64,000 bases of DNA from Clostridia bacterium (GTDB taxonomy: Bacteria > Bacillota > Clostridia > Christensenellales > CAG-917). Below are positions 1 to 64,000 of the stretch, in pieces. A model generated the notes under the pieces. The model did no database searches and was not told the DNA's origin. It saw nothing but the letters and a program-made list of their open reading frames with translations. The stretch spans positions 1,613 to 65,612 of the forward strand of contig JAQUST010000004.1 of assembly GCA_028710495.1 (NCBI GenBank), read 5' to 3'. Position numbers and translations under genes: made by a program. Positions within the stretch are counted from its first letter, which is position 1, and every line of letters begins with the position of its first letter.

Positions 1-1588
1 TCGTACACCCGAGGTTTTGGATTGCTGGTTTGATAGCGGTTCAATGCCTTTTGCACAATGGCACTATCCATTTGAAAACAAAGAATTATTTGAGAAAGTT
101 TTTCCTGCTGATTTTATCAGCGAGGCAGTTGACCAAACAAGAGGCTGGTTCTATACCTTGCTTGCAATATCAACGCTATTATTTGACCGTTCATCCTTCC
201 GCAACTGCATAGTGCTTGGACTTGTCAATGACAAGGACGGAATAAAAATGTCAAAGCATAAAGGCAATGTTGTCGACCCGTGGACAGTTTTGGACAAACA
301 AGGTGCAGATGCGACAAGATGGTATTTCTACACAACTTCCGCTCCGTGGCTGCCATCCCGTTTTTCCGGCGAAGCCGTGAGTGAAGCACAACGCAAATTT
401 ATGGGCACACTTTGGAATACTTATGCGTTCTTTGTGCTCTATGCGGAAATAGACAAGTTTGACCCGACTAAATATAAACTAGAAGACCAAAAGCTTACGA
501 TAATGGACAAATGGATTTTGTCGGAGCTCAATACTTTGGTTGACTTTGTTGACAAAGGACTCAATGAGTACAAAATCACTGAAACCTCAAGAAAAATTGG
601 TGTTTTTGTTGATGAGTTGTCAAACTGGTATGTGAGACGCAGTCGTGAACGCTTCTGGGGCAGTGATATGACCGCTAACAAGGCGGCAGCTTACACAACC
701 TTGTATACAGTGCTTTCAACACTTTCAAAGGTTATTGCGCCATTTACGCCGTTTGTTGCCGAAAATATCTACCAAAACCTTGTGGCAAACTTTGATGACA
801 AAGCATCGCAAAGCGTACATCTTTCCTCTTTCCCGATTTGTGATGAAAAGTATGTCGACAAATTTTTAGAGCGCGGTATGGAAGATGTATTGAAGGTGGT
901 TGTGCTTGGTCGTTCAGCAAGAAGCAAGGCCAATCTTAAAAACCGTCAACCTTTGCGCACCTTACTTTACAATGGTAAGACTGAACTTAGCCACGAACTC
1001 AAGGAACTTGTTGAGGACGAACTCAATGTCAAGGAAGTTGTTATGTCAGATGACAGCAAAAACTTTGTTGACTACGAATTGAAGCCACAGCTCAAAACTA
1101 TAGGTCCAAAATACGGCAGTTTGCTTGGCAAGATAAAGAATTTCTTGCAAACAACCAATGCCATTGATATTGTCAATGCAATAAAAAATGGTGGTATTTT
1201 TAAAACCCATCTTGATGATAAAGAAGTCGAATTTGCTGAGGATGATTTGTTGATTTCAGTCAAGAATAAGGAAGGTTTTGCTTCAGAAAGTGATGGAGAA
1301 ACGACAGTCGTTTTGACAACTGTACTTGACGATGCTTTGATTGAAGAAGGAATACTTCGAGAATTGGTTTCAAAAATCCAGACTATGAGAAAAGATGCGG
1401 GCTTTGAAGTTGTTGACCATATTATCGTTGGTTATGAGGCAAGCGGCAAAGCGAAGCAAGTTTTGGATAAACGAAATTTTATGAATGATGTTTTGGCAGA
1501 TGCGGCAAGTGAGGTTTTGGACGGCTATCAAAAAGGCTGGGATATCAACGGCGAAAATGTTGTGCTTAGTGTAAAAAAAGTCGGCTAA
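1..1588 (+). CDS. ileS: Isoleucine--tRNA ligase, C-terminal part (5' end outside window)
   Basis: The frame is open from the window edge (codons from nt 2: RTPEVLDCWFDSGSMPF). It has a KMSKHKGN (KMSKS-type) loop and a long anticodon-binding/C-terminal domain. Stop at 1588. Confidence 0.93.
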   Translation, partial: RTPEVLDCWFDSGSMPFAQWHYPFENKELFEKVFPADFISEAVDQTRGWFYTLLAISTLLFDRSSFRNCIVLGLVNDKDGIKMSKHKGNVVDPWTVLDKQGADATRWYFYTTSAPWLPSRFSGEAVSEAQRKFMGTLWNTYAFFVLYAEIDKFDPTKYKLEDQKLTIMDKWILSELNTLVDFVDKGLNEYKITETSRKIGVFVDELSNWYVRRSRERFWGSDMTANKAAAYTTLYTVLSTLSKVIAPFTPFVAENIYQNLVANFDDKASQSVHLSSFPICDEKYVDKFLERGMEDVLKVVVLGRSARSKANLKNRQPLRTLLYNGKTELSHELKELVEDELNVKEVVMSDDSKNFVDYELKPQLKTIGPKYGSLLGKIKNFLQTTNAIDIVNAIKNGGIFKTHLDDKEVEFAEDDLLISVKNKEGFASESDGETTVVLTTVLDDALIEEGILRELVSKIQTMRKDAGFEVVDHIIVGYEASGKAKQVLDKRNFMNDVLADAASEVLDGYQKGWDINGENVVLSVKKVG

Positions 1589-1793
1589 AAAAAATATGAT
1601 CAGTTTATTGATTATCTAAATGACTTGTCCACTTTATCAAGTCTTTATGAAAATAAAGCAAATTGATTGAACTAGCAGTTTATCAAAAGAAACAAATAAC
1701 ATAGTAGAAAATTCAGCAAATATAGCAAATTGGTTAGCTAATTTGAACAATTAAGTTGGCAGAATCAATGAAAATAAAAGAATATGGAGTTTT

Positions 1794-2666
1794 ATGAGAA
1801 TAGCAAGTGACTGGAAAGATTATGAAGTTATCGCAACGGGTGACGGCGAAAAACTTGAAAGGTGGGGTGAGTTCGTTTTCTTGCGCCCTGATCCACAAGT
1901 TATTTGGAAATCCGAAACGCCACTTCGTTCTTATAAAGGTGTTTCTGCCATATATGAGCGTAGCTCGACAGGCGGAGGTCACTGGAATTTCAAAAGCAGA
2001 GTGCCTGAAGAATTTACAATTTGTTGGCGCAATTTGAAGTTTAAACTCAAACTTATGGGTTTCAAGCATACAGGTTTATTTCCAGAACAAGCAGTCAACT
2101 GGGCAAGAATGATAAATTTGATTGAGAATGCAAACCGACCTATCAGCGTTCTGAATTTGTTTGCATATACTGGTGGAGCTACTGTCGCATGTTTGTCTGC
2201 CGGCGCAAGCGTATGCCATGTTGACAGCGCAAAAGCAATGGTTGACCGTGCAGGGGACAATATAAAGCTTTCGGGACTTGCTGATAAACCAGTGCGTTAT
2301 ATTATTGATGATTGCTTCAAGTTTTGCGCAAGAGAACTAAAACGCGGAAAAAAGTATGATGCGATTATTTTGGATCCACCTAGTTTTGGAAGAGGTCCGA
2401 ATGGCGAAATGTGGAAAATCGAAGAAGGTATTTGCGATTTGACAAAACTCGTTGGGCAGTTGCTCAGTGACAATCCGTTGTTCGTTTGTTTGAATTCGTA
2501 CACAACAGGATTGCAACCAGCAGTTATGAAAAATATTTTGACTTTGTCATTGCCAAAGGGCGCTGAAATTGACTCGGATGAAATTGGCTTGCCAACGAAA
2601 GAAGGCTTAGTGCTTCCGCAAGGTTGCACGACTTTTGCTGATTTTTCGAAGCGCACAAAGCAATAA
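1794..2666 (+). CDS. Class I SAM-dependent methyltransferase (RlmI/RlmK-like rRNA methyltransferase core)
   Basis: 290 aa. Rossmann SAM motif LNLFAYTGGATVA, then DSAKAMV...IILDPPSFGRG, typical of the RlmI-type catalytic domain. GGAG lies 4-5 nt upstream of the ATG. Confidence 0.7.
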   Translation: MRIASDWKDYEVIATGDGEKLERWGEFVFLRPDPQVIWKSETPLRSYKGVSAIYERSSTGGGHWNFKSRVPEEFTICWRNLKFKLKLMGFKHTGLFPEQAVNWARMINLIENANRPISVLNLFAYTGGATVACLSAGASVCHVDSAKAMVDRAGDNIKLSGLADKPVRYIIDDCFKFCARELKRGKKYDAIILDPPSFGRGPNGEMWKIEEGICDLTKLVGQLLSDNPLFVCLNSYTTGLQPAVMKNILTLSLPKGAEIDSDEIGLPTKEGLVLPQGCTTFADFSKRTKQ

Positions 2667-2828
2667 AATATTTTTATCGAACTAAGTAAAAGTTTTTAAG
2701 TTTTAATTAATAAAATATTTGATAGTAAGTAATATATTTTTTGAAGAGCATAACGCGGTTAAATATTTTGAGCTAATGAAGTGATAATTTTGAAAAGCGC
2801 AAGTGATAAATTTTTTAAAACGTACTTA

Positions 2829-2904
2829 GCAATAATAGCAATAATAGCGATAATATAGGATAATAGCTATTATAGAAACATATAGAATAATAGAAATAAC
2901 ATAG
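2829..2904. repeat. Degenerate short-period repeat array (units ending in ATAG, 8-11 bp apart)
   Basis: Reads GCAATAATAG CAATAATAG CGATAATATAG GATAATAG CTATTATAG AAACATATAG AATAATAG AAATAACATAG. The ATAG ends fall at 2838, 2847, 2858, 2866, 2875, 2885, 2893 and 2904. Confidence 0.8.
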
Positions 2905-2984
2905 ATAATAAATAAATTTGTAATTACAACAGCTTTTGAGAAAACATAAGATATGTTTCTGCAGGCAGAAAACAAGGACTTGAT

Positions 2985-3743
2985 ATGAGAGAAGACATTA
3001 AAATTATTTTTGAAGATAATCACATACTCGTGGTTTCAAAACCACCATTTGTACCCGTTCAAGAGGATGAGAGCGGAGACGAAGACATGCTTACTGCATT
3101 GAAAAAGTATTTGATTGAAAAATACAACAAGCCCGGAGATGCTTTTCTTGGACTTGTGCACAGGCTTGACCGCCCGACCGGTGGGGTTATGGTCTTTGCA
3201 AAAACCTCAAAAGCGGCTGCACGACTTAGCGAAGCGATAAGAAATGGCGAAGTTGAAAAACGATATCTTACAGTTGTCCACGGTGAACCCCGTGACAAAC
3301 AAAGAAAACTGGTCAATTACCTGAAAAAATATCCTGAAATAAACACCGTAAAGGTTGTTCCATCGTTGACCGAGGGAGCAAAGTACGCCGAACTTGATTA
3401 CAAAGTTTTGGATACTAAGGAGGGTATGAGCCTAGTGCTCGTCAATCTAATAACAGGACGCAGTCATCAAATTCGAGTGCAAATGGCAACAATCGGTCAT
3501 TCGGTTGTGGGAGATTGCAAGTACGGAAATGATGAAAATCTAAAACTACCGATATGCCTATGGGCGGCAGAACTGCGTTTCAGTCATCCGATAAGCGGAC
3601 AAAAAATGGTGTTTAAGGTTTATCCGCCTGAGGATTTGCCTTACTGGAATTTATTCGATATTGACCAATATCTCAGGATATCAGTCAAAAACGATGCGAC
3701 TCTTGATGTTACTGACACAACAATCGAGAATTATGATAAATAA
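2985..3743 (+). CDS. RluA-family pseudouridine synthase (no S4 domain)
   Basis: 252 aa. Catalytic motif HRLDRPTGGVMVFAK, and GRSHQIRVQMA typical of the RluA/RsuA superfamily. AAGGA lies 6 nt upstream. Confidence 0.85.
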   Translation: MREDIKIIFEDNHILVVSKPPFVPVQEDESGDEDMLTALKKYLIEKYNKPGDAFLGLVHRLDRPTGGVMVFAKTSKAAARLSEAIRNGEVEKRYLTVVHGEPRDKQRKLVNYLKKYPEINTVKVVPSLTEGAKYAELDYKVLDTKEGMSLVLVNLITGRSHQIRVQMATIGHSVVGDCKYGNDENLKLPICLWAAELRFSHPISGQKMVFKVYPPEDLPYWNLFDIDQYLRISVKNDATLDVTDTTIENYDK

Positions 3744-3756
3744 TTAGGAGTTTTCA

Positions 3757-5415
3757 ATGGAATTTATAAATAAAACTTTGGGCGAGGTTATCGGACAATT
3801 AGCGAATGATTATCCAAGTAATCTTGCATTCAAATTTCCATATAAGAATTATGAAAGAACTTGGAAAGAATTTGATAAAGAGACAGATGAGATAGCAAAG
3901 GGCTTTATGGCTCTTGGAATAAAAAAAGGCGATAAGGTCTCAATTTGGACTTCAAATACTCCCGAATGGGCATTGACTTTGTTTTCTGCCACAAAAATAG
4001 GCGCAATTCTGGTCACAGTAAACACAAGTTATAAAATCTTTGAACTCGAATATTTACTTACACAATCAGACACTAAAGCTTTGGTTATGATGGGTGGTTT
4101 CAAAGATTCGGACTATGTTGAAATTGTACATAATTTATTTCCGGATCTGAAAAGTAGTCACGACGGAGTTGTGTCATCTGATGCTATGCCTTTTATTGAA
4201 AGAATAATTTTTGCGGGAGAAGAAACTCCAGAAGGAATGCTCAACTTTGCAGACCTCAAGGAACTTGGCAAATCTGTTTCTGATGATGTACTCAAAATTG
4301 CAAAAGACTCGTGCGATAAAGATGATGTCATCAATATTCAATACACCTCCGGCACAACTGGATTTCCAAAAGGCGTTATGCTCACGCATTACAACATAAT
4401 AAACAATGGCAAGAGTATCGGCGACGGTATGAAGTTTTCGATAGATGATAAACTTTGCATTTGCGTTCCTTTTTTTCACTGCTTTGGTCTAGTGCTTGCA
4501 ATGATGGCTTGCATAACTCACGGAACGGCAATGGTGCCGCTTGACTACAATCCAGTGAAAGTAATGTCCGCGATTTCTAATGAGAGATGTACTGCTGTGC
4601 ACGGTGTGCCGACAATGTTTATTGCGATGCTAGAAAATGCAGGATTTGAAGAATACAATTTTTCTTCACTCAGAACTGGCATAATGGCAGGTTCGCCTTG
4701 TCCAATCAATGTTATGAAGCAAGTCATTGAAAGAATGAACATGAGCGAATTGGTTATTGTTTTTGGACAAACCGAATCGTCACCGGGTTGCACGATGACA
4801 ACGACGGAAGACAGCACCGAACATCGTGTTTCGACAGTCGGAAAAGCTTTTGAAGGTGTGACTTGCAAGATTGTTGATCCTGAAACAGGCGAAGAAGTCG
4901 CAGTCGGACAGACAGGTGAGTTTTGCGCTAAAGGCTACAACATAATGAAAGGATATTACAAAATGCCTGAGGCAACGGCACAAGCCATTGACAAAGACGG
5001 TTGGCTTCACTTTGGTGACCTTTGCACAGTAGATAAAAATGGATATTACAAAGTTGTCGGTCGCTTAAAAGATATGATAATTCGTGGCGGTGAAAATATT
5101 TACCCTAAAGAAATTGAAGAATTCCTCTATACTGTTCCGCAAGTAAGCGATGTTCAGGTGGTTGGAATTCCAAGTGAGAAATACGGCGAAGAAGTTATGG
5201 CGTTTATTATTTTAAGAAAAGATGCTGAAATTACTGAACAGGAATTAAAAGATATAATAAAAGCTAATATGGCTCGACATAAAGTGCCTTCACATATTCG
5301 CTTTGTTGAATCATTTCCTGTCACTGCAAGTGGCAAAATTCAAAAATTCAAGCTTCGCGATGAAGCAATAGAAATCTTGAAGCTTCAAGAAGCTGCAAAA
5401 ATCGAAACCGCTTAA
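3757..5415 (+). CDS. AMP-binding acyl-CoA synthetase / fatty-acid--CoA ligase family
   Basis: 552 aa. AMP-binding signature YTSGTTGFPKGVMLTH, a GEFCAKGYNIMKGYY core and a C-terminal GKIQKFKLR lysine motif. Confidence 0.85.
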   Translation: MEFINKTLGEVIGQLANDYPSNLAFKFPYKNYERTWKEFDKETDEIAKGFMALGIKKGDKVSIWTSNTPEWALTLFSATKIGAILVTVNTSYKIFELEYLLTQSDTKALVMMGGFKDSDYVEIVHNLFPDLKSSHDGVVSSDAMPFIERIIFAGEETPEGMLNFADLKELGKSVSDDVLKIAKDSCDKDDVINIQYTSGTTGFPKGVMLTHYNIINNGKSIGDGMKFSIDDKLCICVPFFHCFGLVLAMMACITHGTAMVPLDYNPVKVMSAISNERCTAVHGVPTMFIAMLENAGFEEYNFSSLRTGIMAGSPCPINVMKQVIERMNMSELVIVFGQTESSPGCTMTTTEDSTEHRVSTVGKAFEGVTCKIVDPETGEEVAVGQTGEFCAKGYNIMKGYYKMPEATAQAIDKDGWLHFGDLCTVDKNGYYKVVGRLKDMIIRGGENIYPKEIEEFLYTVPQVSDVQVVGIPSEKYGEEVMAFIILRKDAEITEQELKDIIKANMARHKVPSHIRFVESFPVTASGKIQKFKLRDEAIEILKLQEAAKIETA

Positions 5416-5427
5416 GGAGGTATGAAT

Positions 5428-6219
5428 ATGAAACTAGCATTTTCTACACTAGGTTGTCCAAACTGGAATTTTTGGGATGTTTTCAGCACGGCAAAAGATT
5501 TGGGATATTCTGCTGTTGAAGTAAGAGGAATCGGTCGTGATATTTACGCTCCAAATATAAAGCAATTTTCAAACGATTCTGATGTAACAATACAAAAGCT
5601 CAATACAATGGGTGTTGGAATTTCGATGTTTACATCAGCCGCTACTTTTGCGGAGCACAATGATCAGGAAAAATCGATGAAAGAAGCCAAAGAATACATT
5701 GATTTGGCAAAAAAAATGAATGTGCCTTATGTTAGAATAATGTCTACTGACAGACCACAGTTTGACGGTGGAGATATAGTACTTTGCAAAAAACTTTTTG
5801 CCGAACTCGTTGATTATGCGGACGGAACCGGAGTTACTCCTCTTATGGAAACGAACGGTTTGTTTGTTGACACAAAGGCGCTAACGAATTTTTTGAATGA
5901 CATTGGCGGAAACAGCGGCGCGCTTTGGGATATTCATCATCCTTACCGTTTTGGCGGTGAAACGATTGAGCAGTCGATAGATAATTTGGGCGATAAAATA
6001 AAGTATGTTCATCTCAAAGACAGTATTGTTGAAAAGGGCGCGACAGCATACAAAATGATGGGTTATGGAGATATTCCTCTAGCGAAAGCTATAAATGAAC
6101 TCAAATCTATAAATTTTGACGGGTATTACACTTTGGAATGGGTGAAGCGTTGGAATAAAGAGCTTGAAGAACCGGGAATTGTGTTCTCTCACTTTGTCAG
6201 TTATATGAAAAAATTCTAA
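5428..6219 (+). CDS. Sugar phosphate isomerase/epimerase (xylose isomerase-like TIM barrel)
   Basis: N-terminus KLAFSTLGCPNW, with later HLKD and EW motifs typical of the AP-endonuclease-2/xylose-isomerase-like fold. AAGGAGG at 5414-5420 favours the ATG at 5428 over the track start at 5422. Confidence 0.7.
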   Translation: MKLAFSTLGCPNWNFWDVFSTAKDLGYSAVEVRGIGRDIYAPNIKQFSNDSDVTIQKLNTMGVGISMFTSAATFAEHNDQEKSMKEAKEYIDLAKKMNVPYVRIMSTDRPQFDGGDIVLCKKLFAELVDYADGTGVTPLMETNGLFVDTKALTNFLNDIGGNSGALWDIHHPYRFGGETIEQSIDNLGDKIKYVHLKDSIVEKGATAYKMMGYGDIPLAKAINELKSINFDGYYTLEWVKRWNKELEEPGIVFSHFVSYMKKF

Positions 6220-6225
6220 GCGAAG

Positions 6226-6250
6226 GCAGAGTTTCAGACTCTGCTTTTAC
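6226..6250 (+). terminator. Intrinsic terminator after the isomerase gene
   Basis: GCAGAGT (6226-6232) pairs with ACTCTGC (6238-6244) around loop TTCAG, followed by TTTTACAATTTTT. Confidence 0.7.
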
Positions 6251-6290
6251 AATTTTTAAATTGTAAAAAATATGCGAAATAAAATGGTAT

Positions 6291-7862
6291 ATGCGAAATA
6301 AAATTATAAAATTAAAAGACAAAAATTTTTCAATTAATTACTTACTTAAAGTATTAGTGCCGCTTTTGGCATATAGTGGACTTGCGGGAATTGCAGTTGG
6401 TCTTGTGGTGACACTGTTCAAGCGCGGAGCGGAATTTCTTTCACAATATGCGTTGATTGCTTACATATTTGTAAAAGAAAATCCAGTTTGGATTCCTGTT
6501 TTTCTTGTTGCACTTATTGTTTTGGCATTGTTAATGTCGATTTTGTTAAAGAAAGTTCCAGAAGCAAGAGGAAGTGGTATTCCTCGTACTTTGGGTATTT
6601 TGAAAGGTAAATTGCATTTCAAATGGTTCAAAATGTTTATCGGTTCATTGATAGGTAGCTATATTTCATTTTTAAGTGGTTTATCACTTGGAGTTGAAGG
6701 TCCGTCAGTGCAGCTTGGCTCTTCAGCCGCAACGGGTATTTCTGATATAACAAACAGTAGATATGCTTGGAGAAGATACATATCCACCAGCGGCGCATGC
6801 GCAGGTTTTGCAGTCGCATTTCAAGCTCCGATTGCTGGAATTATTTTTGGACTTGAAGAAGTTCATAAAAAATTCAGCCCGCTTTTGATAATCTCAGGCG
6901 CGACCTCCGTCATGTTTGCAAGTCTGGTTTCTGAAGCAGTCGCGTCACTTTGGGGAGGAACATCCTCATTGCTTTCTATGGCTACCAACTTGCTTTCAAT
7001 TCCGTTCAATTTGTCATGGGCTTTGGCTATTGTCGGGCTTGCGTGCGGATTGTTTGCCACATTATTTAATTTCTTACTATTGAAAGCAGATAAAATAAAA
7101 TTTAAAAAACTTCCGCAATGGTCACGAATTGTTATTGTGTTTTTGGTGTCAGGGGTAATTGGATTGCTGTTTATTGATAGTGTTGGAAGTGGCAGAACAA
7201 TTATCACTTCCGTTTTAGAAATGAATATGGTATGGCAGACAATATTGATTTTACTTTTCGCAAAGTTTGTTTTGTTGATTATGAATTTTCATTCTGGAGC
7301 AACCGGAGGTTTGTTTATACCAATGTTATCTTTGGGCGCGCTTGTTGGTGCATTGTGTGCTGAACTCCTTACTCATATGGGCGTTGACCCGATGTACTAT
7401 CAAACTATAGTTGTTATGTCAATGGCTGCGTTTATGGGAGCGAGTATAAGAGCGCCACTTACGGCTATGGTATTGATTATTGAAATAACCGGAACTGTTC
7501 CCGGTTTGCTTTCACTTAGTGTCGAAATTTTTGTCGCATATATTATTGCAGAATTTTGTATGCGCCGTCCATTCTACGACGTTTTGCTTGAACGCGAAAT
7601 TGATAAACAAACGAATGGCAATATAGACAAGTCAAGTTCAACAATATTGACTGTCGCAAAGGGAGCTTTTGTTGAAGACAAAGCTCTGCGTGACATATTT
7701 TGGCCTTCTGATGCAAAAGTGCGTTCAATAATCAGACAAGATGAAGAAGCTGAAATCAATGGTAGAACAGTGCTTTTAGCAGGAGACACCGTTAGGATAA
7801 ATTTCAAATCCTATGATATTGATAAAACTGAAAAAGAGCTTAGAGAACTGATTTGCGGTTGA
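6291..7862 (+). CDS. ClC-family voltage-gated chloride channel/antiporter with a C-terminal RCK-C-like domain
   Basis: 523 aa and polytopic. ClC selectivity motifs GSGIP, GVEGP and GGLFIP are present. The soluble tail (TVAKGAFVEDKAL...GDTVRINF) resembles TrkA-C. Confidence 0.85.
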   Translation: MRNKIIKLKDKNFSINYLLKVLVPLLAYSGLAGIAVGLVVTLFKRGAEFLSQYALIAYIFVKENPVWIPVFLVALIVLALLMSILLKKVPEARGSGIPRTLGILKGKLHFKWFKMFIGSLIGSYISFLSGLSLGVEGPSVQLGSSAATGISDITNSRYAWRRYISTSGACAGFAVAFQAPIAGIIFGLEEVHKKFSPLLIISGATSVMFASLVSEAVASLWGGTSSLLSMATNLLSIPFNLSWALAIVGLACGLFATLFNFLLLKADKIKFKKLPQWSRIVIVFLVSGVIGLLFIDSVGSGRTIITSVLEMNMVWQTILILLFAKFVLLIMNFHSGATGGLFIPMLSLGALVGALCAELLTHMGVDPMYYQTIVVMSMAAFMGASIRAPLTAMVLIIEITGTVPGLLSLSVEIFVAYIIAEFCMRRPFYDVLLEREIDKQTNGNIDKSSSTILTVAKGAFVEDKALRDIFWPSDAKVRSIIRQDEEAEINGRTVLLAGDTVRINFKSYDIDKTEKELRELICG

Positions 7863-7931
7863 TTTGCAAATTAGTTGTGTATTTTCGCTTTTCACTATTT
7901 ATTTACCAATTATTTAACAATTACAAATTAA

Positions 7932-8426
7932 CTATCCAATAGACGCTTTTGTCAAGTAAGCGTCTTTTTCTAATCTTCGCTTTATTGTGGACAATAAAGC
8001 GATATTGCCGTATTCTTCAGAAAGCCATTTTTCATCAAAACCTTGAGTGGACAAAATATGCTCAAAATCGCTCATTGCGCTGTCATAACGGCGAAATACT
8101 GTGCGGAGAACGACATCGGTTTGATCTGCAATTTCTTGAAATGTTTTTCTTTCAAAAAATCTCAAGCGCAATAGTTCATTGTGAGTTGGGGAAAGTTGTT
8201 CAAGACCACTTTCAACAATTACTTTTATATTGCAGATTCTGCGCTTTTCATCGTTTAATTCAATAATTGATTTGAATAAATCTTCATTTTGAATGCCTAA
8301 ACGCAGGTGTTTTGATTGAAAACCACTTTTTACACGTGATTTTACTGAGAAATCAATAAATTTTACTATTTTGGGTAACGCAGAAAATGCAACAAGCAAC
8401 GTGTTGCACCAAGAATTATTTTTCAA
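7932..8426 (-). CDS. Small protein with only a sigma-70 region-4-type HTH (function unknown)
   Basis: 164 aa. LSPTHNELLRLRFFERKTFQEIADQTDVVLRTVFRRYDSA looks like a sigma-70 region 4 / ECF-type HTH, and no region 2 is recognisable. TTG start at 8426 is preceded by AGGAGGT with a 5-nt spacer (minus strand). Confidence 0.6.
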   Translation of the reverse strand: MKNNSWCNTLLVAFSALPKIVKFIDFSVKSRVKSGFQSKHLRLGIQNEDLFKSIIELNDEKRRICNIKVIVESGLEQLSPTHNELLRLRFFERKTFQEIADQTDVVLRTVFRRYDSAMSDFEHILSTQGFDEKWLSEEYGNIALLSTIKRRLEKDAYLTKASIG

Positions 8427-8670
8427 GGGGACCTCCTGGGAAAAAAGAAAATATTTGGATTTCTCTCAGTTTAGGTCACGATAATTGGGAATTGGGTGAA
8501 ATTATGACATGCTTAATGACGCATTTATGTCGAAAATTATCTAAATTTGTTTATATGACAAAAATTGCAATATAATTTCATTAAAAGAATGATTTCGACA
8601 AAATATATGTGAAATAGCATTATAAAAATTTATTACAAAATATGTTAAAATAAATTTAAATTATTAAATG

Positions 8671-9672
8671 TTAGAATAACGCAAGCGAAAACACAAAACA
8701 CAAAATGAAACTAATTATTGCTTGAGTAAGTTTCTGAGTAATAATTGTTTTTACTTTAATTTTACAGCGAGACAAAAATGTTATGCATTGAGCCAATATA
8801 CTTAACCCTCCAAAGGAGATAATTGCACAACATAATGGAACGCTTATGATCTTTGATACGCTCAATCTGCTTGCCATATAACTGCCGTTTGTCATTTCAA
8901 CCATTCCTGACAATATGGTCGTGGTTATGTCTGCTGGTAAAACAAATGATAATGCAGATGAAATAAATGAAATAACGCCAACATTTGTGAGCGCATTCAA
9001 AAATATTGTGAAAACGCAGATAAAACCACCAACAATAAGAATTGAATTTGTCGCAGAAATGATAGATTCAGATAAAATATTATTACAGTTGTCTATAAGC
9101 ACAGGATTTGAATTTGTTTGAGATATGTCGCGTTTTCGTCCTCTATACAATAGCCCGTTTAGTAAAGCAGAAAGGTAATGTGCGAGCAAAATTACAACGC
9201 CCACCATTACATCATTAAACATAATTGAACCTACTGTGCCTAGAATAAAAATAGGGTTTGAAGTTGAGCAAAAGGCCGCGCATTTTTTTGCATCGGCTGA
9301 TGACAGCATATTGTTGGTGTGAAAGTCGGAAGTTAGTTTTGCACCTATCGGGTAGCCTGAAAGTATACTCATAGTGAACACATAGGCCGACAGTGGCGGA
9401 GCATTGAATAAAAATCTAAAAGGTTTTTTGCCCAGCGTTGCAATATTCTTTGCAACGCCGAGCTTTGTCAAGAAGGTGGAAAAAAAGAAAAAAGGAAAGA
9501 GTGCAGGAAGTACGGAAACAGCAAAAAGAAGAATTCCGTCGCGCGCAGACTTTATATAAATTGCCGGTTGAACCAGCAATAAAACCATAAGAAAGCCACA
9601 AAAAATTATTGCAAGCATTCTTAACGGGGAAAGCCGTTTGAACATTCTTTGTATCAAGGCAAGACAGCGCAT
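8671..9672 (-). CDS. ylbJ: Sporulation integral membrane protein YlbJ family (nucleoside-recognition-type membrane protein)
   Basis: 333 aa and polytopic. The N-terminal ARDGILLFAVSVLPALFPFFFFS pattern is typical of YlbJ, and the position near ylbM/rpmF matches Bacillus. No clear SD, so the start is uncertain. Confidence 0.7.
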   Translation of the reverse strand: MRCLALIQRMFKRLSPLRMLAIIFCGFLMVLLLVQPAIYIKSARDGILLFAVSVLPALFPFFFFSTFLTKLGVAKNIATLGKKPFRFLFNAPPLSAYVFTMSILSGYPIGAKLTSDFHTNNMLSSADAKKCAAFCSTSNPIFILGTVGSIMFNDVMVGVVILLAHYLSALLNGLLYRGRKRDISQTNSNPVLIDNCNNILSESIISATNSILIVGGFICVFTIFLNALTNVGVISFISSALSFVLPADITTTILSGMVEMTNGSYMASRLSVSKIISVPLCCAIISFGGLSILAQCITFLSRCKIKVKTIITQKLTQAIISFILCFVFSLALF

Positions 9673-9821
9673 ATTAGAATATATGAAAATGAAATTCTGA
9701 TATGAAAATTATCATATACATTTATAAATATTACAAGAATTTTGGTTTTGTGATACTTTTTTTGAAAAGATAAAATTTCGATATTGAGATAAAATAATAT
9801 TAAATTGTAATTGTATTAGAT

Positions 9822-10922
9822 TTAATTTTCGGTTTGAATCAGTGAAAGAAGTTTCGCGGCTTTTTCGTCCATGTCAATGAGAGGGCGGATTTTATTTTTA
9901 GTAGAGCAGTCAGAGGGTTTCAAAAACAAATTTTTTGTTGAAGTGCCAATTAGACTCAAGATATCTTTTCTGTCTTCTCGTAATGCCAATACTCTTAAAT
10001 ATGGTTTTGAACTTAAAGCGAGTTCAAGAAGTTCTTGCTTTAACCCAAGTGTTGAGCAAGCCGCTATGCGTTTTATTGTTGCTTTAGTATATCTTTTTGA
10101 AGTGAGAGCAGTAACTTCACTCATCGATGTAAAAGTAAATTTTTTCAAGCGGTTTTCAAAACCTTCGCGAATATTTGCAATGTTGTGAAGTTGTTCAGCT
10201 GAAAGGGTGTTTAGAGCATAAAGACAAATGGCATCAAGTTTTTTGTAGTCGGGGCAGGTTGCTTTGACAAAAGGCGGAACAGATTTTGAAAAATCAGAGT
10301 GTTCCTTGATTTTTTTTCTTATCTGAGTTGAACTCAAAAAATTCTCCGTTTTTGCACTTGCAAAACGCTTTACTGTGTGAAAATCTATATCCATCTTGAG
10401 GGCACGAGCGGCTTTCAAATATTCAACGCCCAAAATATTGTTTGGTGTTCCAACCAATTCACTTACAAAAGCATCTTTTTCATCAAGTGTCAAAGTTCTA
10501 CTTTTTGCAACAGAAAAACCTTGCGACATATAGTTTTTGAACATTGTTTTGAATTCTTTGTTTTCATTGGTGAGACAATCAACTGCACTTTCCAAATCCT
10601 CAAGATTTCCGCACTCGCTTCCAAATGAAAGCATAAATTTTCCCAAAGGCTTTAAGGTTTTCAATGCACCGTAAGCAAAATTATGCGCAGGAGAAAGCGT
10701 ATAAACAATAGGAAGTTCAAAAACGCAATCCGCGCCAGCTTGAATCGCCCAATTTGCTCGAGTTGTTTTATCGGCAACGCAAATATCTCCACGCTGAGTG
10801 AAGCTACCACTCATCAATACGATAAGAGTGTCGCATCCGGTTTCAGCTTTAGCCTTTGCAATATGGTAAAGATGACCGTTGTGAAATGGATTGTATTCAG
10901 CTATTATTGCGCAAATTTTCAT
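9822..10922 (-). CDS. tmcAL: tRNA(Met) cytidine acetate ligase (YlbM/UPF0348 nucleotidyltransferase)
   Basis: 366 aa. The N-terminus MKICAIIAEYNPFHNGHLYH matches the YlbM/TmcAL HIGH-like nucleotidyltransferase signature. Confidence 0.8.
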   Translation of the reverse strand: MKICAIIAEYNPFHNGHLYHIAKAKAETGCDTLIVLMSGSFTQRGDICVADKTTRANWAIQAGADCVFELPIVYTLSPAHNFAYGALKTLKPLGKFMLSFGSECGNLEDLESAVDCLTNENKEFKTMFKNYMSQGFSVAKSRTLTLDEKDAFVSELVGTPNNILGVEYLKAARALKMDIDFHTVKRFASAKTENFLSSTQIRKKIKEHSDFSKSVPPFVKATCPDYKKLDAICLYALNTLSAEQLHNIANIREGFENRLKKFTFTSMSEVTALTSKRYTKATIKRIAACSTLGLKQELLELALSSKPYLRVLALREDRKDILSLIGTSTKNLFLKPSDCSTKNKIRPLIDMDEKAAKLLSLIQTEN

Positions 10923-11024
10923 AGTGTTTAATTAAGTTTTACCACATTATTGATTCAAAATCAAATTTTGTTAATGCTTAAATTCAAAAAAGTTTGAAGA
11001 GCTTCCAAAAACTGTCTCTTTTAC

Positions 11025-11053
11025 TTGATTTTATTTTTGATTACTTCTATAAT
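11025..11053 (+). promoter_or_regulatory. Sigma-A-type promoter for pta-ackA
   Basis: TTGATT (11025-11030), 17 nt, TATAAT (11048-11053), about 50 nt upstream of the pta ATG. Confidence 0.6.
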
Positions 11054-11105
11054 TATATAGGTAAAATAAATAAAAGCAACAAATTGCTAAAACTTTGGAG
11101 AGTTT

Positions 11106-12101
11106 ATGAAATTTTTGGACGGTCTTTACGAAAGAGCAAGCAAACTTGGCAAAATAATTGCCTTGGCAGAAGGCGAAGATTTTAGAGCAGCGAAAGCAGC
11201 GGAAATCCTAACAAAGAAAAAAATATGCAAGGTTGTCCTTATTGGCGACGAACGCGTAATATTGGAAAAGTTTCCTGAACTTGATTTAGAAGGCGTGACA
11301 TTTGAAAATCCAAAAACCGCCGCAAATTCCGACAACTATGCAAAAGTTCTTTATGAGCTTCGCAAGGAAAAGGGCATGACTTTGGAGGCTGCAGACAAAC
11401 TTATCCGCACAAATGCTATGTTTTATGGATGTGTGGCACTCAAGATGGGCGACATAGACGGTCTTGTTGGAGGTGCAGTATTTTCATCCGCAGATGTCTC
11501 GAGAGCTGCATTTCAAGTAATTAAAGCCAAAAAAGGTATAACTAGTGTTTCGAGTTGTTTCGTCATGGTTCCCCCTGACGATTTCAAATATTCGAATGCT
11601 CCTGCTTTTATCTTCTCGGATTGCGCAGTAATTCCTTATCCAAATCCAAACCAACTTTCCGATATCGTTTCTGCCGCATATCTCTCAGCAAAAAATATTG
11701 TTGAAGTTGAGCCGAAAATCGCAATGCTTTCATTCTCAACAAAGGGAAGTGCAAAGCACGAAAGTTGTGACAATGTCAGGGCAGCTCTTGATATAGTGAA
11801 AGAACTTCATCCTGATTACAATGTGGATGGTGAAATGCAGCTTGATGCCGCAATCGTTGAAAGTGTTGGTAAGCAAAAAGCTCCGGACAGCACTGTTGCA
11901 GGACAAGCAAACGTTTTAGTATTCCCTAACTTAGATGCAGGAAATATCGGATATAAACTTGCTCAACGCTTCGGCGGATGTATGGCAATAGGACCAATTA
12001 TGCAAGGTTTGGCTCTACCGGTAAATGACCTCTCCCGCGGATGTGTTGCAGAGGATATAGTCGCAGTTGCGGCAATCACAGCACTACAAAGCGCGAACTA
12101 G
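11106..12101 (+). CDS. pta: Phosphate acetyltransferase
   Basis: 331 aa. PTA_PTB family pattern (ALAEGED...AA, SADVSRAA, GPIMQGL..PVNDLSRG). Adjacent to ackA. Confidence 0.9.
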   Translation: MKFLDGLYERASKLGKIIALAEGEDFRAAKAAEILTKKKICKVVLIGDERVILEKFPELDLEGVTFENPKTAANSDNYAKVLYELRKEKGMTLEAADKLIRTNAMFYGCVALKMGDIDGLVGGAVFSSADVSRAAFQVIKAKKGITSVSSCFVMVPPDDFKYSNAPAFIFSDCAVIPYPNPNQLSDIVSAAYLSAKNIVEVEPKIAMLSFSTKGSAKHESCDNVRAALDIVKELHPDYNVDGEMQLDAAIVESVGKQKAPDSTVAGQANVLVFPNLDAGNIGYKLAQRFGGCMAIGPIMQGLALPVNDLSRGCVAEDIVAVAAITALQSAN

Positions 12102-12114
12102 GAGAATTGAACAA

Positions 12115-13305
12115 ATGAAAATATTGGTTATTAATGCAGGAAGCTCATCACTAAAATACCAACTTATTGATATGGATGACGAATCAGTAATATTGAAAGG
12201 ACTTTGCGAAAGAATAACATTCAGCGGCGGAGTATTAACACAAAAGACATTTGATGACAGAAAAATTGTTATAAAACAAGATATGCCAAGTCACAAAGAA
12301 GCTATGGAATTGGTGTTGAAAGCTATGCTCGACAAAGAGAATGGCGCACTCAAATCAATAGATGAAATAAGTGCTGTCGGACACAGAGTTCTCCATTCGG
12401 GCGAGGATTTCCACAGTTCTGTTGTCATAACAGATGAAGTAGTGAAAATTTGTGAAAAGAACATCGAACTTGGACCGCTTCATATGCCTGGTAATATTGC
12501 TTGCATAAAGAGCTGCCACGAAGTTATGCCAAATGTGCCGATGGTGGCAGTTTTTGACACTACATTTCATTCAACAATGCCGCAGAAAGCTTTTATGTAT
12601 GGAATTCCATACTCAGTTTACGAACAATATAAGGTCAGAAAATACGGTTTTCACGGAACTTCACACAAATTTGTTAGTGAAGAAGCAATCAAACTTTTAG
12701 GAATAAAGAATAGCAAAATTATTGTGTGTCATCTTGGCAACGGCTCATCAATATCCGCTGTGAAAGATGGAAAGTGTGTTGACACATCAATGGGTTTCAC
12801 TCCGCTTGAAGGTCTTGTTATGGGCACTAGAAGCGGTGATATCGACCCGGCAGCTGTTGAGTTTATACGTGAAAGACTTGGCATCAATGCTGAAGATATG
12901 GTTGATTATCTCAACAAAAAATGTGGAATGTACGGAATTAGCGAACTTTCAAGTGATTGCCGTGATTTGACTATCGCAGCTGAAAAAGGAAATAAGAAAG
13001 CTCAGCTTGCTCTGGAAATGGTAGCTTACCGTGTGAAAAAATACATTGGAAGCTATGCGGCAGTTTTGGGCGGTGTCGACGCAATCATATTTACGGGCGG
13101 TATTGGTGAACACTCCGATCTAACGCGTGAATTGGTTATGGAAAATATGGAATATTTGGGAGTTGATTTAAACAAAGAAAAGAACCTCAACTATGAAGAA
13201 GGAGTTTGGGAGCTTTCTACTCAAAAATCCAAAGTTAAAGTGCTTATTCTTCCAACAAATGAAGAACTTTCTATTGCTCGAGAGACAAAAGAACTCGTTG
13301 GTTAA
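12115..13305 (+). CDS. ackA: Acetate kinase
   Basis: MKILVINAGSSSLKYQL N-terminus, then GFHGTSH and GGIGEHS motifs. AGGAG lies upstream. The track start at 12067 overlaps pta and is rejected. Confidence 0.95.
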   Translation: MKILVINAGSSSLKYQLIDMDDESVILKGLCERITFSGGVLTQKTFDDRKIVIKQDMPSHKEAMELVLKAMLDKENGALKSIDEISAVGHRVLHSGEDFHSSVVITDEVVKICEKNIELGPLHMPGNIACIKSCHEVMPNVPMVAVFDTTFHSTMPQKAFMYGIPYSVYEQYKVRKYGFHGTSHKFVSEEAIKLLGIKNSKIIVCHLGNGSSISAVKDGKCVDTSMGFTPLEGLVMGTRSGDIDPAAVEFIRERLGINAEDMVDYLNKKCGMYGISELSSDCRDLTIAAEKGNKKAQLALEMVAYRVKKYIGSYAAVLGGVDAIIFTGGIGEHSDLTRELVMENMEYLGVDLNKEKNLNYEEGVWELSTQKSKVKVLILPTNEELSIARETKELVG

Positions 13306-13333
13306 AAATAATATCCGATTTATTGATTTTCGT

Positions 13334-13362
13334 TTGACAAGAGAGATTGTATATAATATAAT
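13334..13362 (+). promoter_or_regulatory. Consensus sigma-A promoter upstream of rpmF
   Basis: TTGACA (13334-13339), 17 nt, TATAAT (13357-13362). Both hexamers are perfect. Confidence 0.7.
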
Positions 13363-13421
13363 GTGCAAGTTCGATATAGGACAAAAGAGTGGTTTTGAAC
13401 CACTATGCAGGAGGTTGCAAA

Positions 13422-13610
13422 ATGGCAGTACCAAAAAGTAGAATTTCTAAAATGAAAAAGCATTCCCGTTCAGCAAACTGGAAGCTCTCACCTGTCGGTT
13501 TGGTTGAGTGCCCACAATGCCACGAGATGAAAAGAAGCCACAGAGTTTGCCCAAGTTGCGGTTATTATAACGGCGTATTGGTAAAAGCTCCAAAGCAAAA
13601 AGCTGAATAA
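13422..13610 (+). CDS. rpmF: 50S ribosomal protein L32
   Basis: MAVPKSRISKMKK..., with a CPQC...CPSCG zinc ribbon. AGGAGG lies 8 nt upstream. The track start at 13389 is rejected. Confidence 0.92.
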   Translation: MAVPKSRISKMKKHSRSANWKLSPVGLVECPQCHEMKRSHRVCPSCGYYNGVLVKAPKQKAE

Positions 13611-13627
13611 TTATTGCTAAACAATTC

Positions 13628-13654
13628 GGGCAAGCGTAGCGCTTGCCCATTTTT
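13628..13654 (+). terminator. Intrinsic terminator between rpmF and plsX
   Basis: GGGCAAGCG (13628-13636) pairs with CGCTTGCCC (13640-13648) around loop TAG, followed by ATTTTTC. Confidence 0.75.
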
Positions 13655-13676
13655 CTATATAGGAAATGGAGGGAAA

Positions 13677-14690
13677 ATGAAAATAGCGGTTGATGCGTTC
13701 GGTGGCGATTATGCCCCGCAAGAAATTGTAAAAGGCTCAGTTGTTGCTTTATCTCAAGGTGAAGGTTTCGATATTGTCCTATTTGGTGATGAAACGAAAA
13801 TTATGGCGGAACTTGAAAACTTGTCTTATGACAAGGCAAGGATTGCCGTAGTTGATGCAAAAGAAGTCATCACTAATGAAGAAAGTCCCACAATGGCAAT
13901 AAAAACTAAAAAAGATTCATCACTTGTCAAAGCTTTTGATTTTATGACTGAAAATGAAGATGCTCTTGCTTTGGTTTCGGCCGGAAGCACTGGTGCAGTG
14001 TTGACTGGCGCTTTTATGAAACTTGGCAGAATAAAAGGAATTTCAAGACCTGCTCTTGCTCCGATTCTACCGACAGTAGAAGGCGGTGGAGTAGTGATTT
14101 GTGATTGCGGTGCAAACGTTGATTGCAAACCGCAAAATATGCTTCATTTCGGTCTTATGGGTTCAGCATTTGCAAGCGCTATGCTTAACATACAAAGTCC
14201 GCGCGTAGGACTATTGTCAAACGGTGCTGAAGATAAAAAAGGCAATGAGCTCACAAAAGAATCATTTCTTCTTTTGAAAGAAAGCTGTTTGAATTTCAAA
14301 GGGAACTGTGAGGCGCGTGATATTTTGTCAGGTGAGTTTGATGTTGTTGTTTCGGACGGTTTTGACGGAAATATTGCTCTCAAATCCGCAGAAGGAACAG
14401 CAAATGCAATCTTCACTCTTCTTAAACAAAGTATAAAAGATGGCGGGCTTCGTGCAAAAATTGGCGCAGGGCTTTTACTGCCTTCACTCAAAGTTTTGAA
14501 AAAGAAAATGGATTACAACGAAAACGGTGGCGCTTGTTTTCTTGGTGTCAAAAAGGTTGTTGTCAAATCACACGGCGCATCAAAGGCCAAATCAATCTCT
14601 GCTTCAATCTTGCAGGCGGTTCAGCTTGTGAAAGGCGGAGTTATTGAAAAAATTACGGCTTCTGTTGCATCAGTTGTGGAAGAAAAATAG
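13677..14690 (+). CDS. plsX: Phosphate acyltransferase PlsX
   Basis: MKIAVDAFGGDYAP N-terminus and SAGSTGA motif. GGAGGG SD. The track start at 13614 runs through the terminator and is rejected. Confidence 0.92.
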   Translation: MKIAVDAFGGDYAPQEIVKGSVVALSQGEGFDIVLFGDETKIMAELENLSYDKARIAVVDAKEVITNEESPTMAIKTKKDSSLVKAFDFMTENEDALALVSAGSTGAVLTGAFMKLGRIKGISRPALAPILPTVEGGGVVICDCGANVDCKPQNMLHFGLMGSAFASAMLNIQSPRVGLLSNGAEDKKGNELTKESFLLLKESCLNFKGNCEARDILSGEFDVVVSDGFDGNIALKSAEGTANAIFTLLKQSIKDGGLRAKIGAGLLLPSLKVLKKKMDYNENGGACFLGVKKVVVKSHGASKAKSISASILQAVQLVKGGVIEKITASVASVVEEK

Positions 14691-14698
14691 GAAAAATT

Positions 14699-15385
14699 AT
14701 GTTAGAACATTTTTCACAAATCGAAAATACTATCGGATATGAGTTCAAAGACATTGAACTATTAGTGCGTGCGTTCACACACAATTCATATTCCAATGCA
14801 AGACACACCAAAAATTATCAAAGACTTGAGTTTTTGGGCGATAGCATTTTAGATTTTGTTGTTGCTAAATATTTACTCGAAACATTTCTTGAATTCCCCG
14901 AGGGGAAACTTACGCAAATGCGTTCGCAGATTGTTTCAGAAAATCCACTTTCCAATGCCGTTACGCGAATGGGAATACAAAAATATATGCTTTTGGGCAG
15001 TGGTGAAAAGAAACAAAATGTAAACGAACTTCAATCTGTCAAGGCGGATTTGTTTGAATCTGTCGTTGGCGCTATATATGCTGATTGCAAATCGATTGAG
15101 ATTGTTGAAAAGTTTATTGTGAGTGCTTTAGCAGAAGAAATTGAATTCGCTTGCGAAGAAGTGCATCAGGAACAGGATTCAAAATCAAAAATAAATGAAT
15201 ATGCTCTTAAGCACGGAGTTTCGATAGAATATGTCTTGAAAGAAAACAAAGGACCTGACCACGCGCCAGTGTTTTCATATTCAGTGCTGATTGATGAAAA
15301 AGTGAAAGGCAACGGAAAGGGTCGCAATAAAAAAGAAGCTCAGCAGGCTGCTGCAAAATCCGCACTGTCAAAATTGAAAGACTAA
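14699..15385 (+). CDS. rnc: Ribonuclease III
   Basis: RNase III signature ERLEFLGDSILDFVV and a C-terminal dsRBD (GKGRNKKEAQQAAAKSAL). Confidence 0.93.
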   Translation: MLEHFSQIENTIGYEFKDIELLVRAFTHNSYSNARHTKNYQRLEFLGDSILDFVVAKYLLETFLEFPEGKLTQMRSQIVSENPLSNAVTRMGIQKYMLLGSGEKKQNVNELQSVKADLFESVVGAIYADCKSIEIVEKFIVSALAEEIEFACEEVHQEQDSKSKINEYALKHGVSIEYVLKENKGPDHAPVFSYSVLIDEKVKGNGKGRNKKEAQQAAAKSALSKLKD

Positions 15386-15534
15386 GATTAAGAGTATCAC
15401 TAAATTATCCATTTAATAAAAAAAAATATATAGCTAAATGATAAATAGCAAAAAAAACTTAATTAACTTAATTGCTTAGAATGCTCAAAAAGTTTATTTA
15501 ATTCTGTATTACAATAAATTTAATCTTTTGACAA

Positions 15535-15563
15535 ATCACCACAAGATGTGGTGATTTTTTTTG
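15535..15563 (+). terminator. Intrinsic terminator about 150 nt downstream of rnc
   Basis: ATCACCAC (15535-15542) pairs with GTGGTGAT (15548-15555) around loop AAGAT, followed by T8. Confidence 0.7.
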
Positions 15564-15661
15564 TTTTATCAAACTATTTATTCTTGATTTATAAGTATAA
15601 TTATGCTATCATACTTAAGATTGAAATAATATTGTGTAGAAATGTATAATAGAGGAAAAAT

Positions 15662-18600
15662 TTGAATTTTAACAAAATCGAAATAAGAGGCTTTAAATCT
15701 TTTGCCGACAAAGTTACTATCGACTTCAAAGACGGTGTAACGGCAATTATTGGGCCAAACGGATGCGGAAAATCCAATATTGCTGATGCAATTCGTTGGA
15801 CTCTGGGCGAACAGAGTGCAAAGTCTTTGCGTGGCAAAAATATGCAGGATGTCATTTTCAATGGCACTGAAAACCGCCATTCAACATCTTATTGCGAAGT
15901 TTCGTTATATTTTGATAACACAAATCATCAAGTTTTTCCAAACATAGATTTTGACGAAGTGGTTATCACTCGAAAGCTTGACCGAAGCGGAAACAGCGAA
16001 TATCAAATCAACAAAACACGTTGTAGAATGAAAGATGTCATCAATCTCATTCACGATACCGGCATCGGCAAAGAAGGCTACTCAATCATTGGACAGGGCC
16101 GAATTGACGAAATTCTTTCTGCAAAGCCAGATGACAGAAGACATATTTTTGAAGAAGCCGCGGGCATTTCAAAATTCCGTTATCAACGCACAGAGGCTGA
16201 ACGCAAACTTGAAAAAACTATGAATAATCTTGCTATCGCAAATGAGCGAATAAGTGAGATTGAGCGTCAGCTTGTTCCGCTAAGAAAACAAGCGGAGGCA
16301 ACGAAAAAGTATATTGATTTCCGTGACCAACTAAAATTGCAAGAAGTCAATTTATATATTTATCAATATGAAAACAATGAGAGTGTAAAGACAAAAATAA
16401 ATGACCGCTTGAAAAATTCTACAAATGAATTGGTTCGTATTGAAAGCAGATTTTCTCAATGTATTGCAGAATATGACCAATGTATGCGTGATATGTCATC
16501 TCTTGACGATGTCACAAAAGAATATAATTCGGAGCTTTTGTCACTTCGTGTTGATGCAGAAAAGGTTGCAGGTGAGGGAAAAGTTTTTCAAGAGCGACTT
16601 GCAAATTTGACATCAGATGAGCGTCGTTTGTCAGACGAATTGAAATCATTAGAGATGCAGCTTTATGTTGTTGCTGAGCAAATCCAAAAAGCTGAGGAAC
16701 AAAAGGAAGAAAAGCTTAAGAAATTTGTTGAACTTTCTGAAGAGCAAAAGAAAACTGAATCGCTGGTTAGTGAATTGTCACTTAGTTTGAGTGATGCTGA
16801 AAATCAGCTTGAATCAAAAAGCAACGATTATTACAATACTATTGAAGAACTTGCAAGTTTGAAATCAAACCTTGCTTCATTCACGACTGAGCGTGGCATT
16901 CAGCAAGACCGCGCAAAAAATCTTCAATCACTTTTAAATCAAAAAAAGCAAAATCTAGATGAGGAAATTACTGCGCTTACTATTGCGGACAGCAATTTTT
17001 CAAATGCTAAAAATGAGATGCGCAAGCTTATCACGGCTCACAACGAAAACATTGCAAACCGAGACGAATCAAAAGAAGCGATTCTTGGTTACAATGAAGA
17101 TATACTTTCGTTCAATACTCGCCTTGGAGTTATGGAAGGAAATTTGCGTTCTCTTATTTCGATAAAAGAGGATTATGCAGGATATCAGGGTGCTGTTCAG
17201 GCACTTATGAATGATGCAAAATCAAATCAATCGATTGCAGGGAAGCTTTTGGGCGTTGTAGCAGAAATTATTGACGTTCCAATTGATTATGTCGCAGCAG
17301 TTGAAAATGCACTAGGTTCTACGCTTCAAAATATTGTTTGCGAAACTGAAGAAGATGCAAGCTACCTCATCGACTATTTGAAACAAAAAAAATATGGTCG
17401 TGCCACATTCCGTCCTATTTCAGCTTGTCGCCCTAAATCCTTAAATGGACAAAACCGTGCAGCACTCAACGAGAGAGGCTGTCTGGGTTTGGTTTGCGAC
17501 CTTATTTCCTATGACCACAAATACGATAAAATTATGGCGGCATTGCTTGGGGACACTGTTATTGTTGACAATAAAATGACTGGTATCCGCTTGTATAGGA
17601 CTTACAATCAATCTTTTAGGATTGTCACACTTGACGGTGATATATTTGCTCAAAACGGTTCAATGACCGGTGGTAGTCGCCGAAACGAAAAGAGTGGATT
17701 GCTTGAACAAGAAACAAATATTTCCAATGCCAAAGAAAATCTCGAAAAATTGAAACATAATCTTTCAAAGATTATGGCTTTGCGCGCTGAAAAGCAAAAA
17801 GAAGTTCAAGAAACTGAACGACTTTCGCAGGAAATTGAAAGCCAGCTTGGAGAACTCAGAGTCAGTTGCAGTTTGTTTGAGGAACGCTCAAAACTAGCTT
17901 CGAAAAATGTTGAAGATTTGAAAACTGAGATTTCTGTGGGCGCAAAAGACTTGGAAGAACTTCAATTTGCAGTGAAAGAACTTACTCAAAAAATTGGTTC
18001 GATTGACCAACTTGAACAGTCGGTTGCGCAAAAGAAAGATGAGTTGGGTTCAATCAGCCAACGCTCAAAATCTTCATCTACTGACAAAAAAATAGAAAAA
18101 GAACAAGTTTTGAACAGACTTATGGAATTGCGTCTCGAAATTGCGACATTGAAAGGCACTATTGATGGACTTGATGCAGAAATTTTCCGCGCACAACGTG
18201 AGCAGGGTTCAATGAAAGAAAGTCAGCTTGACACAAAATCGGAGCATTTATCAATTACTGCACGTATTGATGCATTGCAAAATGCACCACAGCGTACGGA
18301 ATTTTCACAAAAAGAAAGGGACAGAATCAAGTTTTTGCAAGATGAAATCAATGCTTTATCTGATAGAAAGATTTATCTCAATTCGCGCGTTGCCGAACTT
18401 GATAGCGACAGAAACAAATTGTCAGAAGAAAAATCGACAGTTACTGAACGCAAAGCCCGCGATGAAGGTATGCTTGAAAGAGTTGATATAGAAATCCGTA
18501 GTATGCAAGAGCATATTTTGGAAGAATATGACCTTACATATTCAAGTGCGCTTGTATTCAAATTTGAAGAGTTCAATTCCAAAGAGTCTCAATCTCAAAT

Positions 18601-19279
18601 TTCATCATTAAAGAGAGACCTTTCAAGACTTGGAGATGTTAACCTTTTGGCTATCACTGATTTGAAAGAAATGGAAGAGCGATTTGAAGAACTCAGTGGA
18701 GAGCGTGATGACATTCAGGCAGGATATAATGACTTGAAGCAGATTATTGCAGAATTGACCGATGAAATGGTTGTTAAATTCACTGATGCATTCAACAAAA
18801 TCAATGAAAACTTTCAACATATTTTCAAAAAGCTGTTTGACGGTGGTACAGGCAAACTAATTCTTGAAGCAGTCGATGTCGATTCCGATGGAAAAACTAT
18901 TGACCCGCTTGAGGCAGGAATAGAAATCTTTGCACAGCCTCCAGGAAAAAAATTGCAACATATTTCGTTGCTTTCCGGTGGAGAAAAAGCACTTACTGCT
19001 ATATCAATTTTATTTGCGATTTTGGAACTTAAGCCTATGCCATTCTGCGTTTTGGATGAGATTGAGGCAGCGCTTGATGATGCAAATGCCAATTTGTTCT
19101 CTGAACTGTTGCGAATGTTCAGTGACAAGACGCAATTTATTGTTATTACTCACCGCAAACCTACAATGAGAAATGCTGATGCAATTTTCGGTGTTACTAT
19201 GCAGGAAAAAGGTGTGACGAAGATTGTTCATATCGAATTTGAGGAAGCATTGAAGCATGTTCAAGATGCTAGCGCTTAA
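15662..19279 (+). CDS. smc: Chromosome segregation protein SMC
   Basis: 1205 aa. N-terminal Walker A GPNGCGKSN, long coiled coils, a hinge (GYQGAV...), and C-terminal LSGGEKALTAI plus DEIEAALD. TTG start with GAGGA upstream. Confidence 0.95.
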   Translation: MNFNKIEIRGFKSFADKVTIDFKDGVTAIIGPNGCGKSNIADAIRWTLGEQSAKSLRGKNMQDVIFNGTENRHSTSYCEVSLYFDNTNHQVFPNIDFDEVVITRKLDRSGNSEYQINKTRCRMKDVINLIHDTGIGKEGYSIIGQGRIDEILSAKPDDRRHIFEEAAGISKFRYQRTEAERKLEKTMNNLAIANERISEIERQLVPLRKQAEATKKYIDFRDQLKLQEVNLYIYQYENNESVKTKINDRLKNSTNELVRIESRFSQCIAEYDQCMRDMSSLDDVTKEYNSELLSLRVDAEKVAGEGKVFQERLANLTSDERRLSDELKSLEMQLYVVAEQIQKAEEQKEEKLKKFVELSEEQKKTESLVSELSLSLSDAENQLESKSNDYYNTIEELASLKSNLASFTTERGIQQDRAKNLQSLLNQKKQNLDEEITALTIADSNFSNAKNEMRKLITAHNENIANRDESKEAILGYNEDILSFNTRLGVMEGNLRSLISIKEDYAGYQGAVQALMNDAKSNQSIAGKLLGVVAEIIDVPIDYVAAVENALGSTLQNIVCETEEDASYLIDYLKQKKYGRATFRPISACRPKSLNGQNRAALNERGCLGLVCDLISYDHKYDKIMAALLGDTVIVDNKMTGIRLYRTYNQSFRIVTLDGDIFAQNGSMTGGSRRNEKSGLLEQETNISNAKENLEKLKHNLSKIMALRAEKQKEVQETERLSQEIESQLGELRVSCSLFEERSKLASKNVEDLKTEISVGAKDLEELQFAVKELTQKIGSIDQLEQSVAQKKDELGSISQRSKSSSTDKKIEKEQVLNRLMELRLEIATLKGTIDGLDAEIFRAQREQGSMKESQLDTKSEHLSITARIDALQNAPQRTEFSQKERDRIKFLQDEINALSDRKIYLNSRVAELDSDRNKLSEEKSTVTERKARDEGMLERVDIEIRSMQEHILEEYDLTYSSALVFKFEEFNSKESQSQISSLKRDLSRLGDVNLLAITDLKEMEERFEELSGERDDIQAGYNDLKQIIAELTDEMVVKFTDAFNKINENFQHIFKKLFDGGTGKLILEAVDVDSDGKTIDPLEAGIEIFAQPPGKKLQHISLLSGGEKALTAISILFAILELKPMPFCVLDEIEAALDDANANLFSELLRMFSDKTQFIVITHRKPTMRNADAIFGVTMQEKGVTKIVHIEFEEALKHVQDASA

Positions 19280-19594
19280 CAAGCATATAATGATTTTAAT
19301 TTGACATTTATAATCGAAATGTTCTATTTATTTGTATGTGAATACAAACAAGATTAATAAACGAAATACATATCAGTAAAAATAATAGTGCATTTATTTG
19401 CAGAGAAATAATGGGTGCTTGTATGAACAAAATACGAGAATACTTATTGCTTAGAAATTTGCGAATTCTTGATTGATAAAAGACAATAATAATATGTATA
19501 GAAATACAAGAATGCTTTGAATACAAAACAAGAATACTTTGAATGAAAAAACGGGACAGCAATGCACTTTTGTTTATTAAAGTGAAGAGGTATA

Positions 19595-20482
19595 ATGGCA
19601 AGATTCAAAAACGGACTAAAAAAAACAAAGGACAGTCTCGGTAAGCGACTGTTTTTAGCATTTTCTGCCCGTGCGCTTGATGACAAATTTTATTCGGAGC
19701 TTGAAGAAGCCTTGCTTTCTGCCGATGTTGGTATTGGAGCAACTCAAAATTTAATTGAGCAGCTTAAAGATGAAATATACTCACAAAAAATCAAAGTTCC
19801 AGCTGATGCAAAAGCACTTTTGAAAGATTTGCTTATTCAGTCAATCGATTTTGAATTTTCAGAATATGATTTTCCGCTCGTTATTTTACTTTCAGGTGTC
19901 AATGGAGTTGGAAAAACAACCGCTATCGGCAAGCTTGCAAACAAGTTTAAGAATGAGGGTAAAAGTGTGGTTATTGCTGCCGCTGATACCTTCCGTGCCG
20001 CCGCAAGCGAACAGCTTGAAGTATGGGGAGAGCGAGCAGGTGTGCGAGTAGTGCATCACGGTGAAGGTTCAGACCCTGCTGCTGTCGTGTTCGATGCGAT
20101 ATCTTCGGCAAAGGCAAAAGGAACTGAGGTCGTTCTCATTGATACAGCAGGCAGACTTCACAACAAAAAAAATCTAATGGAAGAATTGAAGAAAATTTGT
20201 CGAGTAGTTGAGCGGGAATTGCCCAATTCGGATTTTAGAAAATACCTTGTTTTGGATGCAACAACGGGACAGAATGCTATTTCTCAAGCGGAAATATTTT
20301 CAGAAGCGATTGAACTTGACGGTATCGTGTTGACCAAACTCGACGGAACTGCAAAAGGCGGTGTGGTTGTTGCGATTGCAGAAGATGCCTTTCTTCCGGT
20401 TTTATATGTTGGAATAGGCGAAAAAATAGATGATTTGATTGACTTTGATGCGACTGAATTTATAAGCGAAATGTTGGATTGA
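19595..20482 (+). CDS. ftsY: Signal recognition particle receptor FtsY (NG domain only)
   Basis: 295 aa. Motifs GVNGVGKTT, DTFRAAA, DTAGRL and TKLDGTAKGG. Confidence 0.95.
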   Translation: MARFKNGLKKTKDSLGKRLFLAFSARALDDKFYSELEEALLSADVGIGATQNLIEQLKDEIYSQKIKVPADAKALLKDLLIQSIDFEFSEYDFPLVILLSGVNGVGKTTAIGKLANKFKNEGKSVVIAAADTFRAAASEQLEVWGERAGVRVVHHGEGSDPAAVVFDAISSAKAKGTEVVLIDTAGRLHNKKNLMEELKKICRVVERELPNSDFRKYLVLDATTGQNAISQAEIFSEAIELDGIVLTKLDGTAKGGVVVAIAEDAFLPVLYVGIGEKIDDLIDFDATEFISEMLD

Positions 20483-20548
20483 TTTTTTTCGCTTTATAAT
20501 AAGGTATAATAAATCTGCTATATTTGTTGTTCATCATATTGACAAAAT

Positions 20549-20760
20549 GCAAACATTGTTACAAAACCTTCTAGATTCAACATTTATACTTAATTATCTA
20601 ACAAATAATAATATATGTTTGAAATTTTCTAGAAAACAAGCAAATTTTCTTACAAAACTTTCAAGAACAATATGTGTCAACTTTCTTAAATTTCAAACGC
20701 AAAAAAAGAAAAATTAGTTATAATTTTATCTGAAATAATAAGCAAATATTGTTACAAAAC
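20549..20760. repeat. Three dispersed copies of a 19-nt motif GCAAA[CT][AT]TT[GC]TTACAAAAC
   Basis: Copies at 20549-20567 (GCAAACATTGTTACAAAAC), 20640-20658 (GCAAATTTTCTTACAAAAC) and 20742-20760 (GCAAATATTGTTACAAAAC). Spacings are 91 and 102 bp. Confidence 0.8.
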
Positions 20761-20846
20761 ATATTTTTGCAAAATCGGTATAGCGTACAAGAAAATCTGC
20801 AAGTTTTGAACTAATGTGTATTAAAATACTAAATTATGAAAATTGC

Positions 20847-20875
20847 TTGACAATAATTTTTGAAAATTATATTAT
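20847..20875 (+). promoter_or_regulatory. Sigma-A promoter for ylxM-ffh
   Basis: TTGACA (20847-20852), 17 nt, TATTAT (20870-20875). Confidence 0.65.
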
Positions 20876-20907
20876 GGTGTAAAGGTAAATGCCTTTACAC
20901 CTTTTTT
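20876..20907 (+). terminator. Canonical intrinsic terminator starting directly after the -10 box
   Basis: GGTGTAAAGG (20876-20885) pairs perfectly with CCTTTACACC (20892-20901) around loop TAAATG, followed by T6 (20902-20907). Confidence 0.8.
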
Positions 20908-20918
20908 ATTGTGAAACT

Positions 20919-21245
20919 ATGGAAAAACATTCAATAAGCTTGCTAAATGATTATTATGGAGTATTGCTCACTAATAAACAACGAGAAATGCTCGAATTGT
21001 TCTATAACGATGATATGTCTTTAGGTGAGCTTGCCGAACAGTTTTCAGTCTCGCGTCAAGCAGTTAGAGATGCAATACAGCGTGGAGAAAAATCACTTTT
21101 TGAATACGAAGAGAAACTGGGACTTGCAAAAAAAAGTTTGCTTCTGCTCAAAACATCTGATGAGCTTTGCGAAAAACTCGATTCGAATGAAATAAAGAGC
21201 GCAAGAATGTGCGCTGAAAAAATCAAGGCTATTTTGGAGGATTAA
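20919..21245 (+). CDS. ylxM: YlxM/UPF0122 putative DNA-binding protein
   Basis: [42 protein letters not shown] aligns with the B. subtilis YlxM N-terminus. It lies immediately upstream of ffh. The track start at 20889 sits in the terminator loop and is rejected. Confidence 0.8.
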
Positions 21246-22565
21246 ATGGGACTTTTTGACAACTTAACCGATAAAATGAACCACATATTCTCAAAGATGA
21301 AAAATCGCGGGAGACTTTCTGAGCTTGAAATAAAGCAGGCGATGAGAGAAATTCGTATTGCTTTACTTGAAGCAGATGTAAATTTTGCAGTTGTCAAATC
21401 ATTTGTTCAAACTGTAAGCGAAAAAGCTCTTCACGAAGATATACTGAAAAGCCTAAGCCCCGACCAACAGGTTATCAAAATTGTCAAAGATGAATTGACT
21501 GAGCTTATGGGCAGCAAGCACACAAAGCTTGCAGTTGACCCTAAACCGCCAACAATTTATATGATGTGTGGATTGCAGGGAGCAGGCAAAACGACAATGT
21601 GCGGAAAGCTTGCTAATATGCTGAGAAAAGAAGGCAAGAAAGTTATGTTGGTTGCTTGTGATATTTACCGACCAGCAGCTATAAAACAGTTACAAATTGT
21701 TGGTGAAAAGGCTAAAGTTACTGTATTTGAAAAAGGACAAATTGCCCCGACAAAAATAGCAAAAGAAGCTTTGCATTTCGCCGATAAAAATGATATTGAC
21801 ACAATCATCATTGACACCGCCGGCAGATTGCATATTGATGAAGAACTCATGAGTGAGTTGATTGATTTGAAAAAACTTGTGAAGCCTGCGGAAATTTTGT
21901 TGGTTGTTGACGCTATGACAGGGCAGGACGCAGTTACTGTTGCCGATGCTTTCAATCATCAACTTGATTTGACGGGTGTCATTCTCACAAAGCTTGACGG
22001 AGATACTCGCGGAGGTGCTGCGCTTTCAATCAAGGCAGTCACGGGTAAGCCGATAAAGTTTAGTGGAACAGGCGAAAAAATGGAAGACATTGAGCCGTTT
22101 CATCCAGACCGTATGGCTACAAGAATTTTGGGAATGGGAGATGTGCTTTCATTGATTGAAAAAGCAGAAAACGCTTTTTCGCAAGAGGATGCCCTTGATT
22201 TGCAAAAGAAAATCAAAGAAAAGAGCTTCACCTTGAATGACTATTTGAAACAACTTGAGAGCATAAAAAAAATGGGCAATCTGGGCAGTATGATGCAGAT
22301 GATTCCTGGACTTGCTGGCAAAATGAAAGGTGCTGATGCGGAAATTGATGAGAACAAGATTGCAAAAACAAAAGCGATAATACTTTCAATGACGCCAAAA
22401 GAGCGCAAAAAGCCCGAAATACTCAAAGCAAGTCACCGCAAAAGAATTGCTGCGGGAAGCGGCGCGACCATTCAAGAAGTCAATCAGCTTCTAAAGCAGT
22501 TTGATATGACAAAGCAAATGATGAATAGAATGGCTAGCGGAAAAAAGATGCCGTTTTCAATGTAG
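21246..22565 (+). CDS. ffh: Signal recognition particle protein Ffh
   Basis: 439 aa. Motifs GLQGAGKTT, DIYRPAA, DTAGRL and TKLDGDTRGG, plus a Met-rich M domain. Confidence 0.96.
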   Translation: MGLFDNLTDKMNHIFSKMKNRGRLSELEIKQAMREIRIALLEADVNFAVVKSFVQTVSEKALHEDILKSLSPDQQVIKIVKDELTELMGSKHTKLAVDPKPPTIYMMCGLQGAGKTTMCGKLANMLRKEGKKVMLVACDIYRPAAIKQLQIVGEKAKVTVFEKGQIAPTKIAKEALHFADKNDIDTIIIDTAGRLHIDEELMSELIDLKKLVKPAEILLVVDAMTGQDAVTVADAFNHQLDLTGVILTKLDGDTRGGAALSIKAVTGKPIKFSGTGEKMEDIEPFHPDRMATRILGMGDVLSLIEKAENAFSQEDALDLQKKIKEKSFTLNDYLKQLESIKKMGNLGSMMQMIPGLAGKMKGADAEIDENKIAKTKAIILSMTPKERKKPEILKASHRKRIAAGSGATIQEVNQLLKQFDMTKQMMNRMASGKKMPFSM

Positions 22566-22601
22566 TTATTTGAATTGTATGAAAATTTTGGTTGAAATTT
22601 T

Positions 22602-22640
22602 GATAGCAAAACAAGATAGCAAAACAAGATAGCAAAACAA
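22602..22640. repeat. Perfect 3 x 13-bp tandem repeat GATAGCAAAACAA
   Basis: Units at 22602-22614, 22615-22627 and 22628-22640 are identical. Confidence 0.95.
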
Positions 22641-22791
22641 GCTTGCTTTTGAAAGCGAATGTTGATGCAATCAAAATAACAACTATCAACTAGAAAATGG
22701 CAACCATCACAAAACACACGCTATATACTGAAATATTTACAACAGAAAAAAATAAATTTATATAAACTAACAAAAGTTTCGGAGGTACAAA

Positions 22792-23031
22792 ATGGTTAAA
22801 CTCAGACTTACAAGAATTGGTGCAAAAAAAGCTCCATTCTATCGTATCGTTGCTACGGATTCAAGAAAGGCAAGAAATGGTCAATACATTGAACAAATCG
22901 GCTATTATGATCCAACCCAAAATCCATCACTTGTCAATATTGATGTTGACAAAGCAAAAGATTGGCTTACAAAGGGTGCACAACCAACTGATACAGTAAG
23001 AGCCCTGTTCAAAAAGCACGGCGTACTGTGA
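22792..23031 (+). CDS. rpsP: 30S ribosomal protein S16
   Basis: [21 protein letters not shown]... GGAGG SD. Confidence 0.96.
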
Positions 23032-23039
23032 GGCTGTCT

Positions 23040-23276
23040 ATGAGTGAATTCGTAGATTACCTTGTAGGTAAGCTTGTCGGAGAGGATGGAGATTTTGTTA
23101 TCGAAACCCGCGAAGGCTCAAGCACGACCGAAATAGTCGTTGAAGTGGCAAAGAAAGACATTGGCAAAGTCATCGGGAAGCAGGGCAGAATTGCCAAAGC
23201 TATCCGTACACTTGTTAAATCTGCTACGCCAAGAAACGGTATGCGCTATAATATTGTTATCGCCGAGAAAGAATAA
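23040..23276 (+). CDS. KH-domain RNA-binding protein (YlqC family)
   Basis: GKVIGKQGRIAKAIRTLV KH motif. Conserved position between rpsP and rimM. GAGG lies 6 nt upstream of the ATG at 23040. Confidence 0.8.
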   Translation: MSEFVDYLVGKLVGEDGDFVIETREGSSTTEIVVEVAKKDIGKVIGKQGRIAKAIRTLVKSATPRNGMRYNIVIAEKE

Positions 23277-23798
23277 GTGAAAGAACAATTTTTTTGTATC
23301 GGGCAAATTGTCCGCCCAAGAGGATTAAAAGGCACTTGCAAAGTTCAACTCCTTACAGATATTTTTGCTCATTTTCAAGAGTTGGATTATGTTTTTTTAG
23401 ATAAAAAAGAACAAGTCGCAATTGAAAGCTCTCAATTTGAGAGCAATTTTGCGTATTTCAAGTTCGAAGGCATCGATGACATAGACGCAGCTGAAAAGCT
23501 TCGTGGCAAAAAGGTTTACATTCCGCATGACTCTATCAAAATACCTGAAGGCAGATACTTCATCTCGGATTTAATTGATGTTGATGTATTTGTCGGCTCA
23601 AGGTTGCTTGGCACTCTTGTGGATGTTTTGCAATACGGCAGCGCTGACGTTTATATAGTAAAAACTGAAAACAAAGGGAATGTTTCTTTTCCTGCGTTGA
23701 AAAAACTGATTATGAATATTGATATCAATGCAAACAAAATGTTGCTTGATGAAAAAGTTTTTGTTGAAGTTGCAGTCTATCCTGACAATTTGAAATAA
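23277..23798 (+). CDS. rimM: 16S rRNA processing protein RimM
   Basis: 173 aa. GxIVRPRGLKG N-terminus and a PRC-barrel C-terminus. GTG start abuts the stop of the KH gene. Confidence 0.85.
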   Translation: MKEQFFCIGQIVRPRGLKGTCKVQLLTDIFAHFQELDYVFLDKKEQVAIESSQFESNFAYFKFEGIDDIDAAEKLRGKKVYIPHDSIKIPEGRYFISDLIDVDVFVGSRLLGTLVDVLQYGSADVYIVKTENKGNVSFPALKKLIMNIDINANKMLLDEKVFVEVAVYPDNLK

Positions 23799-23968
23799 TT
23801 TTTTTATGTTGTCATTGCGAATTTATCATTTGGAAATAATCAATTTACGACAATAATACTTTGCGTTTTTTTGAAATGCGGGAATTTAAGGCAATAATGC
23901 TATGAGTATATTGAAATTCAGATTATAGCAATATTGCTTTGCGTGCTATCGATATTCGGAAATTGTAG

Positions 23969-24676
23969 GTGAATATGCGTTTTAGTGTTTTGACAGTTTA
24001 TCCTGAGTTGTTTAACATCCTTGACTATAGTATTGTAGGCAAGGCTTTGCAGAACAAAAAATTTGAAGTGCAAATTGTCAACATTCGTGATTTTTCAAAA
24101 GATAAACATTCAAAAACAGATGATGCGCCATTCGGCGGTGGGGCAGGAATGGTAATGACTCCGCAACCGATTGTTTCTGCAATCCGTGCTGTTGATGGCG
24201 AGCGAAAAGCGAAACGAGTTTATCTTTCGCCAAAAGGTAAAACCCTGAATCAAGATTTAGTTTGCGAACTTGCCAAAGCCGAGGAGCTTTTGCTTTTGTG
24301 TGGAAGCTTTGAAGGCGTGGATCAGCGTGCGCTTGACCTCGAGATAGATGAGGAAATTTCCATAGGAGATTATGTATTAACCAGTGGAGAACTTCCTGCT
24401 CTTGTTCTCATCAACGCAGTTTCAAGATATATTGATGGCGTTTTGGGTTCGGAACACTCAACAGATGAAGAAAGTTTTTCCGACGGTCTTTTGGAATACC
24501 CGCACTACACTCGTCCCGCAAGCTTTGAGAGTGTTGAAGTCCCGCCAGTGTTACTAAGCGGAAACCACGCTGAAATTGCGACGTGGCGAAAAGAACAAAG
24601 CTTGAAAATAACTCGTGAACGCAGACCAGACTTGCTCGAAAATCAAAAAAATAATAAAAGTAATAAAGCAAAGTAA
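23969..24676 (+). CDS. trmD: tRNA (guanine37-N1)-methyltransferase TrmD
   Basis: FSVLTVYPELF, PFGGGAGMVM and GSFEGVDQR motifs. The start is either GTG 23969 or ATG 23975. The stop TAA at 24674-24676 lies in the second copy of a 13-nt duplication. Confidence 0.93.
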   Translation: MNMRFSVLTVYPELFNILDYSIVGKALQNKKFEVQIVNIRDFSKDKHSKTDDAPFGGGAGMVMTPQPIVSAIRAVDGERKAKRVYLSPKGKTLNQDLVCELAKAEELLLLCGSFEGVDQRALDLEIDEEISIGDYVLTSGELPALVLINAVSRYIDGVLGSEHSTDEESFSDGLLEYPHYTRPASFESVEVPPVLLSGNHAEIATWRKEQSLKITRERRPDLLENQKNNKSNKAK

Positions 24677-24687
24677 TAAAGCAAAGC
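24657..24687. repeat. 13-nt tandem duplication AAAGTAATAAAGC (2 full units plus partial AAAGC)
   Basis: Units at 24657-24669 and 24670-24682 are identical. AAAGC follows at 24683-24687. Confidence 0.9.
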
Positions 24688-24898
24688 TTCAAAATAAAGT
24701 AACAAACAGAATTTATTATCTGAAAATCGGTTTTATAAAATTATTAAATAATTATTTTCCTTTGAAAACAGAAACTGTTTGTTTGATTTGCAAGCTTAAG
24801 CTATTCAATAATGATGAAAAATTGAAGATTTATTTGATATCAAATTTGGTTTTTTAAAAAATCGTGATTATGTGATAAATGATTGAGAGGCATAAAAA

Positions 24899-25759
24899 AT
24901 GAATATTCAATGGTTTCCAGGTCATATGACCAAAGCAGTTCGAATGATGGAGGAAAATGTTGCGCTTTGCAATGTTCTCATCTATGTTATTGATGCTCGC
25001 GCAGTTGCATCCTGCAAAAACCCTGTGTTTGATAGACTTTTGAACAATAAACGAGTTATTTATGTTTTCAATAAATGCGATTTGGTGGAGAAATCTGACC
25101 TTGATAAGTGGTGCAAGTCGTTTGAAGCAGAAGGCAAAACATATGTTCGCGCAGTTGGAACAAGCGGTGAGTGCTCACAAATTGTTTCCGCAATCAAAGC
25201 AATAATGAGTGATGTGATTGACCGTTACAAGGCAAAAGGCGCGAATAAAAATATTAGAGCAATGGTTATAGGCGTTCCAAATAGTGGAAAATCTACGCTT
25301 ATCAACTCAATGCGGAAAAAAGCTTCAGCAATAACAGGCGACCGCCCAGGAGTAACAAGAGGCAAGCAATGGCTTGCACTTGATTCACATATTGATTTAT
25401 TGGACACGCCCGGAACTCTTTGGGGAAAATTTGAAAATCAAACTATTGCGAAACACCTTGCGTTCATTGGAAGTATTCGTGATGACATTTTAGACATTGC
25501 TGATTTGGCGTTTGAGTTTGTTGCAGAAATTTTGAAAACATATCCTGACAACTTGATTGAGCGATATTCACTCGAAAGTCTTGTCGAATCTCCGCTAGAG
25601 GTTCTTGACCAAATTGCTAAAGCAAGAGGCTTTAAGTTGCGTGGTAATGAAGTCGATTATGATAGGACTGCAAAAGCTATTATTGATGATTTCAGAAAAG
25701 GAAGACTTGGCAAAATCATGCTTGAAAAATATGAAAGAATGATTTTGCAAAACATATAG
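24899..25759 (+). CDS. rbgA: Ribosome biogenesis GTPase A (YlqF)
   Basis: MNIQWFPGHMTKA N-terminus, circularly permuted GTPase motifs NKCDL ... GVPNSGKST ... DTPG. Confidence 0.92.
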   Translation: MNIQWFPGHMTKAVRMMEENVALCNVLIYVIDARAVASCKNPVFDRLLNNKRVIYVFNKCDLVEKSDLDKWCKSFEAEGKTYVRAVGTSGECSQIVSAIKAIMSDVIDRYKAKGANKNIRAMVIGVPNSGKSTLINSMRKKASAITGDRPGVTRGKQWLALDSHIDLLDTPGTLWGKFENQTIAKHLAFIGSIRDDILDIADLAFEFVAEILKTYPDNLIERYSLESLVESPLEVLDQIAKARGFKLRGNEVDYDRTAKAIIDDFRKGRLGKIMLEKYERMILQNI

Positions 25760-25932
25760 CAAAGCATTTCTAATTTATTTACTTGAACTATATGTTGTAT
25801 TTGTATATCTCATATATTTAACATTTTTAAATTGAATTATATATTAAAATTTTATAACACATTTATTTATTATTTTGAATTATGCGAAAACTAGTTTGCT
25901 ATAATAGATATAAAATATAGAAGGCAAAAATA

Positions 25933-26550
25933 GTGGAAAAAACATTGGAAAAACCAGATTTGTTGTTCTTTGAGCGTCAACTTCTTGCTAAAGGATATAG
26001 ATATATTTGCGGTGTTGACGAGGTAGGTAGAGGTCCTCTTGCAGGACCTGTGACTTGTTCGGCTATTATAATGGATTTAGAGCATATTATCGAAGGTGTC
26101 AACGATAGCAAAAAAGTTTCTGAAATAAAAAGAAAAAAGTTGTTTCCGCTCATTTTGGAAAATGCGATATCAATTTGTACTATGTCATTTGATAACCACA
26201 AAATTGATGAAGTCAATATTTTGAATGCAACAAAAGCTTGTATGGTTGAAGCAATTTTGGGTTTAGAAACAAAGCCAGATATAGTGTTGGTTGATGCCCT
26301 CAAACTTGATTTGCCATATCCTACTAAAGCGATTATTCATGGCGATGCCCTATCTTATACTATAGGAGCAGCCAGCATTGTCGCAAAGGTATCTAGAGAT
26401 GAGTTTATGTGTGAACTTGCCAAAGTTTACCCTCAATACGGTTTTGAAAAGAACAAAGGATACGGAACAGCAGTACATATCGAAGCAATCAAAAAGTTTG
26501 GGGCAACTCCATATCATCGTGAAAGCTTTATCAAAAATTTCGTTTCTTAA
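25933..26550 (+). CDS. rnhB: Ribonuclease HII
   Basis: GVDEVGRGPLAGPV catalytic motif and DSKK. GTG start with GAAGG upstream. Confidence 0.9.
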   Translation: MEKTLEKPDLLFFERQLLAKGYRYICGVDEVGRGPLAGPVTCSAIIMDLEHIIEGVNDSKKVSEIKRKKLFPLILENAISICTMSFDNHKIDEVNILNATKACMVEAILGLETKPDIVLVDALKLDLPYPTKAIIHGDALSYTIGAASIVAKVSRDEFMCELAKVYPQYGFEKNKGYGTAVHIEAIKKFGATPYHRESFIKNFVS

Positions 26551-26617
26551 TTCGTTTTTAGCTTTTGTTTTTTTGTTGAATACTAATCTCAAATTTTTTG
26601 AATTTAGGGTGGGGGAT

Positions 26618-27085
26618 ATGAATACAAAAATTGTCGGCGATTATGGCGAAGAAATTGCAAAAAATTACTTGATTGAGAAAGGCTATAAGATTTTGGAACA
26701 AAATTTTGTTGCCTGTGGTTGCGAAGTTGACATTATTTGTGAAACTGTGCAAAAGGCAATGTCAGCTGTTTGCTGCAACAATCCTAAGAAAATCAGCAGA
26801 ATAAAATCAATTTTTCTTTCAAAAAATTCTTTAGAAAAAACGAAGCGCGACTTGTTGAAGAATGAATCGGAGACAGTTATTGTGTTTGTTGAGGTAAAGA
26901 CGCGTGCCAACACGCAGTTCGGAAGACCTCTTGAAGCGGTGACAAGAGTAAAACAGCTTCGCTATATAAAAGCTGCAAAATCTTATTTGGTGAGAAACCG
27001 CTTATCAAACATTGATGTAAGATTTGATGTCATTGAAGTGCTCGACAGCCAAGTAAACCATATAATAAGCGCATATGAATGCTGA
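26618..27085 (+). CDS. yraN: YraN/UPF0102 endonuclease-like protein with an internal insertion
   Basis: GEEIAKNYLIEKGYKILEQNF ... VFVEVKTR ... FGRPLEAV ... RFDVIEV is the YraN pattern. GGGGGA SD. The track start at 26378 overlaps rnhB and is rejected. Confidence 0.75.
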   Translation: MNTKIVGDYGEEIAKNYLIEKGYKILEQNFVACGCEVDIICETVQKAMSAVCCNNPKKISRIKSIFLSKNSLEKTKRDLLKNESETVIVFVEVKTRANTQFGRPLEAVTRVKQLRYIKAAKSYLVRNRLSNIDVRFDVIEVLDSQVNHIISAYEC

Positions 27086-27264
27086 TACTTTTTTACTATT
27101 TAGAAATAGAAAATAAATAACAGTTTGAAACATTAGATAGATAAAATATCAAATAATATATACGCTAAAATATGTAGATAAATTTATAAATTTTAATTGC
27201 AAACAAAAAATGGCAAAAAAATGCTTAAATAACATCAAAATTGATATTTTAAGCTTAAAAATAG

Positions 27265-27293
27265 TTGATATAAGTTCAATAATATGATAATAT
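27265..27293 (+). promoter_or_regulatory. Extended -10 sigma-A promoter for rplS
   Basis: TTGATA (27265-27270), 17 nt, TAATAT (27288-27293), with TG at 27285-27286. Confidence 0.6.
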
Positions 27294-27299
27294 ATCAAA

Positions 27300-27364
27300 A
27301 TGACTTGGACATTCCTCTCCGGGCAGAGAGCACTGACGAATGTCTTATTACAGGAGGTAGTCAC
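27300..27364 (+). promoter_or_regulatory. Structured rplS 5' leader (candidate L19 autoregulatory leader)
   Basis: Nested hairpin. Outer stem GACATTC (27308-27314) pairs with GAATGTC (27338-27344). Inner stem CTCTC (27315-27319) pairs with GAGAG (27326-27330). SD AGGAGG at 27352-27357. Confidence 0.45.
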
Positions 27365-27712
27365 ATGAGTAACATTATTGACACAATTGAAAAAGAGGGT
27401 ATGAGAGAAGATATTGCCCCATTTAACATCGGCGACACCGTCAAGGTTTTCGTTAAAATTGTTGAAGGAACACGCGAAAGACTTCAAAACTTTGAAGGCA
27501 TCGTTATTTCACGCAAAAATGGTGGTATTCGCGAAACGTTCACAGTTCGTCGTATGTCATTCGGTATTGGCGTTGAGAGAACATTCCCAATCCATTCCCC
27601 GAAGATTGACCACATCGAAATTGTTCGCCAAGGTGATGTGAGACGTGCAAAACTTTACTATTTGAGAGAAAGAACTGGTAAAGCGGCAAAGGTCAAAGAA
27701 CTTAAGAAGTAA
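27365..27712 (+). CDS. rplS: 50S ribosomal protein L19
   Basis: [28 protein letters not shown]...; strong AGGAGG SD. The track start at 27284 is rejected. Confidence 0.95.
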
Positions 27713-27729
27713 TTTGCCGGATGCTATTT

Positions 27730-27760
27730 TAGACAAAATCTGTTTGTCTAAATAATTATT
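27730..27760 (+). terminator. Possible terminator after rplS
   Basis: TAGACAAA (27730-27737) pairs with TTTGTCTA (27743-27750) around loop ATCTG. The downstream tract is only A/T-rich (AATAATTATTT), not a clean T-run. Confidence 0.45.
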
Positions 27761-27819
27761 TATTATAAATTCAGTTTTTATATTTATATTAATACCAAAT
27801 TTAAGATAAGGAAGAAACT

Positions 27820-30018
27820 ATGAATAGATTTTTCAAGCTTAGTATTTTGGTTGTCATCATCGTGGTTGTTGCAGTGTTTGGATTATCCGCCTGCAACACC
27901 GCCGATACAAAAGTTGGCGTTGAGCTTTTACTCAACGGAAACTTTGAACAATGGACAACTACATCCTCATCATCAACATCAGGAAAATTCGATAATTGGA
28001 CAAAAGGTACTCTCGGCGATGTCGAGAGTTATACCGTACAAAGAATGTCGCATGTTTCAACCGACTCAACAAAGCCGGATGATGCAGGTGATTATGCTTT
28101 GGTTGTCACAAATTCGTCTGCAAGCGCAAGCTATATGAGCCAAAGTGTCAGAGTTGATAAAAACGCTACATATCACATTCGGTATTTTGTGAAAATGACA
28201 ACTCCAGTTACTGTTGGCGCAGACGATTATGCAGTTGGCCCGCACCTTTCTTTCCTTGAAAATACCGACTATGTCATTGAAGAAGTTACTACTGTTGGTC
28301 AATGGGTAGAGGTCAATGCTTATGTTGTTCCGCGCAATACTGATTATTTGACTGTGTGTCTTATGGTCGGAGCTGAAGGTCGCAGCGCAACAGGAACAGC
28401 ATATTTTGACAGCGTTTCAATGACAAAAGTTGACAGCGTTCCGACAGGCACTACAATTGTGGAAATATTCCGTGATAGAGTCGCAAGATACAATATCAAT
28501 GTGGCGGGCACACTGTTTGTTACTTTGATTGCTGTTTTCTCTGTTTTGATTTCAATTTGTGCATATATCCTCATAAGAAGAACTTATCGTGGCAAACGCG
28601 CATTCTTAAACATAGATGAACTTATTGCAAAGAAAACTGATGATGAACCAAAAAATCTAAAAATCAAACGCATTCTAACGCACCCTGCAGCTATTGCTTG
28701 TTATTTGGGTCTTGGAACTTTGCTTGTCCGCTTGATATTTGTTTTTTCGATGTATGGATTTGGAAGCGAAATAACGAACCAAATCACAGTTTCTAGCACA
28801 GTATTTTCAAAAGGAATTTTGCAAGCGTATGCAAGCCTAAGCGGCGCAAATGCTTTGATGTCGCCGGGTGAGCTGTATATATTGTATATTATTGGTGCAA
28901 TGGGCAAAGATTTGAGCTTGTTTGACAACTCAATTCTTATTAGAATGGTTTCAGTTTTAGCTGATATTGCAGTTGTTTTGACAATATATTTCTATGGCAA
29001 ACACTATGTTGGAAACAAGCTTTCAACTATATATGCAGGACTTTATGCATTGCTTCCAATCGCATTTGTTCTTTCAGGACTTCGCGGATCTTTCACTTCA
29101 GTGCTCATTGCACTGGTATTGCTAAGCATCATATTGATGATTGAGAAGAAATATGTTCCTATGTATGCGCTTATTGTTTTGGCAGTATTGCTTGACATAA
29201 GAGCAATGGCAGTTGTTCCGCTTATGCTATTCTATCTGGGTTATTGTTACTATCGTGCTGAAAAAACGATGCAGAAATTTAGCAAATCCCGTGCTTTAAT
29301 ATTATTCGGTTTTATTTTGAGTCTTGCCGTTTTCTATTGTTTGACAATCCCGTTCGCATACAATTATATGCAGACAGGAGAGCCTTTCTTCATTCTCGCG
29401 AAATACAAGAGTATGGTTGCTTCAACAACTGCGTTTGTTGACAATGCATTCAATCTTTACGGAATGGTTGGCATGAACCAAAAGACAGTAAATAGCACAG
29501 CTTCTATTTTCAATCTCATATTTATACTTGTTCTTATCATCTATGTGATATCACTTTATGTTAAAAACAAAAATAAGCTTGAGTTGTTGTTGCTTGCTTC
29601 ATTCACTTTTGCAGTGATTGCGGTCTTTACGCTCAAAGTCACCGAAACTTATTTGATACTTTCACTTGCGCTTATGTTGGTCTACATTATGATTGCAGGC
29701 GAAAAGAGAATGTATATTGTGTTCTCTATGTATTCTGTGCTTGCTTTCCTTGTATTAGCTCAGCTGATGAATCAATCGGGATTTGTGACAACATACAGCA
29801 ACACAGTTATGAGTGATTATGAAAGTACAGGAGTGTTTTATATTTTGTTTTCTGTTGTCACAGTTCTAACTACATTATATTATGGCTACGTGACTTACTC
29901 AATTTGCAACAACAGCAAAACTGTTGATATTCTTCCTATGAATAAGCCTTTCATTTCGACAGTGAAAGATTGGGCAAATAAGAAAACAGTTGCAATTAGA
30001 GCAAAAAATACGAAATAG
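27820..30018 (+). CDS. Large membrane protein: lipobox signal, CBM-like beta-sandwich, polytopic (GT-C-like?) domain
   Basis: 732 aa. Signal/lipobox ...VFGLSAC (Cys25, nt 27892-27894). Residues about 33-205 run from LLLNGNFEQW to GTAYFDSVSMTKV, resembling CBM4/9-type galactose-binding-like modules. At least 10 hydrophobic helices follow. AAGGAAG SD. Confidence 0.6.
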   Translation: MNRFFKLSILVVIIVVVAVFGLSACNTADTKVGVELLLNGNFEQWTTTSSSSTSGKFDNWTKGTLGDVESYTVQRMSHVSTDSTKPDDAGDYALVVTNSSASASYMSQSVRVDKNATYHIRYFVKMTTPVTVGADDYAVGPHLSFLENTDYVIEEVTTVGQWVEVNAYVVPRNTDYLTVCLMVGAEGRSATGTAYFDSVSMTKVDSVPTGTTIVEIFRDRVARYNINVAGTLFVTLIAVFSVLISICAYILIRRTYRGKRAFLNIDELIAKKTDDEPKNLKIKRILTHPAAIACYLGLGTLLVRLIFVFSMYGFGSEITNQITVSSTVFSKGILQAYASLSGANALMSPGELYILYIIGAMGKDLSLFDNSILIRMVSVLADIAVVLTIYFYGKHYVGNKLSTIYAGLYALLPIAFVLSGLRGSFTSVLIALVLLSIILMIEKKYVPMYALIVLAVLLDIRAMAVVPLMLFYLGYCYYRAEKTMQKFSKSRALILFGFILSLAVFYCLTIPFAYNYMQTGEPFFILAKYKSMVASTTAFVDNAFNLYGMVGMNQKTVNSTASIFNLIFILVLIIYVISLYVKNKNKLELLLLASFTFAVIAVFTLKVTETYLILSLALMLVYIMIAGEKRMYIVFSMYSVLAFLVLAQLMNQSGFVTTYSNTVMSDYESTGVFYILFSVVTVLTTLYYGYVTYSICNNSKTVDILPMNKPFISTVKDWANKKTVAIRAKNTK

Positions 30019-30150
30019 TTTGTTAAATTCGAAACAAATTGATAGTCTAGTAAAATTAAATTATTGAATTTTTAAATCTGAATTTATTAGTTTATAAATC
30101 TAGTACCAATGATGTTTTGGTAAATTATAAATATATAATTCAATATGATA

Positions 30151-30185
30151 AAAGGCACTCAAGCTGAGTGCCTTTTGTTTTTTTT
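30151..30185. terminator. Bidirectional terminator between convergent genes
   Basis: GGCACTCA (30154-30161) pairs with TGAGTGCC (30165-30172), flanked by AAAA upstream and TTTTGTTTTTTTT downstream. Confidence 0.8.
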
Positions 30186-30260
30186 GATTTGTTAATAAAC
30201 TTTTAATTTTGAACTGATTTATTAAAAAAAATATAATTGATAATTGATTTTGATAAGTAA

Positions 30261-30977
30261 CTATTTTAATTCAAAATCAGGTTCTAATAATTCAAAAATA
30301 ATATTGTTAGCTTTGATATCTTTAGCTTTTTGTAAGCGCTCTGGGGTGTTGATTGTCCAAACTAAAAGCGGAAGACTCTTTCTCCACTTTGCAACATATT
30401 TATTTTCAGCCTGTCTAATATCGTATGCAATAAATGCGGGTTTAGAAATCTTTGCAAAATATAGCTTTCCTAGGGGAGCAAATGATTTGTTTTCGTATGT
30501 AGCTAATTGACCAACAACAAAATTGGAATGAAGTCTACAATATTTCATACTCCACGGATTAAATGACTGAAGCGCAAAATCTCCTTTGTAAGTCTTGAGT
30601 CTTTCAATAACAGCCTTTTCTAAACCGTGATAAAACGGATTGACATTTTTCAGCTCAATAAGCAATCCAACTTTTCCATCCACAAGTTCCAAAAGTTCAT
30701 CAAAAAGTGGAATAGAGTTGTCAGTTCCGCTAAGATGATATTGTATAAGCTCTTCATATGTGAGGTCTTCAAGCTTTATGTCTTTGTCAATCTTGCAAAC
30801 TCGCTTAAGATTGCTGTCGTGGAAAACAACAATTTTTCCATCAGATGTGAGATGCAAATCCATTTCAATATTGTAGCCCTTTTCAATCGCCGCGGCAAAT
30901 GCGGGCATTGAATTTTCGGGCAATTTGTCATTATGAAGTCCTCTGTGCGCGATAGGTTTTTTGAACAGCCATTCCAT
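30261..30977 (-). CDS. Glycerophosphodiester phosphodiesterase family protein
   Basis: 238 aa. GDPD signature IAHRGLH...PENSMPAF...IEMDLHLTSDGKIVVFHD. AAGGAG SD. Confidence 0.85.
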   Translation of the reverse strand: MEWLFKKPIAHRGLHNDKLPENSMPAFAAAIEKGYNIEMDLHLTSDGKIVVFHDSNLKRVCKIDKDIKLEDLTYEELIQYHLSGTDNSIPLFDELLELVDGKVGLLIELKNVNPFYHGLEKAVIERLKTYKGDFALQSFNPWSMKYCRLHSNFVVGQLATYENKSFAPLGKLYFAKISKPAFIAYDIRQAENKYVAKWRKSLPLLVWTINTPERLQKAKDIKANNIIFELLEPDFELK

Positions 30978-31164
30978 AATTTTCTCCTTTTATAAAGCCA
31001 CATAAGTGGTAAGTATCAAATATAAATAACAATAATGGTAGATGAAGTAATAGGTTACTGTTTTTAGAAATCTGCCATTCTATCAAGTAATATTAAACTT
31101 ATTTGTTTCTTAATTTCTATATTTTGATTTGAATTTTCAACAATTATTTATTGAAAATCGAATA

Positions 31165-31770
31165 TCAATATCCAAGTTTTTGGTCAATAATAATAACAAA
31201 AGCATTTTGTTTTGTTGTCGGATGATGATGAATTACTGTTGCCTTGCATATTGTTTTGTCAATTTCGCAATTTGAGCAGTCCTCACCGCGAGTGCACGGA
31301 TTGTCGCGTCCAAATCTTTGGCAGTTGAGTGGTGCAGCAACGGTTCGTATGCGCTCAAATGCGGAATTAAGGTCTTTGCATACTTTGTTTACGCCAACAA
31401 TAAAAAGTACATTCTTTGCGCCGTAGATAGTTGATGCAACACGGTTCCCTGTTCCGTCAGTATTGACAATTTCGCCATCTTGCGTCATTGCGTTGGCACT
31501 GCATAAATACCAATCAGCTTGAAAACCATCACGGATAATTCTTTCGGTTGTTTCTCCATCACTCAAAAAACTGCGGTGAAACAATTTGTTTCCTCGCTCC
31601 ATAAGCATTTGTGCTAAACCTATTTCCATAACCGTTTGAGAACCGCCGAACGCAACCGTGTCAGTAGTTTTGATTAAATTTTGAATTTTATCAAGAGCCT
31701 TATCGGCATTTTTAAAATAAAATGCTTTAAAGCCCCGACGATTTAAGTTGTTTATCAATTCGTTTTGCAT
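31165..31770 (-). CDS. LUD-domain (YkgG/LutC-like) protein with a C-terminal Cys cluster
   Basis: 201 aa. VAFGGSQT ... ANAMTQDGEIVNTDGTGNR pattern typical of LUD/DUF162 proteins. CQRF..C..GEDCSNC cluster. Confidence 0.6.
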   Translation of the reverse strand: MQNELINNLNRRGFKAFYFKNADKALDKIQNLIKTTDTVAFGGSQTVMEIGLAQMLMERGNKLFHRSFLSDGETTERIIRDGFQADWYLCSANAMTQDGEIVNTDGTGNRVASTIYGAKNVLFIVGVNKVCKDLNSAFERIRTVAAPLNCQRFGRDNPCTRGEDCSNCEIDKTICKATVIHHHPTTKQNAFVIIIDQKLGY

Positions 31771-31880
31771 AATAACCTTATGAATATGTATTATTCGTTT
31801 GCTAAAATTATAGTTATTTATTATAATAAAGTCAATAGCAACTAAAAATTTAGCTTACTCTTTTTATATACACACCCGAG

Positions 31881-33689
31881 GTGCAAGTGAAATCCGAATT
31901 TATCAGAAACTTTTCTATAGTAGCGCATATTGACCATGGCAAAAGTACGCTTGCCGACCGTCTTATACAAAATACGGGCACAGTTTCCGTGCGTGATATG
32001 GAAGAACAGCTTTTGGACAATATGGATATTGAAAGAGAGCGTGGAATAACAATCAAATTGCAGACTTGCAGGATGATTTATAACTTCAAAGGGCAGGATT
32101 ATATATTAAATCTTATTGACACTCCCGGACACGTTGATTTTACTTATGAAGTATCTCGTTCTCTCGCGGCTTGTGAAGGCGCTCTGCTGATTGTGGATGC
32201 GACTCAAGGCGTTGAGGCGCAAACGCTCACCAACGTTTATCTTGCGCTTGACCATAACTTGGAAATTGTGCCTGTAATAAACAAAATTGATTTAGCTTCT
32301 GCAGACATAGAAGGCGTGAAAAAAGAAATTGAAGATGTTATTGGTCTTGACACATCCGAAGCGCCGCTAATTTCTGCTAAAGAAGGAATAGGAATTGATG
32401 ATGTTTTTGAAGCCATTATCACTAAACTTCCCGCTCCAAAAGGTAATAGAGAAGCTCCTCTTAAAGCACTTATTTTTGATAGTTTTTATGATAGCTATAA
32501 GGGCGCAATATCAATGATTCGTGTTGTTGAGGGAACGGTCAAAGTCGGCGATCACATAAAAATGTATACTCACGATAAAGTTTTTGAAGTGGTTGAAGTA
32601 GGATATTTCACTCCCAAAATGAAACCTGCAACGATTTTAGAAGCAGGAGAAGTCGGATATGTTGCCGCATCAATAAAAAATGTTGGCGATACCGCTGTCG
32701 GTGACACGATAACTAATGCAGACTATCCCGCAAAAGAGCCTTTGCCTGGCTACAAAAAAGCACAACCAATGGTTTATGCGGGCGTATTTCCATCAGACGG
32801 AGCAAGATACAATGACTTGAAAGAGGCATTGTGTAAACTCAATTTGAATGACGCTTCGCTTTCATTTGAAGTTGAATCCTCACTTGCTCTTGGATTTGGT
32901 TTTCGATGCGGATTTTTAGGCTTGCTTCATATGGAAATAATTGAGGAAAGGTTGGAACGAGAATTTGACCTTGATTTAGTTACAACTTCACCAAGCGTTT
33001 CATATCGAGTCACGAAAAATAATGGTGAAGTGATACCTGTTGACAATCCAATGAATTTGCCTGACCCGTCAAATATTGATTTTATTGAAGAACCAATTGT
33101 TAAAGCGTCCATTTACACTCCGCCAGAATATGTCGGAACTATTATGGAACTTTGTCAGGAAAAACGCGGAATATATATTGATTTGACTTATCTTGATAAA
33201 ACACGCGTGCAGTTGATTTATGAAATGCCGCTCAACGAAATTATTTATGATTTTTTTGATGCATTAAAATCAAAAACCCGTGGATATGCAAGTCTTGACT
33301 ATGAGATAAAGGGCTATCAAAGAAGTGACCTTGTACGGCTCGATATTCTCATAAATGGCGATGCGTGTGATGCTTTATCGCTTATTGTGCACAGAGAAAA
33401 AGCATACGCAAGAGGTCGCAGAATGGCTGAGAAGCTCAAAGACGTTATTCCAAGGCAAATGTTTGAAGTGCCAATTCAGGCGGCAATAGGCGGCAAAATA
33501 ATCGCTCGTGAAACGGTCAAGGCAATGCGCAAGGATGTTCTTGCAAAATGCTATGGCGGCGACATCACAAGAAAGAAGAAATTGTTGGAAAAACAAAAAG
33601 AAGGTAAGAAGCGTATGCGTAGAGTCGGAAGCGTTGAAGTGCCTAGTGAAGCTTTTGCCACAATTCTTAAGTTTGACAGCGATAAATAA
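31881..33689 (+). CDS. lepA: Elongation factor 4 (LepA)
   Basis: [28 protein letters not shown] and NKIDL motifs, plus the LepA-specific C-terminus. The start is GTG 31881 or GTG 31887 (GAGG at 31878-31881). Confidence 0.95.
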
Positions 33690-33702
33690 TATTATAAATT
33701 TT

Positions 33703-33724
33703 AACGGCACTTTAGTGCCGTTTT
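33703..33724 (+). terminator. Weak hairpin between lepA and hemW
   Basis: AACGGCAC (33703-33710) pairs with GTGCCGTT (33715-33722) around loop TTTA, but only a short T-run follows. Confidence 0.4.
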
Positions 33725-33736
33725 CAATAGGTAAAA

Positions 33737-34837
33737 ATGCAAATATACGTTCATATCCCATTTTGTAAGAGAAAGTGTAACTACTGCGACTTTTGTTCGC
33801 AGACTTTGGGCGTTGAGCGTGAATATATTGATGCACTTATTGAAGAAATTAAAATTCAAGGTCAAAAATATGGTGACAAGGTTGTTGATACGATATATTT
33901 CGGTGGAGGAACACCATCTGTTTTGCAAGAAGGGATGTTGAAAGCGATTGTGAATGCACTTGAGCTTAATTTCAATTTGCAGACAATTGAAAGAAGCATT
34001 GAAGGAAATCCTGAAAGTCTTACAATAAATAAACTGAAAGAATACCGTGCATGTGGTTTTGACCGCGTGAGCATGGGGGTTCAAAGCCTTGATGACAATG
34101 TTCTGATAAAAGCTGGGAGACTTCATAATAGCAAAACAGCGATTGAAGCCATCAATAATGCGATGGAAATTTTTGATAATGTGAGTGTTGATATGATGAT
34201 AGGTTTGCCTGAACAAACGATGCAAAGTGCAGTTGATACAGCGCAAAAACTCGTTGTAACAGGTATCAAACATATTTCTTGTTATGCTCTTATCTTGGAA
34301 GATGGCACACCTTTGTCTAAAAGTGTAAATGACGGTGTAGTGAAGTTGCCAAATGAAGATGATTGCGCGGATACATTTGACGAAGTGATGAAAATCTTAT
34401 CAAGTGCTGGTTTTTTACGCTACGAAGTTTCGAACTTTGCAAAATGCGGATTTGAGTGCCGTCACAATCTTGGTTATTGGCACAGAAGCGAATATTTGGG
34501 GCTTGGTGCAGCAGCGCATTCTCTTATTGACAATACTCGTTTTTGTAATGTTTCAAATGTGAATAAATACATTGAAAGTATAAATGTTTTGCAAATAAAA
34601 AATAATAATTTTCAAATTATAAAAAATGAATTGACAAACGACGAAATAAGTTTTGAGAAAATTATGTTGGGCTTGAGAATGACCGAGGGCATTCCAAAAA
34701 GTTATTTCAGTGGTTTTGAAAAACAACTTGAAACTTATTCAGAATATTTTGTGACAAACTCTAACGGGAATATAGCTTTAACTAAACGTGGTTATGAAAT
34801 TATGAACACTATTTTGTGTGATTTCATCAAGGAATAG
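33737..34837 (+). CDS. hemW: Radical SAM heme chaperone HemW (coproporphyrinogen III oxidase-like)
   Basis: MQIYVHIPFCKRKCNYCDF (CxxxCxxC) and GGGTPS motifs. Conserved position downstream of lepA. Confidence 0.87.
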   Translation: MQIYVHIPFCKRKCNYCDFCSQTLGVEREYIDALIEEIKIQGQKYGDKVVDTIYFGGGTPSVLQEGMLKAIVNALELNFNLQTIERSIEGNPESLTINKLKEYRACGFDRVSMGVQSLDDNVLIKAGRLHNSKTAIEAINNAMEIFDNVSVDMMIGLPEQTMQSAVDTAQKLVVTGIKHISCYALILEDGTPLSKSVNDGVVKLPNEDDCADTFDEVMKILSSAGFLRYEVSNFAKCGFECRHNLGYWHRSEYLGLGAAAHSLIDNTRFCNVSNVNKYIESINVLQIKNNNFQIIKNELTNDEISFEKIMLGLRMTEGIPKSYFSGFEKQLETYSEYFVTNSNGNIALTKRGYEIMNTILCDFIKE

Positions 34838-34912
34838 TAGGCACAAATTAAGTTAAATAGTATTATTTATTTACAATTTATTATAAAACAGTCGCGCTTT
34901 ATTCAATATTTA

Positions 34913-34950
34913 ACAAAAAAAAGAGAACCTATTCGGTTCTCTTTTAATTT
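34913..34950. terminator. Bidirectional terminator between hemW and the membrane-protein pair
   Basis: AAGAGAACC (34921-34929) pairs with GGTTCTCTT (34935-34943), flanked by A8 upstream and TTTTAATTTTGTTTTT downstream. Confidence 0.8.
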
Positions 34951-34961
34951 TGTTTTTGGAC

Positions 34962-36326
34962 TTATTCAGCTAATGCAACAACTTCTTGTTCAGTTGTTTC
35001 ATCGAGTATAAGTTCATTTGGATTTTCTTCATCGACTATCGAGTCGCCTTCGTCAGATACTTTCTTAAATTTAATGCGGATTGCACCACGAATAAGTGTC
35101 AAGACGGCAATGCCGCCAGCGAATATATAGAACCATATACGCATACTAAAAATTGAAATGATACCGAGCAATGAAACTGAATCCAACCAAGCCATACTCA
35201 TATAATCAAGTGCTCCGCGTCTTGCGTTGCTGGTGACTGGGTTTGCAGGATCAATATCAAAAACTGTCAATATCATATCTTGAGCGAGAAAGTCTTCTGG
35301 AACTGCACCAAGCATATCCATAATCGTCCATCTGAAAAGAAATTCATCTTCCGGGTCAAGTCCAGCTGCTTCTAAAACATCAGCATCCTGTTCGATAGTA
35401 TTTGTGTCAATACCAGTATTTTTTTCGCCTGTTGCAGGATTTTTTGTTGTTCTGATTTGGCTGTCTGAAACATAAGAGAAAAGGACATCATTAAGCAGGT
35501 TGGTTGACGCCATAACAAAATCCATATTTTCCATTGCGCATTCAATGAGGAGTGGATTGAAGGCAGCATAGGCAGCATCAATTGAGTTGAAAACATTTTT
35601 TATAAGAGCAGTGACTTCTGCGTTATCCAATGCTTCAGCTTTGTATGCTGCGACTACATCGGACTGCTTTGTAGAAATTGCTGCGAATGTTGAATGATCC
35701 CAAGCTGAAACCAGTGAAACTGTATCGGGATACATATATGTTCCGCCACGAAATTCTTTTGAAAGTGAATCAAATGTTGCTTTGTATTCTTCGGCAGTCA
35801 TACTTGACAATGTCTCATTTGCAACTGCTTTGTCAATTTCAGCATAAGCTTTTTTTGTCAAAAATCCGTTTTCGACGTTCAGTTCAATAAAAGTGTCAAC
35901 GAGATTTCTTTGAACTTGATTTTGTACGGCATAGTTTGCGACTATGTCTTCATAATTCACAGTTCCTTGTGTTGCATCACTCAAAACTGCGGGTAGTGCA
36001 AAATCGAAAACAACCATAAGTCCGCACAAACAAGCTACAACGGCTATAGACATTTTCATTGTTTGTTTCTTGAAATTTGAACGGTGTTTTCTGCCCTCTT
36101 TGAATGTGCGCTTTGAGCTTGTACGGAAACAAATTTCGACTATACCGCAAATGAGCATCATTGCGCCTGCAAGAATAACTGGAATATATGCCATTACACC
36201 ATATATATTTTGAGCAATGAAGTCCATACTCGCAAGATATCCAAGTGCAACAAGTGCAGGGAAACCAATTAGATAGAGAACAACATCCGCAACTATAAGC
36301 AACGCTTTTTTTGTTTTTGAATTCAT
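34962..36326 (-). CDS. Hypothetical membrane protein, paralog B (3 N-terminal TM, large exposed domain, C-terminal TM, acidic tail)
   Basis: 454 aa. Shares YLIGFPAL, VEI, FDFALPAVLSDATQG and a C-terminal WFYIFAGGIAVLTLI with the upstream gene. No family recognised. Confidence 0.65.
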   Translation of the reverse strand: MNSKTKKALLIVADVVLYLIGFPALVALGYLASMDFIAQNIYGVMAYIPVILAGAMMLICGIVEICFRTSSKRTFKEGRKHRSNFKKQTMKMSIAVVACLCGLMVVFDFALPAVLSDATQGTVNYEDIVANYAVQNQVQRNLVDTFIELNVENGFLTKKAYAEIDKAVANETLSSMTAEEYKATFDSLSKEFRGGTYMYPDTVSLVSAWDHSTFAAISTKQSDVVAAYKAEALDNAEVTALIKNVFNSIDAAYAAFNPLLIECAMENMDFVMASTNLLNDVLFSYVSDSQIRTTKNPATGEKNTGIDTNTIEQDADVLEAAGLDPEDEFLFRWTIMDMLGAVPEDFLAQDMILTVFDIDPANPVTSNARRGALDYMSMAWLDSVSLLGIISIFSMRIWFYIFAGGIAVLTLIRGAIRIKFKKVSDEGDSIVDEENPNELILDETTEQEVVALAE

Positions 36327-36329
36327 AGT

Positions 36330-37364
36330 TTAGTCCTCCTTTCCTTCAGCTATTGCTCTGAGTTTTTCATTGCAATATCCGACTAGAATTGTTGAGAGTG
36401 CAACTAGACCGATAAAGATGTAGATGTAGTTTCTTGCAACAAACAGCGGGTAGATTTGAGCTTTTGTAGCTAGCTCGGTTTTGAGAATATAGAGGTCACT
36501 CAAACTCATATGTGAAGTGCTTGTTGTCTCACCGATAGCAATTTGATAAATATTGTAAGTCGCGGGAATCGAGGTATCAAGACCGACTTCCGAATTGCCG
36601 TTCGCAACATAAGCTCTATGATATGAGACAACTGCCTTTTGCAGATATTCTATTTCAGCGTTTAATTTGTTTTCGACACCGAGAAGATGACCGTCTGTTG
36701 TTGGAGTGCCATCAGTAGCGAAACCAGTGTAGTTGTCGAAATAAAAATCTTCATAGTTGTACCATTTGTTGATACCGTAGAAATCCATAAAGTCATCGGC
36801 ACTGTCTAAAAACTTGCGATATAGAGCTTTGTCGACACGCACTTTGTTTGTGACATTCGTGTACTTGCCAAGCTGATAATTGAATGTTTCTAAATCAGAG
36901 CCATTAAGTAATTGATAACTTACATCTGCAAACTCGGTTGGAATTATCACGGCATCGGTTGTGTCGGCTGATACAACAGTTGCAACACCTTCGTTTACAA
37001 TGTATGCGAGCTCAAAATTGGCGCCCTGCGTTGCAGAGGCATCTATTTTTGGACCGACAAGTTCGTCAAAAAGAATTACCGGCGCTACCATAATAATAAG
37101 ACCTACAACTGCGACAATAATCGTTTGTGCCATTTGATTCTTTTTGCAAGCGAATTTCATAATAAGTCGCACTATTTCAACTACTGCCCACATAATAAAA
37201 ATAACTAAAAGACCATTTGCACACGAAGCCTTAAAAACAGGTTCTCCGAAGAATGGCATAGTTCCAATTGCGGTGAGTAGGAGAAGAAGTGGAAAACCTA
37301 TACAATAAAAAACGGTGCGAAGAACTTTTAGGACTTTGGTTTTCTTCATAATTTTACTCCTCAA
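36330..37364 (-). CDS. Hypothetical membrane protein, paralog A
   Basis: 344 aa. YCIGFPLL, VEI, FDELVGPKIDASATQG and a C-terminal YIYIFIGLVALSTIL. GAGGAG SD. Separated from paralog B by 3 nt. Confidence 0.65.
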   Translation of the reverse strand: MRSKIMKKTKVLKVLRTVFYCIGFPLLLLLTAIGTMPFFGEPVFKASCANGLLVIFIMWAVVEIVRLIMKFACKKNQMAQTIIVAVVGLIIMVAPVILFDELVGPKIDASATQGANFELAYIVNEGVATVVSADTTDAVIIPTEFADVSYQLLNGSDLETFNYQLGKYTNVTNKVRVDKALYRKFLDSADDFMDFYGINKWYNYEDFYFDNYTGFATDGTPTTDGHLLGVENKLNAEIEYLQKAVVSYHRAYVANGNSEVGLDTSIPATYNIYQIAIGETTSTSHMSLSDLYILKTELATKAQIYPLFVARNYIYIFIGLVALSTILVGYCNEKLRAIAEGKED

Positions 37365-37389
37365 TATATTTTGTTACAATATGTTATTT

Positions 37390-37418
37390 ATTATAGTGTA
37401 TATACTATGCACTGTCAA
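37390..37418 (-). promoter_or_regulatory. Perfect consensus sigma-A promoter for the membrane-protein pair
   Basis: On the minus strand: TTGACA (37418-37413), 17 nt, TATAAT (37395-37390). It is preceded by a T10 tract (plus-strand A10 at 37420-37429). Confidence 0.7.
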
Positions 37419-37449
37419 GAAAAAAAAAATTTCAAAGTGGTCAAAAACA

Positions 37450-37478
37450 TTGTTATTTTTATGTGACAATGATATAAT
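37450..37478 (+). promoter_or_regulatory. Extended -10 promoter for prs
   Basis: TTGTTA (37450-37455), 17 nt, TATAAT (37473-37478), with TG at 37470-37471. Confidence 0.6.
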
Positions 37479-37505
37479 ACAAATAAGCTTTGCGGAGGAT
37501 TACCA

Positions 37506-38657
37506 ATGACAGCAATTTTCGAAAGTACTTTTTCATATGAACACTGCAGCGCGCCACTCGCTATTATTGCTTTACCAGGTGCAGATGAACTTGCAAGACT
37601 TATAGACAAGCGGTTGCTCGCACTCTTTAAAGAATCAAACACAAAAAACTATCTGGAACGAGACACTTTTATTATCGAAACTGCTTATCCGCGTTTTACA
37701 ACCGGAGATGGCAAAGCAATGATAAATGAAACAGTTCGTGGCAAGGATTTATATATCATTTGTGATGTAGGAAATCATGGAGTTACTTACAATCTTATGG
37801 GGCACCAAGTTCCAATAACTCCTGATGAACACTATGCTGATTTGAAGCGTGTTATTTCTGCCGCAAACGGTAAACCAAATCGAATCACTGTTGTGATGCC
37901 TTTGCTTTACGGCGGACGTCAACATAGAAGGGCAGGAAGAGAATCGCTCGATTGCGCGGTTATGTTGCAGGAACTTCAGAATATGGGAGTTAGCGATCTC
38001 ATAACATTTGACGCGCACGACCCTAGAGTTCAAAATGCAGTTCCGCTTATGGGTTTTGATAATTATTTTCCAACATATCAAATACTTAAAGCGATGACAA
38101 GAAAATTTCCAGATGTAAAACTTGAAAACAACTTTATGGTTGTTTCTCCTGATGAAGGAGCAATGGCTAGAAACATATATTATGCTTCAGTTTTGGGTGT
38201 TGACCTTGGTATGTTCTACAAACGTCGCGATTATACAAAAGTGGTCAATGGCAGAAATCCTATTGTTGCTCACGAATATATCGGCTCACCAGTTATGGGT
38301 ATGGACATTTTTGTTGCAGATGATATGATTGCAACAGGTGATTCAATCATCAAACTAGCAACTGAATTGAAGGAGAAAGGCGCAAACAATATCTTCTTGT
38401 CAACGACATTCCCTCTTTTCACCGAAGGCGTTGAGAAATTTAACAAAGCATATGAAGAAGGCTTGTTTAAGGCAGTTGTTTCCACAAACCTTACTTATAG
38501 AATTCCAGAATTGCGTGAAGCGCCATGGTACGTTGAAAGTGATTTGTCCAAATATATCGCATTTATTATTGCAGCTTGCAATTTCAATGAGTCTGTTGGC
38601 AATCTTCTTGACCCGATTGATAAGGTCAGAAACTTGCTTAAGAAAATAAATAATTAA
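37506..38657 (+). CDS. prs: Ribose-phosphate pyrophosphokinase family protein (long 383-aa form)
   Basis: Motifs VVMPLLYGGRQHRR, ITFDAHD and VADDMIATGDS (PRPP-binding loop). GGAGG SD. Confidence 0.78.
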   Translation: MTAIFESTFSYEHCSAPLAIIALPGADELARLIDKRLLALFKESNTKNYLERDTFIIETAYPRFTTGDGKAMINETVRGKDLYIICDVGNHGVTYNLMGHQVPITPDEHYADLKRVISAANGKPNRITVVMPLLYGGRQHRRAGRESLDCAVMLQELQNMGVSDLITFDAHDPRVQNAVPLMGFDNYFPTYQILKAMTRKFPDVKLENNFMVVSPDEGAMARNIYYASVLGVDLGMFYKRRDYTKVVNGRNPIVAHEYIGSPVMGMDIFVADDMIATGDSIIKLATELKEKGANNIFLSTTFPLFTEGVEKFNKAYEEGLFKAVVSTNLTYRIPELREAPWYVESDLSKYIAFIIAACNFNESVGNLLDPIDKVRNLLKKINN

Positions 38658-38669
38658 AGGAGCAAATTA

Positions 38670-39320
38670 GTGAAGATTCAATGGTTAGGCCATTCAGCAT
38701 TCCGACTTGAAGAAAGCACGGGTACTGCTATAGTCACTGACCCCTATCACTCTTATGTGGGCTTCAAAATGCCCGAAACAACGGCCGATGCTGTGACAAT
38801 AAGTCATAATCATCGCGACCACAATTTTACTGGGGAAATTGGTGGGAATCCGGATATTATTCAAGGCCTTGGAGCTTTTGAAATAAAAGGAATCCACATT
38901 CAAAGCGCAAAAGCATACCACGACAATGTCAAAGGTGCAGAACGCGGTGAGGTCTTAGTCTACAAATTTAGAATGGATGGAGTTGAAGTTTGTCATCTTG
39001 GAGATATAGGTGAGGATTGTAATATCCGCATCGTTGAAACCATTATGCCTGTTAATGTGTTGCTTATTCCTGTCGGTGGTGTTTACACTATTGATGCCGA
39101 ACAAGCAAAAGAATACGTTGACAAAATTATGCCAGATGTCGTTATTCCAATGCATTTCCGCACTCAGGATAGCAATTTAGAACTGGATAAACTCTCTGAT
39201 TTTCTTGAACTATTTGATGATGACGATATTGTATATGTAGAAGGCGACACAGTCGAATTTGACCGCGCTGATTTTGATGGCGAAAGCACAAAAGTCATTG
39301 TTTTGGAAAAATTTAATTAA
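38670..39320 (+). CDS. MBL-fold metallo-hydrolase
   Basis: 216 aa. MKIQWLGHSAF ... ISHNHRDH (HxHxDH-type motif). GTG start with AAGGAG 7 nt upstream. Confidence 0.75.
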   Translation: MKIQWLGHSAFRLEESTGTAIVTDPYHSYVGFKMPETTADAVTISHNHRDHNFTGEIGGNPDIIQGLGAFEIKGIHIQSAKAYHDNVKGAERGEVLVYKFRMDGVEVCHLGDIGEDCNIRIVETIMPVNVLLIPVGGVYTIDAEQAKEYVDKIMPDVVIPMHFRTQDSNLELDKLSDFLELFDDDDIVYVEGDTVEFDRADFDGESTKVIVLEKFN

Positions 39321-39406
39321 ATTTCATACTTAAGTAATAAAAACAAAATACGCAATAGTGCACCTGATAATTGGTGCACGTTTTGCGAAATTATTCAGGA
39401 GGCTTT

Positions 39407-40951
39407 ATGTCAAAACACGTCTACACAAAAGAAGAGCTCGCCGATAAAAATATTTTCGAGCTTCGCGATTTGGCTAAAGATGTGGGAATTCCTTCCCCAA
39501 CAAAATTGCACAAAATTGAAATGATTGAAAAAATCGTTAACATTTCATCCGGCGTTACATCTGCACCAGCAGTTCCGCGCAGAGGTCGTCCGCCTAAACA
39601 AATTGAAGCAGCAGATGAAAAAGCGACAGAAACTCAACAAGTAGTTACTCAAAAGCATAATTATGAAACACATCAAAACTCACACACATCAAGCAATATC
39701 AACAGGGATGAGAACGAAAAATTGAATAACTATCCACGCAACAAACAAAGACAAAACTATGATGAAGTGCAAAACGGAATGGCAGAACCACAGCTAGAAG
39801 ATGAAGAAAGAGAGGGTCTGCTCGACATCCATTCAGACGGATACGGCTTTTTACGAGTTCAAAATTGTGAATTCAATGATAAAGACGCCTATGTAAATGC
39901 TGTCAAACTTCGCAAAATGGGTCTAAGAAGAGGCGATTTGGTGAAAGGTATTGCGAGACCAATGCAAGACGGAAAACCAGCCGCTTTGTTATCAGTGAAA
40001 ACAATTAACGGTGTTCCATTTGATAAACTCGGAAGGCGTCCAAACTTTGACGATTTAGTTCCAATTTATCCTGAAAAAAGATTAAAGCTTGAACTTTCTG
40101 ACAGCCCCAAAAGTTTTGCAACCCGTTGCATTGATTTGGTTGCTCCTATTGGCAGGGGACAACGCGCAATGATTGTTTCTCCTCCAAAAGCAGGCAAAAC
40201 AACTTTGCTAAAAATGATTGCGGCTGCAATTGCAAAAAATTATCCCGATGTTGAACTTATGGTCTTGCTTATTGATGAAAGACCTGAAGAAGTTACTGAT
40301 ATGAAACGCTCAATTAAAGGCGATGTTATTTATTCAACTTTTGATGAACAACCTGAGCACCACACAAGAGCGGCGGAATTGATGCTTGCCCACGCAAAAA
40401 GACTTGTTGAAATGGGAAAAGACGTTGTCATCTTGATGGATAGTTTGACAAGATTAGCACGAGCATACAACCTTACAATTCCACCAACAGGAAGAACATT
40501 GTCAGGAGGTATTGACCCTGGCGCGCTGCACAGTCCAAAGAAATTTTTTGGTGCGGCTCGAAATATTGAAAATGGTGGAAGCTTGACGATTATCGCAACT
40601 GCACTTGTTGACACCGGCAGTCGTATGGACGATGTCATTTATGAAGAGTTCAAAGGAACAGGCAATATGGAAATTCATTTGGACAGAAAACTTCAGGAAA
40701 AACGTGTGTTTCCAGCTATTGACCTCGCGAAAAGCGGGACTAGAAAGGAAGAACTTTTGCTCACTCAATCCGAACTCGAAGGCATTTGGAGCATCAGAAA
40801 AATTCTTTCGGCAGGTGACAGTTCAGAAGCTACTGAAAATCTCTTGAATATGATAGTCCGAACAAACACCAACCAAGAATTTATCGAGCAACTTTTACTT
40901 CAACAACGCGCTATTGATAAACAAGGCTTTGCTTTCAGAAAACCACAATAA
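39407..40951 (+). CDS. rho: Transcription termination factor Rho with an N-terminal insertion
   Basis: Motifs GYGFLR, Walker A PPKAGKTT, LIDERPEEV and SGGIDP. AGGAGG SD before the ATG at 39407. About 88 extra residues sit between the N-terminal helix bundle and the RNA-binding domain. Confidence 0.95.
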   Translation: MSKHVYTKEELADKNIFELRDLAKDVGIPSPTKLHKIEMIEKIVNISSGVTSAPAVPRRGRPPKQIEAADEKATETQQVVTQKHNYETHQNSHTSSNINRDENEKLNNYPRNKQRQNYDEVQNGMAEPQLEDEEREGLLDIHSDGYGFLRVQNCEFNDKDAYVNAVKLRKMGLRRGDLVKGIARPMQDGKPAALLSVKTINGVPFDKLGRRPNFDDLVPIYPEKRLKLELSDSPKSFATRCIDLVAPIGRGQRAMIVSPPKAGKTTLLKMIAAAIAKNYPDVELMVLLIDERPEEVTDMKRSIKGDVIYSTFDEQPEHHTRAAELMLAHAKRLVEMGKDVVILMDSLTRLARAYNLTIPPTGRTLSGGIDPGALHSPKKFFGAARNIENGGSLTIIATALVDTGSRMDDVIYEEFKGTGNMEIHLDRKLQEKRVFPAIDLAKSGTRKEELLLTQSELEGIWSIRKILSAGDSSEATENLLNMIVRTNTNQEFIEQLLLQQRAIDKQGFAFRKPQ

Positions 40952-40984
40952 ATTAACATAATTTGAAAACGTAATATGAAAATG

Positions 40985-41014
40985 AAATGCACAATATTAA
41001 TTGTGCATTTTTTT
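40985..41014 (+). terminator. Intrinsic terminator after rho
   Basis: AAATGCACAAT (40985-40995) pairs with ATTGTGCATTT (41000-41010) around loop ATTA, running into T7. Confidence 0.8.
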
Positions 41015-41271
41015 AACTCATAAATTTGAATTTATCACATTTTTGCTTGCTTCAGATGTCAAAATAGTGCATAATAATTAAGGCTGTGAGATGAAGCGTA
41101 TTTATAGTAATTTAATTTTGATACTTATTTCAAAATTGCCGTTATGTATTAAGGTTTTTTTGAAAGTAAAGCTACTTTGATAGTTCAGCTACAATAATTA
41201 CTGATTGATAGTTGTCCGAGTGTTGTGAAACCGCAGGGTTACTCTGTTCTTTGCAAATAATAATAAATTAT

Positions 41272-41362
41272 GGAGAGTTGGCCGAGTGGTCGAAGGCGCA
41301 CGATTGGAAATCGTGTGTACCTCAAAAGGGTACCTAGGGTTCAAATCCCTAACTCTCCGCCA
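41272..41362 (+). tRNA. tRNA-Ser (anticodon GGA), CCA encoded
   Basis: Acceptor GGAGAGT/ACTCTCC. Anticodon stem CACGA/TCGTG with loop TTGGAAA. Long variable arm GTACCTCAAAAGGGTACC. T-arm TAGGG-TTCAAAT-CCCTA. Ends in G-CCA. Confidence 0.93.
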
Positions 41363-41363
41363 T

Positions 41364-41415
41364 AAAAAAAGAACCAAAGGCTACGCGTAAAGTGTTAGCC
41401 TTTGGTTCTTTTATT
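41364..41415. terminator. Bidirectional terminator after tRNA-Ser
   Basis: 14-bp stem AGAACCAAAGGCTA (41370-41383) pairs with TAGCCTTTGGTTCT (41396-41409), with A7 upstream and TTTTATT downstream. Confidence 0.8.
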
Positions 41416-41798
41416 AAATTACTTTTTTTAATTGGGGACACAGTTATGGACTTATATACTATATTTCATTTTCATTATAAAGATAATATAGTTGGCAATC
41501 AACTTGCTATTTGTGATTATGTATAATTAAGGTTACAATTTTCTGTCCGCTAAAATAATAGATAATTGCTCAAACAAATTTTACATAGACTTTTTTTGTT
41601 AACGCAAGCCTATTCACACGTCTAAAAAAACATAATTAACAAAGATATTAATTGAAGTTCATTGCTCAAAAAAACAAAACAAACTAGAGATAAAAGTTTG
41701 TATTGGCGAGTATGAGTTTGTATCGTTTTATCTAAAAATAATATAGTTCATCTAAAAATAAGTAAAAATAATTGGTATAAATCTGTTATCAGTTTTTG

Positions 41799-42260
41799 TT
41801 ATTTAATGCTTAATGAAATAAATTTTTCAGGAATATCCATTTTTTTTGCAACTTCTTTTATTGTCATGCCAGAATCTACAAATCTTTTACAAACAGTTTT
41901 TAGATTTTCGCCAACTTCAATTATATGATTATCAAGGTCATAAAAACGAACTACTCTTTGACCCCAACTATGTTCAATAACTTGATGAACATATTGTATT
42001 GTCGAAAATGTATTCAATTTTTCTATAAATGTGTCAAAGTTATCTTCTTCAAAATATATTTCCGCATCATTGTTGCCATAGAGAATAGGACTATTATTTA
42101 TAAAATCTTTCCATGTATCCTCTGTTTGCAGACAAACTCCGCCTGTCAAAGTAACATTTGCTCCAAAATCAATTATAACATTAAGTCCTAAAACTTCTTT
42201 ATAGAATTTTGTTGAGTTTTTTATATCTTTTACAACCAACAACGGATTTTTAAATTTCAT
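41799..42260 (-). CDS. VOC (glyoxalase/bleomycin-resistance) family protein with a short C-terminal HTH-like tail
   Basis: 153 aa. PLLVVKDIKNSTKFYKEVLGL, and later WGQRVVRFYDLDNHIIEV, are typical VOC beta-alpha-beta-beta-beta modules. Visibly more AT-rich than its neighbours. Confidence 0.7.
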   Translation of the reverse strand: MKFKNPLLVVKDIKNSTKFYKEVLGLNVIIDFGANVTLTGGVCLQTEDTWKDFINNSPILYGNNDAEIYFEEDNFDTFIEKLNTFSTIQYVHQVIEHSWGQRVVRFYDLDNHIIEVGENLKTVCKRFVDSGMTIKEVAKKMDIPEKFISLSIK

Positions 42261-42475
42261 AAAAATAATTCCTTTTTGTCATTTTTGTTAAGCATATTTT
42301 AGCATATTTCAAATGTAATTCAAGTTAAACTATATAATTTTGATTAATATTAAATACTATCTACTAATATCACTGCGATTAAATTATGTTGTTGAGTCTC
42401 ATTCTGTTTAAAAATTCATATTAAAACTTCATTAAAGCATATATCTCTAAACATTATTAAAATTCAATAGAGAAT

Positions 42476-42512
42476 TTAAAAAAAAAGACATCAAATTGAT
42501 GTCTTTTTTTAT
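42476..42512 (-). terminator. Intrinsic terminator after the YegP-like gene
   Basis: AAGACATCA (42485-42493) pairs with TGATGTCTT (42497-42505), flanked by A- and T-runs on both sides. Confidence 0.8.
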
Positions 42513-42583
42513 AAATTAATTATTCATATTTCATTTGATTGAACAAAAACAATCTTCTGAGTCGTTTAAAGTTAAGATTTGTT

Positions 42584-43522
42584 TCAGATGCTGTCATCGC
42601 GAATGACTTCAGCAGTTGGCGCATTATTACAGATAGATTTTATTCCGTTTTTGCAGCTTGCCTTTGATTTGTAGTCCGATGATATTGCCACAATTTCGCC
42701 GTTTCTTGCGCGCAGGCGGAAACGAAATAAATTGGCGTCATCGTAGTATATTTCCCATTTCGGATTTGCACAAGTAATCGATTTTTGAAGTGTTTGGTCT
42801 TCAATACCCGCTGTTCCAACTATTTTTTGAATGCTAGCGATGCCTGTTTTGCAAGCTGTCAATGATGTATAAGGCTCGCCAGTGGCTATTGTTTCGTGAT
42901 TTGGGGCAAGAAGTCTGAAAACAAAGTTTCCATTTTCGGTTTTTCTTATAATAAATTTTCCGCTGTATGGATGAGGCTCTTCATCTGCTGAATCTGTCTT
43001 TTGCACAGCATCGGTTTTTGCACTCTTTGGTTTTTGTGTTTCTGCAGTTGCAGGTTTCTTCGCGGTCACTTGAGTAGCATTGGTTTTGGGAGCTGCTTTC
43101 TTTTTTGGAGCGGACTTTACTTCAGCGGTCGCTTTTGCTTGATTTTCTAAATCAACAACTTTTTCTTCGACTTTTTCTATTTTCTCAATATTTTCTGTTT
43201 CATCAGAAGTTTTAGAATTTTGATTTTGTTCTAAAACAGGAATGGACTCAAGTTCTGCGGTTGTTTTCGGAAGCGAGTCAACTTCAATTTCGGGTTTGTC
43301 TTCCACTAACATTGCAGGCTCGGAAGTCTCTGGGATTTTTTCTTCGGCAGGATTGTTTTCTACACTAGCTTCAACTATGTTTGCTGTTGCTTGTTCTTCA
43401 ACAGCTATATCATTGACAATTTCTGCTTCTAAAAGTTCATTTTCCTCCGCAACAAGCTCTGCCTCCATAAATACGCTTTCCTCAAGTTGCTTCTTATGTT
43501 TCCTTCTACTAAATAATCCCAT
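42584..43522 (-). CDS. Tandem YegP/DUF1508-domain protein with a long acidic low-complexity N-terminus
   Basis: 312 aa. The C-terminus has two repeats of the YegP pattern (FVFRLLAPNHETIATGEPYTSLTACKTGIASI and FRFRLRARNGEIVAISSDYKSKASCKNGIKSI). The N-terminal ~185 aa are E/A/K/T-rich. AGGAGGG SD. Confidence 0.75.
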   Translation of the reverse strand: MGLFSRRKHKKQLEESVFMEAELVAEENELLEAEIVNDIAVEEQATANIVEASVENNPAEEKIPETSEPAMLVEDKPEIEVDSLPKTTAELESIPVLEQNQNSKTSDETENIEKIEKVEEKVVDLENQAKATAEVKSAPKKKAAPKTNATQVTAKKPATAETQKPKSAKTDAVQKTDSADEEPHPYSGKFIIRKTENGNFVFRLLAPNHETIATGEPYTSLTACKTGIASIQKIVGTAGIEDQTLQKSITCANPKWEIYYDDANLFRFRLRARNGEIVAISSDYKSKASCKNGIKSICNNAPTAEVIRDDSI

Positions 43523-43551
43523 ATTTCCCTCCTATTTTGTACATTATATAT

Positions 43552-43580
43552 ATTATAACACGAAATTATGCGGTTTTCAA
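43552..43580 (-). promoter_or_regulatory. Consensus extended -10 promoter for the YegP-like gene
   Basis: On the minus strand: TTGAAA (43580-43575), 17 nt, TATAAT (43557-43552), with a TGn extension. Confidence 0.65.
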
Positions 43581-43593
43581 TACCTAAATAGGT

Positions 43594-43621
43594 TTGAAAT
43601 TTGTCGAATATGTGGTATAAT
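43594..43621 (+). promoter_or_regulatory. Extended -10 promoter for pcrA
   Basis: TTGAAA (43594-43599), 16 nt, TATAAT (43616-43621), with TG at 43613-43614. The predicted +1 falls on the A of the ATG at 43628. Confidence 0.6.
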
Positions 43622-43627
43622 ATTCTT

Positions 43628-45856
43628 ATGAAAAATTTGTCCGCAACATTAAATCCCGAGCAATTGTCTGCAGTCGTCGAAAAGGACGGCTATATACTTG
43701 TATTGGCGGGTGCAGGAAGCGGTAAAACCAGAGTTTTGACAGCGCGTGTTGAACACCTTGTTGAGCAGGGGGTTTCACCGTATAATATTCTTGCAATAAC
43801 TTTTACAAACAAAGCAGCAGCAGAAATGCAATCTCGAATTACAAATGCTCTTGAAGGCAATTCTAAAGTATGGACAAGCACATTCCATTCATTTTGTGCT
43901 AGAATTTTAAGAATGGAGGCAGAATGGCTTGGCTACAACAAAAGTTTTTCAATCTACACTGATGTTGATAGCGAACGAGTGGTAAAGCGAATTATAAAAA
44001 ACAGAACAGATATTGATGCAAAACAACTATCGGTTTTTATGTGGCACATATCACGAGCCAAAAACGCCGGCTTGTGTCCTGATGATTATTATCAAGAAAC
44101 AAAAAACGATTTTGTTGATGCCGATGAAATAAGAAATATATATTCTACTTATGAGCGCGAATTGAAGTCATCAAATGCTCTTGATTTTGATGATTTGCTT
44201 TGGAAAACCGTTATTTTGTTTGAAAAATTTCCTGAAGTATTGAAAAAATATCAGTCCCGCTTTTTATACATCAATGTTGATGAATTTCAAGATACAAATA
44301 TGCTTCAATTCAAGCTTGTGAAGATGCTTAGTGATTTAAATCACAATTTGTTCGTTGTCGGCGATGAGGATCAAAGCATCTATAGCTGGCGAGGAGCTAT
44401 GATAAGCAACATTTTGGAATACTCTGAAACATTTAAGGGTGCAAAAGTCTACAAACTTGAGCAAAACTATCGCAGCACACCCGAAATTTTGACAGTTGCG
44501 AACAATGTTATCGGACACAACCGTCAGAGAAACGCAAAAAAACTTTGGACAAGCTCCCACGAGGGTCACGCAGTGACATATTTTGAAGCCTACAATGAAC
44601 GGGAAGAAGCAGATTTTGTTGCAAGAAATATTGCAAGACTTGTGAGTATGGGTGAAAACTATCGTGATTTTGCAGTTTTGGTTCGTGCTAATTCACTTAC
44701 ACGTATTTTTGAAGAAAACTTCAATTTGTATGGCATACCATACAGAATTTTTGGTGGCTTCAAGTTTTTTGAGAGAAAAGAAATTAAAGATTTATTGTCG
44801 TACATCCGTCTTGCTATAAATCCAAAAGATAATGAGAGTTTTCTGCGCTCAGTCTCTTTCCCAAAGCGTGGACTCGGCGAAGTAGCACTGTCGCAGCTGA
44901 TGAATCTTACAAGCGAAAACGCACAAGATTTTTATTCAGCTTTATGTTTAGTTGAAGATTCCAGTTTTACTTCATCCACAAAATCGAAGTTTTTAGCGTT
45001 TAAGGATATTATAGACCAAATGGTTGAGCAAAAAACTCAACAAAAACCAGAAGATTTTGTTCAGTTTGTTCTTGATATTTCAGGAATTCGCAATGTGCTT
45101 TCAGGCGGAAACGATGACGATAAAAATCGCCTTGAAAATATGGAAGAACTCGTGAGCGCTGTTGCCGCATTCCAGAAAGATAACCCAGAAGCGAGCATAG
45201 ATGACTTTATGCAGTCAGTTGCACTTGTTGCCGACACTGATGAAATGGATGACGAAAACTATGTCACTATAGCCACGGTACATGCTGTCAAAGGATTAGA
45301 ATTTGAAAATATATTCTCTATAGGTCTTGAAGACGGCATTTTCCCAACAAAAAGGGCAGTAGACAGCGGTGATATAGAAGAAGAACGCAGACTTATGTAT
45401 GTAGCATTGACAAGGGCAAGAAGCAAATTGTATGTTTCATGGGCAAGAAGCCGCTATCGGTTCAGTAGTGTAGAAAGCTTTCCTCGCAGTCGTTTTGTTG
45501 ACGAAATGAAAGGTGAGCGTAGCAAAATTGACAAGCAATCGGGTTATTCTGAATGTGCTCCGATTTATGATATGAAATTTGGAGAAGGCAGAAGCAATTT
45601 TGCTTCAAAATCCCAAAGAATGAGCGCGCAGATGCAAAAAAATAGCGCGAAAAACACAGGAAAAGACTCAAATGTTGATTATGATGCATTCAATAAAGAT
45701 GTTGTTGTTGACCACACAAAGTTTGGTCGTGGTTTGATTATTTCGGTGCAAGGCGAAGACGAAGACAAGATATGCTCGATTGCATTTCAAGGATTAGGAG
45801 TTAAGAAGTTTGCGCTAGCTGTTGCTATAAAAAGTTTATCTATAGTCAAAGATTAA
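43628..45856 (+). CDS. pcrA: ATP-dependent DNA helicase PcrA (UvrD family)
   Basis: LNPEQLSAV...VLAGAGSGKTRVLT, DEFQDTN, YRS and VHAVKGLEF motifs. Lies upstream of ligA, as in Bacillus. The alternative start is TTG 43601. Confidence 0.9.
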   Translation: MKNLSATLNPEQLSAVVEKDGYILVLAGAGSGKTRVLTARVEHLVEQGVSPYNILAITFTNKAAAEMQSRITNALEGNSKVWTSTFHSFCARILRMEAEWLGYNKSFSIYTDVDSERVVKRIIKNRTDIDAKQLSVFMWHISRAKNAGLCPDDYYQETKNDFVDADEIRNIYSTYERELKSSNALDFDDLLWKTVILFEKFPEVLKKYQSRFLYINVDEFQDTNMLQFKLVKMLSDLNHNLFVVGDEDQSIYSWRGAMISNILEYSETFKGAKVYKLEQNYRSTPEILTVANNVIGHNRQRNAKKLWTSSHEGHAVTYFEAYNEREEADFVARNIARLVSMGENYRDFAVLVRANSLTRIFEENFNLYGIPYRIFGGFKFFERKEIKDLLSYIRLAINPKDNESFLRSVSFPKRGLGEVALSQLMNLTSENAQDFYSALCLVEDSSFTSSTKSKFLAFKDIIDQMVEQKTQQKPEDFVQFVLDISGIRNVLSGGNDDDKNRLENMEELVSAVAAFQKDNPEASIDDFMQSVALVADTDEMDDENYVTIATVHAVKGLEFENIFSIGLEDGIFPTKRAVDSGDIEEERRLMYVALTRARSKLYVSWARSRYRFSSVESFPRSRFVDEMKGERSKIDKQSGYSECAPIYDMKFGEGRSNFASKSQRMSAQMQKNSAKNTGKDSNVDYDAFNKDVVVDHTKFGRGLIISVQGEDEDKICSIAFQGLGVKKFALAVAIKSLSIVKD

Positions 45857-45980
45857 TGATTGATACAATATGTTTGGATTTCTTTGTTGCTGTGACTAAA
45901 TGCTGAAGCAAAGAATTATTAATAAATATAATATATCCAAATATAATCGAAATTTCTCACAAACTCATTGAGGTTGAATT

Positions 45981-47927
45981 ATGAATAGGATGGAAAATCT
46001 TGTTGAAATATTGAACAAATACGCTTATCAATACTATGTAAAAGATGAGCCTATTGTTGCTGATACCGAATATGACAAGTTGTATGATGAGCTTGTTGAG
46101 CTTGAAAAATCAACGGGTATTGTGCTTGAAAATTCTCCTACACGTCGAGTTGGAGGAGAAACTCTTAAAAAGTTTGAACAATCAAAGCATCTTCAAAAGC
46201 TTTACAGCCTCGATAAATGCCAAAATGAAGAACAATTTGCCGAATGGTCTTCTCGCGTCAAAAAATCGCTTGGTTATTTTCCTAAACTCACATCAGAATA
46301 CAAATTTGACGGTTTGACACTCAACCTTCTTTATGAGGATGGTAAACTTGTCAAGGCTTCTACGCGTGGAAACGGTGTTGTAGGAGAAATTGTCACCGAA
46401 CAAGTTAAAACTATAAAAAGCGTTCCACTATCAATAGAATACAAAGGCAAAATCGAAATGCAAGGTGAAGGAATTATGCGCCTCAGTATTCTTGAAGCTT
46501 ACAATAAAAAAGCAAAAGAACCATTAAAGAACGCACGAAACGGAGTTGCAGGAGCAATACGCAATCTAAATCCCAAAGTTACTGCCTCAAGAAATCTCGA
46601 TTTTATGTGCTATAATATTGGCTACTCTGATATAAATTTTGTTTCGCAGATTGAAATGAGAAAATTTATAGAAAAACAAGGTTTCAAAACGGGTGGAGAG
46701 CTTAAAGTGGTATCTAGTGAAGCAGAAGCCATAAATTTCGCAAAAAATATTGATGAAATAAGAAGTTCGCTTGATTTTCTCATTGACGGTGTGGTTTTCA
46801 AAACCGATGAAATCAATGAGCGCGAAAAACTAGGATTCACAGAAAAGTTTCCAAAGTGGGCAGTTGCCTACAAATTCAAGGCAGATGAGGCAACAACAAT
46901 TCTCGAAGATGTAGTTTGGCAAGTTTCAAGAACTTCAAAACTCAATCCGCTTGCGCATTTAGAGCCCGTTGATATTGCAGGTGTGACAGTAAAGCGCGCA
47001 ACACTCAACAACTATACAGATATATTGAAAAAGAAAGTTAAAATTGGCTCAAGAGTTTTTATACGTCGTTCTAATGATGTAATTCCCGAAATTACAGGGG
47101 TTGCAGAACAACCTGAAAACGCTGTGGAAATTGTTAAGCCTACCATATGTCCCGCCTGTGGTTCTGCAGTTGAGGAAAGAGGCGTATTTTTGTATTGCAC
47201 AAATGAGCACGGCGAATGCGCTCCACAAATAGTATCAAAATTTGCTCATTTTGCTTCAAAGTCTGCGATGAATATTGATGGATTTTCGGATAAAACAGCT
47301 GAGCTTTTATATAATGAGATTGGGTTGAAAACATTACCGCAATTATACACAATTTCAGCGTCTGATTTGCAAGGGCTTGAAGGTTTTGGAGAAAAGAAGA
47401 TTTCAAATCTTATGCAATCTATTGAAAACAGTAGATACACAACACTTGACCGCTTTATATATTCGATAGGAATTTCAGGTATAGGAAAAAAATCTGCAAG
47501 TGATATGACCAAAAAGTTCAAAACTTTGGATGCTATTTTGGCTGCAAGCGAGAGCGAATTGGCTCAAATTGATGGCGTTGGCGAAGTTTTAGCAAGGAAT
47601 ATAGTAGAATTTTTTAATGATATAAACAACAAATCAATGATAGAAAAGCTTTTGGAAAATGGAATAACATTTGAGCAGGAAAAGACATACAGCGGCGCAT
47701 TTAATGGTTTGAATATTGTTTTGACTGGTTCGCTTTTATCATTCAAAAGAAGTGAAGCGCAAAAACTTATTGTCGAAAATGGTGGAGAAACATCTGATAC
47801 GGTTTCAAAAGCAGTCAACTTGGTCGTTGCAGGTGAAGAAGCGGGAAGCAAATTGGATAAAGCAAAGAAGCTTGGAATCAAAATTATAAATGAAGAAGAG
47901 TTCAAAAATATGCTTAACGAACATTAA
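45981..47927 (+). CDS. ligA: NAD-dependent DNA ligase LigA
   Basis: Adenylation motif KFDG (SEYKFDGLT), Zn finger CPACGS...C...C, HhH repeats, and a C-terminal BRCT (IVLTGSL...KLGIKIINEEEF). Confidence 0.95.
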   Translation: MNRMENLVEILNKYAYQYYVKDEPIVADTEYDKLYDELVELEKSTGIVLENSPTRRVGGETLKKFEQSKHLQKLYSLDKCQNEEQFAEWSSRVKKSLGYFPKLTSEYKFDGLTLNLLYEDGKLVKASTRGNGVVGEIVTEQVKTIKSVPLSIEYKGKIEMQGEGIMRLSILEAYNKKAKEPLKNARNGVAGAIRNLNPKVTASRNLDFMCYNIGYSDINFVSQIEMRKFIEKQGFKTGGELKVVSSEAEAINFAKNIDEIRSSLDFLIDGVVFKTDEINEREKLGFTEKFPKWAVAYKFKADEATTILEDVVWQVSRTSKLNPLAHLEPVDIAGVTVKRATLNNYTDILKKKVKIGSRVFIRRSNDVIPEITGVAEQPENAVEIVKPTICPACGSAVEERGVFLYCTNEHGECAPQIVSKFAHFASKSAMNIDGFSDKTAELLYNEIGLKTLPQLYTISASDLQGLEGFGEKKISNLMQSIENSRYTTLDRFIYSIGISGIGKKSASDMTKKFKTLDAILAASESELAQIDGVGEVLARNIVEFFNDINNKSMIEKLLENGITFEQEKTYSGAFNGLNIVLTGSLLSFKRSEAQKLIVENGGETSDTVSKAVNLVVAGEEAGSKLDKAKKLGIKIINEEEFKNMLNEH

Positions 47928-48012
47928 CAATCAAGCATTTTTTTGTATAATAATCAAGTATTTGTTGTAATGTCGCTTTGTTTAGCAAAATTTAAGTGAT
48001 TAAAAATCGTTT

Positions 48013-48044
48013 AGGCACGGAATTTTGATAGCTGTGCCTTTTTT
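48013..48044 (+). terminator. Intrinsic terminator after ligA
   Basis: AGGCACGG (48013-48020) pairs with CTGTGCCT (48032-48039, one G-U pair), followed by T6. Confidence 0.7.
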
Positions 48045-48188
48045 AATTCAATATACTTTACTTCAAGATTTAAAACGCAAGTAAAGTATTTTAAGAAAAT
48101 TCATTCATAGTTGTTCGCTTGTTTTGAACATAAATTACTGTCGAAATTTAAGTCATTCAAAAAAATAATAGAAAATAATGTTTAGAAG

Positions 48189-48217
48189 TTGTGAATGCCG
48201 TGTGCGTGTGTTATAAT
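48189..48217 (+). promoter_or_regulatory. Extended -10 promoter upstream of yicC
   Basis: TTGTGA (48189-48194), 17 nt, TATAAT (48212-48217), with TG at 48209-48210. It predicts a 5' UTR of about 113 nt. Confidence 0.6.
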
Positions 48218-48336
48218 CTTATAAATATATCGTATATTCCTAGTATCTAAAGCAATTTCATTAAGATGTTCAATATGAAGTCAAAATTTTTACAATAATG
48301 ATTGAATTTGAGTGTTTAGTGATATAGGAGAGCGCA

Positions 48337-49212
48337 ATGAAAAGTATGACAGGATATGGCAAAGGTGAAGCCAGCCATAACGGAAGAAGCATCAAGGTCG
48401 AGTTGAAATCTGTGAACAACAGATATTTGGATTTGAATATTAAGCTTCCAAGAACATTCAATTCACTTGAAGATATTGTGCGCAAAAACATTCAACAGGT
48501 TGTTGAGCGAGGTCATATCGATGTGTATGTGACTTATGTCAATCAAGGCGCGGAGTCTGGCGGTTTCAAAGCTAACATTGAACTTGCAAAAGACTATCTA
48601 TCAACCTCTGCAGTGCTTGCCGCTGAAGTGGGCGTTGAAGATGATTTGACTCTTTCCGCACTTTTGAAAGCTCCGGACATTATGGAAAGATGTGAAGCAG
48701 AAGCGGATGAAGAAGAATTGAAAACTCTTTTGGTTCTAGCCACCGTTGCCGCGCTAACTGAGCTTGAAGAAATGAGAATTGCTGAGGGCGATGCGATTTC
48801 CGAGGATATAAAAGCTAAACTCAAAATGATTGAAAATTTTGTCTCGAAGATTGCAGACCGCGCACCATTTGTTGTTGTTGACTACCGTGAGCGTTTGAAA
48901 CAAAGACTTGCCGATCTCACTGATGACATCAAAGTGGATGAAGCGAGAATTGCAACAGAAGTTGCCGTATTTGCTGACCGTTGTTCCATTGATGAGGAAT
49001 TGACAAGACTTGGAGCACACTTCGGACAGCTTGCTAAGTTTATTGCATCAGATGGAGTTGTTGGAAGAAAAATTGATTTTCTTATTCAAGAACTTAATCG
49101 TGAAACCAACACAATTGGTTCAAAAGCAAATGATTTGATAATCACACAAAATGTTCTTAAATTAAAAAACGAAATAGAAAAAATCCGCGAACAAGTTCAA
49201 AATATCGAATAA
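48337..49212 (+). CDS. yicC: YicC/YloC family endoribonuclease
   Basis: MKSMTGYGKGE N-terminus, and a C-terminal DFLIQELNRETNTIGSKAND motif typical of YicC. Confidence 0.88.
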   Translation: MKSMTGYGKGEASHNGRSIKVELKSVNNRYLDLNIKLPRTFNSLEDIVRKNIQQVVERGHIDVYVTYVNQGAESGGFKANIELAKDYLSTSAVLAAEVGVEDDLTLSALLKAPDIMERCEAEADEEELKTLLVLATVAALTELEEMRIAEGDAISEDIKAKLKMIENFVSKIADRAPFVVVDYRERLKQRLADLTDDIKVDEARIATEVAVFADRCSIDEELTRLGAHFGQLAKFIASDGVVGRKIDFLIQELNRETNTIGSKANDLIITQNVLKLKNEIEKIREQVQNIE

Positions 49213-49262
49213 CTTTGCGCAAACTTATACTTAAAAATACAAGCTAAATTGGAACATAAAAA

Positions 49263-49877
49263 ATGGAAAGAGTTGGAATTTTATTCGTTATATCGGGTTT
49301 TTCAGGCGCTGGCAAAGGAACAATCCTAAAAGAAGTATTGTCGCAAATGCCAGATTTGAAGTTTTCGGTGTCCGCTACATCGCGTAGTCCAAGAGTGGAT
49401 GAAATAGATGGTGTTCATTATCATTTTATAAGCAACGATATGTTCGAAAAATATATTGAAAGCGAGGCGTTTGTTGAATACGCAAAAACTTTTAATTATT
49501 ACTATGGAACATTGAAAAGTGAAATAGAAAATCCAATCCGCGAGGGCAGAGATGTGATTTTTGACATCAATGTTGTTGGAGCAAAAAGTATAAAAGAGCA
49601 GTACCCTGATTGCATCACGGTTTTTGTGACTCCGCCCTCACTTTCTGATCTCCGCATCCGCTTGATGGGAAGAAACAGCGAAACAGAGGAAACATTGGAC
49701 TGCAGAATAAAAGAAGCTAAAAAAGAAATAATCGAAATGCAAAACTATGATTATATTATAGTCAATGACGACGTAAAGAAATGTGCGAATGCACTTATCT
49801 CTATTATAAAATCAGCTAAATATCAAACAAAACGAAATATCGATGTTATAAAATCTTTATCGGAGGAACAAAAATGA
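49263..49877 (+). CDS. gmk: Guanylate kinase
   Basis: P-loop ISGFSGAGKGT, SATSRSPR and YHF motifs. Confidence 0.9.
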   Translation: MERVGILFVISGFSGAGKGTILKEVLSQMPDLKFSVSATSRSPRVDEIDGVHYHFISNDMFEKYIESEAFVEYAKTFNYYYGTLKSEIENPIREGRDVIFDINVVGAKSIKEQYPDCITVFVTPPSLSDLRIRLMGRNSETEETLDCRIKEAKKEIIEMQNYDYIIVNDDVKKCANALISIIKSAKYQTKRNIDVIKSLSEEQK

Positions 49878-50065
49878 TTGACCCACCTATTGACAAACTT
49901 ATAAAAAAAGCAGAATGTCGTTATGCATTGACAGTTGCAGTTGCAAAGCGTACTCGTGAATTACTCACTCAGGAATCCAGCTATCTTGAAAATTCTGGAG
50001 AAAAACCTGTTACACTTGCCTGTAAAGAAATCTATGACGGCAAACTTAAAATAGTCAAGGATTAA
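49874..50065 (+). CDS. rpoZ: DNA-directed RNA polymerase subunit omega
   Basis: 63 aa. PPIDKLIKKAECRYALTVAVAKRTREL pattern. ATGA overlap with gmk. Conserved gmk-rpoZ-coaBC order. Confidence 0.85.
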   Translation: MIDPPIDKLIKKAECRYALTVAVAKRTRELLTQESSYLENSGEKPVTLACKEIYDGKLKIVKD

Positions 50066-50074
50066 AGGAAAATT

Positions 50075-51262
50075 ATGTTAAGAGGAAAAACAGTACTACT
50101 AGGCGTTACGGGCTGTATTGCCGCTTACAAGGCTTGCGAAATAGTCTCACGCCTCAAAAAACTTGAAGCAAATGTCGAAGTTGTTATGACCGAACATGCC
50201 GTTCAGTTCGTTCAGCCTTTATCATTTGAAACATTGTCGGGCAATCGTGTTTATTCAGATTTGTTTGACCGTGACTTTGACTTTGATGTTCAGCATGTTT
50301 CTCTTGCTAAAAAAGCTGACATATTTGTCATAGCTCCAGCCACTGCAAACACTATCGGGAAAGTGGCAAACGGTATTGCTGATGATATGCTAAACACAAC
50401 TTTTATGGCGTGCAAAGCTCCAAAACTTATTTGTCCTGCTATGAACACAAATATGTATGAGAATGAGCAGGTCGAAGCAAACCTAGCGCTTTTGAAAAAG
50501 AAAGGCTGTTCGATATTAGAGCCTGTGAGTGGTAGACTTGCGTGTGGCGATGTAGGCAGAGGAAAGATGGCAGAGCCTATTGATATTGTTCGCGCTATTG
50601 AAGAAATTCTAATGCCAAGATGTGACTACGAAGGTAAAACCTTATTGGTCACAGCCGGCTCAACAGAGGAAGATGTCGACGGAGTGCGTTACATTTCAAA
50701 CCGCAGCAGTGGAAAGATGGGTATCGCTATTGCTCAGGCTGCATCAGAACGCGGAGCGGAGGTTATTCTTGTTGTCGGGAAAGTAAGTATTGCAATTCCT
50801 GATGGTTTTTTGAAAGTTGTCAAAGTAAAAACCACTCAAGATATGTTTGACGCAGTTATGGAAAACTATGTGCCGAGTGACATTATCATAAAAGCCGCCG
50901 CACCTGCGGATTACCATGTAAAAAATCGTATAAGCCACAAATTGAAAGATAAAGAAATTGTCATTGAACTTGAAAAGAATCCTGACATTGCCGCAGCACT
51001 CGGTCAAGTTAAAGGCGAAAGAAAAATGGTCATTTTTAGTGCTGAAACCGAAAATTTGAAAGACAATGCAGTTAAAAAATTACAGAAAAAAAATGCAGAT
51101 ATGGTTGTTGCCAATGATGTGACAAAAGAAGGTGCAGGGTTTAGCACTGACACAAATATTGCCACAATAATCGACAAAAACGGCAACGAATATGATTATG
51201 ATATTATGTTGAAAAAGGATTTAGCCAACATTATTCTTGATAAGGTTATTGAACTCAAATGA
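50075..51262 (+). CDS. coaBC: Bifunctional phosphopantothenoylcysteine decarboxylase / phosphopantothenate--cysteine ligase
   Basis: 395 aa. GVTGCIAAYK flavoprotein N-terminus, PAMNTNM, and ISNRSSGKMG in the CoaB half. Confidence 0.92.
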   Translation: MLRGKTVLLGVTGCIAAYKACEIVSRLKKLEANVEVVMTEHAVQFVQPLSFETLSGNRVYSDLFDRDFDFDVQHVSLAKKADIFVIAPATANTIGKVANGIADDMLNTTFMACKAPKLICPAMNTNMYENEQVEANLALLKKKGCSILEPVSGRLACGDVGRGKMAEPIDIVRAIEEILMPRCDYEGKTLLVTAGSTEEDVDGVRYISNRSSGKMGIAIAQAASERGAEVILVVGKVSIAIPDGFLKVVKVKTTQDMFDAVMENYVPSDIIIKAAAPADYHVKNRISHKLKDKEIVIELEKNPDIAAALGQVKGERKMVIFSAETENLKDNAVKKLQKKNADMVVANDVTKEGAGFSTDTNIATIIDKNGNEYDYDIMLKKDLANIILDKVIELK

Positions 51263-53436
51263 TTTATGAGGTTATCGTTGACCTAGCTACAAACGACCTT
51301 GACCGCACATTCGACTACTTTGGAGATGACATTTCTTTGGGAAGTCGTGTTGTAGTGGAATTTGGTCGAAAAAAAATGGTTGGATTTGTCATAGGTGAAA
51401 AAGAGACAACACAATATCCTGACAAGATAAAACCTATAGTAAAAGTGCTTGATACTCCTATTGTTTCTGAAATGCTGGAGTTAATGCATTTTATGAAGAA
51501 AAAATACAACCTTAGGTTTATAGACGCCCTAAGGTTGTTTGTTCCCTCAAAGATGCGAAGCGATGCAACTTGCGAACTTCAACGAGTGTTTATCACAATA
51601 AATAATGACATTGATGTTGCTGCTTCTATTGAAAAACTTAGCGCTAGAGCCGAAAAACAGCGTGAAACACTTGAATATCTTGCAAGAGGGGAAGGCGAAT
51701 ATCAATCAGAGCTTTCAAAAAAGTTTGGTGCGGGAGCAGTTTCTGCACTGATTGAAAAAGGGATTTTGAAAAGTGAAAAAGTATCAGTTCGCAGAACTCC
51801 GTTTTCAAATTTCAGTTGCGAAGATGTTTTGCATAAACTTACAAAAGACCAACTGAACGCAGTTAAGGCAGTTGCCTCGGGGAGCGGAGTATTTTTGCTT
51901 CACGGAGTCACAGGTAGCGGAAAAACCGAAGTTTATCAAACTATAATAGACAAAGTTTTGACTGAAAATAAAACAGCAATTATGCTTGTACCTGAAATCT
52001 CTTTGACCCCACAAATTTTCAAACTTTTCCGCGCTAGATTTGGCGAAAAAATTGCGATATTGCATTCTGGATTGAGCGAAGGAGAAAGGTTTGATGAATG
52101 GTCAAGATTGTATGATGGAGAAGCTAAAATAGCAATCGGCGCTAGAAGCGCAATTTTTGCTCCTCTCAAGAATGTTGGACTTATTATCATTGATGAGGAA
52201 CACGACAGTAGTTACATAAGCGATTCAAATCCAAGATATGATACGAAAGTTGTTGCAAAGTTCCGTGCGGAATTCAACAATGCTCCGCTTTTGCTCGGTA
52301 GTGCCACGCCTGAAATAGAAAGCTATATGAAAGCGTCAAGCGGTGAGTATAATTTGCTCACTTTGCCTGACCGCATTGCTAAATTTCAACAAAAAGACAT
52401 TGAAATTGTTGATATGGGTTCAGAGTTTAGAAACGGCAATAGAAACATACTTTCAGGTGCTTTGGTTGACGCTTTGCGCACGATAATTGATAGGGGTGAG
52501 CAAGCAATATTGTTTTTGAACCGCAGAGGATTCTCATCATTCTTGATGTGCAAAGAATGCGGTTATATTCCAAAATGTGATGCATGCGATGTGAACTTGA
52601 CTTATCACCGTGCAGTAGCAAGGCTCAAATGTCATTATTGCGGAAAGAATTATACTGTTCCAAACAAATGTCCAAAATGCGGGAGCGAGCATATTCGCTT
52701 CGGCAGAACGGGAACTGAGCAAGTTGTAAATTATATTCACGAATTGTTTCCTGAAACAAAAGTTTTGCGAATGGATGTTGACACAACTTCATCAAAAGGT
52801 GCGCATTTCAGAATATTAGATGATTTTGGAAAAGGTAAAGCTCAAATATTGGTCGGCACACAGATGATAGCAAAAGGTCACGATTTCCCAAATGTAACTC
52901 TAGTAGGAATTTTGGACGTTGATTTTTCACTGTTCCTTGATGATTATCGAGCTAGTGAGAGAACTTTCCAGCTTGTCACACAAGTTGCGGGTAGAGCGGG
53001 CAGAGCGGACAAAGAGGGCAAGGTCTTGCTCCAAACTTTTGTTCCAACTCACTATGTTTTCCGCTTAGCAAAAAAATATGACTACAATGGATTTTTTGAA
53101 AAAGAAATAAATTCTAGACAGGTGACAAAGTTTCCTCCTTTCACTACAATTGTGAGAATTCTTTTTACATCAGAAAATGATGAATTGGCTTTTAGTGAAA
53201 CAAAAAAAATATATCAAATATTAAAAGAGGAAAGCGTAAAAAATAAAGATTTTGTCTACATAAATGCTATGCGCTCTCCGGTCAACAAGATTAAGAATAA
53301 AACAAGATACCAAATATTATTGCGCGTGTATCCCGGAAACGCTGACAGCATAATTGAACATATCTACCAACTTGTTGCAACTGTTACAAACGAAATACAA
53401 TGTTTTGTAGAAATAAATCCGCAAAGCTTGAATTAG
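51259..53436 (+). CDS. priA: Primosomal replication restart helicase PriA
   Basis: Walker A GVTGSGKTEVY, DEEHD, and a double Zn finger CKECGYIPKCDACD...CHYCG...CPKCGS. 4-nt overlap with coaBC. Confidence 0.94.
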   Translation: MIYEVIVDLATNDLDRTFDYFGDDISLGSRVVVEFGRKKMVGFVIGEKETTQYPDKIKPIVKVLDTPIVSEMLELMHFMKKKYNLRFIDALRLFVPSKMRSDATCELQRVFITINNDIDVAASIEKLSARAEKQRETLEYLARGEGEYQSELSKKFGAGAVSALIEKGILKSEKVSVRRTPFSNFSCEDVLHKLTKDQLNAVKAVASGSGVFLLHGVTGSGKTEVYQTIIDKVLTENKTAIMLVPEISLTPQIFKLFRARFGEKIAILHSGLSEGERFDEWSRLYDGEAKIAIGARSAIFAPLKNVGLIIIDEEHDSSYISDSNPRYDTKVVAKFRAEFNNAPLLLGSATPEIESYMKASSGEYNLLTLPDRIAKFQQKDIEIVDMGSEFRNGNRNILSGALVDALRTIIDRGEQAILFLNRRGFSSFLMCKECGYIPKCDACDVNLTYHRAVARLKCHYCGKNYTVPNKCPKCGSEHIRFGRTGTEQVVNYIHELFPETKVLRMDVDTTSSKGAHFRILDDFGKGKAQILVGTQMIAKGHDFPNVTLVGILDVDFSLFLDDYRASERTFQLVTQVAGRAGRADKEGKVLLQTFVPTHYVFRLAKKYDYNGFFEKEINSRQVTKFPPFTTIVRILFTSENDELAFSETKKIYQILKEESVKNKDFVYINAMRSPVNKIKNKTRYQILLRVYPGNADSIIEHIYQLVATVTNEIQCFVEINPQSLN

Positions 53437-53525
53437 AAAGACATCTAAAGGAATTAATATCAGATTGTCTAAGAAAATGAGTTTAAAAATTAAGAAAATT
53501 ATGTATTAATCAATTAACTGATACT

Positions 53526-53603
53526 AAGTAATAGTTAAAATCAATAGTTACAAGTAATAGTTGAAATATATAATTAAAGAAATAGTATAGGCAATAGTTT
53601 CTA
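53526..53603. repeat. Degenerate ~13-bp tandem array carrying AATAGTT cores
   Basis: AATAGTT at 53530, 53543, 53556 and 53593, and AATAGTA at 53581. Successive spacings are 13, 13, 25 and 12 nt. Confidence 0.8.
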
Positions 53604-53685
53604 AGTTCTACTAAATAAAAGAATTTGAAGAAGAAATATAAAAAAATACTTAATAAAGATAAAGAAAAAAGTTTGAGGTTAGGAA

Positions 53686-54147
53686 ATGGCAAAGAGAATT
53701 ATTATCACAGAACCAGATGAGATTTTACGGAAAGTCTCAAGAGAAGTTACAATTTTTGATACTAGGTTGCACACTCTTCTTGATGATATGAAAGAAACAT
53801 TGCTTTCAGCTGACGGAGCAGGTCTTGCAGCTCCTCAAGTTGCAGTATTAAAGCGAGTAGCTATTGTTATGACTGATGAGATATTTCTTGAGATGATAAA
53901 TCCGAAAATTATCGAACAAAGCGGTGAGCAAACTGGAGCAGAGGGTTGTTTATCAGTCCCCGGAAAGTCAGCACAGGTCACACGTCCTGATGAAGTAACA
54001 GTAAAATTTTTGGATCGTTATGGAAAAAAATGCAAAAAGAAAGTGAAAGGATTTGAAGCGAGAGCAGTTTGTCACGAGCTTGACCATTTGGACGGAATTC
54101 TTTATATTGATAAATGTAAAAATTTAGTATTGGACAACGATAAATAG
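53686..54147 (+). CDS. def: Peptide deformylase
   Basis: GAGLAAPQV, EGCLSVPG and HELDHLDG motifs. Confidence 0.95.
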   Translation: MAKRIIITEPDEILRKVSREVTIFDTRLHTLLDDMKETLLSADGAGLAAPQVAVLKRVAIVMTDEIFLEMINPKIIEQSGEQTGAEGCLSVPGKSAQVTRPDEVTVKFLDRYGKKCKKKVKGFEARAVCHELDHLDGILYIDKCKNLVLDNDK

Positions 54148-54172
54148 AAAACAAAAATGACGAGGGTAATTT

Positions 54173-55156
54173 ATGAAAATTGTTTTTATGGGAACACCTG
54201 ATTTTTCCGCAGTTGTGCTCGAAAAACTAAATAGTGTTTACGCGGTGAGTGCGGTTGTGACTGGACTTGATAAGGTTTCTGGTCGGGGACAAAAACTTAT
54301 TCCGTGTGCTTTGAAAAACAAAGCTATTGAGCTTGGAATACCCGTTTTGCAGTTTGATAAAGTCTCAAAAACTGGAATTGAAGACATAAAAGCATTAAAT
54401 CCTGACCTTATAATTACCGCAGCATTCGGACAAATTTTGTCTGATGAATTTCTCCAAATAGCACCACTTGGAGTTCTCAATGTACACGCTTCATTGCTTC
54501 CAAAATATCGTGGCTCATCACCTATTCAACAATCCATAATTGATGGCGAAACTGAGACAGGTGTTACCATAATGAAAACAGTGAAAGAGGTGGATGCAGG
54601 TGATGTTTTACTTCAAAAATCCACTCCAATTGTCAATAAAGAAACCGCAGGTGAATTGTTCGACCGTCTAAGCTTGCTCGGAGGCGAAGCTATTGTTGAT
54701 GCTATTGGTTTATTAAGTAGTGGAAATGCAGTTTTTATTCCGCAAGACAATACTAATGTTTCAAAATGTAAAATGTTCAAAAGAGAGGACGGAAAAATTG
54801 ATTTCTCGAAAACTTTTGAAGAGATTGATTGTTTTGTAAGAGGTATGAATCCTTGGCCGTCAGCTTTCACATTCATAAATGGAAAAATGCTTAAAATTTG
54901 GGAAGTCGAAAAAGCCTTTTTTGACAACGATAATAATGATATCGAAAATACAGACGGCAACAAATCCACATATGGAAAAATTTTGGCTGCAAATCCGAAG
55001 GACGGGCTTATTGTTTCTTGCAAAAGAGGAGCAATAAAACTTGTAAAAGTTCAAGCGGAAAACAGTAAAACAATGACAAGCGAGGAATTCTTGCGTGGTC
55101 ATAGTGTTGCATTGGGAACGATTTTTGATGATAACACTAAAAACAAAGAGGAATAA
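54173..55156 (+). CDS. fmt: Methionyl-tRNA formyltransferase
   Basis: MKIVFMGTPDF, NVHASLLPKYRGSSPIQ motif. Confidence 0.94.
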   Translation: MKIVFMGTPDFSAVVLEKLNSVYAVSAVVTGLDKVSGRGQKLIPCALKNKAIELGIPVLQFDKVSKTGIEDIKALNPDLIITAAFGQILSDEFLQIAPLGVLNVHASLLPKYRGSSPIQQSIIDGETETGVTIMKTVKEVDAGDVLLQKSTPIVNKETAGELFDRLSLLGGEAIVDAIGLLSSGNAVFIPQDNTNVSKCKMFKREDGKIDFSKTFEEIDCFVRGMNPWPSAFTFINGKMLKIWEVEKAFFDNDNNDIENTDGNKSTYGKILAANPKDGLIVSCKRGAIKLVKVQAENSKTMTSEEFLRGHSVALGTIFDDNTKNKEE

Positions 55157-56410
55157 ATGAACAGTTATCTTGAACCATCATATCAAATATTATCAAAAAT
55201 CTTTATTGACAAATCTTACTCAACACTTGCACTTTCATCGCAAGCATCAAATGAAGCTGTCACAAAGATTGTATATGGTGTATTGGAAAGAAATGTCGAG
55301 CTTGATTATATTATTGATAAACTTTGTGCCAAAAGACCGCAAACAAGCATTGAAATTTTGTTGAAAGAAGCGATTTATTGTTTACTTTACATGGATGTTC
55401 TTCCTGACTATGCGGTTGTAAACGAGACTGTTGAACTCACAAAAAAACTTGGTAAGGTTGGGGTTTCGGGTTTTGTCAATGCGGTATTAAAAAAAGTATG
55501 TCGTCGCGAGTACAAACTTCCCGTTCAGGGAGAAAAAAATTATCTTTCCATTAAATATTCTAAACCTCAATGGTTTATCGATAAAATGATTTCACAATTC
55601 GGAATAGAGCGTACTATGTCGGTTTTAGACAATCCTTTGACTGAAAGTGAGCATATTCGTATCAACACAAAGCTGTCAACCTTGGCAGTTGTGAAAGGGA
55701 CTCTTATGGCGCAGGGCATTGCTTTTGAGCAAAGTGCAATGAAGGGTCTGATTGTAAAAAACACAGCTGAAGTAAAAGAAATGTTCCGCACCGGTCTTGT
55801 CACTTATCAATCACCATCTTCAATGCTCGCTGTGCAGGCTTTGGGTGTGACAGATGGCTCATCAGTGCTTGATTTATGCTCCGCTCCGGGTGGTAAAGCA
55901 GTTTTAATTGCGGAACAAAATCCAAAATCAAAGGTTATTGCTTGTGATTTATATCCGCATCGAGTTGAACTTATAACAAGCTACAAAAAGAGAATGAATA
56001 TCAAAAACGTTGATGAAAGACAAGTAGATGCAACCAAGTTCAAGTCTGAATTTGAAAATGCTTTTGATTTTGTACTTGTAGATGCTCCTTGCAGTTGTTT
56101 CGGAACTTTCAGAAAACATCACGATGTATTTTTACAACATGAGGCCTCTTCAATTTATGATATGGCAAAGCTTCAATCGGCAATTTTGGAAAATGCAAAA
56201 AACTATATAAAATCGGGTGGTGTTTTGTTGTATTCAACCTGCACTTTATTTGATGAAGAAAACAAAAATGTAGTAAATAAATTTTTGAAATCTAATACAA
56301 ATTTCACTCTTGAAAAAATGGCTGTTCCATACGATAATGAGGGTATGCTTCAACTGCTTCCGAAAGATGAATGGGATGGCTTTTTTATCGCCAGAATGAG
56401 AAAAGCATAA
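55157..56410 (+). CDS. rsmB: 16S rRNA (cytosine967-C5)-methyltransferase RsmB
   Basis: 417 aa. NusB-like N-terminus, then DLCSAPGGK, DAPCS and STCT motifs. Confidence 0.9.
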   Translation: MNSYLEPSYQILSKIFIDKSYSTLALSSQASNEAVTKIVYGVLERNVELDYIIDKLCAKRPQTSIEILLKEAIYCLLYMDVLPDYAVVNETVELTKKLGKVGVSGFVNAVLKKVCRREYKLPVQGEKNYLSIKYSKPQWFIDKMISQFGIERTMSVLDNPLTESEHIRINTKLSTLAVVKGTLMAQGIAFEQSAMKGLIVKNTAEVKEMFRTGLVTYQSPSSMLAVQALGVTDGSSVLDLCSAPGGKAVLIAEQNPKSKVIACDLYPHRVELITSYKKRMNIKNVDERQVDATKFKSEFENAFDFVLVDAPCSCFGTFRKHHDVFLQHEASSIYDMAKLQSAILENAKNYIKSGGVLLYSTCTLFDEENKNVVNKFLKSNTNFTLEKMAVPYDNEGMLQLLPKDEWDGFFIARMRKA

Positions 56411-57528
56411 TGGAAAATAAACAAAATGAAATAAACGAGTTGCAAACTGAAGCGCCAAAACAATGTTTGCTCTCTATGTCAACTGAAGAAATCGCCGAAG
56501 TATTGGGCGATGTTCCGTCATATCTGGCGGGACAGGTTTTTCAGTTTTTGCACAATGGAAAATTATTTGATGAAATGACGTCAATTTCGAAACAATTGAG
56601 AGAAAAGTTGAACGAAAAATATATTGCTCAGCCACTTAGTGTCGAAAAAGTTTTTGAAGGCAAAGGCGGAGCAAAGAAATATTTGTTCAGATTGATTGAC
56701 AATGAACTTATCGAGGGCGTCTATATGCTTCACGATTATGGCAACACACTGTGCGTTTCTACTCAGGTCGGATGCCGTATGGGATGTGTGTTTTGTGCTT
56801 CAGGTATGAATGGTCTTAAACGCAATCTAACGGCAGGTGAGATACTAGGTCAGGTCATTGCGGTGAACACGCTTGAGGGCGGAAATATCAAAGATAGAAA
56901 GGTCACAAACGTTGTTTTGATGGGAAGTGGTGAACCGCTAGACAATTTCGACAACACGATGAAGTTTTTGACGCTTGCAAACCAAAAAGGTGGGATTTGC
57001 ATAAGCGAGCGCAATATTTCGCTTTCAACTTCAGGACTGTGTGACAAAATAATACTTTTGGCTGACAGCGGACATACGCCTACTTTGACAATATCACTTC
57101 ACGCGCCAAATGATGAAATCCGTGATACAATGATGCCTGTGAACAAAAAGTATTCTATTCATAAAGTTGTTGATTCTGCAAGATATTACTTCAAAAAAAC
57201 AGGGCGCAGAGTAATTTTTGAGTATACGCTTATTTCTGGGAGCAATGACACAATGGAATGCGCGGATGAACTATCAAAACTTGTGAGAGGTTTTCCTTGC
57301 CATGTCAATCTCATTAGGCTAAATCAAGTCAAAGAACTAGGTCTTAAAGGTACTAGTTCTGAAAATTCAAAAGCATTTTTAGAACGGCTTGAACAGAACA
57401 ACACTTCAGCTACAATACGAAAAAGCTTGGGCAATGATATAGAAGGCGCTTGTGGTCAGTTACGCAGAAGATATTTGAATGAAGATATTGAAAAAATAGC
57501 AAAAGAAGGCATAATAAAATCAATTTAG
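56410..57528 (+). CDS. rlmN: 23S rRNA/tRNA (adenine-C2)-methyltransferase RlmN (radical SAM)
   Basis: CVSTQVGCRMGCVFCASG (CxxxCxxC), and GEPL and ISLH motifs. The ATG overlaps the rsmB stop (TAATG). The track start at 56371 is rejected. Confidence 0.92.
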   Translation: MENKQNEINELQTEAPKQCLLSMSTEEIAEVLGDVPSYLAGQVFQFLHNGKLFDEMTSISKQLREKLNEKYIAQPLSVEKVFEGKGGAKKYLFRLIDNELIEGVYMLHDYGNTLCVSTQVGCRMGCVFCASGMNGLKRNLTAGEILGQVIAVNTLEGGNIKDRKVTNVVLMGSGEPLDNFDNTMKFLTLANQKGGICISERNISLSTSGLCDKIILLADSGHTPTLTISLHAPNDEIRDTMMPVNKKYSIHKVVDSARYYFKKTGRRVIFEYTLISGSNDTMECADELSKLVRGFPCHVNLIRLNQVKELGLKGTSSENSKAFLERLEQNNTSATIRKSLGNDIEGACGQLRRRYLNEDIEKIAKEGIIKSI

Positions 57529-57735
57529 CTTATTTCAAATTATTTAAGGATTTTGCTATATTTATATAATATAAAACAATGAAACTAAATCAACAAACTA
57601 AACAACAAACGATGTTGATTAAAATGTGGCAATAACAAATAATATCGAAAATTTTGGTTTATTTGAACTAAATTAACGCTGTGAAACAGTACTAAGCGAA
57701 AAAAACATATAGAAAGAAAGGGAAAATTCAACATA

Positions 57736-58596
57736 ATGGCGAAAGATATTTTGAATGGTAGAGTCATCAAAGGCGTCACATCACGCTACTTCCTTGACAC
57801 AAAAAATGGTGTTAAGGTTGCTTCTGCCCGCAAAAAACTTAAAATCTTTGGCGATATTTTAATTGGCGATTTAGTTGAATTTATAGAGGAACGCGGTACG
57901 TTTGTTATTGAAAAAGTGTTGCCTAGACGAAACACTCTCATAAGACCTTATGTGGCGAATGTTGACACATGCCTTATTGTGATTGCGCCTGTTCCTGAAC
58001 CCGATTTTTTACTCGTTGACAAAGTGCTTATCAACTGCTTGGTAGAGGGCATTGAACCTATTTTGGTGGCAAACAAAATAGATTTAGGCTCACTCAAAGA
58101 ATTGAAAGAATACAATGGTATTTTAGATATTTTTGCTTGTTCTGCAACAGATGGCGAGGGTATTGATGCGCTTGTTGGTGCACTTGACGGCAAAACCGTT
58201 TGCTTTGCCGGTCAATCGGCAGTTGGCAAAAGCTCGATTATAAATGCAATACTCAAAACTGACAGGCTTCAAACTGACGGACTTACAAAGAAAATTCAAA
58301 GAGGCAAACATACTACCCGACAAACCGAACTATTGCGTGTTGGAAGCGCGTACTTGATTGATACTTGTGGATTTAGCCTGCTTGATACTATTGACTTAAA
58401 ACCTGAAGAATTGCGTTTGTATTTTGATGAATTCGAGCTGCTTCAACCGCTATGCCAATTTAAGGCGTGTTGCCATATCAATGAGCCAAATTGCGCTGTC
58501 AAATCTGAAATTGGTATGTCTGTGTCAGAAGGAAGATACAATCGTTACAAAACGATATATAATGAGCTTGTTGAAAGAAAGAATAACAAATTTTAG
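57736..58596 (+). CDS. rsgA: Ribosome small-subunit-dependent GTPase RsgA (CpgA/YloQ)
   Basis: NKIDL ... GQSAVGKSS (permuted GTPase), and a Zn knuckle CQFKACCHINEPNCAV. Confidence 0.9.
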   Translation: MAKDILNGRVIKGVTSRYFLDTKNGVKVASARKKLKIFGDILIGDLVEFIEERGTFVIEKVLPRRNTLIRPYVANVDTCLIVIAPVPEPDFLLVDKVLINCLVEGIEPILVANKIDLGSLKELKEYNGILDIFACSATDGEGIDALVGALDGKTVCFAGQSAVGKSSIINAILKTDRLQTDGLTKKIQRGKHTTRQTELLRVGSAYLIDTCGFSLLDTIDLKPEELRLYFDEFELLQPLCQFKACCHINEPNCAVKSEIGMSVSEGRYNRYKTIYNELVERKNNKF

Positions 58597-58798
58597 AATA
58601 GCAAAATCATTTTATAATAAAGACAAAATAATAACATATTTTTTTAGCCTATAAACACATAGATATAAAATCATTTTATTGTAAAGTAATAATATGATTT
58701 TGAGAATTAGTTTGAATAATATATATTTATTTTAGTTTAGATATGGATAGTTAAAAAAAATTGATATATACGCAGAGAAAAACAGAGGAGTAATCATT

Positions 58799-59455
58799 AT
58801 GTCAAAAGTTTTAGTTGCACCATCAATACTTTCTGCCGACTTTTGCAAGATGGCGGAGGCGGTAAAAAATATAAAAGAGTGGGGTGGAGACCTTATTCAT
58901 TGTGACATTATGGACGGTGTTTTTGTGCCGAATTTTACCTTTGGTATGCCTATGGTCAAAGCTTTGGCAAAATATAGCGAGCTTCCAATAGACGCACATC
59001 TTATGATTATTGAACCAGAACGATATGTCGAGAAATTTTGCGATGCAGGTGCGGACATAGTCACATTTCATCCAGATGCATCAAAAAATGTCAGCAAAGC
59101 ACTTGAATTGATAAAGGCAAAAGGAAAAAAATGCGGACTCGCACTAAATCCTGATAAACCACTTTCAATGATTGAACCGTATTTAGATCAGATTGATGTT
59201 GTGCTGATTATGAGCGTTTATGCCGGCTTTGGCGGACAAAGATTTATAGATGAAAGTCTCCTTAAAATTGGTGATGCCAAAAGTATGATAGAAAACTGTG
59301 GTCGCAAAATTTTGATAGAAGTTGATGGGGGCGTGACAACTGAAAACGCATATCATATCATTCACTCAGGTGCGGATATACTTGTCGCTGGCAACAGCAT
59401 TTTTTCTGCAGAAAATCCTAAATTAGCTATAACAAAAATTAAATCATCACACTAG
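58799..59455 (+). CDS. rpe: Ribulose-phosphate 3-epimerase
   Basis: APSILSADF, HCDIMDG and MSV.AGFGGQ.F motifs. Confidence 0.94.
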   Translation: MSKVLVAPSILSADFCKMAEAVKNIKEWGGDLIHCDIMDGVFVPNFTFGMPMVKALAKYSELPIDAHLMIIEPERYVEKFCDAGADIVTFHPDASKNVSKALELIKAKGKKCGLALNPDKPLSMIEPYLDQIDVVLIMSVYAGFGGQRFIDESLLKIGDAKSMIENCGRKILIEVDGGVTTENAYHIIHSGADILVAGNSIFSAENPKLAITKIKSSH

Positions 59456-59533
59456 AAATAGTTTTTGTAAACAAGAAATTATTGCTAAAACAAAAAAATA
59501 ATCAAATAAGTGCCGCATAGACACTTGTTTTTT

Positions 59534-59563
59534 TTGACACATTTATGATGTGCTGCATATAAT
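59534..59563 (+). promoter_or_regulatory. Promoter upstream of the spoVM-like ORF
   Basis: TTGACA (59534-59539), 18 nt, TATAAT (59558-59563). The overlapping CATATAAT (59556-59563) also resembles a sigma-E-type -10 (CATACAnT). Confidence 0.5.
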
Positions 59564-59589
59564 GCCACGAAAACATTTAGGAGCAAGCT

Positions 59590-59667
59590 ATGAAAATAAT
59601 ATGTATCAGATCCCCCAGATTTTTAAGACCGTTTCTTAGATTATTTAATAGGCGCAAACGGAAGTAA
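59590..59667 (+). CDS. spoVM: SpoVM-like 25-aa sporulation peptide (not in the ORF track)
   Basis: MKIICIRSPRFLRPFLRLFNRRKRK. AGGAG (59579-59583) lies 6 nt upstream. It shares M1, K2, I6, P9, F11 and L12 with B. subtilis SpoVM (MKFYTIKLPKFLGG...). It occupies the rpe / rpmB interval where B. subtilis spoVM lies. Confidence 0.65.
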   Translation: MKIICIRSPRFLRPFLRLFNRRKRK

Positions 59668-59795
59668 CTTTTGTTTTATTAAAAACAAAATCTTATTCTA
59701 TTTCTATAATACAACTTGACAGGATAATGTAAATTTTGATTTATTAAAAACAAAATAGATTATTTTATTATTTTGATAAAATACATATTTATAAA

Positions 59796-59821
59796 CAAAA
59801 AAAGCCCACCAAAAGGTGGGC
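59796..59821 (-). terminator. Intrinsic terminator after rpmB
   Basis: GCCCACC (59804-59810) pairs with GGTGGGC (59815-59821). The plus-strand A8 gives a T8 run on the minus strand. Confidence 0.8.
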
Positions 59822-59857
59822 GCATTTTCAATTTAGATAAACTATGACTAAACAGCA

Positions 59858-60049
59858 CTAGGCACGATCGACTTTGCCTGAGCGCATGCATCTCGTGCAC
59901 ACATACTGATCTTCAACTCCACCAGTTTTGGTGTTTACCTTGATTTTTTGGACATTTGGAGCCCAACTGCGTCTTGTTTTGCGGTGGCTGTGGCTGACCA
60001 AGTTTCCACTCATTCTTCCTTTCCCACAAATTGAACAAACTTTCGACAT
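59858..60049 (-). CDS. rpmB: 50S ribosomal protein L28
   Basis: MSKVCSICGKGRMSGNLVSHSHRKTRRSWAPNVQ. Confidence 0.95.
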   Translation of the reverse strand: MSKVCSICGKGRMSGNLVSHSHRKTRRSWAPNVQKIKVNTKTGGVEDQYVCTRCMRSGKVDRA

Positions 60050-60158
60050 ATATATATCCTCCTGACTTGCTTCTATTGATTTGTTTCACTCAAACGAATG
60101 AATTTTATCACTTAATGATTATTTTTGCAACTGTATTTGCTTAAAATTATGTAAATAG

Positions 60159-60187
60159 TTGCAAAATATGTTGTAATCGTGTAGAAT
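60159..60187 (+). promoter_or_regulatory. Sigma-A-type promoter for asp23-yloV-recG
   Basis: TTGCAA (60159-60164), 17 nt, TAGAAT (60182-60187). Confidence 0.55.
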
Positions 60188-60206
60188 TGTGTGGAAAAGG
60201 TAAACT

Positions 60207-60557
60207 ATGTCACTTAGAACTTCAAATAAATACGGAAAAATCTCGATATCTGATGAGGCAGTTGCAATGGTTTGTAGTTATGCAGCTTCTGAATGTTATG
60301 GTGTTGTAGAGTTGGTGTCTCGTCGCTTGACGGACAACTTGAGTGCGCTTCTAAACAAGAGCACTTATGGCAAGGGCATCAAGATCGCAACTATTGATAA
60401 CAAAATCTTTATCGAGGTTTTTGTCATATTAAAACTTGGAGTAAATGTCGAAGCTGTAAAAGATAGTCTCGCCAACACTGTCACTTATGCTTGTGAAACT
60501 TTCACAGGTATGCGTGTCAAACGCGTCAATATCAATGTGGTCGGCATAAGGGTATAG
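60207..60557 (+). CDS. Asp23/Gls24 family envelope stress protein (YloU)
   Basis: 116 aa. GKISISDEAVAMVCSYAASECYGVV pattern. Position upstream of yloV. Confidence 0.85.
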   Translation: MSLRTSNKYGKISISDEAVAMVCSYAASECYGVVELVSRRLTDNLSALLNKSTYGKGIKIATIDNKIFIEVFVILKLGVNVEAVKDSLANTVTYACETFTGMRVKRVNINVVGIRV

Positions 60558-60586
60558 CCTAAAATGAATTCTACGAGGAAGTCGTG

Positions 60587-62233
60587 ATGATAGAAATAAC
60601 TAGTGATAAATTTAAACTGATGATTGCAGGTGGTGTCAAATACCTCGATTTATATCGTCAGCAAATAGATGAGTTGAATGTTTTTCCAGTTCCTGATGGT
60701 GATACCGGCACAAATATGTCGCTTACCATAAATTCTGCTTTGCGTGAAGTTAATTCCACTGAAACAGATTCTCTCAGTGAACTCACTGCGGCATTTTCAA
60801 AAGGTGCGTTGAAAGGAGCACGAGGTAATTCAGGTGTTATTCTTTCACAAATCTTGAAAGGTTTTGCGGTTGTATGTGCAGATAAAGAAACAATAACCTC
60901 AAAAGATTTTGCGGAAAGCTTGAAAAGTGGAACGGAAATTGCATACAGCGCTGTCACAAAACCAAAAGAAGGCACAATTTTGACAGTTGTCCGAGTTATG
61001 GCAGAAAATGCAGTCGCATTAACAAAGCGTAAACAACCTGAAATCGAAGAGTTCTTAGCAGAACTTCTTGTTGCAGGCGAGGAAATTCTCAACAAAACAC
61101 CTGAGATGCTCCCAGTGCTTGCTAAAGCAGGTGTTGTTGACGCCGGCGGAAAAGGATTGCTTTCAATAATAAACGGCTTCTACAACGCTCTGGCTGGCAT
61201 AGAGATACCAGATGTTGTTGAACCGCTTGCTGAAGTTAAGAAGTATGAACCTTCTTTGGATGAAAAAGATTCTTACGACAATGATTATGAAAATATTACC
61301 TTTGCATATTGCACTGAATATTTTATAACAAATCTTAACAACAAAACAACTGAGGCAGACATAGACAAACACCGTGATACTTTGCTTGAAATTGGCGATT
61401 GCGTTCTTGTCATTGGAGATTTAAACCTTGTAAAAGTTCACGTTCACACAAACAATCCCGATGCGGCATTGAAATCCGCTTTAAAACTTGGCGAAATTGA
61501 CAGCATAAAAATTGAAAATATGCTTCAGCAAAACCGAAAAATCCACGAAAATAAACAAGAAGCCGTAAAAGAGAAAAAAGAATTTGCTATGGTTTCTATT
61601 TGCGCAGGAAAAGGAATAGCAAATATTTTCCGTGATTTGCAGGTTGATTTTGTTGTTGAAGGCGGGCAAACGATGAACCCAAGTGTTTATGACATTTTGA
61701 ATGCTATAAACAAAGTAGATGCAAAAAATGTTTTTGTATTGCCGAACAATTCAAATATAATCTTGGCAGCAGAACAAGCAAAAGAGCTTGCTGATGTCAA
61801 TGTTTTCGTAATTCCAACAAAGTATGTTCCTGAAGGCGTAGCTGCTGCACTTGCTTTTAATGAAGATTCAACAGCAGAAGAAATTGCCGAGAATATGATA
61901 CAAGCTGCAAAAGCTGTGAAGTGTGCTGAAATAACTCACGCTGTGAGAAACACTAAAATGAATGGTTTTTCAGTCAAAGTTGGTGATATTATTGGAATAA
62001 CTGACAAACAAATCGTGTCAACAGGCGATGATGTCGCAGATGTTTTGATAGGAACTATAGGCTCAATGATAGATGCCGAAATGGAAATGCTGACACTTTA
62101 CTATGGTGCAGATATGAGCGATGAGAGCGTTGAAAACGCAATAAAACTTGTGGCTGAAAAGTTTCCTGATTTGGAAGTAGCAGCATATTCAGGCGGACAA
62201 CCACATTACTTCTTCTTGTTTTCACTTGAATAA
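60587..62233 (+). CDS. DAK2 domain-containing protein (YloV family)
   Basis: LNVFPVPDGDTGTNM and ARGNSGVILSQ (Dak phosphatase domain), with a DegV-like C-terminal half. GAGGA lies 7 nt before the ATG at 60587. Confidence 0.88.
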   Translation: MIEITSDKFKLMIAGGVKYLDLYRQQIDELNVFPVPDGDTGTNMSLTINSALREVNSTETDSLSELTAAFSKGALKGARGNSGVILSQILKGFAVVCADKETITSKDFAESLKSGTEIAYSAVTKPKEGTILTVVRVMAENAVALTKRKQPEIEEFLAELLVAGEEILNKTPEMLPVLAKAGVVDAGGKGLLSIINGFYNALAGIEIPDVVEPLAEVKKYEPSLDEKDSYDNDYENITFAYCTEYFITNLNNKTTEADIDKHRDTLLEIGDCVLVIGDLNLVKVHVHTNNPDAALKSALKLGEIDSIKIENMLQQNRKIHENKQEAVKEKKEFAMVSICAGKGIANIFRDLQVDFVVEGGQTMNPSVYDILNAINKVDAKNVFVLPNNSNIILAAEQAKELADVNVFVIPTKYVPEGVAAALAFNEDSTAEEIAENMIQAAKAVKCAEITHAVRNTKMNGFSVKVGDIIGITDKQIVSTGDDVADVLIGTIGSMIDAEMEMLTLYYGADMSDESVENAIKLVAEKFPDLEVAAYSGGQPHYFFLFSLE

Positions 62234-64000
62234 TCTTGCAGATATAAAAGGAGTTGGCGCCGCAACAATAAAAAAACTTGCTGAGCTTTCAATTTATACT
62301 CCTGCAGATGTCTTGAATTTCTTTCCCAAATCATACATTGATTTGAAATTGCCCGTGACAATTTTAGAAACTGTCAACGGGCAATTTTCTGTTATTAAAG
62401 CCGAAATATTGAAAGTTTCAGATGTGAACTTCAAACATAGAGGTAGTTTCTCAATAAAAGCAAAAAGTGGAAACGCAGTTTTTAAAATTTTCTTTTTCAA
62501 TCAACCGTATCTTAAAAACAGTTTTCTTGAAGGGAGTAATTATTTATTTTTGGGAAAAGTTCAGTTTGATGGAAACTCAAGAGTGTTGTTCAATCCTATT
62601 TTTGAAAAAACTGATTATGATGAAAATTTAACGAAAAAAATGCAAGAAAATTCTAAAAGCAAATTAGAGGGGATTTTTACTGTCTATCCAACTAGCGGAA
62701 TCATTTCACAAAATGCGATAAAGAAAATCGTTTTAAGCTGTTTAGAGAATTTTGAAACTGACTCATTTTTGTCAAATAATTTTTGTAACTCTCAAAATAT
62801 TGTGTTTCTTAATTCTGCATATCGGGCAGTGCATACACCTAATGCTATCAATGAAGTTGAAAAAGCAAAAGAAAGGCTTGCGCTTGAAGACACAATAAAT
62901 AATATTATTTTCTATCAAAAATACAAAAAAAAGCTTTCAAAACCTCGAAAAGTATTATATAAAACGGTCAATAATAGAATAGTTGAGTGTAAAACCGCCC
63001 TAAACAAGGCATTTGGCTTTGATTTGACAAAATCACAAAATGAAGTAGCTTTTGAGATTTTGAGCGAACTTTCAAGTGATACGCTTATGAACCGAATTAT
63101 TGTCGGTGATGTTGGCTCGGGCAAAACTGCAGTCGCATTTTTGACAGCTTGCATAATTGCGAAAGAAAAAAAGCAAATTGCAATGCTTGCACCGACAGAC
63201 ATACTTGCTCGCCAACATTACGAAAATTTTTTGAAGTTGTCCGAGTTGACTGGCATTTCGGTTGGATTGCTCACTGCCTCGACATCAAAGGAAGAGAGAA
63301 CCCAAATAGTAAACGGACTGGAAGAAGGCGCACTCGATTTTGTCATCGGAACTCATTCGCTACTTGGCGAGAGTATAAATTTCAAAAGTCTGTCTCTTAT
63401 TATTTTTGATGAACAACAGAGATTTGGCGTGGCTCAGCGCGACGCTTTGGAAAGCAAAGCAGGCAATGCAGATATATTGGTTTTGAGCGCAACACCAATT
63501 CCAAGGACTATAGCACTTATGCTTTACCAAAATCTAAATGTTTCAACCATTATAAAGCGACAAGAAGCTACTACAAATATAAAAACGCGGATAATTTCAA
63601 ATTCAACAAAAGAAAAAATGTTTACATTTGTAGCGAATGAATGCAAGCAGGGCAAAAAAGCGTTGTTTGTCTGTCCGAAACTTTTTGATAGTGAGGGTTG
63701 CACAATATATTCTGCCGAAAGTTTGTTTAAGGAATTGAAAAAAAATTACTTTTCCGATATCGAGATAGGTATTATACACGGTAAACAGACATCGCAACAA
63801 AAATCAGCAGCTTTAGAGAACCTCAAAAGTGGAAATATTTTGGCATTGGTTTGCACTTCAGTTATTGAAGTCGGAATTGATGTCGCCGATGTTTCAAATA
63901 TTATCATTATGAATTCTGATAGATTTGGGCTTTCTCAGCTACATCAGTTGCGTGGCAGGGCAGGCAGAGACGGAAGTGAAGCATTTTGTTTTCTTCATAC
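62226..64000 (+). CDS. recG: ATP-dependent DNA helicase RecG (3' end outside window; absent from the ORF track because there is no stop)
   Basis: The frame is open from 62181 to the window end. It reads LADIKGVGAATIKKLAELSIYTPADVLNFFPKSY, Walker A GDVGSGKT, DEQQRFGV, and QLHQLRGRAGRDG at the end. The only start candidate before the conserved N-terminus is TTG 62226, which overlaps the yloV stop. No clear SD. Confidence 0.85.
   Translation, partial: MNNLADIKGVGAATIKKLAELSIYTPADVLNFFPKSYIDLKLPVTILETVNGQFSVIKAEILKVSDVNFKHRGSFSIKAKSGNAVFKIFFFNQPYLKNSFLEGSNYLFLGKVQFDGNSRVLFNPIFEKTDYDENLTKKMQENSKSKLEGIFTVYPTSGIISQNAIKKIVLSCLENFETDSFLSNNFCNSQNIVFLNSAYRAVHTPNAINEVEKAKERLALEDTINNIIFYQKYKKKLSKPRKVLYKTVNNRIVECKTALNKAFGFDLTKSQNEVAFEILSELSSDTLMNRIIVGDVGSGKTAVAFLTACIIAKEKKQIAMLAPTDILARQHYENFLKLSELTGISVGLLTASTSKEERTQIVNGLEEGALDFVIGTHSLLGESINFKSLSLIIFDEQQRFGVAQRDALESKAGNADILVLSATPIPRTIALMLYQNLNVSTIIKRQEATTNIKTRIISNSTKEKMFTFVANECKQGKKALFVCPKLFDSEGCTIYSAESLFKELKKNYFSDIEIGIIHGKQTSQQKSAALENLKSGNILALVCTSVIEVGIDVADVSNIIIMNSDRFGLSQLHQLRGRAGRDGSEAFCFLH

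Follow-up and report, generated by a model that had tools for sequence, protein, structure and literature searches.

What is the function of a terminator-like hairpin that begins at the first base behind a promoter? The question is raised by the region upstream of ylxM and ffh in a 64,000-nt stretch of DNA from an uncultured, Christensenellales-like Clostridia bacterium, referred to here as the window. The gene order in the window is smc (15662-19279), ftsY, an AT-rich spacer of 436 nt, ylxM, ffh, rpsP, khpA, rimM and trmD, and the succession smc-ftsY-ylxM-ffh is also found in relatives; among GTDB species representatives, the best Ffh identity is 75%. On the plus strand, ftsY (19595-20482) is a 295-aa ORF for the SRP receptor, and its Pfam domains (SRP54_N/SRP54) were detected on the identical gene of L001, a JGI metagenome contig that matches the window at 99.7% identity and carries no independent information. 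On the same strand follow ylxM (20919-21245), which encodes a UPF0122 protein of 108 aa with a sigma-region-4-like helix-turn-helix, and, directly 3' of it, ffh (SRP54; 21246-22565), which with the subsequent rpsP-khpA-rimM-trmD makes up the presumed regulated unit. In Bacillus subtilis, the genes from ylxM through rplS are transcribed from a promoter upstream of ylxM (PMC10100781). Transcripts reading through from ftsY, which is co-directional, would meet the hairpin.

A sequence-only reading of this region had proposed that a consensus promoter is followed immediately by a canonical terminator. The promoter is as described: TTGACA (20847-20852) and TATTAT (20870-20875) lie 17 nt apart on the plus strand, match the consensus at 11 of 12 positions, and were the best promoter-like site between 18500 and 23500 in a promoter scan. 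The layout is common to nearly all relatives: among roughly 75 loci from GTDB and some 34 from metagenomes, few are without TTGACA-16/17/18-(-10) upstream of ylxM. By its hexamers, its spacing and its conservation at the orthologous position, the predicted promoter belongs to the sigma-70/sigma-A type. From the usual distance of 6-9 nt between the -10 element and the start, we infer that transcription would begin on the plus strand at one of the bases A/A/A/G at 20881-20884.

The hairpin, GGTGTAAAGGT-AAAT-GCCTTTACACC, also agrees with the earlier description. It occupies 20876-20901 on the plus strand, its first base comes right after the -10 element, and a T6 tract (20902-20907) gives it the shape of an intrinsic terminator towards transcription that enters from upstream. 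It folds at -16.7 kcal/mol with 11 pairs, ten of them Watson-Crick and one G.U, around a 4-nt loop (z = -6.0, with 0 of 200 shuffles as stable). The minus strand of the hairpin has no T-run, and the terminator shape is therefore one-way; no other terminator-like signal was found between ftsY and ylxM. The RNA made from the promoter itself would be different. Because the predicted start lies in the left half-site of a palindrome (see below) and thus in the 5' arm of the hairpin, promoter-made RNA should be unable to form the terminator, as the sequence-only reading had argued: when an RNA begun at 20882, about 7 nt past the -10 element, was folded, what was left of the stem was weak, with about 4 pairs (-3.6 kcal/mol, z = +0.4). 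An attenuator or riboswitch leader was rejected on the same grounds, and no antiterminator partner was found upstream of the T-tract.

The translation start of ylxM was also considered. Only GTGA precedes the ATG at 20919, as noted earlier, and no real Shine-Dalgarno sequence is present there in the window or in the closest relatives (L003, L032, L082, L086), unlike ffh and rpsP, which have GGAGG. A public gene call (P0001, 118 aa) begins at ATG 20889, within the hairpin loop; alignment with relatives supports ATG 20919 over ATG 20889.

Most of the hairpin is a palindrome, to which GG/CC closing pairs are added. This 22-bp palindrome, TGTAAAG-GTAAATGC-CTTTACA (20878-20899), begins 2 nt past the -10 element and consists of a left half (20878-20884), a spacer (20885-20892) and a right half (20893-20899). 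It is the single 14/14 match of the window. In 644 kb of DNA from 80 relatives, from which the region upstream of ylxM was extracted, there are 140 matches at 12/14 or better, 103 of which fall within 200 nt upstream of ylxM, although these 200-nt zones make up only about 2.5% of the 644 kb. A site is present at 74 of the 76 ylxM loci of relatives. The consensus is TGTMAAG-N8-CTTKACA, with half-sites that resemble the -35 hexamer; core half-site columns are at least 90% conserved across orthologous promoters, the half-sites are separated by 8 nt, or by 7 nt in a small number of lineages, and the sequence between them varies freely. The stem is conserved among genomes whose YlxM proteins are only 35-69% identical. 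In the closest relatives (YlxM 58-69% identical), the alignable part of the ftsY-ylxM spacer is limited to 20840-20916, where the stem GTGTAAAGG...CCTTTACAC is kept while the rest has diverged; in two of them, L082 and L089, a T.G wobble in the stem preserves RNA pairing. Conservation in relatives had been named as a check by the sequence-only reading, and the same promoter-plus-palindrome layout was indeed found upstream of ylxM in more than 100 other Firmicute genomes. Because only 20840-20916 of the spacer is conserved and the layout recurs in so many genomes, the arrangement is not due to chance.

The palindrome occurs at two fixed positions relative to the promoter. At 52-54 loci it is in the +1 position, where 0-8 nt (mode 2) separate it from the -10 element; at 46-51 loci it is in the -35 position and provides the -35 hexamer with its right half. 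Both positions are occupied at about 30 loci. The window has no copy in the -35 position. On direct reading of 20831-20852, the left arm is absent at 20831-20837 and the right half-site is present alone, as cTTGACA (20846-20852, plus strand), the same sequence as the right half-site of the palindrome family. A search for isolated half-sites near promoters returned -35 elements alone.

Several further sites deserve mention. Upstream of ylxM in L010, L019 and L035, an extra CTTTACA in direct orientation lies 4-11 nt past the palindrome, and another is found in L173; a hairpin alone does not explain such an extra right half-site. In one high-GC lineage, a palindrome copy lies between ylxM and ffh (L059:3960, L061:3959, L062:3961, L063:3960, L065:3960); these ffh-side copies (L059, L061-L065) stop short of the ribosome-binding site of ffh by a few nt, their arms pair poorly, and they cannot be -35 elements. 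Three related loci have a 12-13/14 match about 540 nt upstream of ylxM (L074:3077, L075:3079, L078:3100), apparently in or beside an S1-like ORF. A second promoter that uses the right half-site of the palindrome as its -35 element was considered and rejected, as it is not followed by a -10 element in the window and, in relatives, lies too near the ATG.

What does the palindrome do? Across the relatives it has the anatomy of an operator, i.e., an inverted repeat with conserved half-sites at fixed spacing, which overlaps the start or the -35 element and has the specificity expected of a small regulon. Its location over -35 elements, its presence at rpsP promoters and its conserved stem point to sequence-specific recognition, most simply as an operator. 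Accordingly we treat 20878-20899 as a candidate operator ('YlxM box') whose half-sites TGTAAAG and CTTTACA, 8 bp apart, would extend from about -4 to about +18. Occupation of the site by a dimer of a helix-turn-helix protein would block RNA polymerase. The most likely binder is YlxM, whose gene opens the operon; YlxM would then repress its own synthesis. In the window, the GG/CC closure and the T6 tract would in addition make the RNA of the palindrome an intrinsic terminator for ftsY or spacer transcripts, and RNA initiated at the promoter, starting inside the 5' arm, would read through into ylxM-ffh.

The terminator features could also be taken as the whole story, that is, an ordinary intrinsic terminator acting as an insulator behind a promoter, whose stem is not recognised by sequence. 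The canonical hairpin with T6, the sole terminator-like signal after ftsY, is in line with this, and T-runs (at least 6 of 8) are enriched behind the palindromes, following 27 of the 46 -35 copies and 11 of the 54 +1 copies against a background of 8%. At two-copy promoters, the T-run lies behind the upstream copy in 26 of 30 cases and never follows both copies of one promoter. For -35 copies, conservation could moreover be accounted for by the promoter on the right arm and by pairing on the left. However, the +1 copies keep TGTMAAG/CTTKACA in more than 80 genomes even though their right arm is not a -35 element, about 70-80% of them have no T-run, and the palindrome also lies over -35 elements and at rpsP promoters. 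The label of a canonical terminator was therefore not borne out, and we consider a plain terminator very unlikely. What stood of the earlier proposal is that the hairpin and its T6 tract are real, and the enrichment of T-runs together with covariation at the stem periphery (see below) makes termination of upstream transcripts a plausible second role of the palindrome, in the window as elsewhere. The combination of insulator and promoter proposed earlier is likewise plausible and recurs in L089, L090/91, L014, L032 and L038-40, where the T-run behind the hairpin is kept, but it is lost in L082 and L086, where the T-run is broken or absent; the -35 copies of high-GC lineages are without terminator features. 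The insulator role is thus secondary to, and built on, the conserved regulatory palindrome.

A more demanding alternative is that the palindrome acts mainly as an RNA hairpin, recognised by YlxM or by a nuclease, which sets the stability, termination or translation of ylxM and ffh rather than access to the promoter. There are signs of selection on the RNA. Three stem positions covary (score 0.308 vs 0.168, with 0 of 500 shuffles as high), among them the innermost pair, which is CG in 12 cases, GC in 12, UG in 12 and UA in 3. Departures from palindromy at +1 copies are G.U in 43 cases versus A.C in 3, although clade structure and the weaker constraint on the right half confound this excess. Together, the G.U excess and the three covarying positions favour selection for a hairpin in the sense-strand RNA, also at sites that have no T-run behind them, and a pure DNA operator does not explain these signals. 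In many lineages, the site adjoins the ribosome-binding site of ylxM or ffh; the ffh-side sites, which lie inside the transcript and abut the ffh ribosome-binding site, would also suit a role at the RNA level. YlxM of Streptococcus mutans is described as binding SRP RNA (PMC8546722).

Other features run against a hairpin-only function. A conserved stem sequence around a free centre is what an operator shows, and is opposite to the picture in most RNA hairpins that proteins bind. The -10 element lies just 0-3 nt upstream of the +1 copy in most genomes, so that the start falls within the left arm and promoter-made RNA is without most of the 5' arm, and the -35 copy lies upstream of the transcription start altogether. 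In 'mixed' sites (left A, right G), the half-site consensus is kept and pairing is poor, and both are true of the ffh-side sites as well. We therefore regard a mainly RNA-level function as unlikely. The DNA and RNA signals fit together if the palindrome is a DNA operator that was recruited as a terminator stem in AT-rich lineages.

Does the palindrome mark other genes as well? An unbiased scan of metagenome contigs for exact GTGTAAAG-N8-CTTTACAC returned 125 matches at 120 loci. Directly upstream of a ylxM homologue are 34 of them, all behind cTTGACA-17-(-10); three are directly upstream of rpsP, where the right half-site is the -35 element, and two are beside ftsY at contig ends. Altogether 39 of the 125 lie at ylxM, at rpsP or at the edge of ftsY, and the remaining 86 are heterogeneous, falling in coding sequence or forming portions of longer terminator stems. 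In Staphylococcus aureus, ylxM overlaps ftsY, and both the promoter of its own and the palindrome site are absent there; instead, a site GGTAAAG-AAAAAACT-CTTTACA-17-TAATAT lies on the rpsP promoter. The palindrome that overlaps the rpsP -35 element is located at L092:4475-4496 (S. aureus) and L154:117-140, and also occurs in L194 and L212, the latter three representing metagenome lineages; L154 and L194 have the S. aureus spacer AAAAAACT despite differing flanks. In two streptococci, the sequence upstream of ylxM yielded no site. We found no description of the motif in the searchable literature, in which coverage of subscription papers is thin. Finding the palindrome at the promoters of both ylxM and rpsP is in keeping with a YlxM regulon.

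YlxM is a suitable candidate for reading the palindrome. By sequence, the ylxM product of the window belongs to the YlxM/UPF0122 family (Pfam PF04297, 1.2e-24; PDB 1xsv, 3e-15; PDB 1s7o, 7e-15), and it also scores 33.5 bits against Sigma70_r4_2 (cut-off 25.7) and exceeds the curated cut-off of Sigma70_r4. The first structure matches of its AlphaFold model (pLDDT 95.7) are 1xsv and 1s7o (Foldseek TM 0.77 to 1xsv), and the next are -35-binding sigma domain 4 and KorA-operator complexes, with weak Foldseek E-values for the likeness to sigma domains (0.08-0.6); the model superposes on SigW domain 4 with -35 DNA (6jhe) with an rmsd of 1.0 Å over 47 residues. The similarity to the YlxM fold was noted in the KorA paper itself (PMC2665229). 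In Mycoplasma pneumoniae, YlxM (MPN424) is listed as one of the nine transcription factors that a study with ChIP-seq and overexpression characterised, and is reported to repress mpn656-660 (PMC6721554); MPN660 is ribosomal protein S16, the product of rpsP (PMC4446450). A different function is described for S. mutans, where YlxM is an SRP accessory protein that binds Ffh as well as SRP RNA (Williams et al. 2014, as summarised in PMC8546722).

The operator might nevertheless be bound by a transcription factor other than YlxM, or by region 4 of sigma-A sitting on a decoy -35 element. Its half-sites equal the -35 consensus, and there is no residue-to-base covariation between YlxM and the site: YlxM residues do not track the A or C variant of the half-site beyond clade structure, as the C/G type is essentially one clade (with counter-examples in L009 and L014). 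On the other side, the site specifically tracks ylxM and rpsP promoters, and in M. pneumoniae rpsP is among the genes that YlxM is reported to repress. It is also simplest to assume that the helix-turn-helix protein encoded next to the site regulates its own gene, and no other regulator gene is conserved in the ylxM neighbourhood of relatives. Another binder thus appears improbable. Taken together, the specificity of the site, its operator-like anatomy, the scan matches at ylxM and rpsP, the repression of the rpsP operon in M. pneumoniae and the sigma-4-like and KorA-like fold of YlxM count for a YlxM operator, whereas the missing site in two streptococci, the SRP role in S. mutans and the lack of tracking between residues and variants count against it. 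On balance, we lean, with somewhat better than even confidence, towards a conserved ylxM-ffh operator, most likely serving YlxM autorepression, that in the window would also act as a terminator for upstream transcripts; binding of YlxM to the palindrome is what we infer from family, fold and site distribution.

The remaining alternative was that the hairpin ends an unannotated small RNA or small protein gene in the spacer. The distance between the end of ftsY (20482) and the ylxM ATG (20919) is indeed 436 nt, as given earlier, and this long spacer includes an ORF of 56 codons (20547-20717) and a three-fold 24-nt repeat. However, the AT-rich part at 20483-20839 on the plus strand (22% GC) has no similarity to the spacer of any relative, and the ORF has no homologue in any relative's locus. 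In Rfam 15, no match reached the gathering threshold, and at E<=10 the sole match was SIB_RNA (E = 0.055; 22 bits, where 56 are required). No promoter-like site of at least 10/12 was found within the spacer, and the fold of the whole spacer has z = -1.8. A gene ending in the hairpin is accordingly a most improbable explanation, and this part of the sequence-only reading is set aside.

The repeats in the spacer can be described on their own. The three copies of a direct repeat of 21-24 nt, AAGCAAAnnTTGTTACAAAAC, are at 20544-20567, 20635-20658 and 20737-20760, spaced by 91 and 102 nt; 0.25 matches per window would be expected by chance, and the repeat is not conserved in relatives. The spacer of L082 has its own, different three-fold repeat. 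Elsewhere in the window, the ffh-rpsP intergenic region has a perfect tandem repeat of GATAGCAAAACAA (22602-22641, 3.1 copies), and the smc-ftsY spacer has a 23-nt tandem repeat (19476-19552, 3.4 copies). Short repeats thus seem typical of the intergenic regions of this genome. In L090 (1960-2069) and also in L091, whose YlxM is 58% identical, a unit of about 26 nt, AAGTATTAAGGTGAATGCATAAGGCGG, is repeated in tandem three to four times between the palindrome and the ylxM ATG.

The arrangement can be compared with several known systems. The closest is M. pneumoniae YlxM (MPN424; Yus et al. 2019, PMC6721554), which belongs to the same family and whose repressed genes, mpn656-660, include rpsP. 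The window has its palindrome at the promoter of an operon that runs into rpsP, and in S. aureus and three metagenome lineages it lies on the rpsP promoter itself, in line with the M. pneumoniae target. In the Clostridia, by contrast, the main site is the promoter of ylxM itself, which would mean autoregulation, and the M. pneumoniae paper (PMC6721554) describes none.

The dimeric autorepressor KorA of RP4 (PMC2665229) likewise acts on an inverted repeat with fixed spacing that lies over the -35 element or the start and beside the regulator gene, and the structural similarity of its DNA-binding domain to YlxM is recognised. Unlike in KorA operators, the half-sites here copy the -35 hexamer, one of them often being the -35 element, terminator features are present too, and binding by YlxM is putative. 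A third comparison is with sigma region 4 on -35 DNA, as in B. subtilis SigW domain 4 (6jhe) and Escherichia coli sigma-E (2h27), on which the YlxM model superposes; the putative YlxM half-site, TTGACA or TTTACA, resembles the -35 targets of that region. Unlike sigma factors, YlxM is without further sigma regions and is not known to contact polymerase, and its inverted-repeat sites imply a dimer.

Like the intrinsic terminators between tandem units, the window element follows a co-directional gene and combines a GC-containing stem with a short loop and a T-tract. It differs from ordinary terminators in that the stem is conserved across orders, the hairpin starts right after a -10 element and the promoter's own RNA would be without the 5' arm; in sister lineages, moreover, the T-run follows a copy whose 3' arm is a -35 element. 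Finally, S. mutans YlxM is encoded by the same gene, first in the ffh operon, and binds Ffh and SRP RNA, but the work, as summarised in PMC8546722, assigns it no DNA target, and it is in two streptococci that the palindrome is lacking upstream of ylxM. As for other palindromic sites, to our knowledge the spacing and context of the CcpA cre, the BirA bioO, the 5-N6-5 sites of CRP/FNR and the Spo0A box are a poor fit.

These comparisons allow a more specific proposal, which we put forward tentatively and which may well prove wrong. YlxM would be a free-standing repressor resembling sigma region 4, which rivals sigma-A at the -35 element or sits on the start, and its operator would be an inverted repeat of -35-like hexamers in the promoter of the ylxM-ffh-rpsP operon. 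Free YlxM, not engaged on Ffh or SRP RNA, would report the status of SRP assembly and feed it back to ffh and rpsP transcription, and the palindromes would have been co-opted repeatedly as terminator stems. If this is true, a single 26-nt element is operator, insulator and, in sister lineages, -35 element.

YlxM is conserved in Firmicutes and Mollicutes, figures among the essential genes listed for the minimal cell JCVI-syn3A, and has variously been called an SRP accessory protein or a putative DNA-binding protein. A sharply defined and widely conserved motif at ylxM and rpsP promoters offers a concrete target for its role. One palindrome able to act as operator, terminator stem and -35 element is also of relevance to the annotation of promoters and terminators and to the design of compact insulators. 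A link between YlxM and the palindrome would tie the SRP pathway to the transcription of ffh and ribosomal genes.

Follow-up and report, generated by a model that had tools for sequence, protein, structure and literature searches.

The stretch of DNA between rpe and rpmB in the genome of an uncultured member of the Clostridia raises the question of whether an open reading frame (ORF) of only 25 codons is a genuine gene and, if so, whether that gene is spoVM. The ORF lies in the 64-kb stretch that was analysed in full (hereafter, the window). An earlier note on this DNA, which described a spoVM-like frame preceded by AGGAG in the rpe/rpmB interval, was accurate in both respects: the mini-ORF starts with an ATG at 59590, ends with its stop codon at 59667 (+ strand), encodes MKIICIRSPRFLRPFLRLFNRRKRK and is matched by SpoVM profiles, and the Shine-Dalgarno sequence AGGAG (59579-59583, +) stands 6 nt 5' of the start codon. 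Two syntenic anchors frame it, namely rpe (ribulose-phosphate 3-epimerase; 58799-59455, +) upstream and the convergent rpmB (ribosomal protein L28; 59858-60049, -) downstream. Further out are rsmB, rlmN and rsgA on the upstream side, and asp23 with a gene encoding a DAK2-domain protein on the downstream side. Between rpe and the mini-ORF, a hairpin, AAGTGCCGCATAGACACTT, followed by GTTTTTTTT (59508-59535, +; also detected on the opposite strand) is likely the terminator of rpe, and a GC-rich hairpin with a T-run resembling it precedes the promoter in four of the related loci introduced below (L001, L012, L013 and L016). Next come a -35 element, TGACA (59535-59539, +; family consensus T-n-A-C-A in an alignment anchored on CATAnnnT), and a -10 element of the sigma-E/sigma-K type, CATATAAT (59556-59563, +), which overlaps a sigma-A TATAAT. 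Taken together, the rpe terminator, the promoter, the Shine-Dalgarno sequence and the 25-codon coding sequence would constitute a small transcription unit of its own.

The spacer between the mini-ORF and rpmB is itself structured, as it folds much more stably than shuffled sequences do (z = -5.0). It contains a 28-nt direct repeat, the two copies of which (59664-59691 and 59729-59756) are 93% identical; each is an AT-only palindrome, TTTTGTTTTATTAAAAACAAAA, and the first, on the + strand, overlaps the stop codon of the mini-ORF. This candidate element may be a weak terminator (or a pair of them) or a protein-binding site. Closer to rpmB, the GC-rich hairpin GCCCACCTTTTGGTGGGC (59804-59821) is the rpmB terminator, called on the - strand, and it also forms a stable hairpin in the + strand RNA; it may thus work in both directions and end the spoVM transcript as well. 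The possibility that the mini-ORF is a leader peptide or attenuator of rpmB was rejected, because the two genes are convergent and lie on opposite strands. With regard to the wider neighbourhood, rlmN directly precedes rsgA, with no prpC/prkC between them, both in the window (57528-57736) and in all relatives examined (L002-L019); in B. subtilis, a prpC/prkC pair (Ser/Thr phosphatase and kinase) occupies that position. Elsewhere in the window, ORFs of 732, 454 and 344 aa (27820-30018, +; 34962-36326, -; 36330-37364, -) have no Pfam match at E<=1e-3 and no NCBIfam match at E<=1e-25, and two C-terminal DUF1508 repeats are the sole recognisable feature of a 312-aa protein (42584-43522, -).

Short frames are common in DNA of this composition, and the first alternative to be weighed is that the mini-ORF arose by chance in AT-rich intergenic DNA and encodes nothing. 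It comprises only 25 codons in a genome of 36% GC, and 8 kb of this DNA contains 120 ORFs of at least 20 aa. To set against this, 24 loci were retrieved from one-per-species genomes with the Rpe protein of the window as the query. All belong to metagenome-assembled genomes (MAGs) of uncultured Clostridia, several of which are labelled Christensenella or Christensenellales, and their Rpe proteins are 43-77% identical to that of the window (49-77% among the genomes that have the mini-ORF). The ORF and its ribosome-binding site are kept in these relatives: a mini-ORF with a GGAGG-type Shine-Dalgarno sequence adjoins rpe in 15 of the 24 loci (inverted in two), rpmB follows on the - strand in 13 of those 15, and wherever rpe and rpmB are neighbours, the mini-ORF lies between them (14 of 14 sources, window included). 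Across the window and these 15 loci, GGAGG or AGGAG stands at the equivalent place in every case (16/16), and the encoded peptides, mostly of 23-32 aa (37 aa in L016), align easily; their consensus is M(N)KIICINPPKIVKAILRLF with a basic tail after it, and M1, C5 and P9 do not vary.

The pattern of substitution is that of a coding sequence. Within a subgroup of nine genomes whose peptides start with MNK, codons vary at 18 of 20 third positions and at 5 of 20 second positions; single pairs differ by as many as 12 synonymous codons but by 2-3 nonsynonymous ones, and the window differs from its relative L001 by 7 synonymous and 4 nonsynonymous codons. The mini-ORF is a real gene under purifying selection. 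The persistence of the ORF in 16 genomes despite Rpe identities of only 49-77%, a Shine-Dalgarno sequence that is kept, predominantly synonymous change and the specificity of the SpoVM profile matches described below leave the chance-ORF reading a practically negligible probability, and it is effectively refuted. The gene is single-copy, no second match having been found in the window or the related loci. An Rfam scan of the mini-ORF region returned nothing near a gathering score, and its weak matches fell in the rpmB terminator region, off the ORF. Some of the retrieved loci (L007, L010, L015 and L020-L024) have neither a SpoVM-like ORF in the fetched flanks nor rpmB downstream of rpe, which would reflect a rearrangement of the locus or a loss of the gene. 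It should be noted that two records (L002 and L012) are titled 'uncultured Bacteroidaceae bacterium', yet their rlmN-rsgA-rpe loci are typical of Firmicutes, and L012 additionally holds a SpoVM-like ORF, rpmB and asp23; these labels look wrong. In exact-sequence look-ups of public protein collections, most peptides of the family were absent, and one cluster was named 'hypothetical protein'.

Whether this gene is spoVM was approached through profile comparisons, in which the proposed match to the SpoVM family held up. Among 18,950 NCBIfam models, NF033436 (SpoVM_broad) is the sole match of the window peptide (E=4.2e-4, 20.2 bits, residues 1-24), at a score below the curated cutoff of 31 bits; 4 of the 16 family members match this model at E<=1, the best at 3.2e-6. 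In Pfam, no SpoVM-related family matches the window peptide or its relatives at E<=10 (16 peptides), and such matches as the relatives have are weak, at chance level and to unrelated families. A hidden Markov model (HMM) was also derived from nothing but the published alignment of SpoVMs, both known and newly translated (Galperin et al. 2012, Fig. S4). Applied to 7,903 six-frame stop-to-stop segments, taken from the 24 loci and the window, it placed rpe-adjacent mini-ORFs in all of the first seven ranks, and the window ORF ranked second (E=1.4e-4). When the new family was compared with those SpoVMs by hhalign, the probability was 96.1% (E=2.9e-9) and the alignment ran end to end, over 25 of 25 columns. 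BLASTP gave a gapless alignment of 23 residues between the window peptide and C. novyi SpoVM (48% identity, 70% positives). An hmmsearch of PDB sequences with the family profile did not retrieve SpoVM, although SpoVM entries exist there, which points to the limits of hmmsearch for 25-residue profiles.

Residues that are diagnostic of SpoVM lead in the same direction. The sharing of M1, K2, I6, P9, F11 and L12 with B. subtilis SpoVM, as put forward in the earlier note, is correct when judged against the PDB 2MVH sequence, which had been quoted correctly, and R17 is shared as well. Pro9 is reported to be the sole fully conserved residue of SpoVM and to be required for curvature recognition (Ribis et al. 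2017, PMC5607322). In the new family, it never varies (16/16), and the same holds for the published SpoVMs (19/19) and for the distinct canonical metagenome peptides considered below (44/44); it also falls in the same register in the hhalign alignment. Positions K2, I6 and I15 of SpoVM are functionally critical (PMC5607322, Fig. 1 legend); the first two are identical in the window peptide, and at position 15 the hydrophobic character is kept by a phenylalanine, which also occurs in accepted SpoVMs (e.g., B. clausii and Paenibacillus, GGFV). In most relatives, the corresponding residue is I or V. An amphipathic segment past Pro9 is likewise predicted: the hydrophobic moment, as calculated from sequence, reaches 1.09 at residues 10-21, the highest among the SpoVMs compared, and the maximum in an 11-residue segment, 1.03 (shuffle p=0.035), is on a par with accepted SpoVMs or higher.

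Synteny provides a further line of evidence. For this purpose, metagenomes were scanned with six SpoVMs published for clostridia, a query that is independent of Rpe, and the 55 loci returned served as a canonical set. In these loci, rpmB(-) follows spoVM at a distance of 120-360 nt in 50 of 55, and rpe lies upstream in 45 of 55; indeed, the proximity of spoVM to rpmB is known to be conserved (PMC5607322). The canonical order is rsgA-rpe-(about 0.7 kb)-spoVM-rpmB(-)-asp23, and the window order, rsgA-rpe-mini-ORF-rpmB(-)-asp23-dak2, matches it except that the intervening gene of approximately 0.7 kb is lacking. The claim that the mini-ORF occupies the position of spoVM, next to rpmB and downstream of rpe/thiN, is thus borne out by a shared canonical order.

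The second alternative bears on this evidence. The peptide could be membrane-active but unrelated to SpoVM (a type I toxin, for instance, or something antimicrobial-like) and resemble it simply by being short, basic and amphipathic. It is indeed short, with a net charge of +10 and an amphipathic helix, and its profile scores are modest for a peptide of such length. Nonetheless, mere resemblance would have to account for an end-to-end alignment with SpoVM, an invariant Pro9 in the same register, an exact positional orthology with canonical spoVM at a fixed syntenic site and a mother-cell-type promoter (see below), and type I toxin traits such as an antisense RNA, several copies and a variable location do not apply to a mini-ORF that is single-copy and near which no antisense RNA or Rfam family was detected. 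An unrelated peptide is therefore highly improbable. Because the HMM, hhalign, BLASTP, diagnostic residues and synteny agree, the mini-ORF is very probably orthologous to spoVM, in a member of the Clostridia that is uncultured and Christensenellales-like, and the proposal of an unannotated spoVM-like mini-gene is upheld by the profile match, the conserved ORF with its Shine-Dalgarno sequence, the positional orthology and the conserved CATAnnnT. The curated score thresholds, which are conservative, are all that it falls short of.

As a SpoVM, the peptide is best compared with those of other clostridia, for example C. novyi MKIIAIKVPKFISKIIRLFKKDK and C. acetobutylicum MKIVAIKLPKFLSNIIKFFFRKKD (Galperin et al. 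2012, Fig. S4; NF033436). With these it shares a similar length (22-27 aa), an MKI(I/V) start, I6, Pro9 and (K/R)10-F11-L12, as well as a hydrophobic/basic amphipathic repeat that ends in RLF and is followed by a basic tail without GG; the slot rsgA-rpe-...-spoVM-rpmB(-)-asp23 and, in a subset of canonical loci, the AC/CATAnnnT promoter are also held in common. The very basic tail and the missing GG had been presented as peculiarities of this copy. Both are present as described, with five K/R in the last six residues and no GG, but a clostridial SpoVM normally has a basic tail and never GG, and the contrast stems from a comparison with B. subtilis SpoVM only. The GG doublet occurs in none of the 44 distinct canonical metagenome SpoVMs and in none of the clostridial rows of Fig. 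S4 of Galperin et al. 2012. As for charge, the net value is +10 in the window, +6 to +9 in canonical clostridial SpoVMs and +4 to +9 in the relatives of the window, and K/R account for five of the last six residues in the window compared with 2-4 in canonical clostridial peptides, so that the basic tail lies only slightly beyond the canonical range. Other features do set the family apart. Cys5 is invariant where canonical SpoVMs have A or T, residue 8 is S/T/P/C where canonical peptides have Leu (44/44), many relatives have a one-residue N-terminal insertion (MNK...) and a PP doublet, and the window and L001 share a second proline, Pro14, at the site of the second Bacillus Gly. In addition, the window peptide, unlike clostridial SpoVMs, does not reach the cutoff of NF033436, and public records contain no annotation of it.

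The SpoVMs of B. subtilis and C. difficile place these differences in context. B. subtilis SpoVM (PDB 2MVH; MKFYTIKLPKFLGGIVRAMLGSFRKD) is also encoded next to rpmB and is a mother-cell-expressed amphipathic peptide, but it differs in having FYT at positions 3-5, GG at 13-14, a helix that is longer by four residues (AMLG) and a net charge of +5. Its gene is sigma-E-dependent and requires SpoIIID (PMC5607322), whereas the -35 of the new family is AC rather than ATA. C. difficile SpoVM, which is clostridial and likewise encoded next to rpmB, has its transcription within the mother cell and binds SpoIVA in vitro (Ribis et al. 2017, PMC5607322). However, it is largely dispensable and its gene is co-located with the Peptostreptococcaceae-specific CD25622 (PMC5607322), so that even a true orthologue in the present organism may matter little.

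The promoter bears on the cell type in which the gene would be expressed. The earlier note had described a TTGACA-18-TATAAT promoter whose -10 overlaps a sigma-E-like element, and this is what the window contains: TTGACA (59534-59539) and TATAAT (59558-59563), 18 nt apart, match the sigma-A consensus at 12 of 12 positions, and CATATAAT overlaps the -10. The two parts of the description fared differently on comparison with the relatives, in that the sigma-E-like -10 is conserved in all 16 family members, but the perfect sigma-A -35 is specific to the window. At the site of TTGACA, the relatives have TTCACA, GTAACA or GTCACA, and the 'TT' of the window hexamer belongs to the T-run of the rpe-terminator hairpin (59508-59535). 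CATAnnnT, on the other hand, lies 18-28 nt 5' of the ATG throughout the family (61 nt in L016), although its background frequency is only 1.55 per kb per strand. A naive estimate puts the chance of its occurrence in all 16 below 1e-17, a figure that ignores relatedness, though the flanks are not conserved. When the upstream regions are anchored on this motif, they show C at -18 (16/16), A at -19 (15/16), A at -17 (14/16) and T at -21 (13/16), while the 14 positions between the -35 and CATAnnnT vary freely and the upstream DNA of the 16 members is otherwise unalignable. In the window, A59537 and C59538 represent the conserved 'AC', 17 nt upstream of CATA, and the family-wide element can be written as AC(A)-17-CATAnnnT.

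Both CATATTAT and CATATAAT are canonical -10 boxes of mother-cell sigma factors (Saujet et al. 2013, PMC3789822), and sigma-E and sigma-K promoters differ at the -35, with ATA in the former and AC in the latter (PMC3789822). By this published consensus, the conserved element reads as a mother-cell-type promoter, labelled sigma-K-like because its -35 is AC, not ATA. As to the factor that acts here, sigma-E and sigma-K are both candidates on sequence grounds; in B. subtilis and C. difficile, spoVM is sigma-E-dependent (PMC517825, PMC5607322). A lineage-specific switch from sigma-E to sigma-K was considered and dropped, because canonical clostridial spoVM loci likewise show AC and never ATA: CATAnnnT lies no more than 60 nt from the ATG in 14 of 49 distinct upstream regions of the canonical set, and in these 14, AC is found at the corresponding position, or one base off, in 11 and ATA in none. 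Since the window has a perfect sigma-A promoter, a contribution of sigma-A, and hence vegetative expression in this particular organism, is possible. Several canonical clostridial loci differ from the family of the window in that their promoter lies inside a hairpin. In seven of them (L031, L032, L037, L040, L046, L055 and L069), a -35 'CAC' and CATAnnnT are contained within a long-loop hairpin (for example, AATCACTCAT...ATGAGTGATT) approximately 40-80 nt upstream of spoVM, and a T-run follows just before the ribosome-binding site. In such an arrangement, read-through from upstream would terminate, and transcripts from the internal promoter would lack the left arm of the hairpin. As a separate observation, the full pattern TnACA-16-CATAnnnT has one other occurrence on either strand of the window (2924-2952, +), 33 nt upstream of a gene for an RluA-family pseudouridine synthase (2985-3743); this occurrence may be coincidental, as approximately 0.7 are expected by chance.

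The presence of a spoVM orthologue behind a mother-cell-type promoter leads to the question of whether the organism sporulates. The 64-kb window offers a single sporulation-linked gene besides the spoVM-like ORF, encoding a YlbJ/SpoVV-like membrane protein (8671-9672, -) that matches TIGR02871 with E=3.7e-64 and 217 bits, below the cutoff of 305. It adjoins a gene for a YlbM-type nucleotidyltransferase (flanking ORFs 7932-8426, -, and 9822-10922, -), as it does in B. subtilis. A neighbouring 164-aa ORF contains sigma-70 region 4 only. A sigma-E-like sequence, ATA-15-CATATATT, stands directly upstream of the first ATG of the YlbJ/SpoVV-like ORF, which suggests that the true start lies further downstream. 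Although spoVV/ylbJ is among the conserved cortex genes, it has also been gained in some non-spore-formers (Galperin 2022 survey). A search of the window for other sporulation neighbours found neither gpr nor spoIIP beside lepA, nor prkC near rsgA. According to a published classifier, most, but not all, Christensenellales MAGs are predicted to be non-sporulating (PMC12536801); that classifier is based on gene presence and cannot see spoVM.

Within this context, a third alternative deserves consideration, namely, that a peptide derived from SpoVM has been kept in a non-sporulating lineage and repurposed, for example as a curvature-sensing or FtsH-modulating peptide made vegetatively from the sigma-A-like promoter. 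The perfect TTGACA-18-TATAAT of the window would suit such a role, as would the predominance of predicted non-spore-formers among Christensenellales MAGs (PMC12536801), the sighting of one sub-threshold sporulation gene in 64 kb, and the lineage-specific traits of the peptide (invariant Cys5, S/T/P/C rather than Leu at position 8 and a high charge). However, the sigma-A -35 is absent in the relatives, whereas AC-17-CATAnnnT, which should decay once a sporulation sigma factor is gone, is intact in 16 of 16; moreover, some Christensenellales MAGs are predicted spore-formers (PMC12536801), and the window does contain the YlbJ/SpoVV-like gene. On balance, repurposing appears unlikely. That a mother-cell-type promoter is strictly conserved in all 16 genomes speaks for the presence of a sigma factor to match it, and the spoVM-like gene is a hint that this uncultured lineage of gut Clostridia may be able to sporulate.

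Given the promoter architecture AC(A)-17 nt-CATAnnnT, the product of the gene would be expected in the mother cell of a sporulating organism. Judged from its homologues in B. subtilis and C. difficile, it would form a short amphipathic helix after the kink at the invariant Pro9. From what is known of the family (PMC5607322, PMC3533761), this helix would embed in the convex, i.e., positively curved, outer forespore membrane, where the peptide would bind SpoIVA, tether the basement layer of the spore coat and start coat assembly. Curvature sensing and SpoIVA binding are thus putative properties of the window peptide. It might also be proposed, as a more far-reaching and rather doubtful reading, that a distinct SpoVM subfamily marks cryptic endospore formation in uncultured, Christensenellales-like gut Clostridia, which are usually regarded as non-sporulating, or else has been kept there for a membrane role outside sporulation. 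Such a subfamily would be recognisable by a Cys5 that never varies, by S/T/P/C in place of Leu at position 8, by a PP doublet in many members and by a net charge of up to +10, and a strictly conserved promoter of the sigma-K type (AC -35), not the sigma-E type, would drive it.

SpoVM itself, its genomic position, its frequent omission from annotation and its biology as a coat anchor were all known beforehand. The gene described here is a sub-threshold, publicly unannotated member of this known family and belongs to a recognisable subfamily in Christensenellales-like gut MAGs. SpoVM ranks among the sporulation genes that annotation misses most often, and the existence of 'distant versions' in those clostridia in which standard searches find none had been left open (Galperin et al. 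2012); the present locus is such a distant version. A family-specific profile, combined with the rpe/rpmB position, would allow sub-threshold SpoVMs to be annotated. This is useful for annotation and for the prediction of sporulation in uncultured taxa, given that gene-presence classifiers of sporulation in MAGs miss this spoVM-like gene, even if it will not surprise specialists. The mother-cell promoter conserved in 16 genomes is an indirect sign that some Christensenellales-like gut bacteria may keep a working mother-cell programme, which bears on the transmission of heritable, health-associated gut taxa.
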